Source of the DNA: Octopus vulgaris | Lineage: Eukaryota | Assembly: GCA_951406725.2 (NCBI GenBank) | Contig: OX597828.1 | Location: 38,502,001-38,566,000 of the forward strand | Reading direction: 5' to 3' | Length of the DNA: 64,000 bases | In this document: in pieces, positions 1 to 64,000 of the stretch | How positions within the stretch are numbered: position 1 is the first letter of the stretch | Layout: each line of letters begins with the position of its first letter | Notes under the pieces: model-generated | Told to the model about the DNA's origin: nothing | The model's database searches: none | The model's input: only the letters and a program-made list of their open reading frames with translations | Position numbers and translations under genes: made by a program

Positions 1-369
1 CTCAATTCTGGGAAGAGGGTATTTTCAAGTTAACAGAAAGATGGAGACGCAGTGTGCAACAAAATGGTTCGTATTTGGTTGATTAAAAATGCAATGGCAA
101 GTATTTATTGATCTTTTTCTTTCTTTAAAAATCGGCACAAACTTTCCGGACAACCCAATACTTTGCAGAGAGAAATTTCACTCCCCAATAAGACAATGTT
201 TACTGCCTGTTATAATGGGTTTTCTAATCAGAGCTCCACCATTAAATCATAAATTTATGTGCAGCTTTTCAACCTTTCCACTTTTCTACTTCCAGGGATT
301 CACCCATAAATAAATCTCTTCCACAAATACACTATTTTTTATCCATTTATCAATTTCTTCATCTTTGTT

Positions 370-561
370 TTTTACTTGTTTCAGTCCATTTGGCTGTGGC
401 CATGCTGGAGCACCACCTTTAATCGAGCAAATCAACTCCAGGACTTATTCTATGTAAGCCTAGTACTTATTCTATCGGTCTCTTTTGCTGAACTGCTAAA
501 TTACAGGGATGTAAACACACCAGCATTGGTTGTCAAGCGATGGACAAACACAGGCACACAA

Positions 562-636
<75 letters not shown>

Positions 637-810
637 TACACATATATACAACGGGCTTCTTTCAGTTTCTGTCTAACAAATCCACTCACAAGGCTTTGGT
701 CAGCCCGAGGCTATAGTAGAAGACATTTACCCAAGGTGCCACACAGTGGGACTGAACCCGGAACCATGTGGTTCATAAGCAAGCTACTTACCACACAGCC
801 ACTCCTACGC
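370..810 (-). mobile_element. SINE family A (tRNA-like head, internal microsatellite, LINE-like 3' end)
   Basis: Minus strand reads ggagtggctgtgtggtaag...gggttcagtcccactg...ccagcatggccacag...actgaaacaagtaaaa. Other near-full copies at ~4030-4425, 12840-13210, 19755-20060, 25015-25340, 35105-35530, 36797-37180(+), 40395-41245 (interrupted), 44585-44970, 46650-47062, 52035-52427, 59465-59860 and 61290-61660. Confidence 0.9.
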
Positions 811-911
811 TTATATCTTTTATTTTTTGACTTGTTTCAGTCATTAGATTGCAGACATACCATGCTGAGGCAAGCATATTAATTTTTGTTGTTTTTTTTT
901 TTCTTTTACAG

Positions 912-1549
912 CTCCAGTGTTAGGAAGCATACCATTCATAATAACCAGGATGGAAGTTAAAGTGAAGCAAAGAACTCCAGAATGGTTTGAAGCTCGGAAA
1001 AAAGTAACCCTGACAGCTTCTAAATTTGGTGAAGCACTTGGTCTAGGCAGAGGCAAGCCCTACGATTTTTTTGTCTCCCTAATAGTGGACAGTGAGCATT
1101 ACCAAGAGGAAAATGAACAAACACGAAATATGAGTCATGGAATTAAAATGGAAAAAATCATTGGAGAAGCTTACGAACTATTAACTGGCTGTAAAACAAA
1201 TGAAACTGGATTTTGGGTTCCACAAGAGAGTGACTTGTTAGCTGGTTATGTTGGGGCTTCCCCTGATGCTTTGGTTTGTGAAGGAAGTGGGCTGAACTGG
1301 ACTATTGGACTTGCTGAATTCAAAGCCCCCATCTATAAACTTTACTCTGGAGATAATCTTATCCATGGCATCCCTCGAGCATATATGGCCCAAATTCAAG
1401 GACAAATGGCAATCTGTCGAATGCAATGGTGTGACTTTATGGCAGTTTGTGTAAAAACAAAAGAGATTATGCTAAAACGAGTTCACTTCTGCCGTGAATA
1501 TTGGCAATATATCTCTATGGAATTGATAGCTTTTTGCCAAGTTTTAAAG
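912..1549 (+). CDS. Coding exon of a YqaJ-like viral recombinase / lambda-exonuclease-family nuclease
   Basis: Family motifs in order: QRTPEWFEAR..LTASKF, HGIKME, ETGFW, GASPDAL, EFKAP (PD..ExK), YMAQIQGQM..CDF. Polypyrimidine acceptor ttttttcttttacAG (910-911). Donor AAG|GTATGT at 1549/1550, phase 0. In-frame ATG at 950 could be the start, or upstream exons lie outside the window. Confidence 0.9.
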
Positions 1550-1611
1550 GTATGTTGGAAATTTTTATCATAAAATTGATTTCCTCATGTAATTGTCATT
1601 AAACGAATGTT

Positions 1612-1820
1612 CTGGCAGAATCGTTAGCATGCCAAGTGAAATGTTTAGTGATATTTCATGTCTTCACATTCTGAGTTCAAATTCCACTGAGGTCAACTTT
1701 GCCTTTCATCTTTTTGAGGTTGATAAGATAATTACCAGTTATGTACTGAGGTCGATGTATTCTACTGGCCCCCTCCCTTACAATTTCAGGCCTTGTGCCT
1801 ATGGTAGAAAGGATTATTGA
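1612..1820 (+). mobile_element. SINE family B, diverged copy
   Basis: ctggcagaatcgttagca...ctgagttcaaattcc..gaggtcaactttgcctttcatc...gtagaaaggattatt. Many copies occur across the window. Confidence 0.85.
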
Positions 1821-2924
1821 TATGATCTAGCTTAACATGTTCACTATTTATGTTAACTAATTATTGATGTTAACTAATTATTTATGTTATCTGATTGTTG
1901 TTGTTAACCAATTATTTATGTTAACTTACTTGTTAACCAACTGTTCATGGTAATTGACTGCTGATGTTAACCAAATGTTTATATTAACTGACTGTTGGTA
2001 TTAACCAGTTGTTTACGTTAACCAATTAGTCTTCAGCCAGTTTCAGTCTTTAGACTACATGCATGCTGGGGTCCCACCTTTGAGGGTTTTAGTTAATCAG
2101 ATCAACCTCAAGTACTTTTTTTCAGTCTGATACATCCATTATTAATCTTTTTTTGTTGCTTTTTAACATGAAGGGACCAGTGGTGTATGGGGTGGGTGTT
2201 GTCATTAGGTGTGCTGTCATACAGACCATACTATGACTAACATTAGTTTTAGTTAAGAAATTTTAAATTAATTTAACATGCAACCTCTTGTCACGAAAAC
2301 GAACGTGCAACTGCACTGTCAAAGCTGTCGTACATCCTTCACCATTAATTTTTTGCCATACTCTCATTATCTTATGATACATCTGGTACCATATTATGAT
2401 ACAATGCACTGTGGGGTATGCAGTGTTATTTCAGGGCAGATGCCATCAAATTTCAAGCAGAGGTATAACAAAAGTTTTCCATTATGATTTGAGATTAAAT
2501 TAATGAGTAAGATTAATATTATAATGAATTTGCCATTTTCAATGGATGTGCTGTGCACACCCACCACATCTGGAAGGGACTCACTTCCACTCACCAGTTC
2601 TGTGTCAATTTCATCAGTCTTGGAGGGTCTGTGAAAGTCATGGCCACAACTCATTCCTCCAGACCAAAGCCAGTGAACACACACATATACATCTGTGCAC
2701 ACATACTTACACACACATACACACACATGTATAATAATGACTTCCATATAATTTCCATTACCCAAATTCCATTCAGAAGGCTACAGTAAAAGACACTTGT
2801 TCACGGGGCCACAGAAACATGAGGTTGCTATCCAATCATCTAAATCACATGTCTGTATGGTTGTAGTTAAGTTAACCAACAGTTAACTAATATTAACCAA
2901 TAAGGTTAAGTTCAAACAATTGAC

Positions 2925-3337
2925 AAGTAAATCCATGGTGTTGAACAGAAAATTTACTGCAACCCCTCTTTGATAACAGGTCAAAACAATGTACATGATG
3001 ACACTTCCAATCAGTTCAGATGAGATGCCATGAAAGCCACAGCCTGGTGCTGCATCAGTGCCCCCTGACTGGCTCCCATGCCGGAGGCATGTAAAAAGCA
3101 CCATTTGAGCATGGTCAATGCCAGTGTCACCATACTGACCCCTGTGCTGGTGGCACGTAAAATGCACCCACTACACTCTCTGAGTGGTTGGCATTAGGAA
3201 GGGCATCCAGCTGTAAAAACTTTGCCAGATCCGAATAGTGCCTGGTGCAGCCGCCTGGCTTGCCAGTCTTCAGTCAAACCGTCCAACCCATGCCAGCATG
3301 GAAAGTGGACGTTAAACAACGAGGATGATGATGATGA
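2925..3337 (+). mobile_element. SINE/retroposon family C with (GAT)n tail
   Basis: gtggttggcattaggaagggcatccagctgtaaaa...catggaaagtggacgttaaac-(gat)n. Related copies at 6540-6760(-), 6985-7130(-), 27300-27492, 57545-57750(-), 59170-59400 and 63813-64000(-). Its 5' part matches ~61160-61210. Confidence 0.8.
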
Positions 3338-3770
3338 AGCTGTTTATATCGACCACTATACTTCTACTAATAACATTGGTTTCATACAAAATAGTGATTG
3401 AGGTGGAAGGGAGATAATTCAGTCAGGCATTAGTACCACTATTTCTGCTTCACTACTGGATCTTGCTGCACGCTGATATCTTTTACTTGTTTCATGCATT
3501 AGACTGCGGCCATGCTGGGGCACCGCCTTGAATATCTTTAGTTGGACGAATTGACCCCAGTACTTATTCTTTAAGCCTAGTACTTATTCTATCGATTTCT
3601 TTGCCAAACTGCTAAGTTACGAAGACATAAGCTCACCAACATCAGTTGTCAAACGGTGGTAGGTGACAAACACAGAACAGACACAAAGGCACACAGCACA
3701 TACGTACGCAGGCACACCCACACACACACACCTATATAGATATATATATATATCAAAGAACACAAATGGA

Positions 3771-3868
3771 GTTTAAAATTTACTACAACTGTTTCACTTG
3801 CATTTTATTGATACATTCATGGATTACATCATTTCAGAAATCCACCATCCTCAGGTAAAATTTTAAAC
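3771..3868 (-). ncRNA. Minimal type I hammerhead ribozyme-like motif (degenerate stem II)
   Basis: Minus strand: gtttaaaattttac-CTGAGGA-...-GAAAC-AGTT-GTA-gtaaattttaaac. Stem I is 13 bp with one bulge. The element lies between (TA)n tracts. Confidence 0.55.
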
Positions 3869-3971
3869 ACTTATAAACAGCCAAGATAAACCTAGAAGAT
3901 GACCAACTAACACAATGAGCAAGTCAGCCAGTCCTGCCAAGATTCTAATGAGTCCTGTAACTAATCTATAC

Positions 3972-4029
<58 letters not shown>

Positions 4030-4452
4030 TTTTATTCTTTTACTTGTTTCCGTCATTTGAATGTGTCCATGCTGGAACACTGGCTTTAGTTGAACAAATC
4101 GATCCCAGGACTTATTCTTTGTAAGCCTAGTACTTATTCTATCAGGCCCTTTTGCTGAACCACTAAGTTATGGGGACATAAACACACCAGCATTGATTGC
4201 CAAGTGATGGTGGGGGGACAAGCACAGACACACAAAGTTATACATATATATATATATGTATATATATAGATATATGACAGGCTTCTTTCAGTTTCCATCA
4301 ACCAAATCCACTCACAAGGCTTTGGTCAACCCAAGGCTATAGCAGACGACACTTAGTGGGATGGAACCCAGAACCCTGTGGTTGGGAAGCAAGCTTCTTA
4401 CCATACAGCCACACCAGCACCTATGTGTGTGTGTGTGTGTGTTGAAGCAAAA

Positions 4453-4826
4453 TTGGCCCAGTGGATAGGACAGTGGACTTGTGGTCGTACAATCATGGTT
4501 TCAATTCCCAGACCAGGTGTTGTAAGTGTTTATTGAGCAAAAACACCTAAAGGTCCATGAGGCTCTGGCAGGGGGTGGTGGTGAACCCTGCTGTACTCTT
4601 TCACCACAACTTTCTCTCACGCTTTCTTCCTGTTTCTATTATACCTATATTTCAAAGGGGCCAGCCTTGCCATATAGTGTGTCATGCTGAATCTCTTCAC
4701 AAACTATGTTAAGGGTACACATGTCTGTGGAGTGCTCAGCCAATTGCACGTTAATTTCATAAGCAGGCTGTTCCATTGATCGGATCAGCTGGAACCCTCG
4801 TCGTCATTACCGACAGAGCACCACCA
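4453..4826 (+). mobile_element. tRNA-derived SINE (distinct family)
   Basis: A/B-box-like head tggcccagtggatagg...ggtttcaattccc, followed by a non-coding body. Confidence 0.55.
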
Positions 4827-4893
4827 TGTATATATATATATATATCGTTTAACGTCCGTTCTCCATGCTATATATATATATATATATATAATA

Positions 4894-5618
4894 AAAACTT
4901 ACTTGGAGAAATAAGAAAGTGACGCAAGGTGTTCGATCATATAATAACAATTTAACAAATAAAACAAATAAAACATATGCATACATACATACCTATATGT
5001 ACATAGCTACATCTATAAGTATATATACATGCATATATATATATATATATGAGTACAGCACACCACAAATAAATGTAGAACACAACGAGAAACGAAAACA
5101 TATAAAACAAACAAGGAAACGGACTTTTTTTTAACAACGAAAAACAGAGTACAAGACAAACAATCGTGTTTCGAAGGTAAGGGCAGAACACGATCCGGCC
5201 GAAGCAGTCCTTCCTGCAAAATGAATTAAATAAAATTCTTTTGCAGAGGGGTAAAAAAATAACAAGAACAGGACGTAAATGCAATACAAATAAATAAAAA
5301 TAAAGTACACATAAAGAATAAAAACAGGACAAGGAAACCAACATTAAGGGCTTTTTTAAGCCTAGACGGTGGAAAAATTCGTTGGAACGCAATTCAGAAG
5401 ATCGACTTGCTAGAGACAGAAGAAATTCGATGTTAGCTTGTTGAAATCAGCGAGCGAAAGGAAGTTTAGTAGTCTGGTCAGCGGCCAGAGAGAGGAGGAG
5501 GAGTGAGAGAGAGAAAGATAGAGAGGAAAAGAAACCAGAAAGGATGAAAAATAAGGAGAGAGACAGGTAGAGAGGAAGACAGACAGGCGTCACTTTCTTA
5601 TTTCTCTAAGTAAGTTTT
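4894..5618. mobile_element. Non-autonomous element with a 32-bp terminal inverted repeat next to (TA)n
   Basis: aaaacttacttggagaaataagaaagtgacgc (4894-4925) pairs with gcgtcactttcttatttctctaagtaagtttt (5587-5618), one mismatch. The internal part is homologous to ~12125-12376. Confidence 0.65.
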
Positions 5619-6136
5619 TATTAATAATTATGATGCGCACTCTTTAACTCTTTACTTGACCTTTCCTTCCTGCCTATATGGAATACAGGGGACTTAACTC
5701 ATGTTAGCAAACTTACGGATTTCACTGACTTGAAAATTGGTAAAAGTTATGGTTGAAAATCAGTTTTTACTGCTATCTGAGAGTGCCTCAGGAAAAATAA
5801 GTTGAGAAAAGCACAGCCATGATCGTGACCAATGTCCTCCTAAAATTGGAGCAGCATATGTGCTAATTTGTCGACGTGCATAAAGTACATTTATGTACAC
5901 ACATGCACACATCCTGCCTTTTATAGATATATATACAGGTATGGTAATGCAAACAGGTAAAATAGAACTCAAAATATAAGTATATATATATTTTTGTATT
6001 GATATTTATTTGTTGCTTCCGTTAAATATTAATAAAAATATATGTGTATACATGTGTATGTGTGTGTGTGTGTGAGAGAGTGTGTGTGTGTAATTACAAG
6101 CCTTACTTCTTCTTCTTCGTCTTCTCTTCATTACAG

Positions 6137-6418
6137 GAATCCCGACTCCGGAAGCAGTGTGGCAAAGATATCCTTGGCTTTGATATAGCTGAAGACCTTC
6201 GCCTGAAACCATTCAGCAGGAAGCTGTTTCCTGGTGAAGCAAGCATCAAAGTAGTCAACCAGCTTCAAACGGGTCCCAATAATAAATTCCTTGGTCCAGG
6301 GAGAGTTTGGCTGCCTTTTGACATGTTGATGGGAGTTAAATATGAACTGCCACCTTCACTGAGGTTGTACGGTGATCGAATCATCGATAGAATTGACAAA
6401 ACAAACAAAAAAAAGTGA
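6137..6418 (+). CDS. Probable terminal coding exon of the YqaJ-like gene (ESRLRKQ...TNKKK*)
   Basis: Acceptor cttctcttcattacAG (6135-6136) is phase 0, matching the donor at 1549. It gives 93 non-repetitive codons and then TGA. The intron is 1550-6136. Confidence 0.75.
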   Translation, partial: ESRLRKQCGKDILGFDIAEDLRLKPFSRKLFPGEASIKVVNQLQTGPNNKFLGPGRVWLPFDMLMGVKYELPPSLRLYGDRIIDRIDKTNKKK

Positions 6419-7396
6419 TTTATATTTTTGTACTTTTGTATTTATTTTGTTTTTTTTTAAATTTATTTGCTTTTTGTGTATGGCAGGGAGTAATGTATGT
6501 AACAGTTGAAATGCCTATGTGTGAGTGTGCGTGTCTCATCATCATAATCATCATCATCACCCTCATCATTAAACGTCCATTTTCCATGCTGGCATGGTTT
6601 GGATGGGTTGACAGGAACTGGCCAGCTCCCTAGCTTCAGCATGGCTTCTGTGGCTGGACACCTTTCCTAACACCAATCACTTCACAGAGTGTACTTGCCG
6701 CTTTCTATGTGGCATTGGCACAAGTGCCATTACATGGCACCAGCTTGGGTGCTTTTATGTGAATTCTTCTCAACAATAAACAGCAATGAATTCAGTTTTT
6801 GTAGGGGGTCAAGTATATCCCAAAAATATTTGAGCTGCTCTAAATGTATGTGCATGTGTCTGTGTTTGTGTATATGTAAACACACACACGTATGTATGTG
6901 TGCTTTAGCACATATTTGACTTTTTAGAGTTAGCGTCAATTTATTGAAAACAGTTGATCAAAAACAATTAAACCAAAAAACAACATCATCATCATTATCA
7001 TCATCATCATCATCGTTTAACGTCCGTTTTCCATGCTAGCATGGGTTGGATGGTTCGACTGGGGTATGGGAAGCCAGGAAGCTGCACCAGGCTCCAGTCT
7101 GATCTGGCAGTGTTTCTACAGCTGGATGCCAGTGGATTGAAATCACAGCTGTTTGACATATCTCAACTAACTGAATTATAACAAATATTTAAAAAATTGT
7201 TATTTTTGTATTAAAATGTTTCATCAAATGCATGTATGCGTAAGTGTGTGTATGTGTAGGAGTGTGTGTACTGTGTCTATGTGTGTGATGTTTATGCTCA
7301 CAACCTGGAAAACCAATGTAGTTTGTAATTGGTCCTTAGTGACCTTTATCATGACTGGGGCAAAATTTGTGGTTCTTTAAGCTAATCATTTGTTAA

Positions 7397-7618
7397 CCCT
7401 TTTGTTACCATATTTCTGTTGAGATGCTCTGTGTTTCTTTCAATTAATTTTAAATATAACAAAGAATTTAGTAAAATAACTTCGTTATCATTAAGCTAGT
7501 GTTAGGAACATAAATTGTGACTAAGGTTTGGTGGAAGATTTTAATTCGGAACTTATGAAAACAAGACATTTGTACTACAGACCCAGAAGTGGCTTCACAT
7601 GGGTTGGTAACGAAAGGG
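7397..7618. mobile_element. piggyBac-type MITE
   Basis: TTAA|cccttttgttacca ... tggtaacgaaaggg|TTAA: CCC/GGG termini with a TTAA target-site duplication. Confidence 0.85.
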
Positions 7619-8260
7619 TTAATCGATATTTGAAAATGGTGCCAGCTGATTTACTGCCCAAAAGAATCTTAGCATGCATTGTGTGTGTGCGTGTGTGTGT
7701 GTGTGTGATATATATATATCTTCTATATTTTACTTGTTTTAGTCATTAGATCATGGCCATGCTGGAGCACCACCTTGAAGAATTTTGGTTGAACAAATCG
7801 ACCCCACACTTAGGTTTTTGTAAAGCCTGCCACTTATTCTATTATTGGTCTCTTTAACTGAACCTCTAGCTTACGAGGATGTAAACACTGGTTGTCAAGC
7901 AGTGGTGGAGGTCAAAGTCAAACACGACCAGATAAACACACACACACACACGAGAGAGAGTGCTGAAAATTTTCCCTGGCTTTAAGAGTGTCATGAAAGG
8001 CTTGATCGAAGGCCCAAACTTATGATTTTTTTTTTTTTTACAGGGCTTAGAAAAACTGAAGGACCACTGCAATAAGTGTGTGAATCTGAGAGGGGTATAT
8101 GTTCAATAAAATCCTCCAGTATTTTCTTTTATCGAAAGCCAAGAACTTTTCGACTCACCCTTGTGTATGTGTGTGTGTTTGTGTATGTATGTGTGTATAT
8201 ATAAATATATATATATATATTCATTCAAATATGAGTTAAAATCAGTTCGAAGGAAATAGA

Positions 8261-8420
8261 CAATATTGTATACACATACACAGGGTATGTTTTGCTAGTT
8301 CGTGGGTCGGCTGCGCTTTTGAGCGTGGTGCATGGAGAGAATATATTCTCTTACGCCTATAAGCGCAGCCGACCCACGAACAAGCCAAACACGTGCCTTT
8401 TGTATGCACGTTCGATATTG
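8261..8420. repeat. Fold-back hairpin between (TA)n tracts
   Basis: Perfect 20-bp inverted repeat 8299-8318 / 8361-8380, extended by imperfect outer arms. Confidence 0.75.
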
Positions 8421-8795
8421 TTTATATATATATATATATATATTGGGCTTCTTCCAATTACCGTCTATCAAATCCGCTCACAAGGCTTTGGTCGGCCCGA
8501 GTGTAAGACACTTGCTCCAGGAGTCACGTAGTGAGACTGAGCCCAGAACCATGTGGTTTGGAAAGCAAACTTCTTATAAAGATGTGTACACTTATTTCTA
8601 AACTGCGTAGAAGTGCGTCGTGTGTGTGAGTGCGCGCGCGCGTGTGTGTGTGTATGTATGTGCGTATGTAGAGTGCATTACCTCCGACGCTCATCTCTTA
8701 ATGGTGTCGTGACGTCGTCATGAAATAGTCTTGAGAGACAGACATTAAAAAAGATACAAGTAAGAATGAAGAAGAAAAGAAAAAAAGATGTGAAC

Positions 8796-10016
8796 TCACA
8801 AACTGCGTGATCTCAACATAGTCGGAAAACTGGGAGAATGGCTTCATGACTTTCTGAAGGATAGAAGTCAGGTGGTAGTAGCCAATGGGGCCACCTCCAT
8901 TAACACACAAATAGTGAGCGGTGTTCCGCAGGGCACTGTTCTGGGACCACTACTTTTCATAATGGCCCTCTCAGACATGCCCTCAGCCACGCAGAGAGCC
9001 ACGATCACAAGTTATGCAGATGATACAAAAGTTTCACAGGCAATACAGAACCCTGAGGACACTAAACACCTGCAATGTGAGCTGGACGAAATATACAAGT
9101 GGGCTGAAAAGAATAGCATGCAGTTCAATGCTGGAAAGTTTCAAGCTTTATACTATCAGCATGCAAAACTGAATGCAATACCCAATGAATACACTGGACC
9201 CGGAGGGATTGCAATCCCAGAGGCACAATCAGTGCGTGACCTGGGTATTCACATGAGTGACGACGCGACCTTTCATGTACATGTTGCTAAACTGACAATG
9301 AAATGTAGACGGCTGGCTGGATGGATTCTTAGAACCTTTAGAACAAGAGAACAAGAAACCATGATGGTCCTCTGGAAGACACTTGTCCTAAGCCACTTTG
9401 ACTATTGCTCTCAGCTATGGTCACCATCCAGTGTCAAGTTGATCACAGAACTTGAGGCGATCCAACGAAGCTACACAAAGAAGATAGCCTCTATGCAGAA
9501 TGTAAGCTACTGGGAAAGACTCAAGAGATTAAAATTATATTCCCTGGAGCGTAGGCGGGAAAGATATGCCATAATATACATCTGGAAGATCCTGGAGGGA
9601 AGTGTCCTGAACTTTGGCATCGAGAGTTACGCAAATGCCAGAACTGGGCGCCACTGCGTGGTGCCTAGGACTCCAAACCTGCCATCAAGATGTAGGACAA
9701 GATTCTGTGATAGCCTGGGCTTCCGAGGCCCACAGCTCTTCAATATCCTCCCGAAGAACCTGAGAGACCTGCATGGGGTGGATACAGATGTCTTTAAAAT
9801 GAAGCTGGATCTCTTCCTGTCAGGTGTCCCAGATGAACCAACTTCACGGCAGGAGGGGCAGATGAGGGCAGCTGCATCGAACTCTCTCATGCACCAAATA
9901 GCAGTTGCTAGAAAGCCTCCATGAAGTGAAACCAAATAGCAACACCAAATGGCGGTGCCCCAGCATGGCCACAGCTCATGAGCTGAAACTGGAATCAATC
10001 AATCAATCAATCAATC
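8796..10016 (+). mobile_element. 5'-truncated CR1/L2-group LINE: RT C-terminal half, 3' UTR and (TCAA)n tail
   Basis: Open frame 8797-9924 with SGVPQGTVLGPLLF, YADD, RDLG, DYCSQLW and YWERLKRLKLYSLERRR, ending in a (tcaa)n tail. No stops in the frame, so the insertion looks recent. Confidence 0.92.
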
Positions 10017-10271
10017 ACTTATTCCAGTACAAAACTGGTACTTTATTTATCGACCCCAAAAGGAGGAAAAGATACGTTGACCTCGACAGTATTTGAACAC
10101 AGAGCGCAGAGATCCAAAACGAATAACACAAGGTTATTCATCCGACGTTTCATCGATCCAAAAGATTGTGTATGCGCGCGCGTATTTGTGTGTCAATATA
10201 TGTGTGTGTATGTATGTATTCATTCATACATACATACATACATACATACATACATACATACATACATACAT

Positions 10272-10303
<32 letters not shown>

Positions 10304-10305
10304 TT

Positions 10306-10551
10306 ATGGTGCATAATTATTGCGGCTTTTTTTCAACGAACTCTCTTCAACAAAAACAATAACAATGCTCAACAAAAACATCTTTAAATGACGGCCTGAC
10401 CGTCTGCCAAGCAAATGGGAAGCAGTAACTGATGAAGATGGTGATTATGCTCCGGAATAATCATTTAAAGAAGTTTTTGTTACATGTTGTTATTGTTTTT
10501 GTTAGATAAAATTTGTTGAAAAAAAAGCTGCAATAATTATGCACCAACCCA
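10306..10551. mobile_element. mariner-type MITE
   Basis: TIRs tggtgcataattattgcggctttttttcaac / gttgaaaaaaaagctgcaataattatgcacca. Confidence 0.7.
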
Positions 10552-10577
10552 TTATATAAACATATATATATAATATA

Positions 10578-11197
10578 CTAGCAGTATCGCCCGGCGTTGC
10601 TCGGGTTTGTAAGGGAAATAACTATATAAGCATTTTTAGAGAGTTATAGCCAAAAAATAGCAAAAAATGCATTAAAAATGGAAAAATATGATGGTAAATT
10701 TTTTTTTAAATCGTTGACTCATCGTAGACATTTTTAGAGAGTTACTTCCTTATATAATAGCGAAAAAATGCATTAAAATGGAAAAAAAAACGATGGTAAA
10801 TTTTTTTTTAAATCGTAGACTCATGTAGACGCTTTCTTAGCCATTTCTGTTTTGGTGTCTTCAAGCCATGAAGTCGTTGTTCTAAAAGAACACTGGTCTC
10901 CTTGACAACGCATTACGACGTTGATTTCCTTACACTCCCTTCCCCACAGGTGCAGGTGTGAGCGTGGACGCCAACTCCGCCGCCATCGACACACGAAAAA
11001 TTATGCATTAAAATGGAATAAAAAAATGATGTTAAATTATTTTTAAAATCGTAGACTCATCGTAGACGCGCGCTAATATTCAGACGGGCTCGATATGAAT
11101 CACGACTATAAGCTACCCGAATTTGGTTAAACTGTACCGCAAAATGTGGGAGTAGTTAGGAATCTAAATCGAAGGGGACAGACACTCACACAACTAC
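10578..11197 (-). mobile_element. Non-autonomous Helitron, family H1, 5' end missing, with internal duplication
   Basis: Minus-strand 3' end cccgagcaacgccggg hairpin + CTAG|T. Same family as 24364-24665 and 28649-29043. Confidence 0.8.
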
Positions 11198-11410
11198 ATT
11201 CCTCAACAGTTACGATGATATTTTGTTCCACCAGGGTTTTCAGGATGTCCTTGTCGAGTTCTACAGATCTTTCAGGATGAGGCTCGTCTTCTAGGCTGTA
11301 GTTTATGGCTCGGGATTTCTGGAACCACCATTGACACTGCCTTACGCTTATTGTCCAATCCCCATATACTGCATTAATATTTCTTGTACTTTGCACACAT
11401 TTATATTCTG
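11198..11410 (-). pseudogene. mariner transposase N-terminal (HTH) fragment
   Basis: STRNINAVYGDWTISVRQCQWWFQK..YSLEDEPHPERS resembles the mariner HTH and LEDEPRSGRP region. Confidence 0.75.
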
Positions 11411-11661
11411 TTATTCTTTTATATGTTTCAGCCTTGAGGTTGTGGCCATGCTGGATCATGTGTGTGTGTGTGTGTCTATCTGTCTGTCTGTCTGTATGTA
11501 TATATGTATATGTATGTGTGTGAACAATAATATTTTCAACAGATGTGTTGCAAATGTATCTGATTGTTCTCAAGCTTCAATACTGTGTGTGTGTGTATAT
11601 GTATGTATGTATGTATATGTATGTATGTATGTGTGTATGTATGTATGTGTGTGTGTATGTA

Positions 11662-11692
<31 letters not shown>

Positions 11693-11834
11693 ATGTATGA
11701 GTGTATGTTTACTTTATTACTAATTACTCTCTTCCAAGAACATTTTCACTCACTCTTAGCTCTTAGCTTCCCATACATTTTACTCATGTATCTATCAGCG
11801 TCATAGACAGAATACTTTCACTTTAGTCTTCCTC

Positions 11835-12123
11835 AAATCACTCTGTCGCTATTTACTTTCATTTTATTCGTTGCCCACTGTGTGTGTGCGTTTGCGTGTG
11901 GTGTAAACCAGACTAAGAAAAGCATTTGACACACACACCAGAATGTGAGTTTTCTGTAAATTTTGCTTAATTGGAGTTTAAATTTTAAAAACTGGACCTG
12001 GCATGACGCGATGCATTGTACTCTTAAAACTGCTAGGTAAATTGTAATTGAAGAAATGCTATATTGTAGATTTGTATAACTCCCAAAGGGAGGCAGATAA
12101 AATCTGCCTTTTATAATAAGAGA
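11835..12123 (-). mobile_element. Putative Helitron family H2, 5' part
   Basis: Reads A|TCtcttattataaaaggcag on the minus strand. It is near-identical to 26188-26460(+). No 3' CTAG end was seen. Confidence 0.55.
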
Positions 12124-13406
12124 TTAATAATTAAAACATATGCATATATATATATACATATATGTACGTACCTACCTCTACATGTATGTATACACGCATA
12201 TATGAGTACAGGACACCAAAAAAACGTCGAACACAATGAGAAACGAAAACATAGACACAAACACAAGGAACTGGACATTTTTCTTAAACAACAAAAAAAT
12301 AGAGTACAGGACAAATAACACAAGGAAAAAACCCCTTCTTCAGTCGCCATGGTTTCATCTACTCTGCATTTCGAAGATGATATATATATATATGTATGTG
12401 TGTATGTATTTGTATGTGTGTGTGTGTATTTATATGCATGCGAGAAGAAGAGTGCAAGCGCACGCGTGCGACTATTTTGGTATAAATATATATGGAACTG
12501 TCCGAGCTGAAAGTCACGCCCACGCTATCCACCCACGCATTTTTTCCCCTCTCTTCAACTATCTTTTATCATTGTGGAAAACGTCATTGAAACAACATCG
12601 TAACCGCCACCACCACCATCATCGTCATCTTCACCGTTTTCATTCATCTCCGACCACCACCGCCACTACTTCAGCCAGCGAAGAAACCTTTGCGTATTCG
12701 TTCGACCCTCAAGAAATGATCACCAAATCACCTCCTCCGGCTGCACAACCACTCTTCTAAGAACAAGGGAACTCGTATCCGGCTGTTTGTAGTATCGGAG
12801 ATCCTATATCGAAAGGATATATGTTGAATGGTTCTTTTTTTCTTTTACTTGTTTCAGTCATTTGACAGTGGCCATGCTGGAGCACCTCCTTTAGTCGAAC
12901 AAATAGATCCCAGGACTTATTCTTTGTTATCCTAGTACATATTCTATCGGAGTTTTTTGCCGAACCGCTACGTTACGGGGACGTAAACACACCAACATCG
13001 GTTGTCAAGCGATGTTAGGGGACAAACACAGACACACAATTACACACACACACACATATATATAGATAGATAGATAGATACGACAGGTTTCTTTCAGTTT
13101 CCGTCTACAAGGCTATATAGTAGAAGACACTTGCCCAAGGTGCCACGCAGTGGAACTGAACCTGGAACCATGTGGTTGGTAAGCAAGCTACTTACACACT
13201 GCCACTCCCGGAACATGCTTTGAGTTGATAATAACAACAACAACATCAATTACTACTTCGAATATTACCAACACTACGACTACTACTGTTGCTGCTGCTA
13301 CTTATAATAATGGTTTCAAATTTTGGCATAAGGATAGCAGCTTCAGGGGAGGGAGTAAGCCGTTTACATCGACCCCCAGTGCTCAACGGGTACTTAATTT
13401 ATTCTA

Positions 13407-13772
13407 AAGGGCGGCGAGCTGGCAGAATCGTTAGCACGCCGGACGAAATGCTTAGCAGTATTTCGTCTGCCGCTACGTTCTGAGTTCAAATTCCGCCGAG
13501 GTTAACTTTGCCTTTCATCCTTTCGGGGTCGATTAAATAAGTACCAGTTACGCACTGGGGTCGATGTAATCGAATTAATATCTAAGTCTGTCCTTGTTTG
13601 TCCCCTCTATGTTTAGCCCCTTGTGGGTAATAAAGAAATAGGTACTTAATTTATTCTAATCTACTCTAGGCACAAGACCAGAAATTTGGGGAGGTGGGGC
13701 AGTCGATTAGATCAACCCCTGTACGCAACTGGTACTTAATTTATCAACCCTGAAAGGATGAAGGGCAAAGTC
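13407..13772. mobile_element. SINE B (+) followed by SINE B fragment (-)
   Basis: Full B copy 13407-13642, then a reverse-complement B 3' part 13660-13772. Confidence 0.8.
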
Positions 13773-13799
13773 TGCACAGTGGTTGTTGATAGTGGATCT

Positions 13800-15200
13800 T
13801 TTACTCATCAAAAGCCGTCTCTTACCGGTCAGGCAATAATGAATTGTAGTTATGTTCAACCCTGTCAAAACCTTTAGCTTAATCTACCAAAGACAAATTT
13901 ACTATCGACTGTTGATATACTAATCGAATAGAGTGACTAGATCTGTTGGAAATCGCTCAGGTTTGGAGTAATATGCGGGACAAATTCCAAGATTTTTACC
14001 AGCACTCTAACCAGACTCGATGATTTTCCCCCTCGCACATCCATCTTCTGTATTTCAGTTGCCGTTACCAGCTTTTCACAGCACATCACACTTTCTAGCG
14101 AGAATCGCAGATGATTGTCGAGGTAGTCCACTATCTCCAGTCAAAGCTTCCTATGCGTTGTTGCATAAAGATCCACTGAAAAACGTACGCTTCTGCTTGA
14201 AATTGGATAGGACGTTCCTATCGTGGTCCGTCGAAAACCAGACTGTTGATTTATTGCCAAGTTGTTAAATGACTTGTACTCACTCGTATCTTGGAAGATA
14301 TGCCTTATCTCAAACAACATAAACATCATATTTCGCAACAAAGAAGTAGGGCGTTATTTTGCCTTTAACATGTCAAAGGCAAATCCTTTCATAATACTCT
14401 CTTCGAATCTACCTACTAAAATTGCACCCTGAATAAGGATTTTCTCTCACTATACCATTGCTATGATTAAAGGACTCTCCTCTGATTTGTCTCTTTAATG
14501 AGACCACCACAAGTTGTTGAAGATTGTCCTGACGACTGCTGCCAGACTAATCCAGTCCCTGTAAATTATTCCATTTGGGACCGATGCATTCAACTTTCAG
14601 TAATCGGCTTCTCAACTTTGTCTTATCTAGGCTTATCCTGCAGATCACAAACTTGTGGGATTAACTACTCGAAACCGCGAACATCCCATGATACTCTTTC
14701 TTATTCGCTAACTTAGAAAAAAAAAAAAAGACTAGGTCCGATCTTGAGGTTCGGATGCGTCTTCTCCGAACTGACATTGGCACATTTGGGAAATCTAAGC
14801 AGTATATATCAAACAGTTGGCCACTGTCTTAGCAGGTTTGTGAGTCTTTTACACCTACCTCCTATTCTTAAAATGTCATTTCAGTATCCTACTAACACCA
14901 GTAAGGGGGATGTTTCCAGACGTTTGAAGTAGTCGGGATGGCCAGTCTCAGCCGGAGCATAAACGGTCGTTAGTCTGCAGATCCTGCTTTCACTACTGTT
15001 CAAGTAGTGATCCAGACCCAAGGACATCGTTGAACTAACCTCCAGATCCGGACTTTTCCGAATCAACGCCAACGTCCCCAAATCCTTCCAGCCGTCTGAA
15101 TGATATATAAATTTTTCAGGCGCCCATAAAGAGCGCGACCCGAGAATTACTAATGACGTATACGTCTACCCTGACGTCAACGACGGTACGTCTAACTAGT
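13800..15200 (-). pseudogene. Decayed L1/Tx1-like LINE ORF2 (endonuclease side)
   Basis: Fragment RICRLTTVYAP..PDYFKRLE..LVLVG(D) resembles the AP-endonuclease motifs NVYAP and GDFN. Many stops and frameshifts; boundaries approximate. Confidence 0.55.
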
Positions 15201-15565
15201 TGTTCCACCTGATAAAAAGAACAGTCCCAAATCGCCCTTAAATCGAATACCTTGTGTCATAAGGAAGGTAGTGCTAGCTATGGAATGATCACGGCTAGAA
15301 TACCATCCATCATAGGTCTGCTCGATCGAGATTGTCACGTGGTTAAACAAAAACATGTATTCTCTTGCTTTTGTTTCTCATTTTTGTGAGGGAGGAGTTT
15401 GTTGCTTCGTTTCCCAAGTTGTCATGCTTTGTTGTATTAACAATAATTTCTTGTCCATATTTTTTATTCTATTTTTTAAGAAGGCATTTTACTTAACCCA
15501 CAGAAATGAAAAGCGAAGTAATTCCAGGCAGAACTGGAACTTAGAACATTGATTCTAACATTTGG

Positions 15566-15627
<62 letters not shown>

Positions 15628-16091
15628 TGTTTCCAATACAGGTACAAGGTCAGAAATTTTGGAGAAGAAGTCGATCAGTTAAATCGACTTAAATATTTGA
15701 CTGGTATTGTATTTTACCGACTCGAAAAAGAAGGTACAGTCGATTATTTCGACCCAAGTATACTTAGCTGGTATTTGATTTAATCGATTCTGAAAGGATG
15801 AAATACTAAGCCGAACCTAGGTGGGATCTGAGCGCTGGACGTAAAAAAAAAAACCCAGACTAAACGACCGAAAAAGATTGTTGTCCCATGCTTGACGGGT
15901 TCTTCCAATCCACAGTCCGTGTTGTAATAATCGTAAGAAAAACTGCAATGGCAGTAACGAGTGACAATACAACCACCACCAGCAGCAGCAACAGGTACAA
16001 GCATTATATACACCGTGACTGAGAAAGGCGCGGTTTTGACGTCATCCAACACATATTCCCTCTCTGTCTGTCTGTCTCTCTCTCCCTCTCC

Positions 16092-16145
<54 letters not shown>

Positions 16146-16671
16146 ATGTATATCTCGCGTCATATCAATATGCATTTATTCAATCAGTTCCATTTGTAGT
16201 CTCCATGACAACGAAACTGTATACGTGCTGTTGTATATATATATAAAGGTGTGCGAGAGAGAGAGGGGGGATGGTGACAGGGAAAAAGAAGAAGTGGAGA
16301 GAGAGAAAGAAACAGACAGACAGAGAAACGACTGTTAAGAGACATTGACAAAGAAAGAGAGAATTAAAGACAGAAAAACGAGAAAGAGAGAGGAGGAGTT
16401 GAGAAGGGAAAATATGAAATAAAGTATAAGAGAGAGAGAGAGAAATAGGTGGCAGAGATAGAGTAGGAGGGGTAGTTAGAGTGAAGGAGATAAGAGAGGT
16501 TTATAAAGAGAGGGAGGAGCCCGATGAGAGAGAAATGAATAGAGACAGAGATGTATTAGATGGAAAACCCGAAGGTTTGAAAGGAAGAAGAGAATCAGTG
16601 GGAAGAAAGGGACAAGAAGAGAGATAGATAGGACGGAGGGATAGAGAGGAAAATGGAGATGAGACGAGATT

Positions 16672-16674
<3 letters not shown>

Positions 16675-16752
<78 letters not shown>

Positions 16753-16806
16753 TACAGAATTAGATAGATAGATAGACAGAATTTGATAGATAGATAGACA
16801 GAATTT

Positions 16807-16870
<64 letters not shown>

Positions 16871-16878
16871 TACAGAAT

Positions 16879-16920
<42 letters not shown>

Positions 16921-16952
16921 TACAGAATTAGATAGATAGACAGACAGAATTT

Positions 16953-17014
<62 letters not shown>

Positions 17015-17095
17015 CAGAATTTGATAGATAGATAGATAGATAGATATACAGAATTAGATAGATAGATAGACAGAATTTGATAGATAGATAGATAG
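16675..17095. repeat. (GATA)n with periodic gatatacagaatta / gacagaattt variants
   Basis: Direct reading of the sequence. Confidence 0.95.
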
Positions 17096-17144
17096 AGCCA
17101 GAGAGCAATAAAGCATGACGAAGGAATTAAGGGCGAACTGTTAA

Positions 17145-17246
17145 ACGGAGGTAAAGAATACGCAAACCACCCGTTTTCGGCGTCACCTTAACCCTAAACC
17201 TAACCCTAACCCTAACCACCGAGTGTGCGTGTTGTTTACCTTCGCC
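17145..17246. mobile_element. Small decayed TIR element containing (CCCTAA)n
   Basis: Imperfect TIRs cggaggtaaagaatacgca / tgcgtgttgtttaccttcg, flanked by the direct repeat gaactgtt. Confidence 0.5.
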
Positions 17247-18171
17247 GAACTGTTGTTTATCACAAGCGTACTTAGAGTCAAAGACATTCTAGCCGTGACT
17301 ATCTCATCTTTTGTGTGTGGTGCGGGGGACTAGATGTGTAGTATCTAATGTGTCTTCCGTTTTTTAAGGCGGTAGACCGTAATTTGGAGGAGATTTGACA
17401 TCTTTTTCTAGCAAATAAAGCAAACATTCGAAGACTCCATGAGAAATTGGTGTGTGTGTTTGTGTATTTGTGTGTGTTTGCGTGTTTGTTGTGTGTGTGT
17501 GTTAGTGATACAAAATGAACTCAGAATAGAGGACTGACTGGAAAAGAGCGAAGAAGAGTGAGTAATATCGTGTGAGTGAAAGACAGAGAGAGAGAGAGAT
17601 GTGTGTGCGTAGGCGTTTAGATATGGAAAAATAGAAAAAGAAAGAGCTGCGTTTAGGGTGAAGAGAAAAAGAGGGGAGAGTAAATTATGGTGAGAGAGAG
17701 AGATGAGTAGGGGTTTATTGAGGGGGAGTTATAGTTGTGTGCACTGTGGACAGAAGGGAGAGTAAATAATAGTAAGAGAGAGAAGGGGAGTATAGAGATG
17801 GAGAGAGATGATGGAAGCTATAAAGATCTGTATCGGATGGGAAATGAAAAATGATGACAGGACGTGGGAGGAGAACGATGAGTGACGAAGGAGGAGGTAA
17901 TGTACCAGAAGAGGAGGAGGTGGTAGGATGAAAGATGAGTTTTAGGGGGGAAAACGAGCTCGAATAAAAATATGATGAAGGGACGACGAACAGCAAGAAC
18001 TGAGTGTGGTGGTGATGATGATGATGAGGGGGGAGAAGGGGAAGGAGGAAAGGACCGATGATGCGAAAGAAACCGAGGGGTTGGTGATAGGGAAATCGAA
18101 GCAGAAACAGTGAGGAGAAGAGGAGGAGGAAGCAAAGACAATTTATGAATATGTAGAGAGAAATAAAACGA

Positions 18172-18718
<547 letters not shown>

Positions 18719-20059
18719 AAGAGGAGAGATGATGAGGAAGACAGTAAATGAAAAAGGTGCGTATTGATGAGAGTGAGAGAAAGAAAGAGAGTGAAAGGTT
18801 GTGAGGAAAAGAGCGAAGTGGAAGTAGCATGTAACAGATAATGGATAACTAAGAATCGATATTAGTAAACAGGTTCGTCGAAGACATACAGTCGGCGTTG
18901 TTTGGTAGATTTTGACTACTGCAATTACTATCTTTTCCATAACACTGTCGTGCTCCTTGGAGAAGTGAGTAGTATTACTACACTCTCTCTCTCTCACACA
19001 CTCTCTCTGTCTCTGTCTCTCTTTCTTTTTCTCCCTCCACTGGTTGCACACAACACGCAACAAACATACCTGCTATTTCTTTGAAGTTCCTACGAAGATA
19101 AGGTAGGACTAAACGTATGTTGACGTCTGTCGGGTTTTTTTAAAAACACTTTCACTCGTAAAATATCACTACATAAGAGGAGCGTGCCGTCGGAAGGGTT
19201 AGTAAACCTTTTATTATTTTCCTTTTCTTTTCCCTCATCTTTTTTCTTCTTTCGTGTGTGTGTAAACCCGTACACAATTTATAGACTGTTTTTGTGATGT
19301 TCCACTCATCTCTACCCCTGTGGAAAACAAAAAAACACCATTATTATTATCAATTATGAACATGTTGTTATTCGTTGTTTTGTATAAGCGCGCGTCAGCT
19401 CTGATCCATCTATGACCAAAACCGTTCCAGCTGTGACCATACGTCTTGTTTTTTTCATTCTTATTTTTAATGTATCCCTAAAAGAAATACTGTATTTATG
19501 AGTACAATATCGAATATTCCATTCTTATATTTAAGATAGTTTGGTCTTATTTGAGGGAGTTTCATGCTGCTGCTTCTAGTACGTTCAACAATCATGTAGT
19601 CTCCTCTCTCCATTGTGTGTTTTTACATATAATTTGTATATGTACACGCATAGATACACATATGACACAAACTCACATACATACATACATACATACATAC
19701 ATACATACATACATACATGTGTATATAAATATATTTATATATATATATATACTCTTTTACTCTTTTACTTGTTTCAGTCATTTGACTGTGGCCATGCTGG
19801 AGCACCGCCTTTAATCGAGCAAATCGACCCCAGGACTTATTCTTTGGAAGCCTAGTACATATTCTATCGGTCCCTTTTGCCGATCCGTGACAAACGGGGG
19901 GGGGGGCTGACAAACAAAGACAAACATATACACACACATACATATATATACATATATACGACGGGCTTCTTTCAGTTTCCGTCTACCAAATCCACTAACA
20001 AGGTTTTGGTCGACTCGAGGCTATAGTAGAAGACACTTGCCCAAGGTGCCACGCAGTGG

Positions 20060-20166
<107 letters not shown>

Positions 20167-21089
20167 ATGTGTATGTATGTATGTATGTATGTATGTATGT
20201 ATGTATGTATGTATGTATGGGGGTTGGTTTCTGTTTAGTCGCAGTTGCGCTCTAATCGGACATATTTTACCTATGCTCAAAGACATTTCTACCGTGGCCA
20301 TCCATCAGGGTGGTTATCTCTGATGCGTTATCCAACGTGGTTTTTGTTCTATAAAGGCAGTGGATTTGTAATTAGAGGAAGATTTGGCTGCTATTTCTAA
20401 CAGGTTGAACGACCGTGAAGAGGTCGCTCCTACGCCTATCATTATTGTAATCACAAATACTACAATCTGGCAGAATCGTTCGCGCGTCGGACAAAATGCT
20501 CAGCGGCAGTTTTTCCGACACACTGCGTTCAGAGTTCAAACCCCACCGAGGTCAGCTTAGCTTTTCATGCTTTTGGATTTAATAAACTAAAGTACCAGTC
20601 AAGTACTGGGGTCAATGCAATCGACTTACTCCACCTTTATCCTCAAAACTACTGGATTTGTGTCAAAATTCGAAAGAATTATTCTTTTCTACTCTAGGTA
20701 CAAGGCCCGAAATTTGGGGGGGGGGCAGTCGATTAGGTTGACCCCAGTACGCAACTGGTACTTAATTTATCGACCCTGAAAGGATGAAAGACAAAGTCGA
20801 CCTCGGTGGTATTTGAACTCTGATCATAAAGACAGACAAAATGCCTATTTCTTTACTACCCACAAGGGGCTAAACACAGAGAGGACAAACAAACAAGGAC
20901 AACCGGATTAAGTCGATTGTATCGACCCCAGTGCGTGTCCAAGTTACGATCATCTCTTCTTTCTTTTGGGTGCAGTGTAGCTAGGACTATGTTTTTCAAA
21001 GTGATGGGTAAATTCAAAAAAATTTGGTCGCTATTTCTCGCAAACGACCTCAAACAAGCTCTGAAGTTGTTGTTGTTGCTGTTGCTACG

Positions 21090-21280
21090 GGGCCCAGGTC
21101 AACTCCGAATGAGTAACCCTATGATAAAAAGCATTTCACTCTTGACCAGTCCATCTTTTCCCTATGTCTAGAGAAATCCAGGACCACATTGTGTAACGTA
21201 TCCTTTTTTAAGACGAGTGGATATGATTTGAAGAAGATTTAGCTGCTATTTCTAGCATGTTGAGCAACAAAATTGAGGCT
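21090..21280 (+). mobile_element. Old dispersed repeat family D
   Basis: Core gatttg...gatttggctgctatttctagca recurs at ~15230(-), 17380, 19550, 20380, 26710, 43450, 47215 and 56480(-). Confidence 0.6.
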
Positions 21281-21499
21281 TTGTCATAACTTCGTGTTGA
21301 ACACTCACCGAATGAATACAAACGCATACCAAAAATGACAGGCGTCATCGTCTGTATATTTATTTGATTAGCGATGCTTAAATTGTGATTTTCTGTTGTT
21401 AACCAGTGATAAGAAAAGCTTCTTTCAATAATATATATTTTTTCCTTGTTATATTTTCTTTTCCGCTGTTAACATAATTCAAGACCCTACTTCTGAAAG

Positions 21500-22005
21500 T
21501 GCAGAAGTCATTCACATTGAAGTCATTCACGTGAAGGGCAGGCAGTGTTTCATTGTATGGTGGTCTTAGCGAAAGAGGTTGTGTGGTGGACCAGATTGAC
21601 AGGGCTGGAGACAGATACAGTATCTGAGATACTGTGCTCTTTGGTCAAGCCCTCTTAAACTTTGTCAAGTTTCATTTGCAAAGGAAAGTGAGGGTAGGAA
21701 GGGAAGTGCTGCGTCTCAGCAATTTTGTTGAAAAGTGGGGGAATGTGCCAAAACTGGTCCGATTGAACGGACGACGGGGAGAAAGCTCTTGCCCTAGTGA
21801 TGAGGGCCTCCGTGGTTTTGTGGAGTTTCTTCGAGAAGCTCTCAGAAGTTTTTTTTTTGGGGGGGGGGGGGGTAAGTTTCCGTTGTTAAAATTTATTTTC
21901 TTATCGTTGTCACTATTTACACGCTTAATTTTATGTAACCCCACTCTGTACTGTCTCGTACCGCCTTCAATGCTTTTTGTGGACCCACAATGGTCAATAA
22001 AGAAA
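21500..22005 (+). pseudogene. Probable 3' end of a Tx1/L1-like LINE (ORF2 C-terminus, 3' UTR, AATAAA)
   Basis: Peptide LAKEVVWWTRL..GQALLNFVKFHLQRKVRV..FVEKW resembles Tx1 ORF2 C-termini. It ends in caataaagaaaa. Confidence 0.5.
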
Positions 22006-22220
22006 ACATCTTAAAGGCGACGAGTTGGCGGAATCGTTAGCATGCCGGACAAAATGCTTAACAGCATTTCGTCTGGCTTTATGTTCTGAATTCCCCCGAG
22101 GTCAACTTTGCCTTTCATCCTTTCAGGGTCGATGAAATAAGTACCAGTTGAGGACTGGGGTCGAGGAAATTGACTTATCTCTTCCCCTGAATTTTCTGGC
22201 CTTGTGCCAAAACTAGAAAC

Positions 22221-22285
<65 letters not shown>

Positions 22286-22517
22286 TGAGTTCAAATTTCA
22301 AAGGTAACCTAGGGTCAAAGCTTATTGGAAGGTGAGGGGAAGGCCAGCTGATACATCGATCCGGGACCTTGACATTCAGAGAGGGGTCCTTGACGATCTA
22401 CTTTGGCCTTCTCGAAGAAAAAAATATCTGTTCATTTAAGCAAAAATATGACAAGTTTTAAACACAGATTTATTCAGTCAATGATATAATTACCATTTCC
22501 ATCTTGTGGCAGATATT

Positions 22518-22917
22518 CTTTTCTGCTCTAAGCACAAGACCCGAAATTTTGGTGGATGGGGCCAGTTGATTAGATCGACCTCAGTATGCAACTGGTACTT
22601 AATTTTTCGACCCCGAAAAGATGAAAGGCAAAGTCGACCTCGGCGGAATTTGAACTCAGAACGTAACGGCAGACGAAATGCCTATTTCTTTACTGCCCAC
22701 AAGGGGTTACACACAGAGGGGACAAACAAGGACAGACAAACGGATTAAGTCGATTATATCGAGCCCAGTGCGTAACTGGTACTTATTTAATCGACCCCGA
22801 AAGGATGAAAGGCGAAGTCGACCTCGGCGGAATTTGAACTCAGAACGTAACGGCAGACGAAATACGGCTACGCATTTCGCCTGGCGTGCTAAAGTTGCTG
22901 CCAGCTCACCGCCTTAG
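22518..22917 (-). mobile_element. Dimeric SINE B
   Basis: Head, body, tail 1, repeated body, tail 2. Same layout as 54350-54747(+). Confidence 0.85.
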
Positions 22918-22959
22918 AGAGATACTAAAGCCTCCGCTCAAAGAATTTCTTGTCTTTAC

Positions 22960-23870
22960 TAGCGAAAATCTCATTCAGATGAATTTGTACATCCTCTTCA
23001 GAATTAAAAATCTGTCCATTCAACATTCGTTGAAATAAATGAGAATCCGAAGGCGCAAGATCGTGTGAATTATAGCGTGCAGCAAAACTTCCCAGCCAAG
23101 CTCCAGTAACTTCTTCCGTGTCAACAGAAAAATGTATTGGTCCAGCATTGTCGAAATAAAGGACAATGTCCTTATGATTAGTAAGTTCTGGACGATTCTG
23201 CTGAATGGCTATGTTTAATATCTGGTGGGTCGCAGCTGGTGACAGTACGCATCCATATTGATTGCTCTGGTCGTGGGAAGAAGCTCAGAAAAGATGGCAC
23301 TTTTCCAGTTCCACCAAACTGAAAGTATAACCTTTTTCGGGTGGAATACTGCTTAAAAGGTTATTTGTGTTATTTCGCGCACTTCCATCAATATCGTTTG
23401 CGCTTTGCTATCAATTTTTCATCCCTTGTTACCATTCTCTTCGAAAAAAAAAAGATCGTTTCCTTCAGGTTTCCGCAACAAATCGCAGATAGAAATCTGT
23501 TGGACGCGGTGAGTTTCATTCAATTGATGTGGGACCCAAACATCAAGCTTGTTGACGTAACCAAGTTGATGCAGATGGTTTTCAACACTCGATTTGGATA
23601 TTTGGAGAATATCTGTGATCACCCTGGTCGTATAACGTGGGGTCGGTATCGACTAACTTCTTCATTTTATTGCTGTTAATCTCAGTTGACCGACCAGAGC
23701 AAGGGGCCACGTGAACCGAGAAAATTCCCGATCGAAATCGTGAAAACCATTTCTAGTACACAACGCATATTTGCCTACAGGTTTCCGCCACTTTCTTGCC
23801 TATTCTAAAATAAATTTTTTAAAAAGCATGAGACGTCAATAATCGTTTTGGTACTCCATTTTCAAGATGA
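22960..23870 (-). pseudogene. Decayed mariner transposase
   Basis: SKSSVENHLHQLGYVNKLDVWVPHQL carries the WVPHEL motif. Downstream, DLAPSDSHLF at ~23035-23063 matches the YSPDLAPSD motif. Frameshifted. Confidence 0.85.
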
Positions 23871-24363
23871 GCCCAAGACACGAAATACGATCCAGCTTCG
23901 CGTCGAACTACGTTGAAGCGTCAAGTATCTAACGAGTGCGCATGTGCAAGGGACAGACTGAACTTCACAACTTACTAAAGTGCTTGAAGTTTAGTGCCGA
24001 CAAAATATCAGCCGGACGTGTGTATGCGTCAGTAAATGTCACTACCATTGCTTGACAACTAGTGTTGGTTTATTTACGTCCCTGTAACTAGGGTTCAGCG
24101 AAAAAAATTTTTAAAAAGAATAAGTACCGTACTTTGGGCAAATAAGTACGGGGGTCGATTTGTTCGACTAAACCCTTCAAAGCTGTGCCCCAACATGGCC
24201 GCTGTCCAATGACTGAAAAAAGTAAAAGATAAGAGATAAACTCTTCATATTCTTCAGAAGCTAACGTGTTGAGACACCTTGGATTTGAAGAATATTCACT
24301 ATCTTCTGTAGCTGCAAGAAGCCATTTTCTAATGAATTGTTCCTACGTCCGTTATATATTGGA

Positions 24364-24665
24364 CTAGCAGTATCGCCCGGCGTTGCTCGGGTTTGTAAGG
24401 GAAATAACTATATAAGCATTTTTAGAGAGTTACTTCCTATATATGATAGCAAAAAAATGCATTAAAAATGGGAAAAAATTATGGTAAATTTTTTTAAAAT
24501 CGTAGACTCATCGTAGACGCGCGCTAATACCCAGAAGGGCTCGATATGAATCACGACTGTAAGATACCCGCTTTTGGTTAAACTGCGCCGCAAAATGTGG
24601 GAGTAGTTAGGAATCTAAATCGTAGGAGACAGACACTCACACAACTTCACATTTATATATAAAGA
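24364..24665 (-). mobile_element. Complete non-autonomous Helitron H1
   Basis: A|TCtttatatataaa ... hairpin ... CTAG|T on the minus strand. Confidence 0.85.
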
Positions 24666-25605
24666 TTTGCAACAAAGAGTTAACAAATTGTCAATAAACG
24701 TCTTTGAAAATAATAAAGTGTTTGCTAACACAGGAGTTTGCCACGTTATGAAACCGAGCGAGACACAGCACTATAATCACCACAGAAAAAATATAATATA
24801 ATTAAATCATATTGTACATTGCTCAATAAAAATAAGCGCAGGAGTGGCTATGTGGTAAAAAGATTACTTCGCAACCACATGGTTCCGGGTTCAGTCTCAC
24901 TAAGAGGCACTTTGCTCAAGTGTCTTCTACTACAGACTCGAACTGACCAAAGCCTTCTCTGTAGGTTTGGTAAGCGAAATTGGAAGCTCATTGAATATAT
25001 ATATATAAATATTCTTTTTATTTGTTTCAGTCATTTGACTGCGGCCATGCTGTAGCACCGCCTTTAGTCGAACAAATCGACCCCAGGACTTATTCTTTGT
25101 AAGCCTAGTACTTATTCTATTGGTCACTTTTGCCGAACCGTCAAGTTACGAGGACGTAAGCACACCAACATCGGTTGTCAAGCGATGGTTGGGGTGGGGG
25201 GAACAAACACAGACATACAAGCATATGCATATATATTCATATGACAGGCTTCTTTCAGTTTCTGAGTACCAAATCCACTCACAAGTCTCGGCCTGATTCT
25301 ATAGTAGAAGACACTTGCCCAAGGTGCCACGCAGTGGGACAGGCAGCTATTTAGCAATGTATCGCCAAAAAGGAAAACTATAATTGCCATTAGATATGAC
25401 ATATATATTAGATATATATATATATATCGGAGCACTTTAGCTCTTATTTCTAGCATTGTCGGTTTCTAACACCCTCTGTCATATCTATCTGCCATATCAT
25501 ACGTATATATATACCGGAGTAAACACATAAATGTGAAACAAGGTGGAAAAAAGAGTACTCAAATACCAGTGGTAGAGTAATATGCTTTATTTAAAGCAGC
25601 AAAAA

Positions 25606-25643
25606 CTGTCCGATGAACGGCAACGGGAAACTCAGAGTAACAG
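25606..25643 (+). ncRNA. Minimal type I hammerhead-like motif (CCGAUGA core)
   Basis: ctgt-CCGATGA-a-cg-GCAA-cg-g-GAAA-ctcagag-TA-acag. It sits inside the inverted repeat tgctttatttaaagcagca / tgctgctttaaataaagta, flanked by TA tracts. Confidence 0.6.
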
Positions 25644-26187
25644 GTTTTGTTGAATTTTCTGCTGCTTTAAATAAAGTATATATATATATATATATATATG
25701 GTAAAAGAGCCCGATAGAATAAGTAGCAGGCTTCAAATAAGAAACGTAATGGGGTCGATTCATTCGGCTTTTGTTCCTCCAAGACGGTACCCCAGCATGG
25801 CCGCCAGTTTATTGACTGATACAAGTAAAAAAAGAAAAAAGAAGTATTATTGTCACTTTCACACCATTCACTAAACAAATATTATTTTAATATCGGAAGT
25901 AATTTTATTCAGACATTTCGAAAACGCGAAAGTTTAATTCAACTTAACAGTTTGTTTATTGCGACGTCGGCGCATTCAGAGGCGATAACAATAACCAAAC
26001 AGTCGGGCTTCGGGGTGGCCTTCTTTAGTACGCTCTACATAGGCGCTGGCGTGGCTACTGCGTGGTAAGAGGCTTGCTTCTCAACCATATGGTCCTGGGT
26101 TCAGTAGGTGCCTTCTACTATAGCTTCGGGCCAACCAAAGCCCTTTGAGTAAATTTGGTAGACAGAAACTGAAAGAAACCCGTCGTA

Positions 26188-26460
26188 TCTCTTATTATAA
26201 AAGGCAGATTTTATCTGCCTCCCTTTGGGAGTTATACAAATCTACAATATAGGATTTCTTCAATTACAATTTACCTTGCATTTTTAAGAGTACAATGCAT
26301 CGCGTCATGCCAGGTCCAGTTTTTAAAATTTAAACTCCAGTTAAGCAAAATTTACAGAAAACTCACATTCTGGTGTGTGTGTCAAATGCTTTTCTTAGTC
26401 TGGTTTACAGCACACGCAAACGCACACACACAGTGGGCAACGAATAAAATGAAAGTAATT
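26188..26460 (+). mobile_element. Putative Helitron H2, 5' part, inserted in a SINE A head
   Basis: A|TC start. Matches 11835-12123. Confidence 0.55.
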
Positions 26461-26807
26461 GACTTACTGTAGTGAGTGATTCTTTCACTCTGCCTCCCAC
26501 TTCCACTTTCTACACAGACACGCAAATATATAAATAAAATTGTAAGCTAACGTGCGTGTGTGTGAGTGGGTGTGTGTGGGTGTGCGCGTGTGTGTGTGTG
26601 TGAGGGTGCGTGTGTGTGTGTGCGTGTGCGTGAGTGTGTGACAGGAAAGTTTTTTTACGACGAATATAACACCTATATCCAAGTAGCAGAAAGATAAGAC
26701 AGTAAGGTGTGATTTGAGGGAGATTTGGCTGCTATTTCTACCATGTCTAGCTGCCATGTAGGGGTCTCCCTCATAGGCTCATACATACATATATACATAG
26801 ATAAGAC

Positions 26808-27325
26808 GTGCCGGTGACACGTAAAAGTACCATCCGTTTGTGGCCGTTTGCCAGCTCTGTCTGGCCCCCGTGCCGGTGACACGTAAAAGCACCATCCGTT
26901 CGTGGCCGTTTGCCAGCTCTGTCTGGCCCCCGTGCCGGTGACACGTAAAAGCACCATCCGTTCGTGGCCGTTTGCCAGCCCTGTCTGGCCCCCATGTCGG
27001 TGACATGTAAAAGCACCATCCGTTCGTGTCCGTTGCCAGCCTCGCCTGGCCCCCGTGCCGGTGACACGTAAAAGCACCATCCGTTCGTGCCCGTTGCCAG
27101 CCTCGCCTGGCCCCCGTGCCGGTGACACGTAAAAGCACCATCCGTTTCGTGGCCGTTTGCCAGCTCTGTCTGGCCCCCGTGTTGGTGGCACGTAAAAGCA
27201 CCATCCGTTCGTGTCCGTTGCCAGCCTCGCCTGGCCCCGTGCCGGTGACACGTAAAAGCACCATCCGTTCGTGGCCGTTTGCCAGCTCTGTCTGGCACCT
27301 GTGCAGGTGGCACGTAAAAAGCACC
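26808..27325 (+). repeat. ~61-bp minisatellite (about 8.5 units) at the 5' side of a SINE C copy
   Basis: Unit gtgccggtgacacgtaaaagcaccatccgttcgtggccgtttgccagctctgtctggccccc runs directly into the SINE C body. Confidence 0.92.
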
Positions 27326-27492
27326 CACTACACTCACGGAGTGGTTGGCGTTAGGAAGGGCATCCAGCCGTAGAAACACTGCCAGATCTGACTGGGCCTG
27401 ATGAAGCCTTCCAGCTTCACAGACCCCAGTTGAACCGTCCAACCCATGCTAGCATGGAGAACGGACGCTAAATGATGATGATGATGATGATG

Positions 27493-27862
27493 AAGACAGT
27501 AAGGTGTGATTTGGGGGAAATTTGGCTGCTATTTCTACCAGGTCTAGCTGCCATGTAGGGGTCTCCCTCATAGGCTCATACATACATATATACATAGATA
27601 AGACAGTAAGGTGTGATTTGGGGGAAATTTGGCTGCTATTTCTACCAGGTCTAGCTGCCATGTAGGGGTCTCCCTCATAGGCTCATACATACATATATAC
27701 ATAGATAAGACAGTAAGGTGTGATTTGGGGGAAATTTGGCTGCTATTTCTACCAGGTCTAGCTACCATGTAGAGGTCCCCCTCATTGGCTCATATATATA
27801 TACATACATAAGACAGTAAGGTGTGATTTGAGGGAGATTTGGCTGCTGTTTCTACCAGGTCT
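27493..27862 (+). repeat. ~108-bp tandem repeat (about 3.5 units, one more at 26696-26802)
   Basis: Unit aagacagtaaggtgtgatttg...catacatatatacatagat, derived from family D. Confidence 0.9.
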
Positions 27863-28227
27863 GTTAGGCCTTCTCATGTAAACTCAAGCTTTCTCATGCC
27901 TTGAACATAAGACCAAAGCAGAGAATGTATTCTTTTATTCTTCTGCTTTTTCCAGCCATTGGTCTGTGGCCATGCTGGGGCAATGCCTTGAAGAATTGTG
28001 GTTTAATGAATCAACTCGTTTTATTTTTGTAAGCATTGTACTTATTCTATCTGTTTCCTTTGTCAAACCACTAGGTGACAGGGATGTAAACAAACCAACA
28101 TTCGTTGTCAAGCAGTGGTGGAGGACAATCACAAGCACAGACACGCACACACACACACATACATGCATACACATATACACACATACATACATACATACAT
28201 ATATATATATATGTGTGTATATATATA

Positions 28228-28550
28228 TTGCAGCGTGGAAGGTGTTTGTAAGCCATTTAAGAAACACACAAAAACCGTTACATTCACTTCAACATTTAAA
28301 TTTAATTTGCCAAAATATTTTCGTCGCTTTGAGACCGCGACCTGTTCACTGACAAAAATATCGTGCTAACAGGTCGCGGTCTCAAAGCGATGAAAATATT
28401 TTGACAAATTAAATTTAAATGTTGAAGTGAATCTAACGGTTTTTGTGTGTTTCTTAAATGGCTTATAAACACCTTCAACGCTGCAACTGTTTTCGTTCCA
28501 GCACACGATCTCAGATCAAGTCACTTGCTATGCAAGTACATCTCTGTAAC
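28228..28550. mobile_element. Palindromic TA-embedded element with 119-bp arms and a hammerhead-like motif
   Basis: Arms at 28228-28346 and 28368-28486. A single-arm copy lies at 40926-41105. Confidence 0.8.
28306..28356 (-). ncRNA. Minimal type I hammerhead-like motif, G3-C8 variant
   Basis: tttgtca-GTGAACA-g-gtcgc-ggtctcaaa-gcgac-GAAA-atat-TT-tggcaaa. Stem III is the palindrome AATATT. Confidence 0.55.
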
Positions 28551-28648
28551 TATATATATATTTATATATATATATATATGTATATTGGTAAAAACAGTAA
28601 GATAACAAAAGAAAGAAAGAGACCTCAATATTATGTAAATAGAGGAAA

Positions 28649-29043
28649 TCTTTATATATAAAAGTGAGGTTGTGTGTCTGTCTCCTACGATTTAGATTCC
28701 TAACTACTCCCACATTTTGCGGTGCAGTTTAACCAAAACCGGGTATCTTATAGTCGTGATTCATATCGAGACCGTCTGGGTATTAGCGCGCGTCTACGAT
28801 GAGTCTACGATTTTAAAAAAAATTTACCATCAATTTTTCCCATTTTTAATCCATTTTTGACATATATAAGGGAAGTAACTCTCTAAAATTTATTATTAAA
28901 TCTCAGAACGTAAAAAGCTACAGTAACATCCCTCCCCCTTTGTGGTTAGCCATATTGAGATGGCTATTATACTTTACATCTCTAAAAATGCTTATATAAT
29001 TATTTCCCTTACAAACCCGAGCAACGCCGGGCGATACTGCTAG
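28649..29043 (+). mobile_element. Complete non-autonomous Helitron H1
   Basis: A|TC start at 28649, subterminal hairpin cccgagcaacgccggg, CTAG|T end at 29043, no TSD. Confidence 0.88.
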
Positions 29044-29308
29044 TATATATATATATACGAGAACATAAACACACCAGCATCGGATGTTAGGTGGGGGGAC
29101 AACACACACACACACATATATTTATATACATATATACGACGGGCTTCTTTCAGTTTCCGTCTACCAAATCCATTCACAAGGTTTTGGTCGGCCCGAAGCT
29201 ATAGTAGAAGATACTTGCCCAAGGTGCCACGCAGTGGGACTGAACCCAGAGCCATGTGATTGGTAAGCAAGCTACTTACCACATACCCACTCCTGCGCCT
29301 GTGCCCAC

Positions 29309-29355
<47 letters not shown>

Positions 29356-29385
29356 TTGAGTTGTGGGGTATCGCACGAGTGGGAT

Positions 29386-29806
29386 TATATATGAAAAAAG
29401 GTTTGAAAATGCAATTTAAACGATGTTTATTTACTTAACCGGTTTCACTCTTTGGTAAAAGATTGTCAAAAGTAACATTGAATATTATGGGTTCAAAAAA
29501 AGTTGTTTACATAATTGTCACATTGAATATTATGAATTCAAAAATAATATATTTGTTTTATTCTTTTCTGCCAATTTTTCCAAATATTCTCATCACACTA
29601 TTGAACTTTTTTATACTATATTTATACATGTAATGTGACAATTATGTATAAAAAAACATTTTTGAATTCATAATATTCAATGTGATAATTATGTAAAAAA
29701 ACTTTTTTGAACCCATAATATTCAATGTTACTTTTGACAATCTTTTACCAAAGAGTGAAACCGGTTAAGTAAATAAACATCGTTTAAATTGCATTTTCAA
29801 ACCTTT

Positions 29807-29815
<9 letters not shown>
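29386..29815. mobile_element. Palindromic TA-embedded element with a hammerhead-like motif in each arm
   Basis: Near-perfect arms at ~29386-29540 and 29660-29815. Confidence 0.8.
29728..29772 (+). ncRNA. Minimal type I hammerhead-like motif, U3-A8 variant (mirror copy 29431-29475, minus)
   Basis: ttactt-TTGACAA-tcttt-tacc-aaaga-gt-GAAA-ccgg-TT-aagtaa. Stem III is the palindrome ACCGGT. Confidence 0.55.
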
Positions 29816-29877
<62 letters not shown>

Positions 29878-29931
29878 CGTATAGATGTTAGTATGTACAT
29901 ATACATATGTATATATGCATATATATATATA

Positions 29932-29990
<59 letters not shown>

Positions 29991-31259
29991 TCCTATATAT
30001 ATGTGTCTGTGTCTGTGTTTGTCTTTGTGTCTGTGAACGATTGAATAAGTACTACGCTTTTAAAAATAAGTCCTGGGGTCGATTTGTTCGACTAAGGCCC
30101 TTCAAGGCGGTGCTCCAGTGTGGCCACAGTCAAATGATTGAAGAAGGATAAAAATAAAAGAATACTATTCAAGCGGATATGGCACAAAGGAAAATAATGG
30201 ACCCAAAGGACATTGAATATTAAGATCGGACATTCACGTATGGGCAGAATCTTTCGAGGCGTGAGGCATAAACTGAACTTTTTTGCATGGGTTATGACTT
30301 GAAGTTTGCTTCCCAACTACATGGTTTCGAGTTCAGTTCCACTGTGTGGCACCTTGAGCAAGTGTCTTGTAATATAACTCCGGGCCTGCTCGTCGTGTAT
30401 GTGTATGTGGGGAGGGTGTCTATATATGTACGTGTGTGTGTGTGTGCGTCTGTCATCACCACCACCACCACTTGACAACCGGTGTTGGTTTGTTGATGTC
30501 CCCGTAACCTAGCAGTTCGGCAAAAGTAACCGATAGGGTAAATGCCAGACTTAAAACTTATTAAAAAAATAAGTATAGTTCGATTTGTACGACTAAAAAA
30601 ACCTTTCGAGGTGGTACTCCAGTATGGCCGAAGCTCTGTAATGGAAACAAGTAAATGAAAAGATAAATTGACCGAAAAGTCCCAAACTCATACCTGTTAA
30701 GTTAATTACTAACGCAATAAAGACAAAACTATTACAAAACTGTTACAAAACGATTTTATCTCAAAATGTCTGATGAAATTTTTTGATACTTAGACGTTAT
30801 TAAACACAGCAGAGAAGTTCAAACAGCGAACAAAAGACGTTTCGAATTGCCATATTAAAAACGTCGACGATAGAACATGATATTGCTTTCACTGGGGAGT
30901 AATGACCAGGATAGAATGAAAAGCTACCAAACTAGGCTACAAAATACGCTCTCATAGATACTACATTTCCGGCATATAAGTCGACTGGTATATAGTGTAA
31001 ATATGCTGTGTAAACCGTCAAATATCGTCACTATCTTTCCAGATCCCACTGCTTTTCACATGGAGTTTTTGGTCGCCCAAAGTTGTCTTTGTGTATAAGT
31101 TAGCCTCCCATTTTTGGCTGTAAATTTTGGTCAGGATAATTCAATTTGTATGCCGGAAAATAAGCTAATAACAAATGGAAAATTAATAACAGGCGCTGGC
31201 ATGGCTGTGTGATTAAGATGTTCGCTTTACAACCATTTGGTTTCGAGTTAAGTCCCACT

Positions 31260-31735
31260 GGATCTTTTCGGTTTGAACGGCAGTTTTTTTCTAGCGGTGT
31301 CATATGAAATTGTCACCCATAATTATGACCCTAGTATCGATCTATTGCATTTCAATATGTTTTATGGTTAGAGTTAGGGTTAGTTAGGGTTAAAGTTAGG
31401 GTTAGTTAGGGTTAGAGTTAGGGTTAGGGTTAGGGTTAAGGGCGGGGGGAAGGGTATCTTTTTTCTTCAGAAATGTAAATAAACCCAATCTGTTTCTTAA
31501 ACGAGGGATATATTCATAAGGCACATAATGTTTTCACCTCAATAGACGTCATTGATTGGTTGAAATTGCAGAAATTGAAGAAAAAAAACAACAAATATCT
31601 TACAAACTATAGAAATTTCTCAATAAAGCCAAGAGAAGATGTTTTATAAACACATTCTACCAGTATACGAAGTTTAAAAGTGTTTAGTTACGTGGAAATT
31701 ATTTTTAAAAACTGCCGGTCAAACCGAAAAGATCC
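31260..31735. mobile_element. MITE with 8-bp TSD and GG termini (Merlin-like), carrying (TTAGGG)-like repeats
   Basis: TIRs ggatcttttcggtttgaacggcagttttt / aaaaactgccggtcaaaccgaaaagatcc. TSD gtcccact at 31252-31259 and 31736-31743. It is inserted in a SINE A head. Confidence 0.85.
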
Positions 31736-32310
31736 GTCCCACTACACGGCATCTTGGAAGTTTCCTATACACACGTCAGATGTCGAAGTGGTCGCAGAGT
31801 AACGTGAGATGAAGTGCTTTGGGCCCGAGAATACAATGTACCGCCTGGTACGAGAATCGAACCCATGCTGTCTCGATCCTGAGTGTAACGCGCTAACCAC
31901 TGTATGTCATGCACTCTCATACACAAACAGACAGATTATATATAAACTCTGATATACATGCACGTGTATGTGTGCATACACGTGCATGCAACATATAGTG
32001 TCAGTATATGTAAATGTGTATTTGCGTGTGCGTGTGTGTGTGCATTTTGATATTTCATATTGTAGAGGCAAAATACCTGAGGAATTTGAAAAGGGTGAGA
32101 TTGCCAACGCAGGTGTACTCTAGTTTCAAGCCCAACGTAGACTCACAAGAACGACTACCTAGTCCAATCAATGCATAGCAGAAGACAGCTAAGCCTATCA
32201 ACCATTAATACATGCTTCTTCTTCACGTAAGGTCAACTATGTGACTACAAATGGTATACAATATGCATAGATAAATATTTATCTTATAAATGTATGTTTG
32301 CGTCTGTGTG

Positions 32311-32344
<34 letters not shown>

Positions 32345-32382
32345 CTCTCCTCTCTCTTTGTATGTATACATGTGTATATATA

Positions 32383-32430
<48 letters not shown>

Positions 32431-32434
<4 letters not shown>

Positions 32435-32686
32435 CAATTTAGGAATGGCCTTAACAGGCCATTCGTCCACTAGACAGAGCAGCCATAACTCCAACCGCCA
32501 AGTAATGTAATTCGGAAAAAGGTGAAAAATTAAAAACGCAGAAACGATGCATCGTCTAAAAGATGAATTAGGGTAAACGTTTTTAATTTTTCACCTATTT
32601 CCGAATTACATTACTTGGCGGTTGGAGTTATGGCTGCTCTGTCTAGTGGACGAATGGCCTGTTAAGGCCATTCCTAAATTGTTATA
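32431..32686. repeat. Near-perfect palindrome with 108-bp arms next to (TA)n
   Basis: Arms 32431-32538 and 32578-32686, about one mismatch. Confidence 0.9.
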
Positions 32687-32778
32687 TATTTACATTTTAG
32701 TCACATGACTATTTTTCTTTTCCACTGGGCCGCTGGTAGTGATAAATTTCTATCGAATTTTTTACTACCCTAAATTGA

Positions 32779-32836
<58 letters not shown>

Positions 32837-32918
32837 TAAAAGTACACACACATAATTATATAAATATATTTTGATAAAATCATTAAAGTGGTTTTATCCT
32901 TAATTCTATAAAGAATAA

Positions 32919-32954
<36 letters not shown>

Positions 32955-33024
32955 AACCTCGGGTGTACTGTTGACGATTTTTTTTTCCTCTGTCTTCCCT
33001 TCTCTGGATCTTTCCTTCTCCTAT

Positions 33025-33059
33025 GTTTCCGACGAAGAGCTCCTCTCGAAACGTTAAAC
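33025..33059 (+). ncRNA. Very small type I hammerhead-like motif (CCGACGA core)
   Basis: gttt-CCGACGA-a-gag-ctcct-ctc-GAAA-cg-TT-aaac, within a ~210-bp element flanked by (TG)n/(TA)n. Confidence 0.6.
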
Positions 33060-33173
33060 CCTCCTTCTTTCCTTCTTTCCTGAGCGTCCAATAATACTAT
33101 ATTTGTTCCACGTCCTCGCGTTGTTGTGTTTTTCTTTTTTTGTGTGTTTTCTTGTTTGGATTAACTATATATA

Positions 33174-33250
33174 TAGGGTGTCCATACGTTACCTTTACAA
33201 TCTGATACAATAAATTGTGGAAGTTATAAAGATAATTTATGGACACTTAT
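33174..33250. mobile_element. Tiny Tc1/mariner-like MITE remnant
   Basis: ta-gggtgtccatacgttacctttaca / tataaagataatttatggacact-ta. Confidence 0.45.
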
Positions 33251-34809
33251 ATGTATATGTATATGTATATATCTGTGTGTGAGGCCATATATGGTGCATA
33301 TTTTTGATGCTACTTTAGCGTGCGGTCTACCTGGCCAATTACACTTGTATGCAGTTTAATTCACGCCCTAACGCTAACCCTAATTTTAAACACTAACCCG
33401 CATCCCAGATTAGGTCATTTCTCAGCGTTGACCGCCCGCTCAAGTAGCACCCATATTTTTCTCCTACACGCAGTGCACATCCATAATGGCGTTTTATTAT
33501 ACAAGCAAACGTGTGCGAGCGAGCGAGCGCGCACACACAGAGAGTTTAATAGTATCAGTTTCAAATGTTGGCACATGGCCAGAAATAATCGACTCTATTA
33601 CTCAGCTGGTACTTATGTTATCGATCTCGTAAGGATGAAAGACAAAGTCGACACTTCGGAGGAATTTGAACTCAGAACGTAAAGACGGACGAAACACCCG
33701 CAAACAATTTATCCGGCATGCTAACTACTCTGCCGGCTCGCTGCCTTGTAATAATTTATTTCTATTAATGATAAACACCCTCTGTTTATTGACACAAGTG
33801 TATCTGTCATAAAATGCAATATGTCACAAACCCGGACGTAAAAAAAAAACCGGACATAACGCTCTTTATATTCGTGTTTCTTTAACAACCAAAACAAGCA
33901 ACGAGAATCGATGAATGAATAAAAAAAACTATTTTTTTCCTTTTCTTATTTTACACATTTCAATATAAATAATCATTAATATGACATGGCTTTAACACAA
34001 TATCTTTAGTGAACGAATCCTCATTCAATTCAACAAGTTGTATGATCGATGAAAAACGTCTTTTTGTGTGTGTGTGTGTGTTGTTTTTTATGTACAGGCA
34101 TTTGCAAGCAGTGTGTGTGTGTGTGGATGTATATACGTCTGTGTGTGCGCACGTGCACGTGCTTTAGTCGGTGTTGGAAGTGGGGGGAAAGGACATAGAG
34201 GGAGACACAGTTCAGCTTATGGAGCAGTGTCGAGGATTAAAGCGTCCAAGGAACGACTTCTCCCGCCACTTCGTTCTCAACCTCACGGACTTCAATGTAT
34301 CCTCTTAGGGTTCTTAAAAACCCATTCCCGCCAGTTTCTGGGAATGTGAAGGTTGTGTGTGTGTGTGTGTGTCTGTCTGTCTGTCTGTCTGTCTGCCTCT
34401 GTGTGTGTGTCTGTCTGTTTGTCTGCCTCTGTGTGTGTATGTATCTGTGCATCAGTTTTCATTACATGTGGACAAACTTCAAAACCTATTTCTTTCTACC
34501 ATTGCGCCATTGAAAACGAAACCAGCTCAGAGAATTAGAGACAGACAGAAAGAGACAGAGTAAAAGAGAGATAGATAGAGAGACAGACATAGCCAGAGAG
34601 AGAGAGACCGAGATAGCGAAGGAAGAGAGAAAGTGAAAGGTGGAGCGAGAAAGAGAAAGAATGAGATGCAGAAATCGTATCTTCAAGAACTAATTGCTAT
34701 GCGTTGGAATCATATTTGATTTAATTACAAATGATTTTTCAATTAGCGAGCGACGTGGTTAACAACTGACAATAACAGCTGTTGACCATATTTTAGTCTT
34801 TGTGTTAGA

Positions 34810-34871
<62 letters not shown>

Positions 34872-34941
34872 AAGATGGGGAGAAAAAAAGAGGCAGTGGC
34901 AGACAGTTGGAGAAGAAAATTTGATGAAAAATCCTCAAGGC

Positions 34942-35331
34942 CAGTGGTTCCCGAAGTGGGCGCTACAGCCCCTCCGGGAGCGGTGGATAGACCCAGGGGG
35001 GCACTGAAGAAAAGTAGGGGTAGCCAAAAGGGACGGTGGATCTATAAATATCTAAATAATGCTTTCATTAAATTAGGTTTTTTGTTTTGTGTGTGTGTGT
35101 GTGTTCTTTCTTTCTTTTCTTTTATTTGTTTCAGTCATTTGACTGCGGCCATGCTGGAGCACCGCCTTTAGTCAAACAAATTGACCCCAGTACTTATTCT
35201 TTGTAAGCTTAGTACTTATTCTATCGGTTCTCTTTTGCCGAACCGCTAAGTTACGAGGACGTAAACACACGAGCATCGGTTGTCAAGCGATGTTGGGGGG
35301 ACAAACACAGACACACAAACATATACTCACA

Positions 35332-35387
<56 letters not shown>

Positions 35388-35718
35388 TACGACGTGCTTA
35401 TTTCAGTTTCCGTCTACCAAATCCACTCACAAGGCTTTGGTCGGTCCGTGTTTATAGTAGAAGACACTTGCCCAAGTGGGACTGAACCCGGAACCATGTG
35501 GTTGGTAAGCAAGCTACTTACCACACAGCCATTTGTTTTTATTAATGTTTTTTATTATTTCACTGTTATAAGCTTATACAATCCATTTTTAGAGTAATAT
35601 TTATAAATTACCATCCATCATAAACTAGTCTAGTCGTGATATCTCACTCACCACTTAGGTGGGTGTTAGGCATAACAACTACTTAAAAGTGGGACATAAA
35701 GAAGGTTAAAAACCACTG
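34942..35718. mobile_element. hAT-type MITE with a nested SINE A
   Basis: Termini cagtggttccc / aaaaaccactg, with a degenerate 8-bp TSD ctcaaggc / ctataggt. Confidence 0.6.
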
Positions 35719-36044
35719 CTATAGGTGAATATTTACCTGGTTTGTGCACTGCGTGGGTTGAATGCAGAAGGGGACGGTAAATATGGTGAAATGGTGCCTT
35801 TTTTCTGCCGTATAAGGGTGATACAAACTAACTGATCTCATACAACTTAGTTAGGAAATCCTTTTACTGCTATCTTTGTTCTGCTTGTTTTGTTATAATT
35901 CTTGGCTGCTTTGTAAAAACATTAAACAGCCGCCAGTTCCTAACTTGTTCTTTGTTTTATCGTTTTTGGAAGAAGGAAAAAGGAAGTTAATCTCAGTCTT
36001 TGTTTTTTACTATAATTGTATTCACATCAAGAATCCTTCAACAC

Positions 36045-36640
36045 ACGACCTTGTCCGAATTCTTTTATAGTAATTTTCTTCACTTTCAGAATCCTGCATA
36101 GGAATATTAGCAACAATACAAGACCTTGGACTAAAAATTGTTTGCTAGCATAACATGGTAGTCCCGGTTTAGGACGAATGTTGCTGTAATTTAGCCCCAG
36201 GAGTCATCGTCTCCAGCTGGCTATACGACACGATCTGAGCCGTATAGCCAGCTGGAGACGATGTCACCTGGGGCTAAATTACAGCAACATTCGTCCTAAA
36301 CCGGGACTACCATGTTATGTTGGCAAACAATCTTTAGTCCAAAATACTGTTGCTGAACATCTCTCGTTGTGAGATTTAAAAATAGTAATTTTCTAATACA
36401 AGACCTTGTCCGAAATCTTTTATCATAATTCTCTTCAAATCTAGAATCCTTCATAGGAATACTAGCAGCAACACACGGCCTTGTTCAAATTCTTTTATCA
36501 TAACTTTCTTCACTTTTAGAATCCTTCATAGGAATACTAGCAACAATACATGGCCTTGTCCGAAATCTTTTATCATAATTCTCTTCAGATCTAGAATCTT
36601 TCATAAGGATACTAGCAGCAACACACGGCCTTGTCCGAGT
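36045..36640. repeat. ~74-bp tandem repeat interrupted by a palindrome with ~103-bp arms (36127-36342)
   Basis: Unit ccttgtccgaaatcttttatcataattctcttca...aggaatactagcagcaacacacgg. Palindrome arms at 36127-36229 and 36241-36342. Confidence 0.85.
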
Positions 36641-38382
36641 TTATTGATATCGCGCGTGAATTCATTGTAATTCGGATAAATCGCTTTAAAAAAAATTTGG
36701 CAATCTTCGGTTGCTATGGAAATATTGATTCAGTCGGAATTGTTGCCTCCAAGCAATTCAAAAAAATGTGCAAAAAGAAAAAGAAAAATTAAATATAGGC
36801 GCGGACATTGCTGCGTGATTACGAAGTCCACTTTGTAACTGCAAGATTTCTGGTTCAATCCTGCCGCGTGGCATTGGGCAATTGGCTTCTACTATAGTTC
36901 TGGGCCCACTAATGCTTTGTGAGTAAATATGGTAGACGGAAACTGCATGGAAGCCTGTCGTATATGTGTCTATGTGTCTTTGTGTTTGTGTTTGATCGCC
37001 ACCACCGCTTGACTAGGGTTGGCTTGTTTACGTCCCCGTAACTTAGCGGTTCGCCACAGTGAATGATAGAATAAGTATCATGCTTTAAAATGTGGGCTGG
37101 GGTTGATTTATTCGGTTTAACCTTTCAAGGTGGTGCCCCAACATGGCCGCAGCCCAATGCCTGAAACAAGTAAAAGATTAAATATTAAAAAGTAAGCTAA
37201 AGGCCCATTCGTTGGAAAGATGAATTGCTTTCAAGATTTCTGCTACCTTGAAGCCAAATTGTGGCCTGCAATTCGGAGCATACATGAACTGGTTTCAAAT
37301 TTTGGCACAAGGCCAGTAGTTTCAAGGGAAGGGGTTAGTTGATTACATCGACACTAGTACTTGGCTGGTACTTTATTTTATCGTCCCCGTAAGGATGTAA
37401 AGGCAAAGTAGACTTCGGCAGTTTGAACACAGAACGTAAAGGGCCGCAAGAAATGCCGCTGAACATTTTAGCCAGAATGCTAAGGATTCCACCAACTCGC
37501 TACCTCAGTCACCTTTGTATGTTAAAGGTAAATGAAGGCGACGAGCTGGCAGAATTGTTGTTATACCGGACAAAATGTTTAACTACATTGCTTACGGTTT
37601 TAAGTTCTAAGTTCAAATTACTCGGCGGTCGACTTCGCTTTTCATCAGTTTTTCTTTGTTAAAGGAACGAGTTTTTTGAAAATCAAAATAAAATTCCCTT
37701 GATATTGTCTCGTTATCACTATGAGCATCGACTGAAAATCTCTGTGGGAAATCTTGATGAAATACTTCAATTATTATTTCATTCAGGTGTAGAATATTTT
37801 ATAGAAATGTATCGTAAGTAGCTTAATATAACAGATATTAAATCTACTCCAGGTCTTCACTGGTTCTACATTGCACCAACCCTGAAAGAATAAAAAGCAA
37901 AGATAAGCTCAGCAGGGCTTAAAAGTAATTGCATTTGTTGTTGCTAAGCTGCAGGTAACCTATAACCGGGCAGATTTGTGATCAAAAACGTTCCAATCAT
38001 GACCATCTAGTTTTTTTTTTTGTTAGTTTTTTAAATATGTATTTAAAAGTCCGTTACTGAATTCCTTCTCCTCTCTTAAGATGATATAGGTTACGATTTG
38101 TGCATATAGTAAAGAGATTGTTGCTTAGTGCTCGCGTGCTCTACAAATCGTCGGGAAAGAGATAAAAGACGGGGATAGAAAGCAGCAATAACTCGAGTTA
38201 AAGAAAGACAGCAATGAAGGCCTAAAGTACATGCACACTACACAAAAATAGAAAAAAGTGAACAGGAAAAGAAACAAGGATGTATAGACACGTTAAGAGT
38301 TGAGTGGTGAATTTCGAGAAGCATTCAAGATTTGAAAGCCTCGGTGTCTTGACAGCTAACAACTGACGCAGATTATCTAGAA

Positions 38383-38731
38383 CAGAGGTTCTCAACCGAA
38401 GTTTATGTGACCCCTGAGGGTCCATATAAGATTTTTGCGGGATCCATGCAACAAAATAGTAAATTGGGGATCCACAATAGTATCTGAAGGGCTCTTGAAA
38501 GCAATTTTGCTTTAGATGTATGTATTGGTATGTATTTCAAGAAACAGCTAAGTTCTTTCTGTAACATTTTACATAGTCCAACATACACAAGTTAATGTGT
38601 GAAAAACAAAATGGCAATTTTGGAAGAAGTTTCTATAAAACTAGCTTTTAAACATCAAATGGCTATGGAGATCCACCAGAATAAATCAGTAATCGAGGGG
38701 GTCCATAGATAAAAATGGTTGAGAACCCCTA
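38383..38731. mobile_element. hAT (Charlie/Buster-like) MITE
   Basis: TIRs cagaggttctcaacc / ggttgagaacccct, with a perfect 8-bp TSD atctagaa. Confidence 0.88.
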
Positions 38732-38739
38732 ATCTAGAA

Positions 38740-38890
38740 CAAACATGGCAACCTTTTTTGAGAAGCGGACCGCATAAAGAATGGCTTATCATCAGATGGG
38801 CCGCACCACTAAAAACAAAAAACATGAAGGTAATTTCTCGTTAGGCATGCCATTCAGAAACCCGCGCAGACCGCAGATTGCCAATGAATG
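38740..38890. mobile_element. Second, older hAT-like MITE abutting the first
   Basis: caaacatggcaacct...agattgccaatgaatg, flanked by atctagaa / atcaagaa. Confidence 0.6.
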
Positions 38891-39214
38891 ATCAAGAACA
38901 TTGTTATTTTTGGTACCCTTCCTGTTGGAACTTCGATTTAGATATCCCATATCTCAAGGGGGATAAAAGTAACGGAAGTGAAGCGAAAAACCCTAGACAT
39001 TTTTAATTTTAGGGTAAAAAATCGTAATTTCCGTTGTTTGAAAACAAGTAATATGGTCCTTTATTAAAGAAAGGAATGTGATAGATGGCTTGGCCCAGCA
39101 ACTGTCCTAGGCTGGGAACATAAACATGGCAGTGCATCCATCCTGACTAGTGCCCTGTCCTGAAGCAAATAAAGCATTTTCAGAAAGCAAAAATTAACGA
39201 ACTTGCTACACCTT

Positions 39215-39562
39215 TGGGTTAAAGGGGTAAAGATCCCTTCGATCCCGAATGAGCATGGGATGGCACCAAGAAAGTTATCCTGCGAGGCACAAGTCCGGGC
39301 AAGGTTGTTTATGGAAGACCAGCAGTCGCCCATGTGTACCAGCCTCCACTCTCCACACCACTGATGTTATCTAATGGAAAGGCAAAGGGGCCGATACAGC
39401 TTGGCACCAGCGACGTCGCAACTCATTTCTACAGATGAGTGGACTGGAGCAACATGAAATAAAGTGTCTTGCTCAAGAACACAACGTACAGCCCACTCTG
39501 AGAATCGAACTCACTATTTCATGATTGTGAGCCCATTGCTCTAACCACTAATCCATGCGCCT
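39215..39562 (-). mobile_element. tRNA-derived SINE with a CORE/V-like central region
   Basis: Head gcatggattagtggttagagc...gagttcgattctc, then gtgttcttgagcaagacacttta...gctccagtccactca. Confidence 0.7.
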
Positions 39563-40259
39563 TCTTTCATCTTAGTACATAATGGTACTTCAAAAATATC
39601 TATTTACGAAGATGGGAACCCCAATAAATGGTGGTAATTTTGCTAATCATCTAACTATGAGAACAACAGACAGGCCGCTTAAGCAAAAATCCGTTTCAAA
39701 ACGGAAGAATAGGGGGAGAAAAACTACCCTTTTTCCTTTCTTATGAGGTATTAGACGTCTAGTCCGAAACTTCGCCTCATTTCCCATTTCTTCTAGGGCC
39801 TGTAGAGTGTAATTTGAAGTTGTTTCACTGCTACTTCTAGCAGTCGAGCGACCACGTCGTGGCTACCTTATTGTATTTATTCAAATTTCTATGATCTTGG
39901 ATATAGAATACTTCTTGAAAAACTACGAAATGTAACGTGTCAATGTTCTGTGTGTGTGTGTACGTGTGAGTGTGCGCGTGCGCGCTCGTGTGATGCACGT
40001 GCGAGCGTGTGTGCTGTGCGTTGTGTATGATATAAGATATCCGTATTAGAATCTGTGTATATGTGTCTCTAAATGTACGTGTGTGTGTGTGTGTGTGTGA
40101 CTGCTTTCGATGGTAGCGGGAGGTCCGAGGAAGGTAGGGGATTCTGAACATTCTGAAGACAATTCCCAGTTCCCATAACATATCAGTCACTTCCTATCCG
40201 GTCTGAAAGCGAAGTAAAGTAGGTACCACTCTCCTATTATGCACACAACACGCACAGAC

Positions 40260-40357
<98 letters not shown>

Positions 40358-40656
40358 TCTTTTATGTATATGCATATATATATATATATATTCTTTTATT
40401 GTTTTATTTGTTTCAATCATCTGACTGCGGCCATGCTGGAGCACCGCATTTAGTCGTACAAATTGACCCCAGGACTTATTCCTTGTAAGCCTAGTAACTT
40501 ATTCTATCGGTCACTTTTGCCGAACCGCTAAGTTACGGGGGACGTAGACCCGCCACCATCGATTGTTAAGCGATGGTGGTGGTGGTGGTGGGGACAAACA
40601 TACACACACACATGCATACATTAATATATATATATATGTATGTATGTATGTATACA

Positions 40657-40755
<99 letters not shown>

Positions 40756-40879
40756 TTAAATAATAAGGGTGAAAAATTGAATATTAATTTGATTAATATC
40801 AATTTAAAACCAGTGGCCTAGTATATTGAAAAATCTGAAAATTCAGAAAAATTATATTACATACCCTCTTATATGTATG

Positions 40880-40926
<47 letters not shown>

Positions 40927-41003
40927 TGCAGCGTGGAAGGTGTTTGTAAGCCATTTAAGAAACACACAAAAGCCGTTCGATTCACTTCAACATTTAAGTT
41001 TAA

Positions 41004-41053
41004 TTTGTCAAAATATTTTCATCGCTAAAATCCGCGACCTGTTCACTGACAAA
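41004..41053 (-). ncRNA. Second copy of the G3-C8 hammerhead-like motif
   Basis: tttgtca-GTGAACA-g-gtcgc-ggatttta-gcgat-GAAA-atat-TT-tgacaaa. Stems are kept while loop 2 differs from the copy at 28306. Confidence 0.55.
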
Positions 41054-41103
41054 AATCCGTGCTGCATCTCAGATCAAATCACTTGCTATGCGAGTACACC
41101 TCC

Positions 41104-41138
<35 letters not shown>

Positions 41139-41250
41139 ACGGGCTTCTTTCAGTTTCCGTCCAAATCCACTCACAAGGCTTTGGTCGGCCCGAGGGCACT
41201 TGCCCAAGGTGCCGCGCGGTGGGACTGAACCCGGAACCACATGGCTGCTA

Positions 41251-41303
<53 letters not shown>

Positions 41304-44300
41304 GTAGTGGCTGTATGATGTATATGTATGAATGTATGTATGTATGCATGCATGAATGTATGTATGTATGTATGTATGTATGTATGTATACCTGTCCACT
41401 CGAGTCCGAAGTCCACTATATTTGACTATAAAGAGAATTGCGCTTTCGACAATGGTTCTTAAAAACCTGCCATACTCTTCAATGTCTTTTGCCTGATCCT
41501 ACGAAGTACAATTACATACATTACATTACATTACATTACAGCATAGTACATATATCATTTTTTTACATGAAAAGTGTTGACAGTGACTTCGAAATTTCGG
41601 ACGATGAAAGTTAAGACGGCCGAACCTTCGAAGTCACTGTAGAAGAAGAATAAGCATGTACACTGCGAAAAGTATTGAATAATCCTTCAATTAAATGTGA
41701 AATTGTTTTTGTATACAGTTTGTGATTCACAAAAACGTCTAAACTGATCGTCTAAACTGATCTCCGAGTAACAATCACAAACTGGCTGATTGCCAATATG
41801 AAAATATAAACTCTAACAACGTATCGAGTGCCTCTTTTCGAAAAGACTTCCGCAACCCCACCATCACCACCACCACCACCATTTTCTCCCAAATTTGTTT
41901 ATTTTTGTAAATTTTTTTTTTTTTTTTTGCCAAAAATCTCTGTTTTCAGATACGGAGGTTCCGGAAAATTGCCAAAAATCGGCATTGTGAAATTTTTCCC
42001 CCAACTTCTTCAATTTTGACTTTTTTCCCCATCACTAAACCTAAAACCCTAACCCTAAAACCCAAAACGTAACTACAGAAATGTTTTGAAATTTTTGTCC
42101 GAATCATGATGTCCGCATATTTAGAATAAAAAATTCTTAAAAAATAATTTCACAAAGATTTTTGGAATTTTTTTTTTTTTTTTCGGAATCATAATCTCCG
42201 TATTTTACCGCATATTTTGGAAAAAAAAATTGTAAAAAAAGTTTAAAATGAATAAAATGGTGTTGGCGGGATGGTAATTTAGAAATGTCGATTTTTGCCA
42301 ATTTGTTTGCAGATTCGTATTCCCCGTAGCCGATAAGTGGGATTTGTGTCGAAAAAAAAATTTTTTTAAGGGTGGTTCTTTTGGGTGAGGACGGGCGGAA
42401 GTCTTGCCCTTGACAACATTTCTTCTGGCTCTTTACGTTTTGAGTTCAAATACCGCCGAGGTCGATTTTTTAACCTTTCATTTAACCAGTCAAGTACTGG
42501 GGTCTGTATAATAGACTTTCTCCTTCTTCAAATCGCTGTTATATCTTAATCAGAAACATTTATCTCTGTATTAATGCCTTTATTGTTGATGTCAGACTTT
42601 TAGCCTAAAGTATCATCCAACTCCTATACTGCTCCTTGTTACGTTGTATAATATTACTGTTGTTTATTATAAGTTATATCGTGAAAGCGGTAAGCTAGCA
42701 GAATCGTTAGAGCAGCAGACATAATGAAAATCAAAATGCTTACACTACTTTGTTACCAGCTCTACGTTCTCAGTTCAAATCCTGTCGAGATCGACTTAGT
42801 CTTTTATCCTTTCGAGGTCGGTAACACAAATCCTGATCAAGCAGTGGGGTCGATATAATCGTCTGTTCTCTCCAACGCCGTCAATACGATGGGTTTTTAC
42901 GTTTTACTCAAGGGTGCCAGTCAGGTTGATGACGGGGTCTTTGAGCAAAAGGCGTAAAGATTTCTGTCCTTGAGCCTATGTAATCAATTATTATCATTTT
43001 GTCTTGTGCTGGCAGAATCGTTGCAGCATCAGACAAAATGCATTGCGGTATTTCTTCCGGTTCTTTACATTCTGAGTTCAAATACCGCTGAGGTCAACTT
43101 TGCCTTTCGTCTTTTCAGAATCAGTAAAATAAGTACCAGTGTAGCACTTGGGTCGATATAATCGACTTACCCCTCCCCTCAAAATTGTTGGCCTTGTACT
43201 TACATTAGAAAGAATTATTATTACTATTACCCTTGCCTTTTGTTCCATGTAAATTCCTCGGTTTCTGGGGCGGAGTCTTTTGTATTTCCTTTCAAATATT
43301 ATTGTTTAGTCGCAGGCCAACCTTTCTCGAGCAGACCAATGATGAAAGACATTCTAGCCGTGACCGTACCTACTTTTATCCCTTTATTCAGACATAGCAT
43401 CTGAAGGACTTCAATATCCAATGAATTCTGAAAACAGTGCAGTATGGTTTGAGTAAGTTTTGGCTGTCATTTCTAACGGTCGACCAAGCGTATAATAAAG
43501 GGTTTTGTCGCCTTTTAGTTTAATTAATTTAAATTTCTTAGTTCACTTCGTTTCGTATAATGGCCCCGACTTTACTATTTTGTTTTCATGCAAAGGACGT
43601 CCCTGAGTATCCCAGCTTGTCTTTGTGCTAGATAAACTTCGCTTAGCACCCTTCCACTTCCTCAAGACAAAATACCCAGCAAGATCACGTTACGTTTCTT
43701 TAATCCATATGCCTTTCGGCTGATGGGCTTGATGAAGAGTGGGATGTAGAAACGCCTGTTGTTGAAGACCCTTCATTTTCTTTTGCTAAGCTGACACCCT
43801 TGAGAAAAACGTAAATGTAAAAGTCTCATCGCATTCCAGACATTAACGGGTAGCTCTCTGAATAACCTACAAACCTGAGAGGACAAAAAAAAAACGGTTT
43901 TCTTTAAACCTGGAGCCTTCAAGCTAACTAGCTACACATCTTTATCTTTCTATTTCTAACTTTCCACCTCTCTCTCTCTCTCTCTCCCTCTCTTTATACA
44001 CACACACATCAATGGTTTAACGTCCACTTTTCTATGCCTGCATGGGTTAGACGTAATTCGTTGAGGAAGGAAGGTTTTCTACGACGAGATACCTTTCCTG
44101 TCGCCAACATTGACTTGTTTCCAAGCAAGGTAATGCTACCATGGAAGACTGGAAACGAGGGACTAATATGATTGTGCCGTTCATTTATTACTGTCTCGTA
44201 ATATCTAAACAAACACACACACACACACAAACGACAGGCTTCTTTTAGTTTCTGTCTACCACATCCACACTCATAAGGTTTGGCCAGGTCGGGACCAATG

Positions 44301-44392
44301 TGCCATGCAGTGGGTCCGAACCTCAACTCACGAAATTAGACTGCAGACTTCTTAACCACAAACCCAAACCTTCGCCTATAAGTAGGTATGAG

Positions 44393-44427
<35 letters not shown>

Positions 44428-45358
44428 TGTGTGTCTGTGTGTCTGTGTGTCTGTGTGTGTGTGTGTCTGTGTCTGTGTCTGTGTGTCTGTGTGCTTCTGC
44501 TCGTGTAGTTGTGTATGAACATGTCCGTCTGTGAGATTTTCTAACCAGCAACCTGATTCTGACGGTGTGTAGAGAGAGGTCTCTTTTACTCTTTTACTTG
44601 TTTCAGTCATTTGACTGTGGCCATGCTGGAGCACCGCCTTTAATCGAGCAAATCGACCCCAAGACTTATTCTTTGTAAGCTTAGTACTTATTCTATCGGA
44701 CATTTTTGCTGAAACGCTAAGTTATGGGGACGTAAACACACCAGCATCGGTTGTCAAATGATGTTGGGGGGGGGGGGGACAAACACAAACACACACACAC
44801 ATATATGCATATAAATATATACGACAGGCTTCTTTCCGTCTACCAAATCCACTCACAAGGCTTTGGTCGCCCCGAGGCTATAGTAGAAGACACTTGCCCA
44901 AGGTGCCACGCAGTGGGACTGAACCCGGAACTATGTGGTTGGTAAGCAAGCTACTTACCACACAGCCACTAATGCAAGTAACAAGCTATTTACCTGGCCG
45001 GCCCTTCTCTACATTAAAGTAACCAGTGTTCCTTCCCTTCCTTGTCATTCTAACCCTTTTCTTCTTTCTCCGCCTCCAAATCTATTCTTTCCCAAATATA
45101 CTTCCTTTCTTTCTCCCAGAATTTTACTTCCTTTGAACATTTCTATCCCACACAGGCGTAACAACTCCCTCTTATTTCCTGTCATTTGCTACTGTGTTCA
45201 TGTACTTATGGCTAAATGGGATGGTGAGAAAAAGCTTCTTGCTTCTTGAAGAAGGGATTTTGTCCGAAACGGCAGAGATTCAATTATCAGTCAATAATCT
45301 GGATATAAATAAACACATATCTATATTTTTGTGTATGTGTGTGTGCTGTTTGTGTGTA

Positions 45359-45395
<37 letters not shown>

Positions 45396-46860
45396 CAATG
45401 TGTGTGTATATACCAACATGTGTATGTCTGTGTGTCCAACCACCACTACTACAACTGCTTGATAACTGGTGTTGGTTTGCTTATGTCCCCGTAGCTTAAC
45501 AGTTCGAGAAAAGAAACTCATAGAATACATACTGCGGTCGATCTGTTCAACTAAATCCTTCAAGGTGGTATCCCCAAAAGGATCCAAGACAGTAAATTAG
45601 TAAAAAATTTTAGGTCGTCGGCCGAGATATCTTGTGGTATTCGCTTCGGCTCCTGGATTCTAAATTCTTGTCTAGTAGACTTAGGTCCGTTAATTGGTTT
45701 GAAACAACTGCCTGATACTTCGAGTGTCTTTAGTAGACTCTGTGACAAGCATTCAGACCAGGTGTTTCGTTTGAGGATATCTTCTTTTATATATTTTTGT
45801 CTTGGAGCCCCTGAAAAATAAAGGGTTGTTGCTGCTACTCATCCATCCCTAAATTTGTAGCAAGACTATAAAAAAAATGGGTGAAGCAGTTAGAGACTAA
45901 AAAATAAGTCGATTACATCGATCCCGAAAAGATGAAAGGCAAAGTCGACCATAATACTATTCTATATTTTGAGATGAGGAATTATGTACATTGTTTATGA
46001 TGGACAGATAGGTGATTATTTACAATGGCCGGATGAGGACACCTATCCGTCGATTGTAAATAAAGTCCACCATGGTAGAATTTGGGCTTAGTATGTATAG
46101 ACGGATGAAATGCTACTTAAGCATTTTTTACCGGCGCGTAACGATTCTGCCGGTTCAGCAAATACTGAAATATTGAGGCACAAGGCCTGAAATTTTGGGG
46201 GAGGGGACCAGTCGAGTAGTTCGACCCCAGTACGCAACTGATACTTAATTTATCGACCCCGAAAGGATAAAAGGCAAAGTCGACCTCGGCGGAATTTGAA
46301 CTCAGAACGTAAAGCAAATACTGAAATATTGATTTTAAGTTCTAGCACAAGGCCAGCAATTCCGAGGAGGGGGTTATATCGATTGCATCCCCACCCCAGT
46401 GCTCATTAATAATTCCAAAAAGAATTATTGATATTTAAATTTAATTTATTTGGACAAATGGATGTACACTGATCCAACAAATTAGTTACCTAAATCTTTT
46501 TCCTCTTTTTTTTCTTGTATTTTTTTAAAATTTATTATTTAATTTTAACTCTGCTTCTTTAATCACTTAATTAAGTTCCCTCCTATGTAAACCTTACATA
46601 AATTATTGTCCCACAAACCAAGAACCACTACACTTTGATGCCATCTTTTATCTTCTACTTCTTTCAGTCATTAGACTGTGGCCATGCTGGGGCACCGCCT
46701 TGAAGAATTTTTTTTTGTTTTTTGTCGAAGGAGTCGATTCCAGCACCTTTTGTTAAAAGCTTATTACTTATTCCATCGGTCTATTTTGCGGAATTGCTGA
46801 GTTATAGCGCGTAATCGAACCATCACCGGTTATCAAGCATCCTAGTGGAGGACTAACATT

Positions 46861-46896
<36 letters not shown>

Positions 46897-47671
46897 TGCT
46901 TACATAACGGGCTTCTTTCAGTTGCCGTCTCCCAAATCCACGCACAAGGATTTGGTCGGCCCGAGGCTATAGCATAAGACATTTTCCCAAGGTGCCGCGC
47001 AGTGAGATTGAACCCGAAACTATATGGTTAGGAAGCAAACTTCTTACCACACAGCCACGCCTACGATGTTTACGACGGAGGATGAATCAGATTACGAATT
47101 AACAATTCCGATTTCCACAGTAAAATCCATCGCATCCTAATCTCGACTATTGCGCATCTGAGACTACATTAACGAATATGTTCCTCTTTTCTTCTTAATA
47201 CGGTTCGGTACGATTTGAGATGAATGTCACTGCTATTTCTAGTAAATCTTGTTACTTCGTAGAGGTACGTGTGTCGAATACGTGCATATTTGGATGTGTT
47301 CCTTTAATCTGACATCTCCTGATAACTTATCAATAAACTAAACAAACATATGGCCTTTTTCCGCCCAATTATATCTCCTTCGTTTGTTGTTTTTAATTCT
47401 TATTATTCTGTTTTCTTAAATATTATATATATTTCTTCTTCGTATTTAGTTAATGATTAATGTCTTTCCCACAATTAAACACCCACCCTCTTATCGGTCC
47501 ACCTACCTACCAACTTACGTACGTACGTACATACATACATACATACATTTCTGTATTTTACTTATATACACAAGCTATATGTAATTTCTATTTCACGTGC
47601 CGTTGAACAAAAATATTGACCTTTGAGTCACTTATACACCCTATAATACACAGTCTATGTGTGTGTACACA

Positions 47672-47738
<67 letters not shown>

Positions 47739-47787
47739 ATACATACATATGCATTTGCGCTTGGATAAACAGACAGACAGACAGATA

Positions 47788-48296
47788 AGCTGGCAGAAAC
47801 GTTAGCACGCCGGGCGAAATGCGTAGCCGTATTTCGTCTGCCGTTACGTTCTGAGTTCAAATTCCGCCGAGGTCGACTTTGCCTTTCATCCTTTCGGAGT
47901 CGATTAAATAAGTACCAGTTACGCACTGGAGTCGATATAATCGACTTAATCCGTTTGTCTGTCCTTGTTTGTCCTCTCTGTGTTTAGCCCCTTGTGGGTA
48001 GTAAAGAAATAGGTATTTCGCCTGCCGCTACGTTCTGAGTTCAAATTCCACCGAGGTTCACTTTCTTTACTACCCACAAGGGGCCAAACACAGAGAGGAC
48101 AAACAAGGGACAGACAAACGGATTAAGTCGATTATATCGACCTCAGTGCGTAACTGGTACTTATTTAATTCGACCATGAAAGGATGAAAGGCAAAGTCGA
48201 CCTCGGCGGAATTTGAACTCAGAACGTAGCGGCAGACGAAATACCGCAAAGCATTTCGCCCCAGCGTGCTAACGTTTCTCCCACCTCGCCGCCTTA
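47788..48296. mobile_element. Tail-to-tail pair of young SINE B copies
   Basis: B(+) at 47788-48064 and B(-) at 48061-48296 give ~220-bp complementary arms. Confidence 0.9.
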
Positions 48297-48649
48297 ATAT
48301 TTTCATATATCTAGTATAAAATGTGAGGGAGAAGTCTTTTGTTAATGCAGATTTAATGCTAAGGAATAACTAGGGCTCTTTTTTTTTTTTTTTGTTAATA
48401 TTCAACCATCTTTTAGGGTATGACAAATCCATTGCATAGCGATTAGGTGGTTGATATTTGGAAATTCTTCAATAAATATCGATGGGATGGAAGTCTCTGC
48501 AAGAATTCGTCAATTCGATGTTTTTGTTCTAAATTTCAGAAGACTATCATAGGAGACAAAGATTTCATCGAGCTATCAATGTGAAGACAGTATATTGTAT
48601 AATGACCCAGTCGATTTTATAATGATATGATTATCTTTCAAACTTCATA

Positions 48650-48705
<56 letters not shown>

Positions 48706-48846
48706 GGACATAGATTGTGTTCCGTTAACTAACTAGAAAAGGCGTTTTCCTGGGGTTAAAATGTAGTAACATAGTTCTTCAGAGAACAGCCACGTGATAG
48801 TGGCAAAAAACATTACCCCTATATATATATATATGCATATATATAT

Positions 48847-48934
<88 letters not shown>

Positions 48935-49052
48935 TGGATCTAGAAATACAATATCCCTACATATCTCACATCTATTTCCTTTATTTCCTCCACCTCACTC
49001 TCTATTTTATATCTTATCTAAATTAACTATTTCTTAACCATCCTCTCACACC

Positions 49053-49104
49053 GTCTCCGATGAAGGGATATAATTAATAAATATCCTGGAAACAGCTGTA
49101 AGGC
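49053..49104 (+). ncRNA. Minimal type I hammerhead-like motif (CCGAUGA core; mirror copy 49761-49808, minus)
   Basis: gtct-CCGATGA-ag-ggatat-loop-atatcc-tg-GAAAC-AGCT-GTA-aggc. Stem III is the palindrome ACAGCTGT. Confidence 0.65.
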
Positions 49105-49188
49105 CTTCTATCTATAAATGTTCTAAAATCTACACAGCCTTGGTTTTTTATCTCATTACGGAAAAAAATTTATATATATATATATGTG

Positions 49189-49234
<46 letters not shown>

Positions 49235-50102
49235 TGTATGTATGTATGTATGTATGAATGTATGTATGTATGTGATGAAGCGTCTTTCAAAGTATCTCAA
49301 TGTATAAATATGCTGAGACAATCTATAAGTCATCTACAGTAAACCCAAAAGAGCTTCATCTTTTTTCTTTCTATCTTTCACAGTTATTTTCAAGAGAGAC
49401 CTTAGGCCAATAAAGCTAATACTTTAGAAAGACATGTCACTGAAGGGACAGGTTTAACACGATTAACATTAGGGCCGAAACTTCCATAGATTAATTGTAG
49501 CGTATCGAACGCGGCCATCATACCTATATATATAGAGAGAGAGCGGTTATGAGAGGTAATGGTGGCAATAAGACCCAAGGTGTCAAGCAATGCTGAGAAA
49601 GTGCTATGGTTAGACCATAGTTAAGCTCCAGGTTCGGTGATTATGCGAATAAGGAGTCCAACATAGGTCATATATCAGCATGTGTATATATGAAAAAAAA
49701 TTTTCAGACTGAGATAAACAACCAAGGCTGTGGAAATTTTAGAACATTTATAAATAGATGGTCTTACAGCTGTTTCGAGGATATCTATTATATCCCTTCA
49801 TCGGAGTCGGTGTGAGAAAATGGTTAAGCAATAGTTAATTTAGATAAGATACGAAATAGAGAGTGACGTGGAGGGATGAAAATAGATGTGAGATATGCAG
49901 GGATATTGCATTTCTAGATCCATTATTTAGGCAGAATGGTATATGTCTTGTGAGTGAAATCCAATAGTATTTAAAACTGATCATTCCAAGTATAGAGTTT
50001 GTACACAGTGCTATTGAATCAAGGGTTTATTTCGTACCTTATCTAAATTAACTATTGCTTAACCATTTTGTCACAGTCTCCGTTTTATCTCAGTCTGAAA
50101 AA

Positions 50103-50142
<40 letters not shown>

Positions 50143-50315
50143 GTAAGAATGGAGTTGAACGACGATTCATTCGACACATGTTTCGAAGGCTGCATATTCC
50201 TAATTCCGAAGGAATAAGTGCATTGTACACGCCATCTCATCAGGAAAGACAAGGAACTTATGTCAGACCATGATTTAGCAAAAACTTTTAGATGACTGCC
50301 CACATGATGTCCACA

Positions 50316-50383
<68 letters not shown>

Positions 50384-50444
50384 CTGTGGACATCATGTGG
50401 GCAGTCATCTAAAAGTTTTGCTCTTCATGGTGCTGACATAAGTT

Positions 50445-50540
50445 CCTTGTCTTTCCTGATGAGATGGCGGCACAATGCACCCTTTTATTCCTTCGGAATT
50501 AGGAATATGCAGCCTTCGAAACATGTGTCGAGAGTAAAGG
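50445..50540 (+). ncRNA. Type I hammerhead ribozyme motif with canonical core (mirror copy ~50170-50250, minus)
   Basis: ctttc-CTGATGA(50456-50462)-gatggcggca...tgcagccttc-GAAA(50518-50521)-C-ATGT-GTC-gagag. Predicted cleavage after C50529. Confidence 0.75.
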
Positions 50541-50913
50541 AATTTTGTTAAAATCGTCGTTCAACTCCATTCTTACATTTATATATATATATATATATAT
50601 ATATACATTTTTTCAGACTGAGATAAAAACGGAGACGGTGTGACAAAATGGTTAAGCAATAGTTAATTTAGATAAGGTACGAAATAAAACCCTTGATTCA
50701 ATAGCACTGTGTACAAACTCTATACTTGGAATGATCAGTTTTAAATACTATTGGATTTCACTCACAAGACATTGGAATCTTATATGTATACCATTCTGCC
50801 TAAATAATGGATCTAGAAATGCAATATCCCTGCATATCTCACATCTATTTTCATTCCTCCACTTCACTTTCTATTTCGTATCTTATCTAAATTAACTATT
50901 GCTTAACCATTTT

Positions 50914-51355
50914 CTGTCATTCGCTGCCTTCCTTCACAACAATAATAATGATCCTTTCTACTATAAGCACAAAGCCTGAAATTTGAGGGAAGGGTGCAAG
51001 CTGATTACGTAGATCACCAGTACATGACTGGTACATATTTTATCGACTTCGAAAGAATGAAAGGGAAAGTCAGCTACGATGGAAATTGAACTCAGAACAT
51101 AAAGACGGATGGAATTCTGTGAAGCGTTTATCCGGCATGCTAACGATTCGGCCAAATCGCCGCCTTACGAGAACTTTTGGGGAGGTGGGGGGGTCAGTCA
51201 ATTAGATCGACCCCAGTACGAAACTGGTACTAATTTATCGACCACGAATTTGAACTCATAACGTAAAGACAGACGAAATGCCTGGTTCAAATGACTTATT
51301 TTCTTTCTATTCATAAAACGGATAAACAAAAGTACACACACACACACACACACAG

Positions 51356-51411
<56 letters not shown>

Positions 51412-51936
51412 CTGTGTGTGTGTGTGTGTGTGTACTTTTGTTTATCCGTTTTATGAATAGAAAGAAAATAGGCATCAGTTGTATACCAAGCAAAGGCGGT
51501 ACTGATTGCACAATAACGCAGTGTCTCGTTTCACTACAGATACGTGATGCGGCTCTCGTATGTCGTTCTTGTAAATGTAGAATTTTAGACACACACACAC
51601 ACACACACATGCACGCACGCACGCATTAAGATATATCTGCGGAAAAAGAAAAAAAGAATAGGCAAAGATAACTTTGGTTTTATCTAACGTTTGATTGAAT
51701 TTAATCTTTCGTTTCCTTGAAATATGGCTTATTTCCATTTTGATTTTTATTTATCAATTTATGAGTTCCAATTTTTTTTTTTTTTTTTTTGTCATTTCAA
51801 TTGATATCACGAAAAAACATCAAGCTTATTATTTTCCTTGTCTGTGAAGAAGTTAATTCGTTCCTAAGAGACGTGGAATTAAAACATATATCCGTGAGGT
51901 ATTATTTATTTTATATTTTATTCTACTTCTAAGATA

Positions 51937-52035
<99 letters not shown>

Positions 52036-53116
52036 TTTTACATGTTTCAGTCATTTGACTGCGGCCATGCTGGAGCACCACCTTTTACTCGAACAAATCA
52101 GCCCCAGGACTTATTCTTTGTAAGCCTAGTACTTAGTCTATCGGTCTCTTTAGCCGAACCGCTAAGTTATGGGGATGTAAACACACCAGCATCGGTTGTC
52201 AAGCGATGGTGGGAGAGGGACAAACACAGACACACACACACCCACACAAACATACACATATATATACGACGGGGTTCTTCGAGTTTCTGTCTACTAAATC
52301 CACTCACAAGACTTTGGTCAGCCCGAGGGTACAGTAGAAGACACTTGTCCAAGGTGCCACGCAGTGGGACTGAACCCAGGACCATGTGGTAGATAAGCAA
52401 GCTACTTACCACACAGCCATTCCTGCGTCGATAAATTAAGTACCAGTTAAGCACTGGGATCGGAAAAAGCGACTTAATCCCTTTGTCTGTCCTTGTTTGT
52501 CCCCTCTATGTTTAGCCCCTTGTGGGCAATAAAGAAATAAGAAAATTAAGCGCGTCTGGCGAAATGCTTAGTGGTATTTCGTCTGTCGTTACGTTCTGAG
52601 TTCAAATTCCGCCGAGGTCGACTTTGCCTTTCATCCTTTCGGGGTCGATAAATTAAGTACCAGTTACGCACTGGGGTCGATATAATCAAATTAATCCGTT
52701 TGTTTGTCCTTGTTTGTCCTCTCTGTGTTTAGTCCCTAGTATTTCGTCTGTCTTTACGTTATGAGTTCAAATTCGTGGTCGATAAATTAGTACCAGTTTC
52801 GTACTGGGGTCGATATAATTGACTGACCCCCCAAAAATTTCGTGCCCCAAATAGTTCTCGTAAGGCGGCGATTTGGCAGAATCGTTAGCATGCCGGACAA
52901 ACGCTTCACAGCATTTCATCCATCTTTATGTTCTGAGTTCAATTTCCATCGTAGCTGACTTTGCCTTTCATTCTTTTGAGGTCGATAAAATATGTACCAG
53001 TCATGTACTGGTGATCTACGTAATCAGCTTGCACCCTTCCCTCAAATTTCAGGCTTTGTGCTTATAGTAGAAAGGATCATTATTATTGTTGTGAAGGAAG
53101 GCAGCGAATGACAGAA
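50914..53116. repeat. ~370-bp inverted duplication (50914-51281 / 52743-53116)
   Basis: Both arms contain the same composite of SINE B pieces with the same private variants and junctions. Confidence 0.8.
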
Positions 53117-54349
53117 TTATTAACGCATCGGGCAAAATGCTTTGGTGACATTTCTCTGGCTCTTTACATTCTAAGTTCAAATCCCGCTGAGGAAGACTTT
53201 GCCTGTCATCCTTTCGTTGTCAATAAAATTAGTTCCGTCTGAACACTGAGGCCGATGTAATCGACTTCTTTTTCTCAGAAATTGTTGGCCTGGTGCCAAA
53301 ATTAGGAATATACAATAGAAGTAGTCTGAGATTAAACTGGCTATCTATATATCATATTCAATGTAAACACATCTATAACGGCTTTGTATGTTGCTTAGAA
53401 ACGTCGTGCGTTCGATTCATAGTCTCCAGCTGTAACAAGTCTGTGTTACAAAGAGGGAAAAATCAATGGTTTGCTGCTTCTGGGATGCAGGCTAGGACTT
53501 GGTCAACATCCGGCTGGGCCAATTGGGTGAATGGTGTCTGATCTTAAAAGACCCGAAACTTTCTGAGATCCCAGAAACATTATTGGCGATGCATTGCAGC
53601 GTATCCGTGAGATGTATCGTAAAACTATATACCTATATCTACACACACACACACACGTACACAGAGAGACATGGTTGTGTTGTTAAGAAGTTCCCTTTAC
53701 AACCACGTTGTTTAGTTCAGTCCCACTGCGCCTTGTCTAAGCCTATCTATGTAGGTCATTTCTCTTTCAGGTCCTCTATAAACATAAGCCCGTCCGTCCA
53801 ACAGTTTACAGTCACATGAAAATATCGAGTGCTTAGTAAGCATTCGCTCATAAGATATTGTTCTCCTCACTTTTGAAAACTTGTTTGATGTTACATTATA
53901 GTTTTATATGCGTTATTAATGTGATAACAGACGACAAAAGGCAGGCGCTTGAATGCAGTCGTTCGACAGGCGTGAAACAGCTATCGAACTCCCTTAAATC
54001 ACATCCTTCTGTCAGCTTTAAAATAAAGGGAAGGACATGTTAAATAAAGTACGGTCTTGGATATTTCGGATTGACTAGATCGAACATAGACGAGCTATTT
54101 TCTAGAAGCGGGACACATGAGACATGGCTCGTCAACACGTGAAACGCAATGCTAAAAAAAATTCAAAGTCATCTTTCATGGAGCGTGTCATTCAGAAAGC
54201 TCCGTTGGCTGCAATTTTCTATAACCGTACTAGACGGTATGATTATAGGGTCTGTTCAATAAGGGTTGATTTAAGGATCTAAACAACAATAAGCTCTGAT
54301 TCATCCATCTTTCCGTTTTAAGATAGAGCCTGTTGATATAACTATTTCT

Positions 54350-54747
54350 AAGGCAGCGAGCTGGCAGAAACGTTAGCACGCCGGGCGAAATGCCTAGCGG
54401 TATTACGTCTGTCCTTACGTTCTGAGTTCAAATTCCGCCGAGGTCGACTTCGCCTTTCATCCTTTCGGGGTCGATAAATTAAGTACCAGTTACGCGCTGG
54501 GGTCGATGTAATTGACTTAATCCGTTTGTCTGACCTTGTTTGTCCCCTCTGTGTTTAGCCCCTTGTGGGTAGTAAAGAAATAGGTATTTCGTCTGCCGCT
54601 ACGTTCTGAGTTCAAATTCGGCCGAGGTCGACTTTGCCTTTCATCCTTTCAAAGTCGATAAATTAAGTACCAGTTGTGTACTGAGTCGATCTAATCGACT
54701 GGCTCCCTCCCAAAAAATTTCAGGCCTTGTGTCCAGAGTAGAAAAGG
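54350..54747 (+). mobile_element. Dimeric SINE B
   Basis: aaggcagcgagctggcag..., tail 1 (ccccttgtgggtagtaaagaaatagg), repeated body, tail 2 (aaatttcaggccttgtg..agtagaaaag). Confidence 0.88.
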
Positions 54748-55622
54748 ATATAACTATTTCTCTGAAAGCTTCCAGTTGATAAAATATTGCTGATCTTTAA
54801 CATCAATGAAACATTTTCTCTGGATTCATCTCAAGAAACCCAAATTTTGGTACCAATTTCGGTAACAGGAAATGCATTCTGGGATATTGTCTTCTTTTAA
54901 TAAGAACGTTCCGGCTGCCATTCATTTAAAAATTCTAATATAAAACTTCGACCACCCTATCTTCTAATATAAGATAATAAATTTCATCGATGCAAATGTA
55001 TATATTCATTTGTAGCACCCATTACTTTGAATAGTGGTGACAATTAGAGTATTTTTTTTATTTGGAAAGCAATTTTGGAGACGGAAATCTGTTTACGTCT
55101 ATCAACTAAAACTAGTTTTTATCCAGCTGTTTTACAATGTACGGAATAATTTCCGGATCTTTTCTGTTTGATAGACGGAATTTTCTAGTTAACTAAAAAA
55201 TTTGAAAAAGATCTTAATTTCCTATGTAGAAATTTTCATAGTCGTCAGAAAAAATATATATAGTTACGTCAATGCTGTCTGATTGTTACACACTCCCAAG
55301 CAGTTTTGTAAATAAAATAAAAGATCACAGTGCCAGTTAATGCTATAACAAACATATGCTCCGTGGAATATTTCCTGTTAAAATATCTGTTTTGTATCAA
55401 AATGTATGATTGCCTCTATGTGTGTGTGTGTATGCGCGCGTGTATGTGAATGTGTTTATGTTCATATTCTATACGTGGGCGGGTGGCTGTATGAACGGAT
55501 GTATGAGCATGCGTATGTATGGGTGGATGTATGTATGTGTGGATAATTCATTGTATAAAGTAATATGTATTACATTTTAAACAAATTGATGTCACTACTT
55601 CCCTCTCTCACTGTTTGTCTGC

Positions 55623-55668
<46 letters not shown>

Positions 55669-56949
55669 ATGTATGTAATACGCATATATGTATGTAAACA
55701 AACACACACCAACCTACGCGTATCAGTTCTTATGTAAATATAAGAGATTGCGCGCGCGTGTGTGTCCGCTCGCTCGCGCGCGCGTGCTTCCATACATTCT
55801 CTTCTATTTTCCTCTTCAGTCGTCTTTCTCTCCTAAGTCCGCCATCGATTCTGTAAAGCAACCCACAACAGGACTTCCAACAGCCACGATAGACATAGTC
55901 ATCTCCTTTAATATTAGTGGTAGAGGTGAATAATATCAGCTGTTATTGTTGTTGTTGCTATTGTTGATGATGATTATGATCATGATGATGATGATGATGA
56001 TGAGGACGACGATGATGGTGGTGGTGGTGGTGATAGTTGATAATATGATGATGCTGGTGATGATGACGGTGGTAGTAGTGGAGGTGATGATGACGACGAT
56101 GATGTTGGTGATGATGATGATGATGAGGATGATATGATAATATTCATGATGGTGATACTAGTGGCAGTAGTACCAATTGTTTGCTTTGTCGGCCATGAAA
56201 CTGCTATAAATCAGACGACAATAAATGGCTGATGGATGGAGGGAAGACGAACTGTTGATGGTGAAGATAAAGGGAAGAGAGATGGCGTGAGATGGTGATC
56301 TAGAACGAAAATAGTATAAACTTAAGAAAAAGGGAGTTTCCTCTCCATACAGTCGCTGGACATTCAAGAAATGGCAGCCAAATCTCCCTCATATTGCTTT
56401 TGATTATAGGTTTCCATGATGAAATGAGCAACACAGATGACAATGAGGGAGCTTTTATGCAGTCGCTCTATATGCTAGAGCTAGCAGCCAAATCTAGTTC
56501 AAATTATATCCATCCTCTTGATCCTATCGTCTTAATAAAAGAAGAATATATTAGAAAGTGCAGTCTTATATACATATAAGATTAAAACAAGAAAAACAGG
56601 GTGGTCAGAGCTGGAATGTCTTTCTTTACAATGTCTGCTCCATCAGAACTGGTTATCTGGAGCTAAAAGAACGTGCTGCAGGTGGTCTACGTGACTTGTA
56701 AATAGAGTCGTCCATTGTTTATTTCTACAAACATATTGCACGTTAAGATAAGGTGTTCATGTCTACCTGTACATACAGTATTGGCTTCAAAAAAAAAAGG
56801 TAAAAAACAGAAAACAATTAGAGATATATGCACTGCGCAGCACCTTGGCCAAGAATGGAATCTAGTGAATGGATAAACGGAAAGTGCGTGGAAGCTCGTC
56901 GCATACATATACATATGGACGTGCACGCACTACACAAACACGTACATAA

Positions 56950-57023
<74 letters not shown>

Positions 57024-57322
57024 AATTAAATAAAAACACAACAAACGGAAAATATGACACACCCGATGGCAAGTGGGTCCTAGCGCCATTAGAATCCATA
57101 TATGGGGGCCCATGTTTGTATCTAAGGGGCCTACCCACTCAAGTTTAAAATTTTTTTATTCATTCCTGGAAGAATGCATTTTTTTCAGCCTGGCTGTGTT
57201 TATAGACAGTTGAAAAGAATACTTTTAACAACAACAACAACAACAAAATTAAATACTAGCATTGTAGTTGCAGGTGGACCCCCTTAGTCTCCTGGCAACT
57301 AATATTTTTAGAGCCAGCACGC

Positions 57323-57360
<38 letters not shown>

Positions 57361-57477
57361 CAAAAACCGTGTAGTAAATAAATATACAAATATATACTAA
57401 ATACACAGACGAACAGAAAACACAGGTCACCAACTTTTCTTCAGTTATAGAACAGAGGGTCAAGCGCAATTTCGGCC

Positions 57478-57541
<64 letters not shown>

Positions 57542-59386
57542 TCACCATTATCATCGTCGTCGTCGTCAGCAAAATCATTCTTTAAGGTCCGTTTTCCATG
57601 CTGGCGTGGGTTGGACGGTTTGACCAGAGCTTGCAAGCTTGCACTGCACCAAGTTCCAATCTGATTTGGCTTGGTTTCTACAGTTGGATGCCCTTTCTAA
57701 CGCCAAGTACTTTACAGTGTGTGCTGGGTGCCTTTACATGGCACCAGCACGAGTGGTTGAAGAAAGTGAGAGAAAACAACCCTCGACACATTTGGTTGGA
57801 GTTACATGTATTTAATAATTTGACTCAACTGGGCATTACTTAAAGTTTCATGGTAGTTGGACACATCCACCTCTTCAGATGTTCAAAGACAGATATGTGT
57901 GTGAGTGTATATGAGTGTACGTGTGTGTATATCTTTGTGTTTCTCCCGACCACCATACTTACATCTCTTAGCAACCAGTCTTAGTTTGTTTACCACCCTG
58001 TGACTTAGCAGTGCAGTAAAGTAAAACTGATAGAATAAGAACCAGACTTTAAAAAAAAAAATAAAAGTATTATGGTTCAATTTGTTCAAACTAAGTCCTT
58101 CAAGGTAGTGCCCCAGCATGGCCACAGCCCAGGGACTGAAACAGGTAAAAGACTAAAAGTACATGGTGCAGCAGAAAGGTTAGTAAAAACAAACTCATGA
58201 AGATACACGAAAAAACGATACTCTCCACTCCAGGCTATGGTGAGTACTACTTGAAAGAGAGAAAAAGAAATGGTATTTAATGAACTTTGTAGAAATACAA
58301 AATTTTTTCATTTATCTTCATGTGTTTGTTTTTTATTAACCTTTGAAATTAGGGTGACCTTTCTGCCGCACCCTGTAGTTATAGCACTGAAATAAAATAC
58401 TGTTAACCCAGTGAACTGCTAAGTATATATCAATAGTTACAGACGTCTTTACATTCTGAGTTCAAATGCCGCTGAGGTCAGCTATCCCTTTCAGGGGTCG
58501 ATAAATTAAGTACCAGTTGTGTACTAAATCAACTGGTTCCCTCTCCCAAAATTTTGTGCCTTGTGCCTAGAGTAGAAAAGAATATATCAATAGTTATCAC
58601 AATTGATAGGTAAAAATGGTAATTCGGTCAATAAGGAAATCCCAACACGGGATTGAAACTAGTCCAGCTGATCCCTCATTTCTGGAAGGCATGGCTATAG
58701 GTACTGACGTGGCTGTGTGTTTGAGAAGTTTGCTTCCTAACTGCATGGTTTGGGGTTCATTTCCACTGCATGGCACCTTGAATTAGTGTCTTTTACAATA
58801 CCCCCAGACTAACCAAAGCTTTGTAAATGGATTTGGAAGCCAGAACTTAAAGTAACCGGATACTCTTTCCTCGCACTCTTATAACCACTCACAGCTTTTG
58901 ATCCACTGCCTTATATCATCTCTTGCTCCTTAAGGGCTTTGCTCTCATACCATATCACTACCATCCTGCCTTTACTCCAGATACACCCATCCACCTTCAT
59001 ATAAACGTGGGGTAGCTATGTACCTTCTCTGTAGCAAGACACTTCTTCTGATCCTTGGCATAAAAATTACCTTTCCACTCTCTCAAATACTGACCACCAC
59101 CTTTTAGCAGAGAGGCCCTTTTCCTTTCCCCACTGATTTCCTTTCTTCATCTTTTTCTGCCTTGCAAGTTACTTGGCAACCTCACTAGTGCTGGTGGCAC
59201 AAAAAGGAAAGAAAAAAAGGCACCCAGTACAAAATGCAATGTGGTTGGTATTAGAAAGGGCATCCAGCTGTAAAAACCATGCCCAAGCTGACATGGAGCC
59301 CCATGCAGCCCTGCAACTCACCTGATCTTATCAAACCATGCAATGCCAGCATGGAAAATGGACATTAAACGATGATGATGATGATA

Positions 59387-59422
<36 letters not shown>

Positions 59423-60372
59423 GTGATGGTAATGATGATTACGATGATGGTGTATATTGCCATCTCTTTTACTCTTTTACTTGTTTCAGTCATTTGACTG
59501 CGGCCCTGCTGGAGCACCGCCTTTAGTCAAGCAAATCAACCCCAGGACTTATTCTTTGTAAGCCTTTTGCTGAACCACTAATTTACAGGGACGTAAACAC
59601 ACCAGCATCGGTTGTCAAGCAATGTTGAGGGGGGACAAACATGTACACACACACATACATATCTATATATATATATATATATATATACATATATACGATG
59701 GGCTTCTTTCAGTTTCCGTCTACCAAATCCACTCACAAGGCTTTGGTCGTTCCGAGGCTATAGTAGAAGACAGTTGCCCAAGGTGCCACGCAGTGGGACT
59801 GAACCCTAAACCATGTGGTTGGTAAGCAAGCTACTTACCACATAGCCACTCCTATGCCTATGTATACATATTTGATATGATCCACAGATTGCAATCTTAA
59901 TTTAGTACTGTTTCAATTGTGTATACTGAGTTTTTTTCCGCAGCCTGGCAAGCTTCTATAATATGTATGTATGGAATCGTATATATATGTCGAGGTATTC
60001 ATTTCATTAAAGCTAATGACAATTGAGAGCAATGACATAGATGACATTGACAAGCTCCCCCCCCCTTTCCCCCCCCCCCCGACAAAGCCGGAACATGTCT
60101 GCCGTTCTCATGTGTCAACGCAGTGCTGATGTCTCTCTCTCTCTCTATTTCTCTCTGATAGTCTATTAGTATTTTACTTGTTTCAGTCATTTGACTGTGG
60201 CCATGCTGGAGCACCGCCTTTAGTCGAGAGCAAATCGACTCCAGGACTAATTCTTTGTAAGCCGAGTACTTATTCTATTGGTCTCTTTTCGCCAAACCAC
60301 TAAGTTATGGGGATGTAAACACACCAGCATTGGTTGTCAAGTGATGATGGGGGGACAAACGCAGACGCACAA

Positions 60373-60413
<41 letters not shown>

Positions 60414-60559
60414 TGGGCTACTTTGTCATGTCTACACTTGTACTCTTTCTGCGCACAACTTTCACAAGCTCTAACTATATGAGTCACACTTTCAAACTTC
60501 TTCCCACACATTCTGCTTTTATTATCATTATTATTATTATTAATTATTATTATTATTAT

Positions 60560-60592
<33 letters not shown>

Positions 60593-60599
60593 CAGCAGC

Positions 60600-60657
<58 letters not shown>

Positions 60658-61662
60658 TTATCATCATCATTACTATTATTATTATCATTTACTGGGAGAG
60701 CAGCACATGCCATCAAAGTGACACTGGGGTGCTTATATATAAAGCCCAATACACCCATCATGACTACCCATCTGGTAAGGTTACACCAGGCACATGCCTC
60801 AAAACCATATGTGGACAACATGGTGATCTCAAAACAAGATAAACAGCATATGACTTTGCAGATGGAGATCACTTAGAATTTTTTTAAGTTCAGTAGCCCA
60901 TCCCACTCAAAAGGTCCCTGAATAATGTTTAAGGACGATGAACGAAACATCGATGTTTCAAGAGCTGAATTATCCAAACCTCAAAAAATTCATCTCAACA
61001 CATGGCTATGATACTCCTCCACTACTTCTGCTTGTGATCAGAGATGCACATATTGTCAGCCACTAATGGACTTGCTCCATTGGTTAAGGTCAAGCAACTG
61101 ATAAGCAAATCTGTGATATTGCGCAGAATGTTTGCTGTAGCCCATCTTTTATACCAAGACAAAACAATGTACAGGATAACACTTCCAATCAGTTAAGATC
61201 AGAAGCCACGCCTCATATTTTTGTTATTATTATGCACACACACATTATATATACATATATATATATACTTTACTTTTTTTTTTTACTTATTTTACTTTTT
61301 TACTTGTTTCAGTCCTTTGACTGGGGCCATGCTGGAGCACCGCCTTTAATCGAGCAACTCGACCCCGGGACTTATTCTTTTGTAAGCCCAGTACTTATTC
61401 TATCGGTCTCTTTTGCCGAACCGCTAAGTGACGGGGACGTAAACACACCAGCATCGGTTGTCAAGCAATGCTACGGGAACAAACACAGACACACAAACAC
61501 ACACACGCATATATACATATATACGACGGGCTTCTTTCAGTTTCCGTCTACCAAATCCACTTACAAGGCTTTGGTCGGCCCGGGGCTATAGCAGAAGACA
61601 CTTACCCAAGGTGCCACGCAGTAGGACTGAACCCGGAACCATGTGGCTGGTAGACAAGCTAC

Positions 61663-61734
<72 letters not shown>

Positions 61735-62284
61735 ATGTATGTATGTATGTATGTATGTATGTATGTATGTATGTATATAGATAGATAGATATACACATAC
61801 ACACACACAAACATATATATATATATATGAATATATATACACACACATGAGTAATGATAATATGAGGACGATGAAATACAGATTGTGAATGAGCATGTGT
61901 GTGTGAGCATGTGTGTATGTGTGTTCGTGTGTGCGTATGTGTGTGTGTTTATGCATACTCAATAACACTGGGCATCAAGTGAAGTTCACACCGTTTTGCT
62001 AAAGAAAATACACGGAATCGTTCTGTGCCAATATTTGTTTAGCATGAAGTTATTTGTTTTGAAAAAAAGCAGCAACAACATTGACCACAATTTTATACAT
62101 AGTTTCTGTGGGAATTACATGACCAACACCTACCAAATATGTAATCCAATAACCTCAGAAACCGAAGAAAAACAAGCAATAAATAAATAAATAAATAATA
62201 ATTCATTCTACTGATTGTTTTCAAGTAATTTAGTGCGTAAATTCCTTGAAAATTCTTATTATTAGAGTCAATATGTGTATTGAC

Positions 62285-62289
<5 letters not shown>

Positions 62290-62319
<30 letters not shown>

Positions 62320-63456
62320 TGTATGTATGTATGTATGTATGTATGTATGTATGTATGTATGTGTATGTATGTATGTATGTGTGTATGTATGCATGCATGT
62401 ATGTATGTATGTATGTATGTATGTATGTATGTATGTATGTATGTATGTATGTATGTATGTATGTATGTATGTATGTATGTATGTATGTATGCATGTATGT
62501 ATGTATGTATGTATGCATGTATGTACGTATGTATGTATATATGCATATATGTATGCATGTATGTATGTATGCATGCATGCATGTATGTATGTATGTATGT
62601 ATGTATGTATGTATGTATGCATGTATGTATGTATGTATGTATGTATGTATGTATGTATGTATGTATGTATGTATGTATGTATGTATGTATGTATGTATGT
62701 ATGTATGTATGTATGCATGTATGTACGTATGTATGTATATATGCATATATGTATGCATGTATGTATGTATGTATGTATGTATGTATGTATGTATGTATGT
62801 ATGTATGTATGTATGTATGTATGTATGTATGTATGTATGTATGCATGTATGTATGTATGTATGTATGTATGTATGTATGTATGTATGCATGTATGTATGT
62901 ATGTATGTATGTATGTATGTGTGTATGTATGTATGTATACTTGTATGTATGTATGTATGTATGTATATGTATGTATGTATATGTATGTATGTATATGTAT
63001 GTATGTATGTATATGTGTGTATGTATGTATGTATGTATGTATGTATGTATGTATGTATGTATGTATGTATGTATGTATGTATGTATGTATGTATGTATGT
63101 ATGTATGTATGTATGTATGTATGTATGTATGTATGTATGTATGTATGCATGTATGTATGCATGCATGCATGTATGTATGTATGTATGTATGTATGTATGT
63201 ATGTATGTATGTATGTATGTATGTATGTATGTATGTATGTATGTATGTATGCATGCATGCATGTATGTATGTATGTATGTATGTATGTATGTATGTATGT
63301 ATGTATGTATGTATGTATGTATGTATGTATGTATGTATGTATGTATGTATGTATGTATGTATGTATGTATGTATGTATGTATGTATGTATGTATGTATGT
63401 ATGTATGTATGTATGTATGTATGTATGTATGTATGTACGTATGTATGTATATATGC

Positions 63457-63489
<33 letters not shown>

Positions 63490-63548
63490 TGTATGTATGT
63501 ATGCATGTATGTATGTATGCATGTATGTACGTATGTATGTATATATGC

Positions 63549-63581
<33 letters not shown>

Positions 63582-63710
63582 TGTATGTATGTATGTATGT
63601 ATGTATGTATGTATGTATGCATGTATGTACGTATGTATGTATATATGCATATATGTATGCATGTATGTATGTATGTATGTATGTATGTATGCATGCATGC
63701 ATGCATGTAT
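62290..63710. repeat. ~1.4-kb (ATGT)n satellite with a recurring variant block
   Basis: Direct reading of the sequence. It accounts for all six long ORFs at 62093-63895. Confidence 0.97.
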
Positions 63711-64000
63711 GGAGGGCTGGCTGGCTGGCTGGATGGATAGATGGATGTATGCATGTATGTTTGTATATATGCATCTGTATATATGTATGCATATATATGT
63801 GTGGGTGTATGTCATCATCATCATCATCGTCATTGTCATTTAATGCCCGCTTTCCATGTTGGCATGGGTTGGACGGTTTGACTGAGGATTGGTGAGCCAG
63901 AAGGCTGCACCAGGCTCAATCTGATCTGGAAAAATTTCTACAGCTGGATGCCCTTCCTAACACCAACCACTCCAAGAGTGTAGTGGGTGCTTTTTCATGC

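Follow-up and report, generated by a model that had tools for sequence, protein, structure and literature searches.

Hammerhead motifs in the window

The window, that is, the whole stretch of DNA analyzed here, comprises 64,000 nucleotides of the Octopus vulgaris genome (contig OX597828.1, positions 38,502,001 to 38,566,000). Five hammerhead motifs were detected in these 64 kb with a descriptor that leaves core positions 3, 7, and 8 free. Three of these had been named in the first-pass annotation, and their cores lie where it placed them: GTGAACA on the minus strand at 28343-28349 and 41040-41046, and TTGACAA on the plus strand at 29734-29740. The other two are a mirror copy of the U3-A8 motif at 29469 (minus), which that annotation missed, and a canonical C3-G8 motif at 55248 (minus), represented by a single copy in the window, with a minimal stem III and a 4-bp stem I. 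The named motifs, the mirror copy and the elements that carry them are as follows (PLE, Penelope-like element):

26186..29058, plus strand: Helitron-like composite sitting between an A and a T; its 5' TC lies at 26188, and its hairpin plus CTAG end at 29043
28228..28365, minus strand: left arm of an inverted pair; both arms are 5'-truncated pseudo-LTRs belonging to the G3-C8 PLE family, which is linked to an RT/GIY-YIG ORF
28306..28356, minus strand: G3-C8 minimal type I hammerhead motif, with stems I and II given by the MFE fold; stem I 28356-28350/28312-28306, core 28349-28343, unpaired G 28342, stem II 28341-28337/28327-28323, G12-A15.1 28322-28319, palindromic stem III; predicted cut between 28313 and 28312
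28368..28549, plus strand: right arm of the inverted pair at 28.3 kb, truncated within the core, without G3-G5
29351..29817, no strand assigned: truncated 3' ends of a young, putatively Neptune-type PLE, arranged as an inverted pair; arms 29386-29545 and 29658-29817
29431..29475, minus strand: mirror U3-A8 motif, in the left arm of the U3-A8 insertion
29728..29772, plus strand: U3-A8 minimal type I hammerhead motif, a descriptor match; stem I 29728-29733/29767-29772, core 29734-29740, stem II 29741-29756 with U.U at its base, G12-A15.1 29757-29760, palindrome ACCGGU; predicted cut between 29766 and 29767
40922..41106, minus strand: short pseudo-LTR copy with the second G3-C8 motif; inverted tail at 41066-41106
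41004..41053, minus strand: second G3-C8 motif, of the subfamily with an 8-nt loop 2; C11.1 changed to U at 41021

In the G3-C8 copies, stem I consists of 7 bp, one unpaired G lies between A9 and 10.1, stem II has 5 bp and is closed by G10.1-C11.1, stem III is palindromic (AAUAUU), and position 17 is U. The U3-A8 motif has a stem I of 6 bp, a stem II of 5 pairs above the U.U, and the palindrome ACCGGU as stem III. Stems I and II can pair in both families, as expected of a type I three-way junction, and U4 G5 A6, A9, G12 A13 A14, A15.1-U16.1, and H17 are all present in both; the literal C3 and G8 are absent, replaced with G3-C8 or U3-A8, so that 3-8 is Watson-Crick in the family majorities. G10.1-C11.1, a usual although not universal feature, is present in the G family and absent in the U family. 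Accordingly, the first-pass statement that each core lies in the correct structural frame holds for all three motifs as far as the type I frame is concerned, but the U3-A8 motif is less regular, with a stem II that starts with U.U and lacks G10.1-C11.1. The MFE fold of the U family pairs the core instead of forming the hammerhead, and an unconstrained cofold of the three motifs, by a method that ignores tertiary contacts, gave no hammerhead dimer. No Rfam hammerhead was found among the best 150 of the 211 window matches. As the first-pass annotation anticipated, searches for a strict CUGANGA core would miss the G3-C8 and U3-A8 motifs.

The right arm of the inverted pair at 28.3 kb contains the ORF start codon (28458) and a tail of ~60 nt, and the U3-A8 insertion has a one-sided tail of ~35 nt at 29351-29385. 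The 8-nt loop 2 subfamily, to which the motif at 41004..41053 belongs, is the one found in young ORF-bearing copies. The inverted pair at 28.3 kb is a passenger within the Helitron-like composite, the ends of which match what we take to be the Helitron hallmarks. Ten loci, two of them being one and the same place, carry this composite (~2.9 kb) with 93-99% identity. It is non-autonomous, and the PLE inverted pair has been captured in it along with SINE-like pieces and a 107-bp tandem; position 28648 marks another Helitron-like 5' end, and a ~60-bp tandem array with a SINE-like tail (26808-27488) interrupts the composite in the window's copy only.

The G3-C8 family

A search of the 2.8-Gb genome with a pattern in which positions 3 and 8 were left free yielded 7,054 matches, compared to 0 for the reversed control, and a search with an anchor downstream of the motif yielded 7,561 matches. 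From the latter listing, 96 distinct copies were fetched, of which 69 span the motif. The majorities of both families carry paired residues at 3-8: G3-C8 was found in 95 of the 100 matches listed for the pattern with both positions free, and U3-A8 in all 56 inspected copies that retain the core. Among the 69 G-family copies, which were selected by the downstream anchor, G3 is present in 66 and C8 in 63. In four public read runs, including two with good coverage of the core, alternatives to G3 and C8 all stay below 3% of depth. The common variants among the 69 copies map to loop 2, the flanks, and one wobble-tolerant site in a stem; across the subfamilies, the core and stems are fixed while loop 2 changes.

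The ORF of the element was reached by tracing outward those copies that extend farther upstream. As determined by script, 25 of the 30 top G-family loci have the motif ~1.2 kb behind the endonuclease, and locus L274, which the script oriented wrongly, shows this arrangement too. Locus L320 is a motif-ORF-motif tandem, and locus L318 contains a 1,025-aa open frame with a GIY-YIG domain (Pfam); the ORF starts ~55 nt beyond the predicted cut. The motif is present in both pseudo-LTRs flanking an RT/GIY-YIG ORF in the tandems of both families (L320 and L228/L229). The hallmarks of PLEs are thus in place, namely, an RT followed by a C-terminal GIY-YIG endonuclease, inverted 5'-truncated copies, and a one-sided tail. 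Pfam identified GIY-YIG in the G protein and RVT_1 in the U protein, and the other domain of each was read from motifs. Both proteins contain the CX2-5CxxC linker, and they align in patches only, at 21-30%. Judging from their motifs, the U family may belong to Neptune and the G family to Nematis. No C3-G8 sister with the stems of the G family was found, only 2 scattered copies, which leaves the G3-C8 switch without an assigned position in a phylogeny. One G-family copy is abutted by a 182-aa open frame (L051:1571-2116) that, by its motifs, presumably resembles a dCMP deaminase.

The U3-A8 family

The downstream anchor of the U3-A8 family gave 730 genome matches, with 0 for the control. The family is young: 36 of the 41 copies listed are identical over 76 bases. 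Full units form 5.83-kb tandems that consist of the motif, ORF1, the RT-endonuclease, and a microsatellite-rich 3' UTR, with the motif ~120 nt before the start codon. U3-A8 was found in 29 of the 30 young-subfamily loci, the remaining one being truncated. In the sister subfamilies (768 matches), it is present in all 27 core-bearing loci, the other 3 of the 30 being truncated; G5 is lost in 3 of these 27 copies. Position 17 in the sister subfamilies is A in 85, C in 14, and G in 1 of the 100 matches listed. In the C17 subfamily, a U.G of stem II is changed to U-A, which supports the stem II register used here.

The ORF1 of this element (L228/L229, L102), ~447 aa long, overlaps the RT-endonuclease frame, which suggests a frameshift; it had no Pfam match above the cutoff. 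The PLE tandem is adjoined by a frame with one stop (L228:1571-5623) that we take, by its motifs, to be a gypsy-like gag-pol.

Variation among copies and the position of their 5' ends

The first-pass annotation proposed that covariation between positions 3 and 8 be sought by aligning all genomic copies. No such covariation was detected. After two unrelated sequences were removed from 29 genome matches changed at both positions, 27 G-family double mutants remained, and 9 of these are Watson-Crick, compared to 8.93 expected. Watson-Crick double mutants thus occur at the expected level, indicating that the inserted copies decay neutrally.

The G-U pairs that were offered as a sign of selection on ribozyme structure, with stems I and II maintained in the two G3-C8 copies while loop 2 differs, do exist, one in stem I at 28310 and the other at the base of stem II at 41021, and loop 2 is 9 nt in one copy and 8 nt in the other. 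They do not carry the argument, however. At the stem I site, the Helitron-like composite supplies 7 of the 12 G-bearing copies among the 69, and ~80% of the read depth is the Watson-Crick A; the change at 41021 is C-to-T at a CpG, present in 3 of the 69 copies and at 2-3% of depth. We therefore rejected the G-U pairs as proof of selection: one is largely a single change spread within the composite, and the other is a CpG-type change at 2-4%.

A truncation peak at the predicted cut was not detected in either family. Among the 96 G-family copies, there is no 5'-end peak at this site, with only 1 copy starting within 2 bases of it, and there is none in the U family, where 3 of the 13 copies lacking the stretch immediately before the anchor end near the cut. 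The lack of a 5'-end peak suggests that the copies come from uncut RNA, and inserted copies in both families span the predicted cut intact. In the G family, 39 of the 96 copies start near a common site located ~16 nt before stem I (L320:200-230). This boundary follows a branch-point-like, pyrimidine-rich stretch and is similar to a splice acceptor or else to a start site. No cap-derived G was seen there (C 8, G 7, T 4).

That the inserted copies span the cut intact is compatible with a fold retained for a job other than cutting, such as binding of the element's protein or control of translation or splicing near the ORF start, in which case the 3-8 pair would matter for shape only. The location of the motif, ~55 nt before the start codon in the G family and ~120 nt before it in the U family, fits such a role as well. 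According to the NUH rule, catalysis requires a non-G N17. G12, A13, and A14 are retained in the different subfamilies along with a non-G N17, as catalysis would require, and this speaks against a fold that serves shape only. The anole PLE has been studied in the laboratory, and the available text of that report can be read both ways: catalytic mutants had no effect on insertion in vitro, and no PLE RNA reads began or ended at the cut, but the motif does cleave once the protein is added (PMC11167929). Taken together, we regard a purely non-cutting role as unlikely and favor self-cleavage as the activity for which the fold is maintained.

Other hammerhead families in the genome

Loose patterns did not exceed the background genome-wide (904 matches compared to 914 reversed controls, and 472 compared to 640), although they led to further families. 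A tighter pattern with positions 3 and 8 free gave 136 matches compared to 11 controls, and 90 of the 136 were fetched and sorted by their flanks into families X, Y, and Z; six of the 90 belong to the U family, and 33 fall in no family and have mixed pairs. The loose patterns, with no excess over reversed controls, are what would be expected if the motifs were chance look-alikes arising in AT-rich inverted repeats. The tight patterns, with 7,054 matches against 0 and 136 against 11, show the opposite; the motifs sit where PLE hammerheads are expected, and they include an unpaired base between 9 and 10.1 and a palindromic stem III, even though these features are absent from the published descriptor. 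Position and family conservation thus largely refute chance resemblance, the probability of which we consider negligible.

Family X has A3-U8 in 22 of 27 copies and family Y in 8 of 12, whereas family Z has U3-A8 in 9 of 12. Pairing was compared to that of slid controls. In family X, stem II pairing is 0.72 compared to at most 0.44 in the controls, and stem I is only 2 bp long, as in D. virilis Penelope. Stem I pairing is 0.76 compared to at most 0.67 in family Y, and 0.70 compared to at most 0.38 in family Z; the stem II pairing of Y and Z is not clearly above the slid controls. Family Y has the same U.U/C-G base of stem II as the U family, and in Y and Z, one locus each has upstream of it a piece of endonuclease related to that of the U family (40% and 52%, respectively). 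In family X, no such piece in the right orientation and no linked RT were found. Families X (L418, L440, L453) and Y (L424, L432, L488) are both old repeats, each having an A3-U8 core and ACCGGU as stem III; in family X, the core follows a pyrimidine tract and an AG resembling a splice acceptor.

Two related tandem arrays of ~360 bp differ at the 3-8 pair, with C3-G8 in one and U3-A8 in the other, and the changes in their stems keep the pairing. These arrays (L348-L354, L360-L361; L375, L380, L392, L396) are retrozyme-like and contain type I motifs with GUC cut triplets. Two more families have C3-G8.

Altogether, nine families were tabulated, and about seven matches, the core of which may be a junction artefact, were left out. 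All nine are Watson-Crick at 3-8 and cover all four types, the two old ones being A3-U8. Shuffling position 8 over the nine families gives p of about 3e-4, a value that overstates the case because the families were hand-picked and are related, some of the patterns excluded certain bases at 3 or 8, and the roughly seven matches just mentioned were left out. The first-pass claim of selection on ribozyme structure is therefore plausible at the level of families, where all nine are paired and the arrays differ with pairing kept, and fails in regard to the G-U evidence. The contrast between families is better evidence for selection than the G-U pairs.

These same data bear on the prospect that the motifs are dead or drifting hammerhead relics, with a master element that gained two complementary core changes by luck and a family that spread anyway. 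One fixed family amounts to one event, and the odds of the second change being complementary are about 1 in 3; 3-8 covariation is absent within a family; and Naiad PLEs, as far as the available text of their description goes, reach high copy number without canonical hammerheads (PMC8557442). The luck of a single event does not account well, however, for nine tabulated families that are all Watson-Crick and include the four types, nor for a G-family core and stems that stay fixed across subfamilies with a variable loop 2. We therefore consider relics quite improbable and retain the reading in which the pair is maintained by selection.

Relationship to known hammerheads

Minimal type I hammerheads in the pseudo-LTRs of metazoan PLEs have been described previously (Cervera and de la Pena 2014, PMC4209133). 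In the portions of that paper available, the published motifs match those in the window in being type I, with a short palindromic stem III, a common U17, and close inverted pairs; the G family additionally shares with them the unpaired base between 9 and 10.1 and G10.1-C11.1, whereas the U family differs in the U.U at the base of stem II. The same source includes U3-A8 in Schistosoma Cercyon PLEs (~1,300 matches), and neither G3-C8 nor A3-U8 appears in any of the 56 representatives in its Fig. S3, which were obtained with a descriptor that fixed the core. A natural U3-A8 was described as the first case of covariation at 3-8 to be found in nature (Perreault et al. 2011, PMC3088659); the accessible text of this report names U3-A8 only, the same compensatory pair as in the U family.

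The literature that we found on G3-C8, or C3G with G8C, in the parts available, covers engineered variants only. In particular, an engineered C3G/G8C partly rescues the hammerhead of the Anolis Poseidon PLE (Frangieh et al. 2024, PMC11167929). From the available text, the Anolis system and the G family share a G3-C8 pair next to the ORF start, an optional tail, and an uncut RNA template; the Anolis pair, however, is lab-made, partly active, and in need of protein, whereas here G3-C8 is the natural state of a family, known by sequence. The ~360-bp arrays (L348, L380) fit the layout of non-LTR retrozymes as given in the accessible part of their description (Cervera and de la Pena 2020, PMC7229834), unlike the motifs in the window, which belong to autonomous PLEs. 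No natural G3-C8 or A3-U8 was found in the literature, although Lunse et al. 2017, Przybilski and Hammann 2007, Arkhipova et al. 2017, or figures may already show them. U3-A8 is thus already known (2011, 2014). G3-C8 is more of a novelty, and what adds most is to have the four-way series within one genome.

Interpretation and implications

We propose, with a probability of roughly 70%, that the motifs in the window are minimal type I folds from the pseudo-LTRs of two protein-coding PLE families and that the swapped 3-8 pair is likely kept by selection for a weak self-cleavage, probably assisted by dimerization or by protein. The sequences themselves show the fold, its position in tandem RT/GIY-YIG elements between the 3' UTR and the start of the ORF, the fixation of the swap in either family, and the pairing of 3-8 in the nine families; selection and cleavage are the proposed part. 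Counting against this reading are the lack of 3-8 covariation among copies, of a C3-G8 sister to the G family, and of a truncation peak at the predicted cut; in the U family, the missing G10.1-C11.1, the MFE fold, and the occasional loss of G5; the cofolds that gave no dimer; the hand-picked set of families with 33 matches unassigned; and, in family X, the 2-bp stem I and the missing RT. Position 8 serves catalysis through its 2'-OH, according to the available portion of PMC8495972, and because it acts in this way, any base at position 8 would be expected to work provided that position 3 pairs with it. Selection for a paired 3-8 would then act on the master elements and not on the inserted copies. 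In a tandem transcript, the two motifs may form the palindromic stem III with each other, and reverse transcription would use the uncut RNA. A more far-reaching version, in which retroelement families of one genome naturally use all four Watson-Crick 3-8 pairs, each of them functional and fixed repeatedly, G3-C8, although weak in engineered ribozymes, works well by virtue of its own sequence context or the protein of the element, and a large class of PLE ribozymes is invisible to CUGANGA searches, is conceivable, albeit on the doubtful side.

The chemistry of the hammerhead is unchanged by these variants. They add G3-C8 and A3-U8 to U3-A8 as natural cases of covariation at 3-8 and provide a natural series for asking how much the identity of the 3-8 pair matters. 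In practical terms, descriptors of PLE ribozymes should leave positions 3 and 8 free but paired. The findings also bear on the question of the role of hammerheads in PLEs, where young ORF-bearing elements keep the pair and yet apparently insert from uncut RNA.

Follow-up and report, generated by a model that had tools for sequence, protein, structure and literature searches.

The Hydra clade of Penelope-like retrotransposons (PLEs) is recognised by a set of shared characters: an ORF joining RT with GIY-YIG, a DKT motif, absence of CCHH, CxxC and CxH motifs placed around a conserved E and N, a CxCX5C linker and RWK (Craig et al., 2021, PMC8557442). The same source already reports hammerheads in the ends of Hydra PLEs, inverted copies and one-sided tails, and lists among its families an octopus one, Hydra-1_Obim. 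For the element Poseidon_Ac (PAc), two internal RT starts define the tail, both target strands are nicked and extended, and the hammerhead works only when protein is present and is not required for insertion in vitro (Frangieh et al., 2024, PMC11167929). PLE hammerheads were proposed to be dimeric and of low activity, with circular templates (PMC4209133). Helix III of 2 bp closed by a tetraloop is the norm in invertebrates, most such ribozymes cleaving efficiently, and in the axolotl HHR_Amex2, which has such a helix III and U.U in helix II, the dimer cleaves better than the monomer (PMC7229834). Retrozymes have been framed as PLE derivatives (bioRxiv 10.64898/2026.07.22.740005). These statements, as well as the comparisons drawn below, are bounded by the portions of the cited sources that were available. 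In the literature searched the PLE family described here was not found, and it may already be catalogued in Repbase or Dfam; a search combining octopus, PLE and hammerhead yielded only PMC8557442, itself available in part, and none of the octopus hammerhead papers listed describes the family in its title or the start of its abstract.

Results

Hammerhead motif and its mirror copy

An earlier note on the window (the whole 64,000-nt stretch of octopus DNA analysed) claimed a canonical hammerhead on both strands of a palindrome, with a mirror copy across a central (TA)n. The mirror copy is present in the assembled sequence, and the palindrome proved larger than claimed. The features considered here are as follows.

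49057-49100, + strand: hammerhead-like motif of a second repeat family, CCGATGA core
49765-49804, - strand: second family again, hammerhead-like motif with CCGATGA core and a stem III of ACAGCTGT, immediately outside the left arm
49815-50915, no strand: imperfect palindrome of 1.1 kb, 89.6% identity, including more than 300 bp of flank on each side
50137-50320, - strand: mirror duplicate of the same insertion, short end, core 50243-50170 intact, stem I broken
50318-50381, no strand: (TA)32, centre of the palindrome
50379-50582, + strand: 5'-truncated 3' end (pLTR part) of a PLE assigned to the Hydra clade, -151 to +53 from the cut, short end abutting (TA)n
50443-50542, + strand: type I hammerhead, intact core (50456-50462 and 50518-50529), predicted cut after C50529
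50606-50915, no strand: right flank, pieces of the second repeat family, cut off just before that family's own hammerhead-like motif

Judged by sequence and predicted fold, the + strand motif is a genuine type I hammerhead. The conserved core residues and GUC triplet noted before are present as CTGATGA at 50456-50462 and GAAAC-ATGT-GTC at 50518-50529; both arms carry the core C3-U4-G5-A6-N7-G8-A9, G12-A13-A14, A15.1-U16.1, H17, and a strict hammerhead descriptor gave one match in the window versus none in 200 shuffles keeping local composition. The long stem II also stood up, as a 55-nt region at 50463-50517 whose third pair is U.U and which, further out, carries a C.A mismatch private to this copy. 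Proximal stem I pairs CTTTC (50451-50455) with GAGAG (50530-50534); the proposed extension does find distal pairs (TTCCTT 50443-50448 with AAGGAA 50537-50542), but it is broken by a 2x2 internal loop (G.A, U.U) that splits the stem. Likewise, the ACATGT assigned to stem III is truly palindromic but is not centred on the stem III axis; in register, the 8-mer of the window copy is ACAUGUGU. A dimer of ACAUGUGU would hold two G.U pairs, and the sibling 8-mer ACAUAUGU, present in 40 of 54 copies, pairs perfectly. Forcing the hammerhead fold places the + copy 3.7 kcal/mol above its free ensemble (2.9-6.7 for six sibling copies), and pairing probability of stem III in the monomer is below 0.02 in all eight folded sequences, which is no proof of dimer dependence because nearest-neighbour models ignore tertiary contacts. 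Rfam gave no match at gathering over the whole window; at E<=10 over 49900-50800 it returned 40 hairpin-driven matches of miRNA/snoRNA type, all below gathering and none of them a hammerhead.

On the opposite strand only the core survives: 17 nt are missing directly after GUC, stem I is therefore broken with about 3 bp left, and the forced fold lies 10.5 kcal/mol above the free ensemble, so that a canonical hammerhead exists on one strand rather than on two. The two cores are oriented divergently and a tandem dimer between them is impossible; being on the opposite strand, the mirror copy cannot serve as a cis dimer partner. Read-through RNA of the palindrome, comprising sense and antisense arms, is predicted to fold up as a long hairpin.

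Family identity

Membership of the family is assigned because longer copies carry, upstream of the same hammerhead, RT together with C-terminal GIY-YIG in one frame (658, 804 and 833 aa), the element measuring about 3.5 kb. The ORF displays DKT, GLYRDD, CxxC..E and CxH, and has no CCHH. In copies L031, L087, L092 and L116 the first of these motifs reads QSDKT (DKG modified to DKT); SIY..YIG follows YRDD in a single frame, the call being made by motif and by BLASTP to homologs; the conserved E and N stand between CxxC and CxH (CGLCNSE ... VN ... CKHW); and RIRWLA stands where the N-terminal RWK is expected (RWL for RWK), homologs showing RMRWKA. The CxCX5C linker is absent from all long ORFs seen, an Asn-rich stretch taking its place, and the family was therefore filed as a divergent Hydra-type one, variant in that feature. 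The search returned 146 ORF homologs at E<=1e-3, and among the 120 listed YRDD occurs in 120, CxxC..E in 108, CxCx4-6C in 107, DK[TS] in 81 and an RWK-type motif in 49. Sequence searches of Pfam and PDB with the ORF gave nothing significant. Compared by eye, the RT core resembles the Hydra rows in the available part of the PMC8557442 alignment, and insertion into (TA)n, a canonical hammerhead, partial tandem and inverted copies and a one-sided tail are all displayed by the family. The window motif is thus, with high probability, the hammerhead-bearing 3' end of a Hydra-clade PLE, in a 200-bp 5'-truncated copy set in (TA)n. The opposite-strand counterpart of this copy probably came about afterwards as a fold-back duplicate of the insertion, or else as an artefact of assembly.

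Copy number and core conservation

The 2.8-Gb genome was searched over 227 contigs. With the 191-bp arm as query 2,838 first-look candidates were obtained, 40 of which were scored, giving 52 matches, most at 95-98% identity; the exact core pattern matched 2,698 times in the genome and its reversed control 0 times. The motif is real and its context ordinary: the end of a retrotransposon with thousands of copies. In order to avoid selecting on the core, conservation was assessed on 39 of 40 RT-region matches (the query's own copy left out), where 55 hammerhead-covering segments were aligned and one duplicate dropped, leaving 54 copies. The core is intact in 43 of them, so that its loss from other genomic copies, which the earlier note had named as grounds for abandoning the ribozyme, is not what the family displays. 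Non-majority letters make up 2.5% of the 12 core columns versus 13.7% of the 175 others, and polymorphic columns number 1/12 versus 71/175 (Fisher p 0.022, with copies that are not independent). The stem III 8-mer is ACATATGT in 40 copies and ACATGTGT in 7.

Pairing was counted over 33 copies, namely 30 of the 54 (mostly a single copy from each locus, none with indels), the window copy and two young ones. Helix cells are paired in 90.7% of cases, slid controls giving 37-48%, and two compensatory pairs appear at subfamily level (C-G/U-A in stem I, G-C/A-U in stem II). Double-change cells amount to 21 versus 10.2 in shuffles, none of 500 reaching 21; pairs with double changes number 3, which 305 of the 500 shuffles reach. 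RNAalifold on the same 33 copies preferred another fold and did not return the hammerhead. From the alignments, the fold appears to be supported by the core plus modest covariation.

Ends of the insertions

A pattern downstream of the cut matched 107 sites, and 100 distinct young copies were recovered from the fetched loci. Their 3' ends fall into 58 short (about +53 from the cut), 36 long (about +206) and 6 other, and about nine in ten abut (TA)n by eye. The interval from +53 to +206 constitutes a one-sided tail of about 150 nt, which in tandem junctions precedes the ORF start, the next ATG lying at +263 from the cut. The 5' ends are spread: 3 lie within 3 nt of the cut and 10 between -4 and +8, the start being at least 14 nt upstream of the cut in 90 copies; extents beyond about -260 are lower bounds, since extension halts at microsatellite indels. 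Cleavage as the event setting the 5' end of inserted copies was rejected on those 3 in 100. The only pile of 5' ends, 14 copies at -151 to -155 including the window copy, coincides with a target-like ATTATTAC stretch. Direct upstream pLTR pieces, too, begin before or after the cut, not a single one at the cut itself. Contigs from four putative RNA runs cover the family hammerhead and tail without a pile of ends, although contigs cannot show strand, ends or expression.

Head-to-head pairs were found 75 times in the loci examined: 66 combine a short and a long end, 8 have an unclassified end, and the sole short+short pair is the window locus. The locus L034:2630-6097 is a 3.5-kb palindrome of 98.7% made of two head-to-head family copies with short and long ends. 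In the tandem junction L087:1100-1200 a predicted 12-bp helix (+160 with +247) encloses the long end and a 9-bp hairpin just before the ATG, and two small CUU-loop hairpins are modelled, one past the short end at +108 and one past the long end at +226.

Neighbouring and other repeats

The second repeat family, flanking the insertion, is distinguished by C at position 4, a short stem II and the perfectly palindromic ACAGCTGT of stem III. Its upstream part gave about 2,500 first-look candidates; in 11 copies the 1.5 kb upstream contained no ORF. L049 (775, - strand of the oriented locus) and the flank of L005 hold another hammerhead-like repeat, the third, which is palindromic in its arrangement and has a CTGAAGA core and a GATT loop. 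A different PLE ORF of 628 aa on the - strand of L088 (395-2278), with YLDD, a Cys-rich linker and GIY-YIG, interrupts a Hydra copy and by its motifs is presumably Neptune-like. Elsewhere in the window an open frame of 234 aa at 869-1573 (+) resembles, as we assume, a YqaJ/lambda-exonuclease-type domain, and 376 aa with YADD at 8794-9924 (+) are taken by us to be the C-terminal fragment of a LINE-type RT.

Discussion

Origin of the palindrome

Two private variants common to both arms were found in none of the other copies (0/70 and 0/99), a third being seen in 7/99, and the flanking second repeat family also has private variants common to both sides; thus one insertion together with its flank was duplicated around (TA)32. 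The mirrored flank extends over 333 columns at 93% and is the sole long one among the head-to-head pairs, flank matches in five others covering 53-139 columns at 79-91%. As the only short+short pair, and with more than 300 bp of mirrored flank, the window locus therefore points to a secondary fold-back duplication or to an assembly artefact. The biological route would presumably be fold-back at a broken, self-complementary (TA)n. That the pair is instead an ordinary inverted 5'-truncated PLE insertion from a single retrotransposition event would agree with the abundance of head-to-head pairs in the family and with published accounts, inverted pairs being a described PLE feature (PMC8557442) and opposite-strand pairs being placed 100-700 bp apart (PMC4209133), as far as the available portions of both go. 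This is nevertheless very improbable: short+long combinations account for 66 of the 67 classifiable pairs, the window pair is centred on (TA)32 with both arms beginning at the same base (-151), and the mirroring of unrelated flank largely refutes a one-event origin.

Harder to set aside, yet still the less probable case, is that the left arm or its deletions arose in assembly or long reads, the mirror copy being unreal or its real version intact. The large deletions (17, 15 and 4 nt), judged against both repeat families, are all confined to the left arm, and (TA)n-centred palindromes are rare, 3 among 1,236 TA runs examined, two of these three lying within the window. Against an artefact, substitutions and unequal TA lengths also set the arms apart, and a complete second-family end, missing from the right arm, follows on the left side. 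Deletions of at least 10 nt occur in 2/38 paired arms versus 0/49 solo copies, and those of at least 4 nt in 3/38 palindromic arms versus 1/49 solo copies, cases too few to call palindromic arms deletion-rich in general. No listed contig of four DNA-type sequencing runs bridges the junction of the 17-nt deletion, and such a gap proves nothing; on nanopore errors in palindromes the literature searched offered nothing of use. At 51297-51470, 400 bp from the main palindrome, the window holds a perfect (TA)n-centred palindrome with 87-nt arms. A non-autonomous retrozyme (a small tandem repeat with circular RNA) or a host-domesticated ribozyme hardly comes into consideration, in spite of the type I fold with long stem I and internal loop, which resembles canonical retrozyme hammerheads in the portions of PMC7229834 at hand: the locus has no array of small head-to-tail units, the upstream sequence leads to the 3' UTR and ORF of an autonomous element, 5' ends vary among family copies, and dozens of dispersed siblings share 95-98% identity with the window copy. 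The PLE end, duplicated by fold-back or in assembly, is hence the reading retained below.

Possible mechanism and role of the ribozyme

In the mechanism that we propose with the PAc results (PMC11167929) as a guide, the element's GIY-YIG would nick (TA)n on both strands, RT would start inside the RNA at two sites separated by about 150 nt (+53 and +206 from the cut), and one start would be used at each nicked end, giving short+long inverted pairs. Since 90 of the 100 copies cross the cut site and no 5' pile occurs there, the template would likely be uncut or re-ligated RNA, spanning the site as a tandem transcript or as a circle. The ribozyme itself would probably process tandem element transcripts, slowly and with the help of a dimer partner or of protein. 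For the family as a whole we incline towards such slow, assisted cleavage; useful cleavage of the monomer seems distinctly less probable, and complete lack of cleavage would be rather surprising. Dimer dependence as predicted from stem III is plausible by analogy, although stem III alone does not settle it because a 2-bp helix III with a tetraloop is the usual invertebrate form. At the window locus the ribozyme likely has no role.

A bolder scheme, in which every inverted insertion is made from a pair of RNA templates, with priming at two different fixed sites 150 nt apart (short and long), and the conserved self-complementary stem III 8-mer links two element RNAs within the insertion complex no less than it helps to cut them, is a speculation that we consider doubtful. 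If true, the near-strict short+long rule and the unusually long tail would make the family a test bed for PLE inversions and pLTRs. The 150-nt tail with asymmetric use of ends in inverted insertions bears on how PLE pLTRs and inversions are built and on the purpose of the ribozyme. The family is of some use as a young and abundant Hydra-type element with near-intact ORFs and an unusually long stem II; the window locus is a poor representative of it.

Comparison with known systems

Within the limits of the available portions of PMC8557442, the family agrees with the Hydra clade in the single ORF with RT and C-terminal GIY-YIG, DKT, lack of CCHH and CxxC/CxH around conserved E/N, as well as in the canonical type I hammerhead of its 3' end, the use of (TA)n as target, partial tandems, inverted 5'-truncated copies and the one-sided tail. 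It departs from the clade in the Asn-rich linker instead of CxCX5C, in RWL rather than RWK, in stem III of 2 bp plus 4 nt, in the element length of about 3.5 kb, in the stem II region (52-55 nt, the Hydra rows of table S2 giving roughly 10-25 nt) and in the tail (about 150 nt versus the published 30-40 bp). From Hydra-1_Obim it is distinct, as read from the sequences, in both hammerhead and protein, its hammerhead being unrelated to the motif listed there.

As regards the ribozyme, the available text of PMC4209133 and PMC7229834 describes metazoan PLE and retrozyme hammerheads sharing with it the type I form, short helix III, palindromic loop and predicted dimer option, and 2 bp plus tetraloop together with U.U in helix II recur in HHR_Amex2 (PMC7229834). 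Unlike the minimal PLE and retrozyme hammerheads of the same sources, it has no unpaired base between A9 and 10.1, a long stem I with an internal loop, a very long stem II and no small tandem repeat. PAc is similar in that two internal RT starts, putative here, bound the tail, targets are AT-rich and the template, here probably, spans an uncut hammerhead. In PAc the hammerhead overlaps the ORF start, RT starts inside the ORF and the portions of PMC11167929 at hand report no difference between strands, whereas in the octopus family about 260 nt separate the ribozyme from the next ATG downstream, and different starts are almost always used at the two ends of an inverted insertion.
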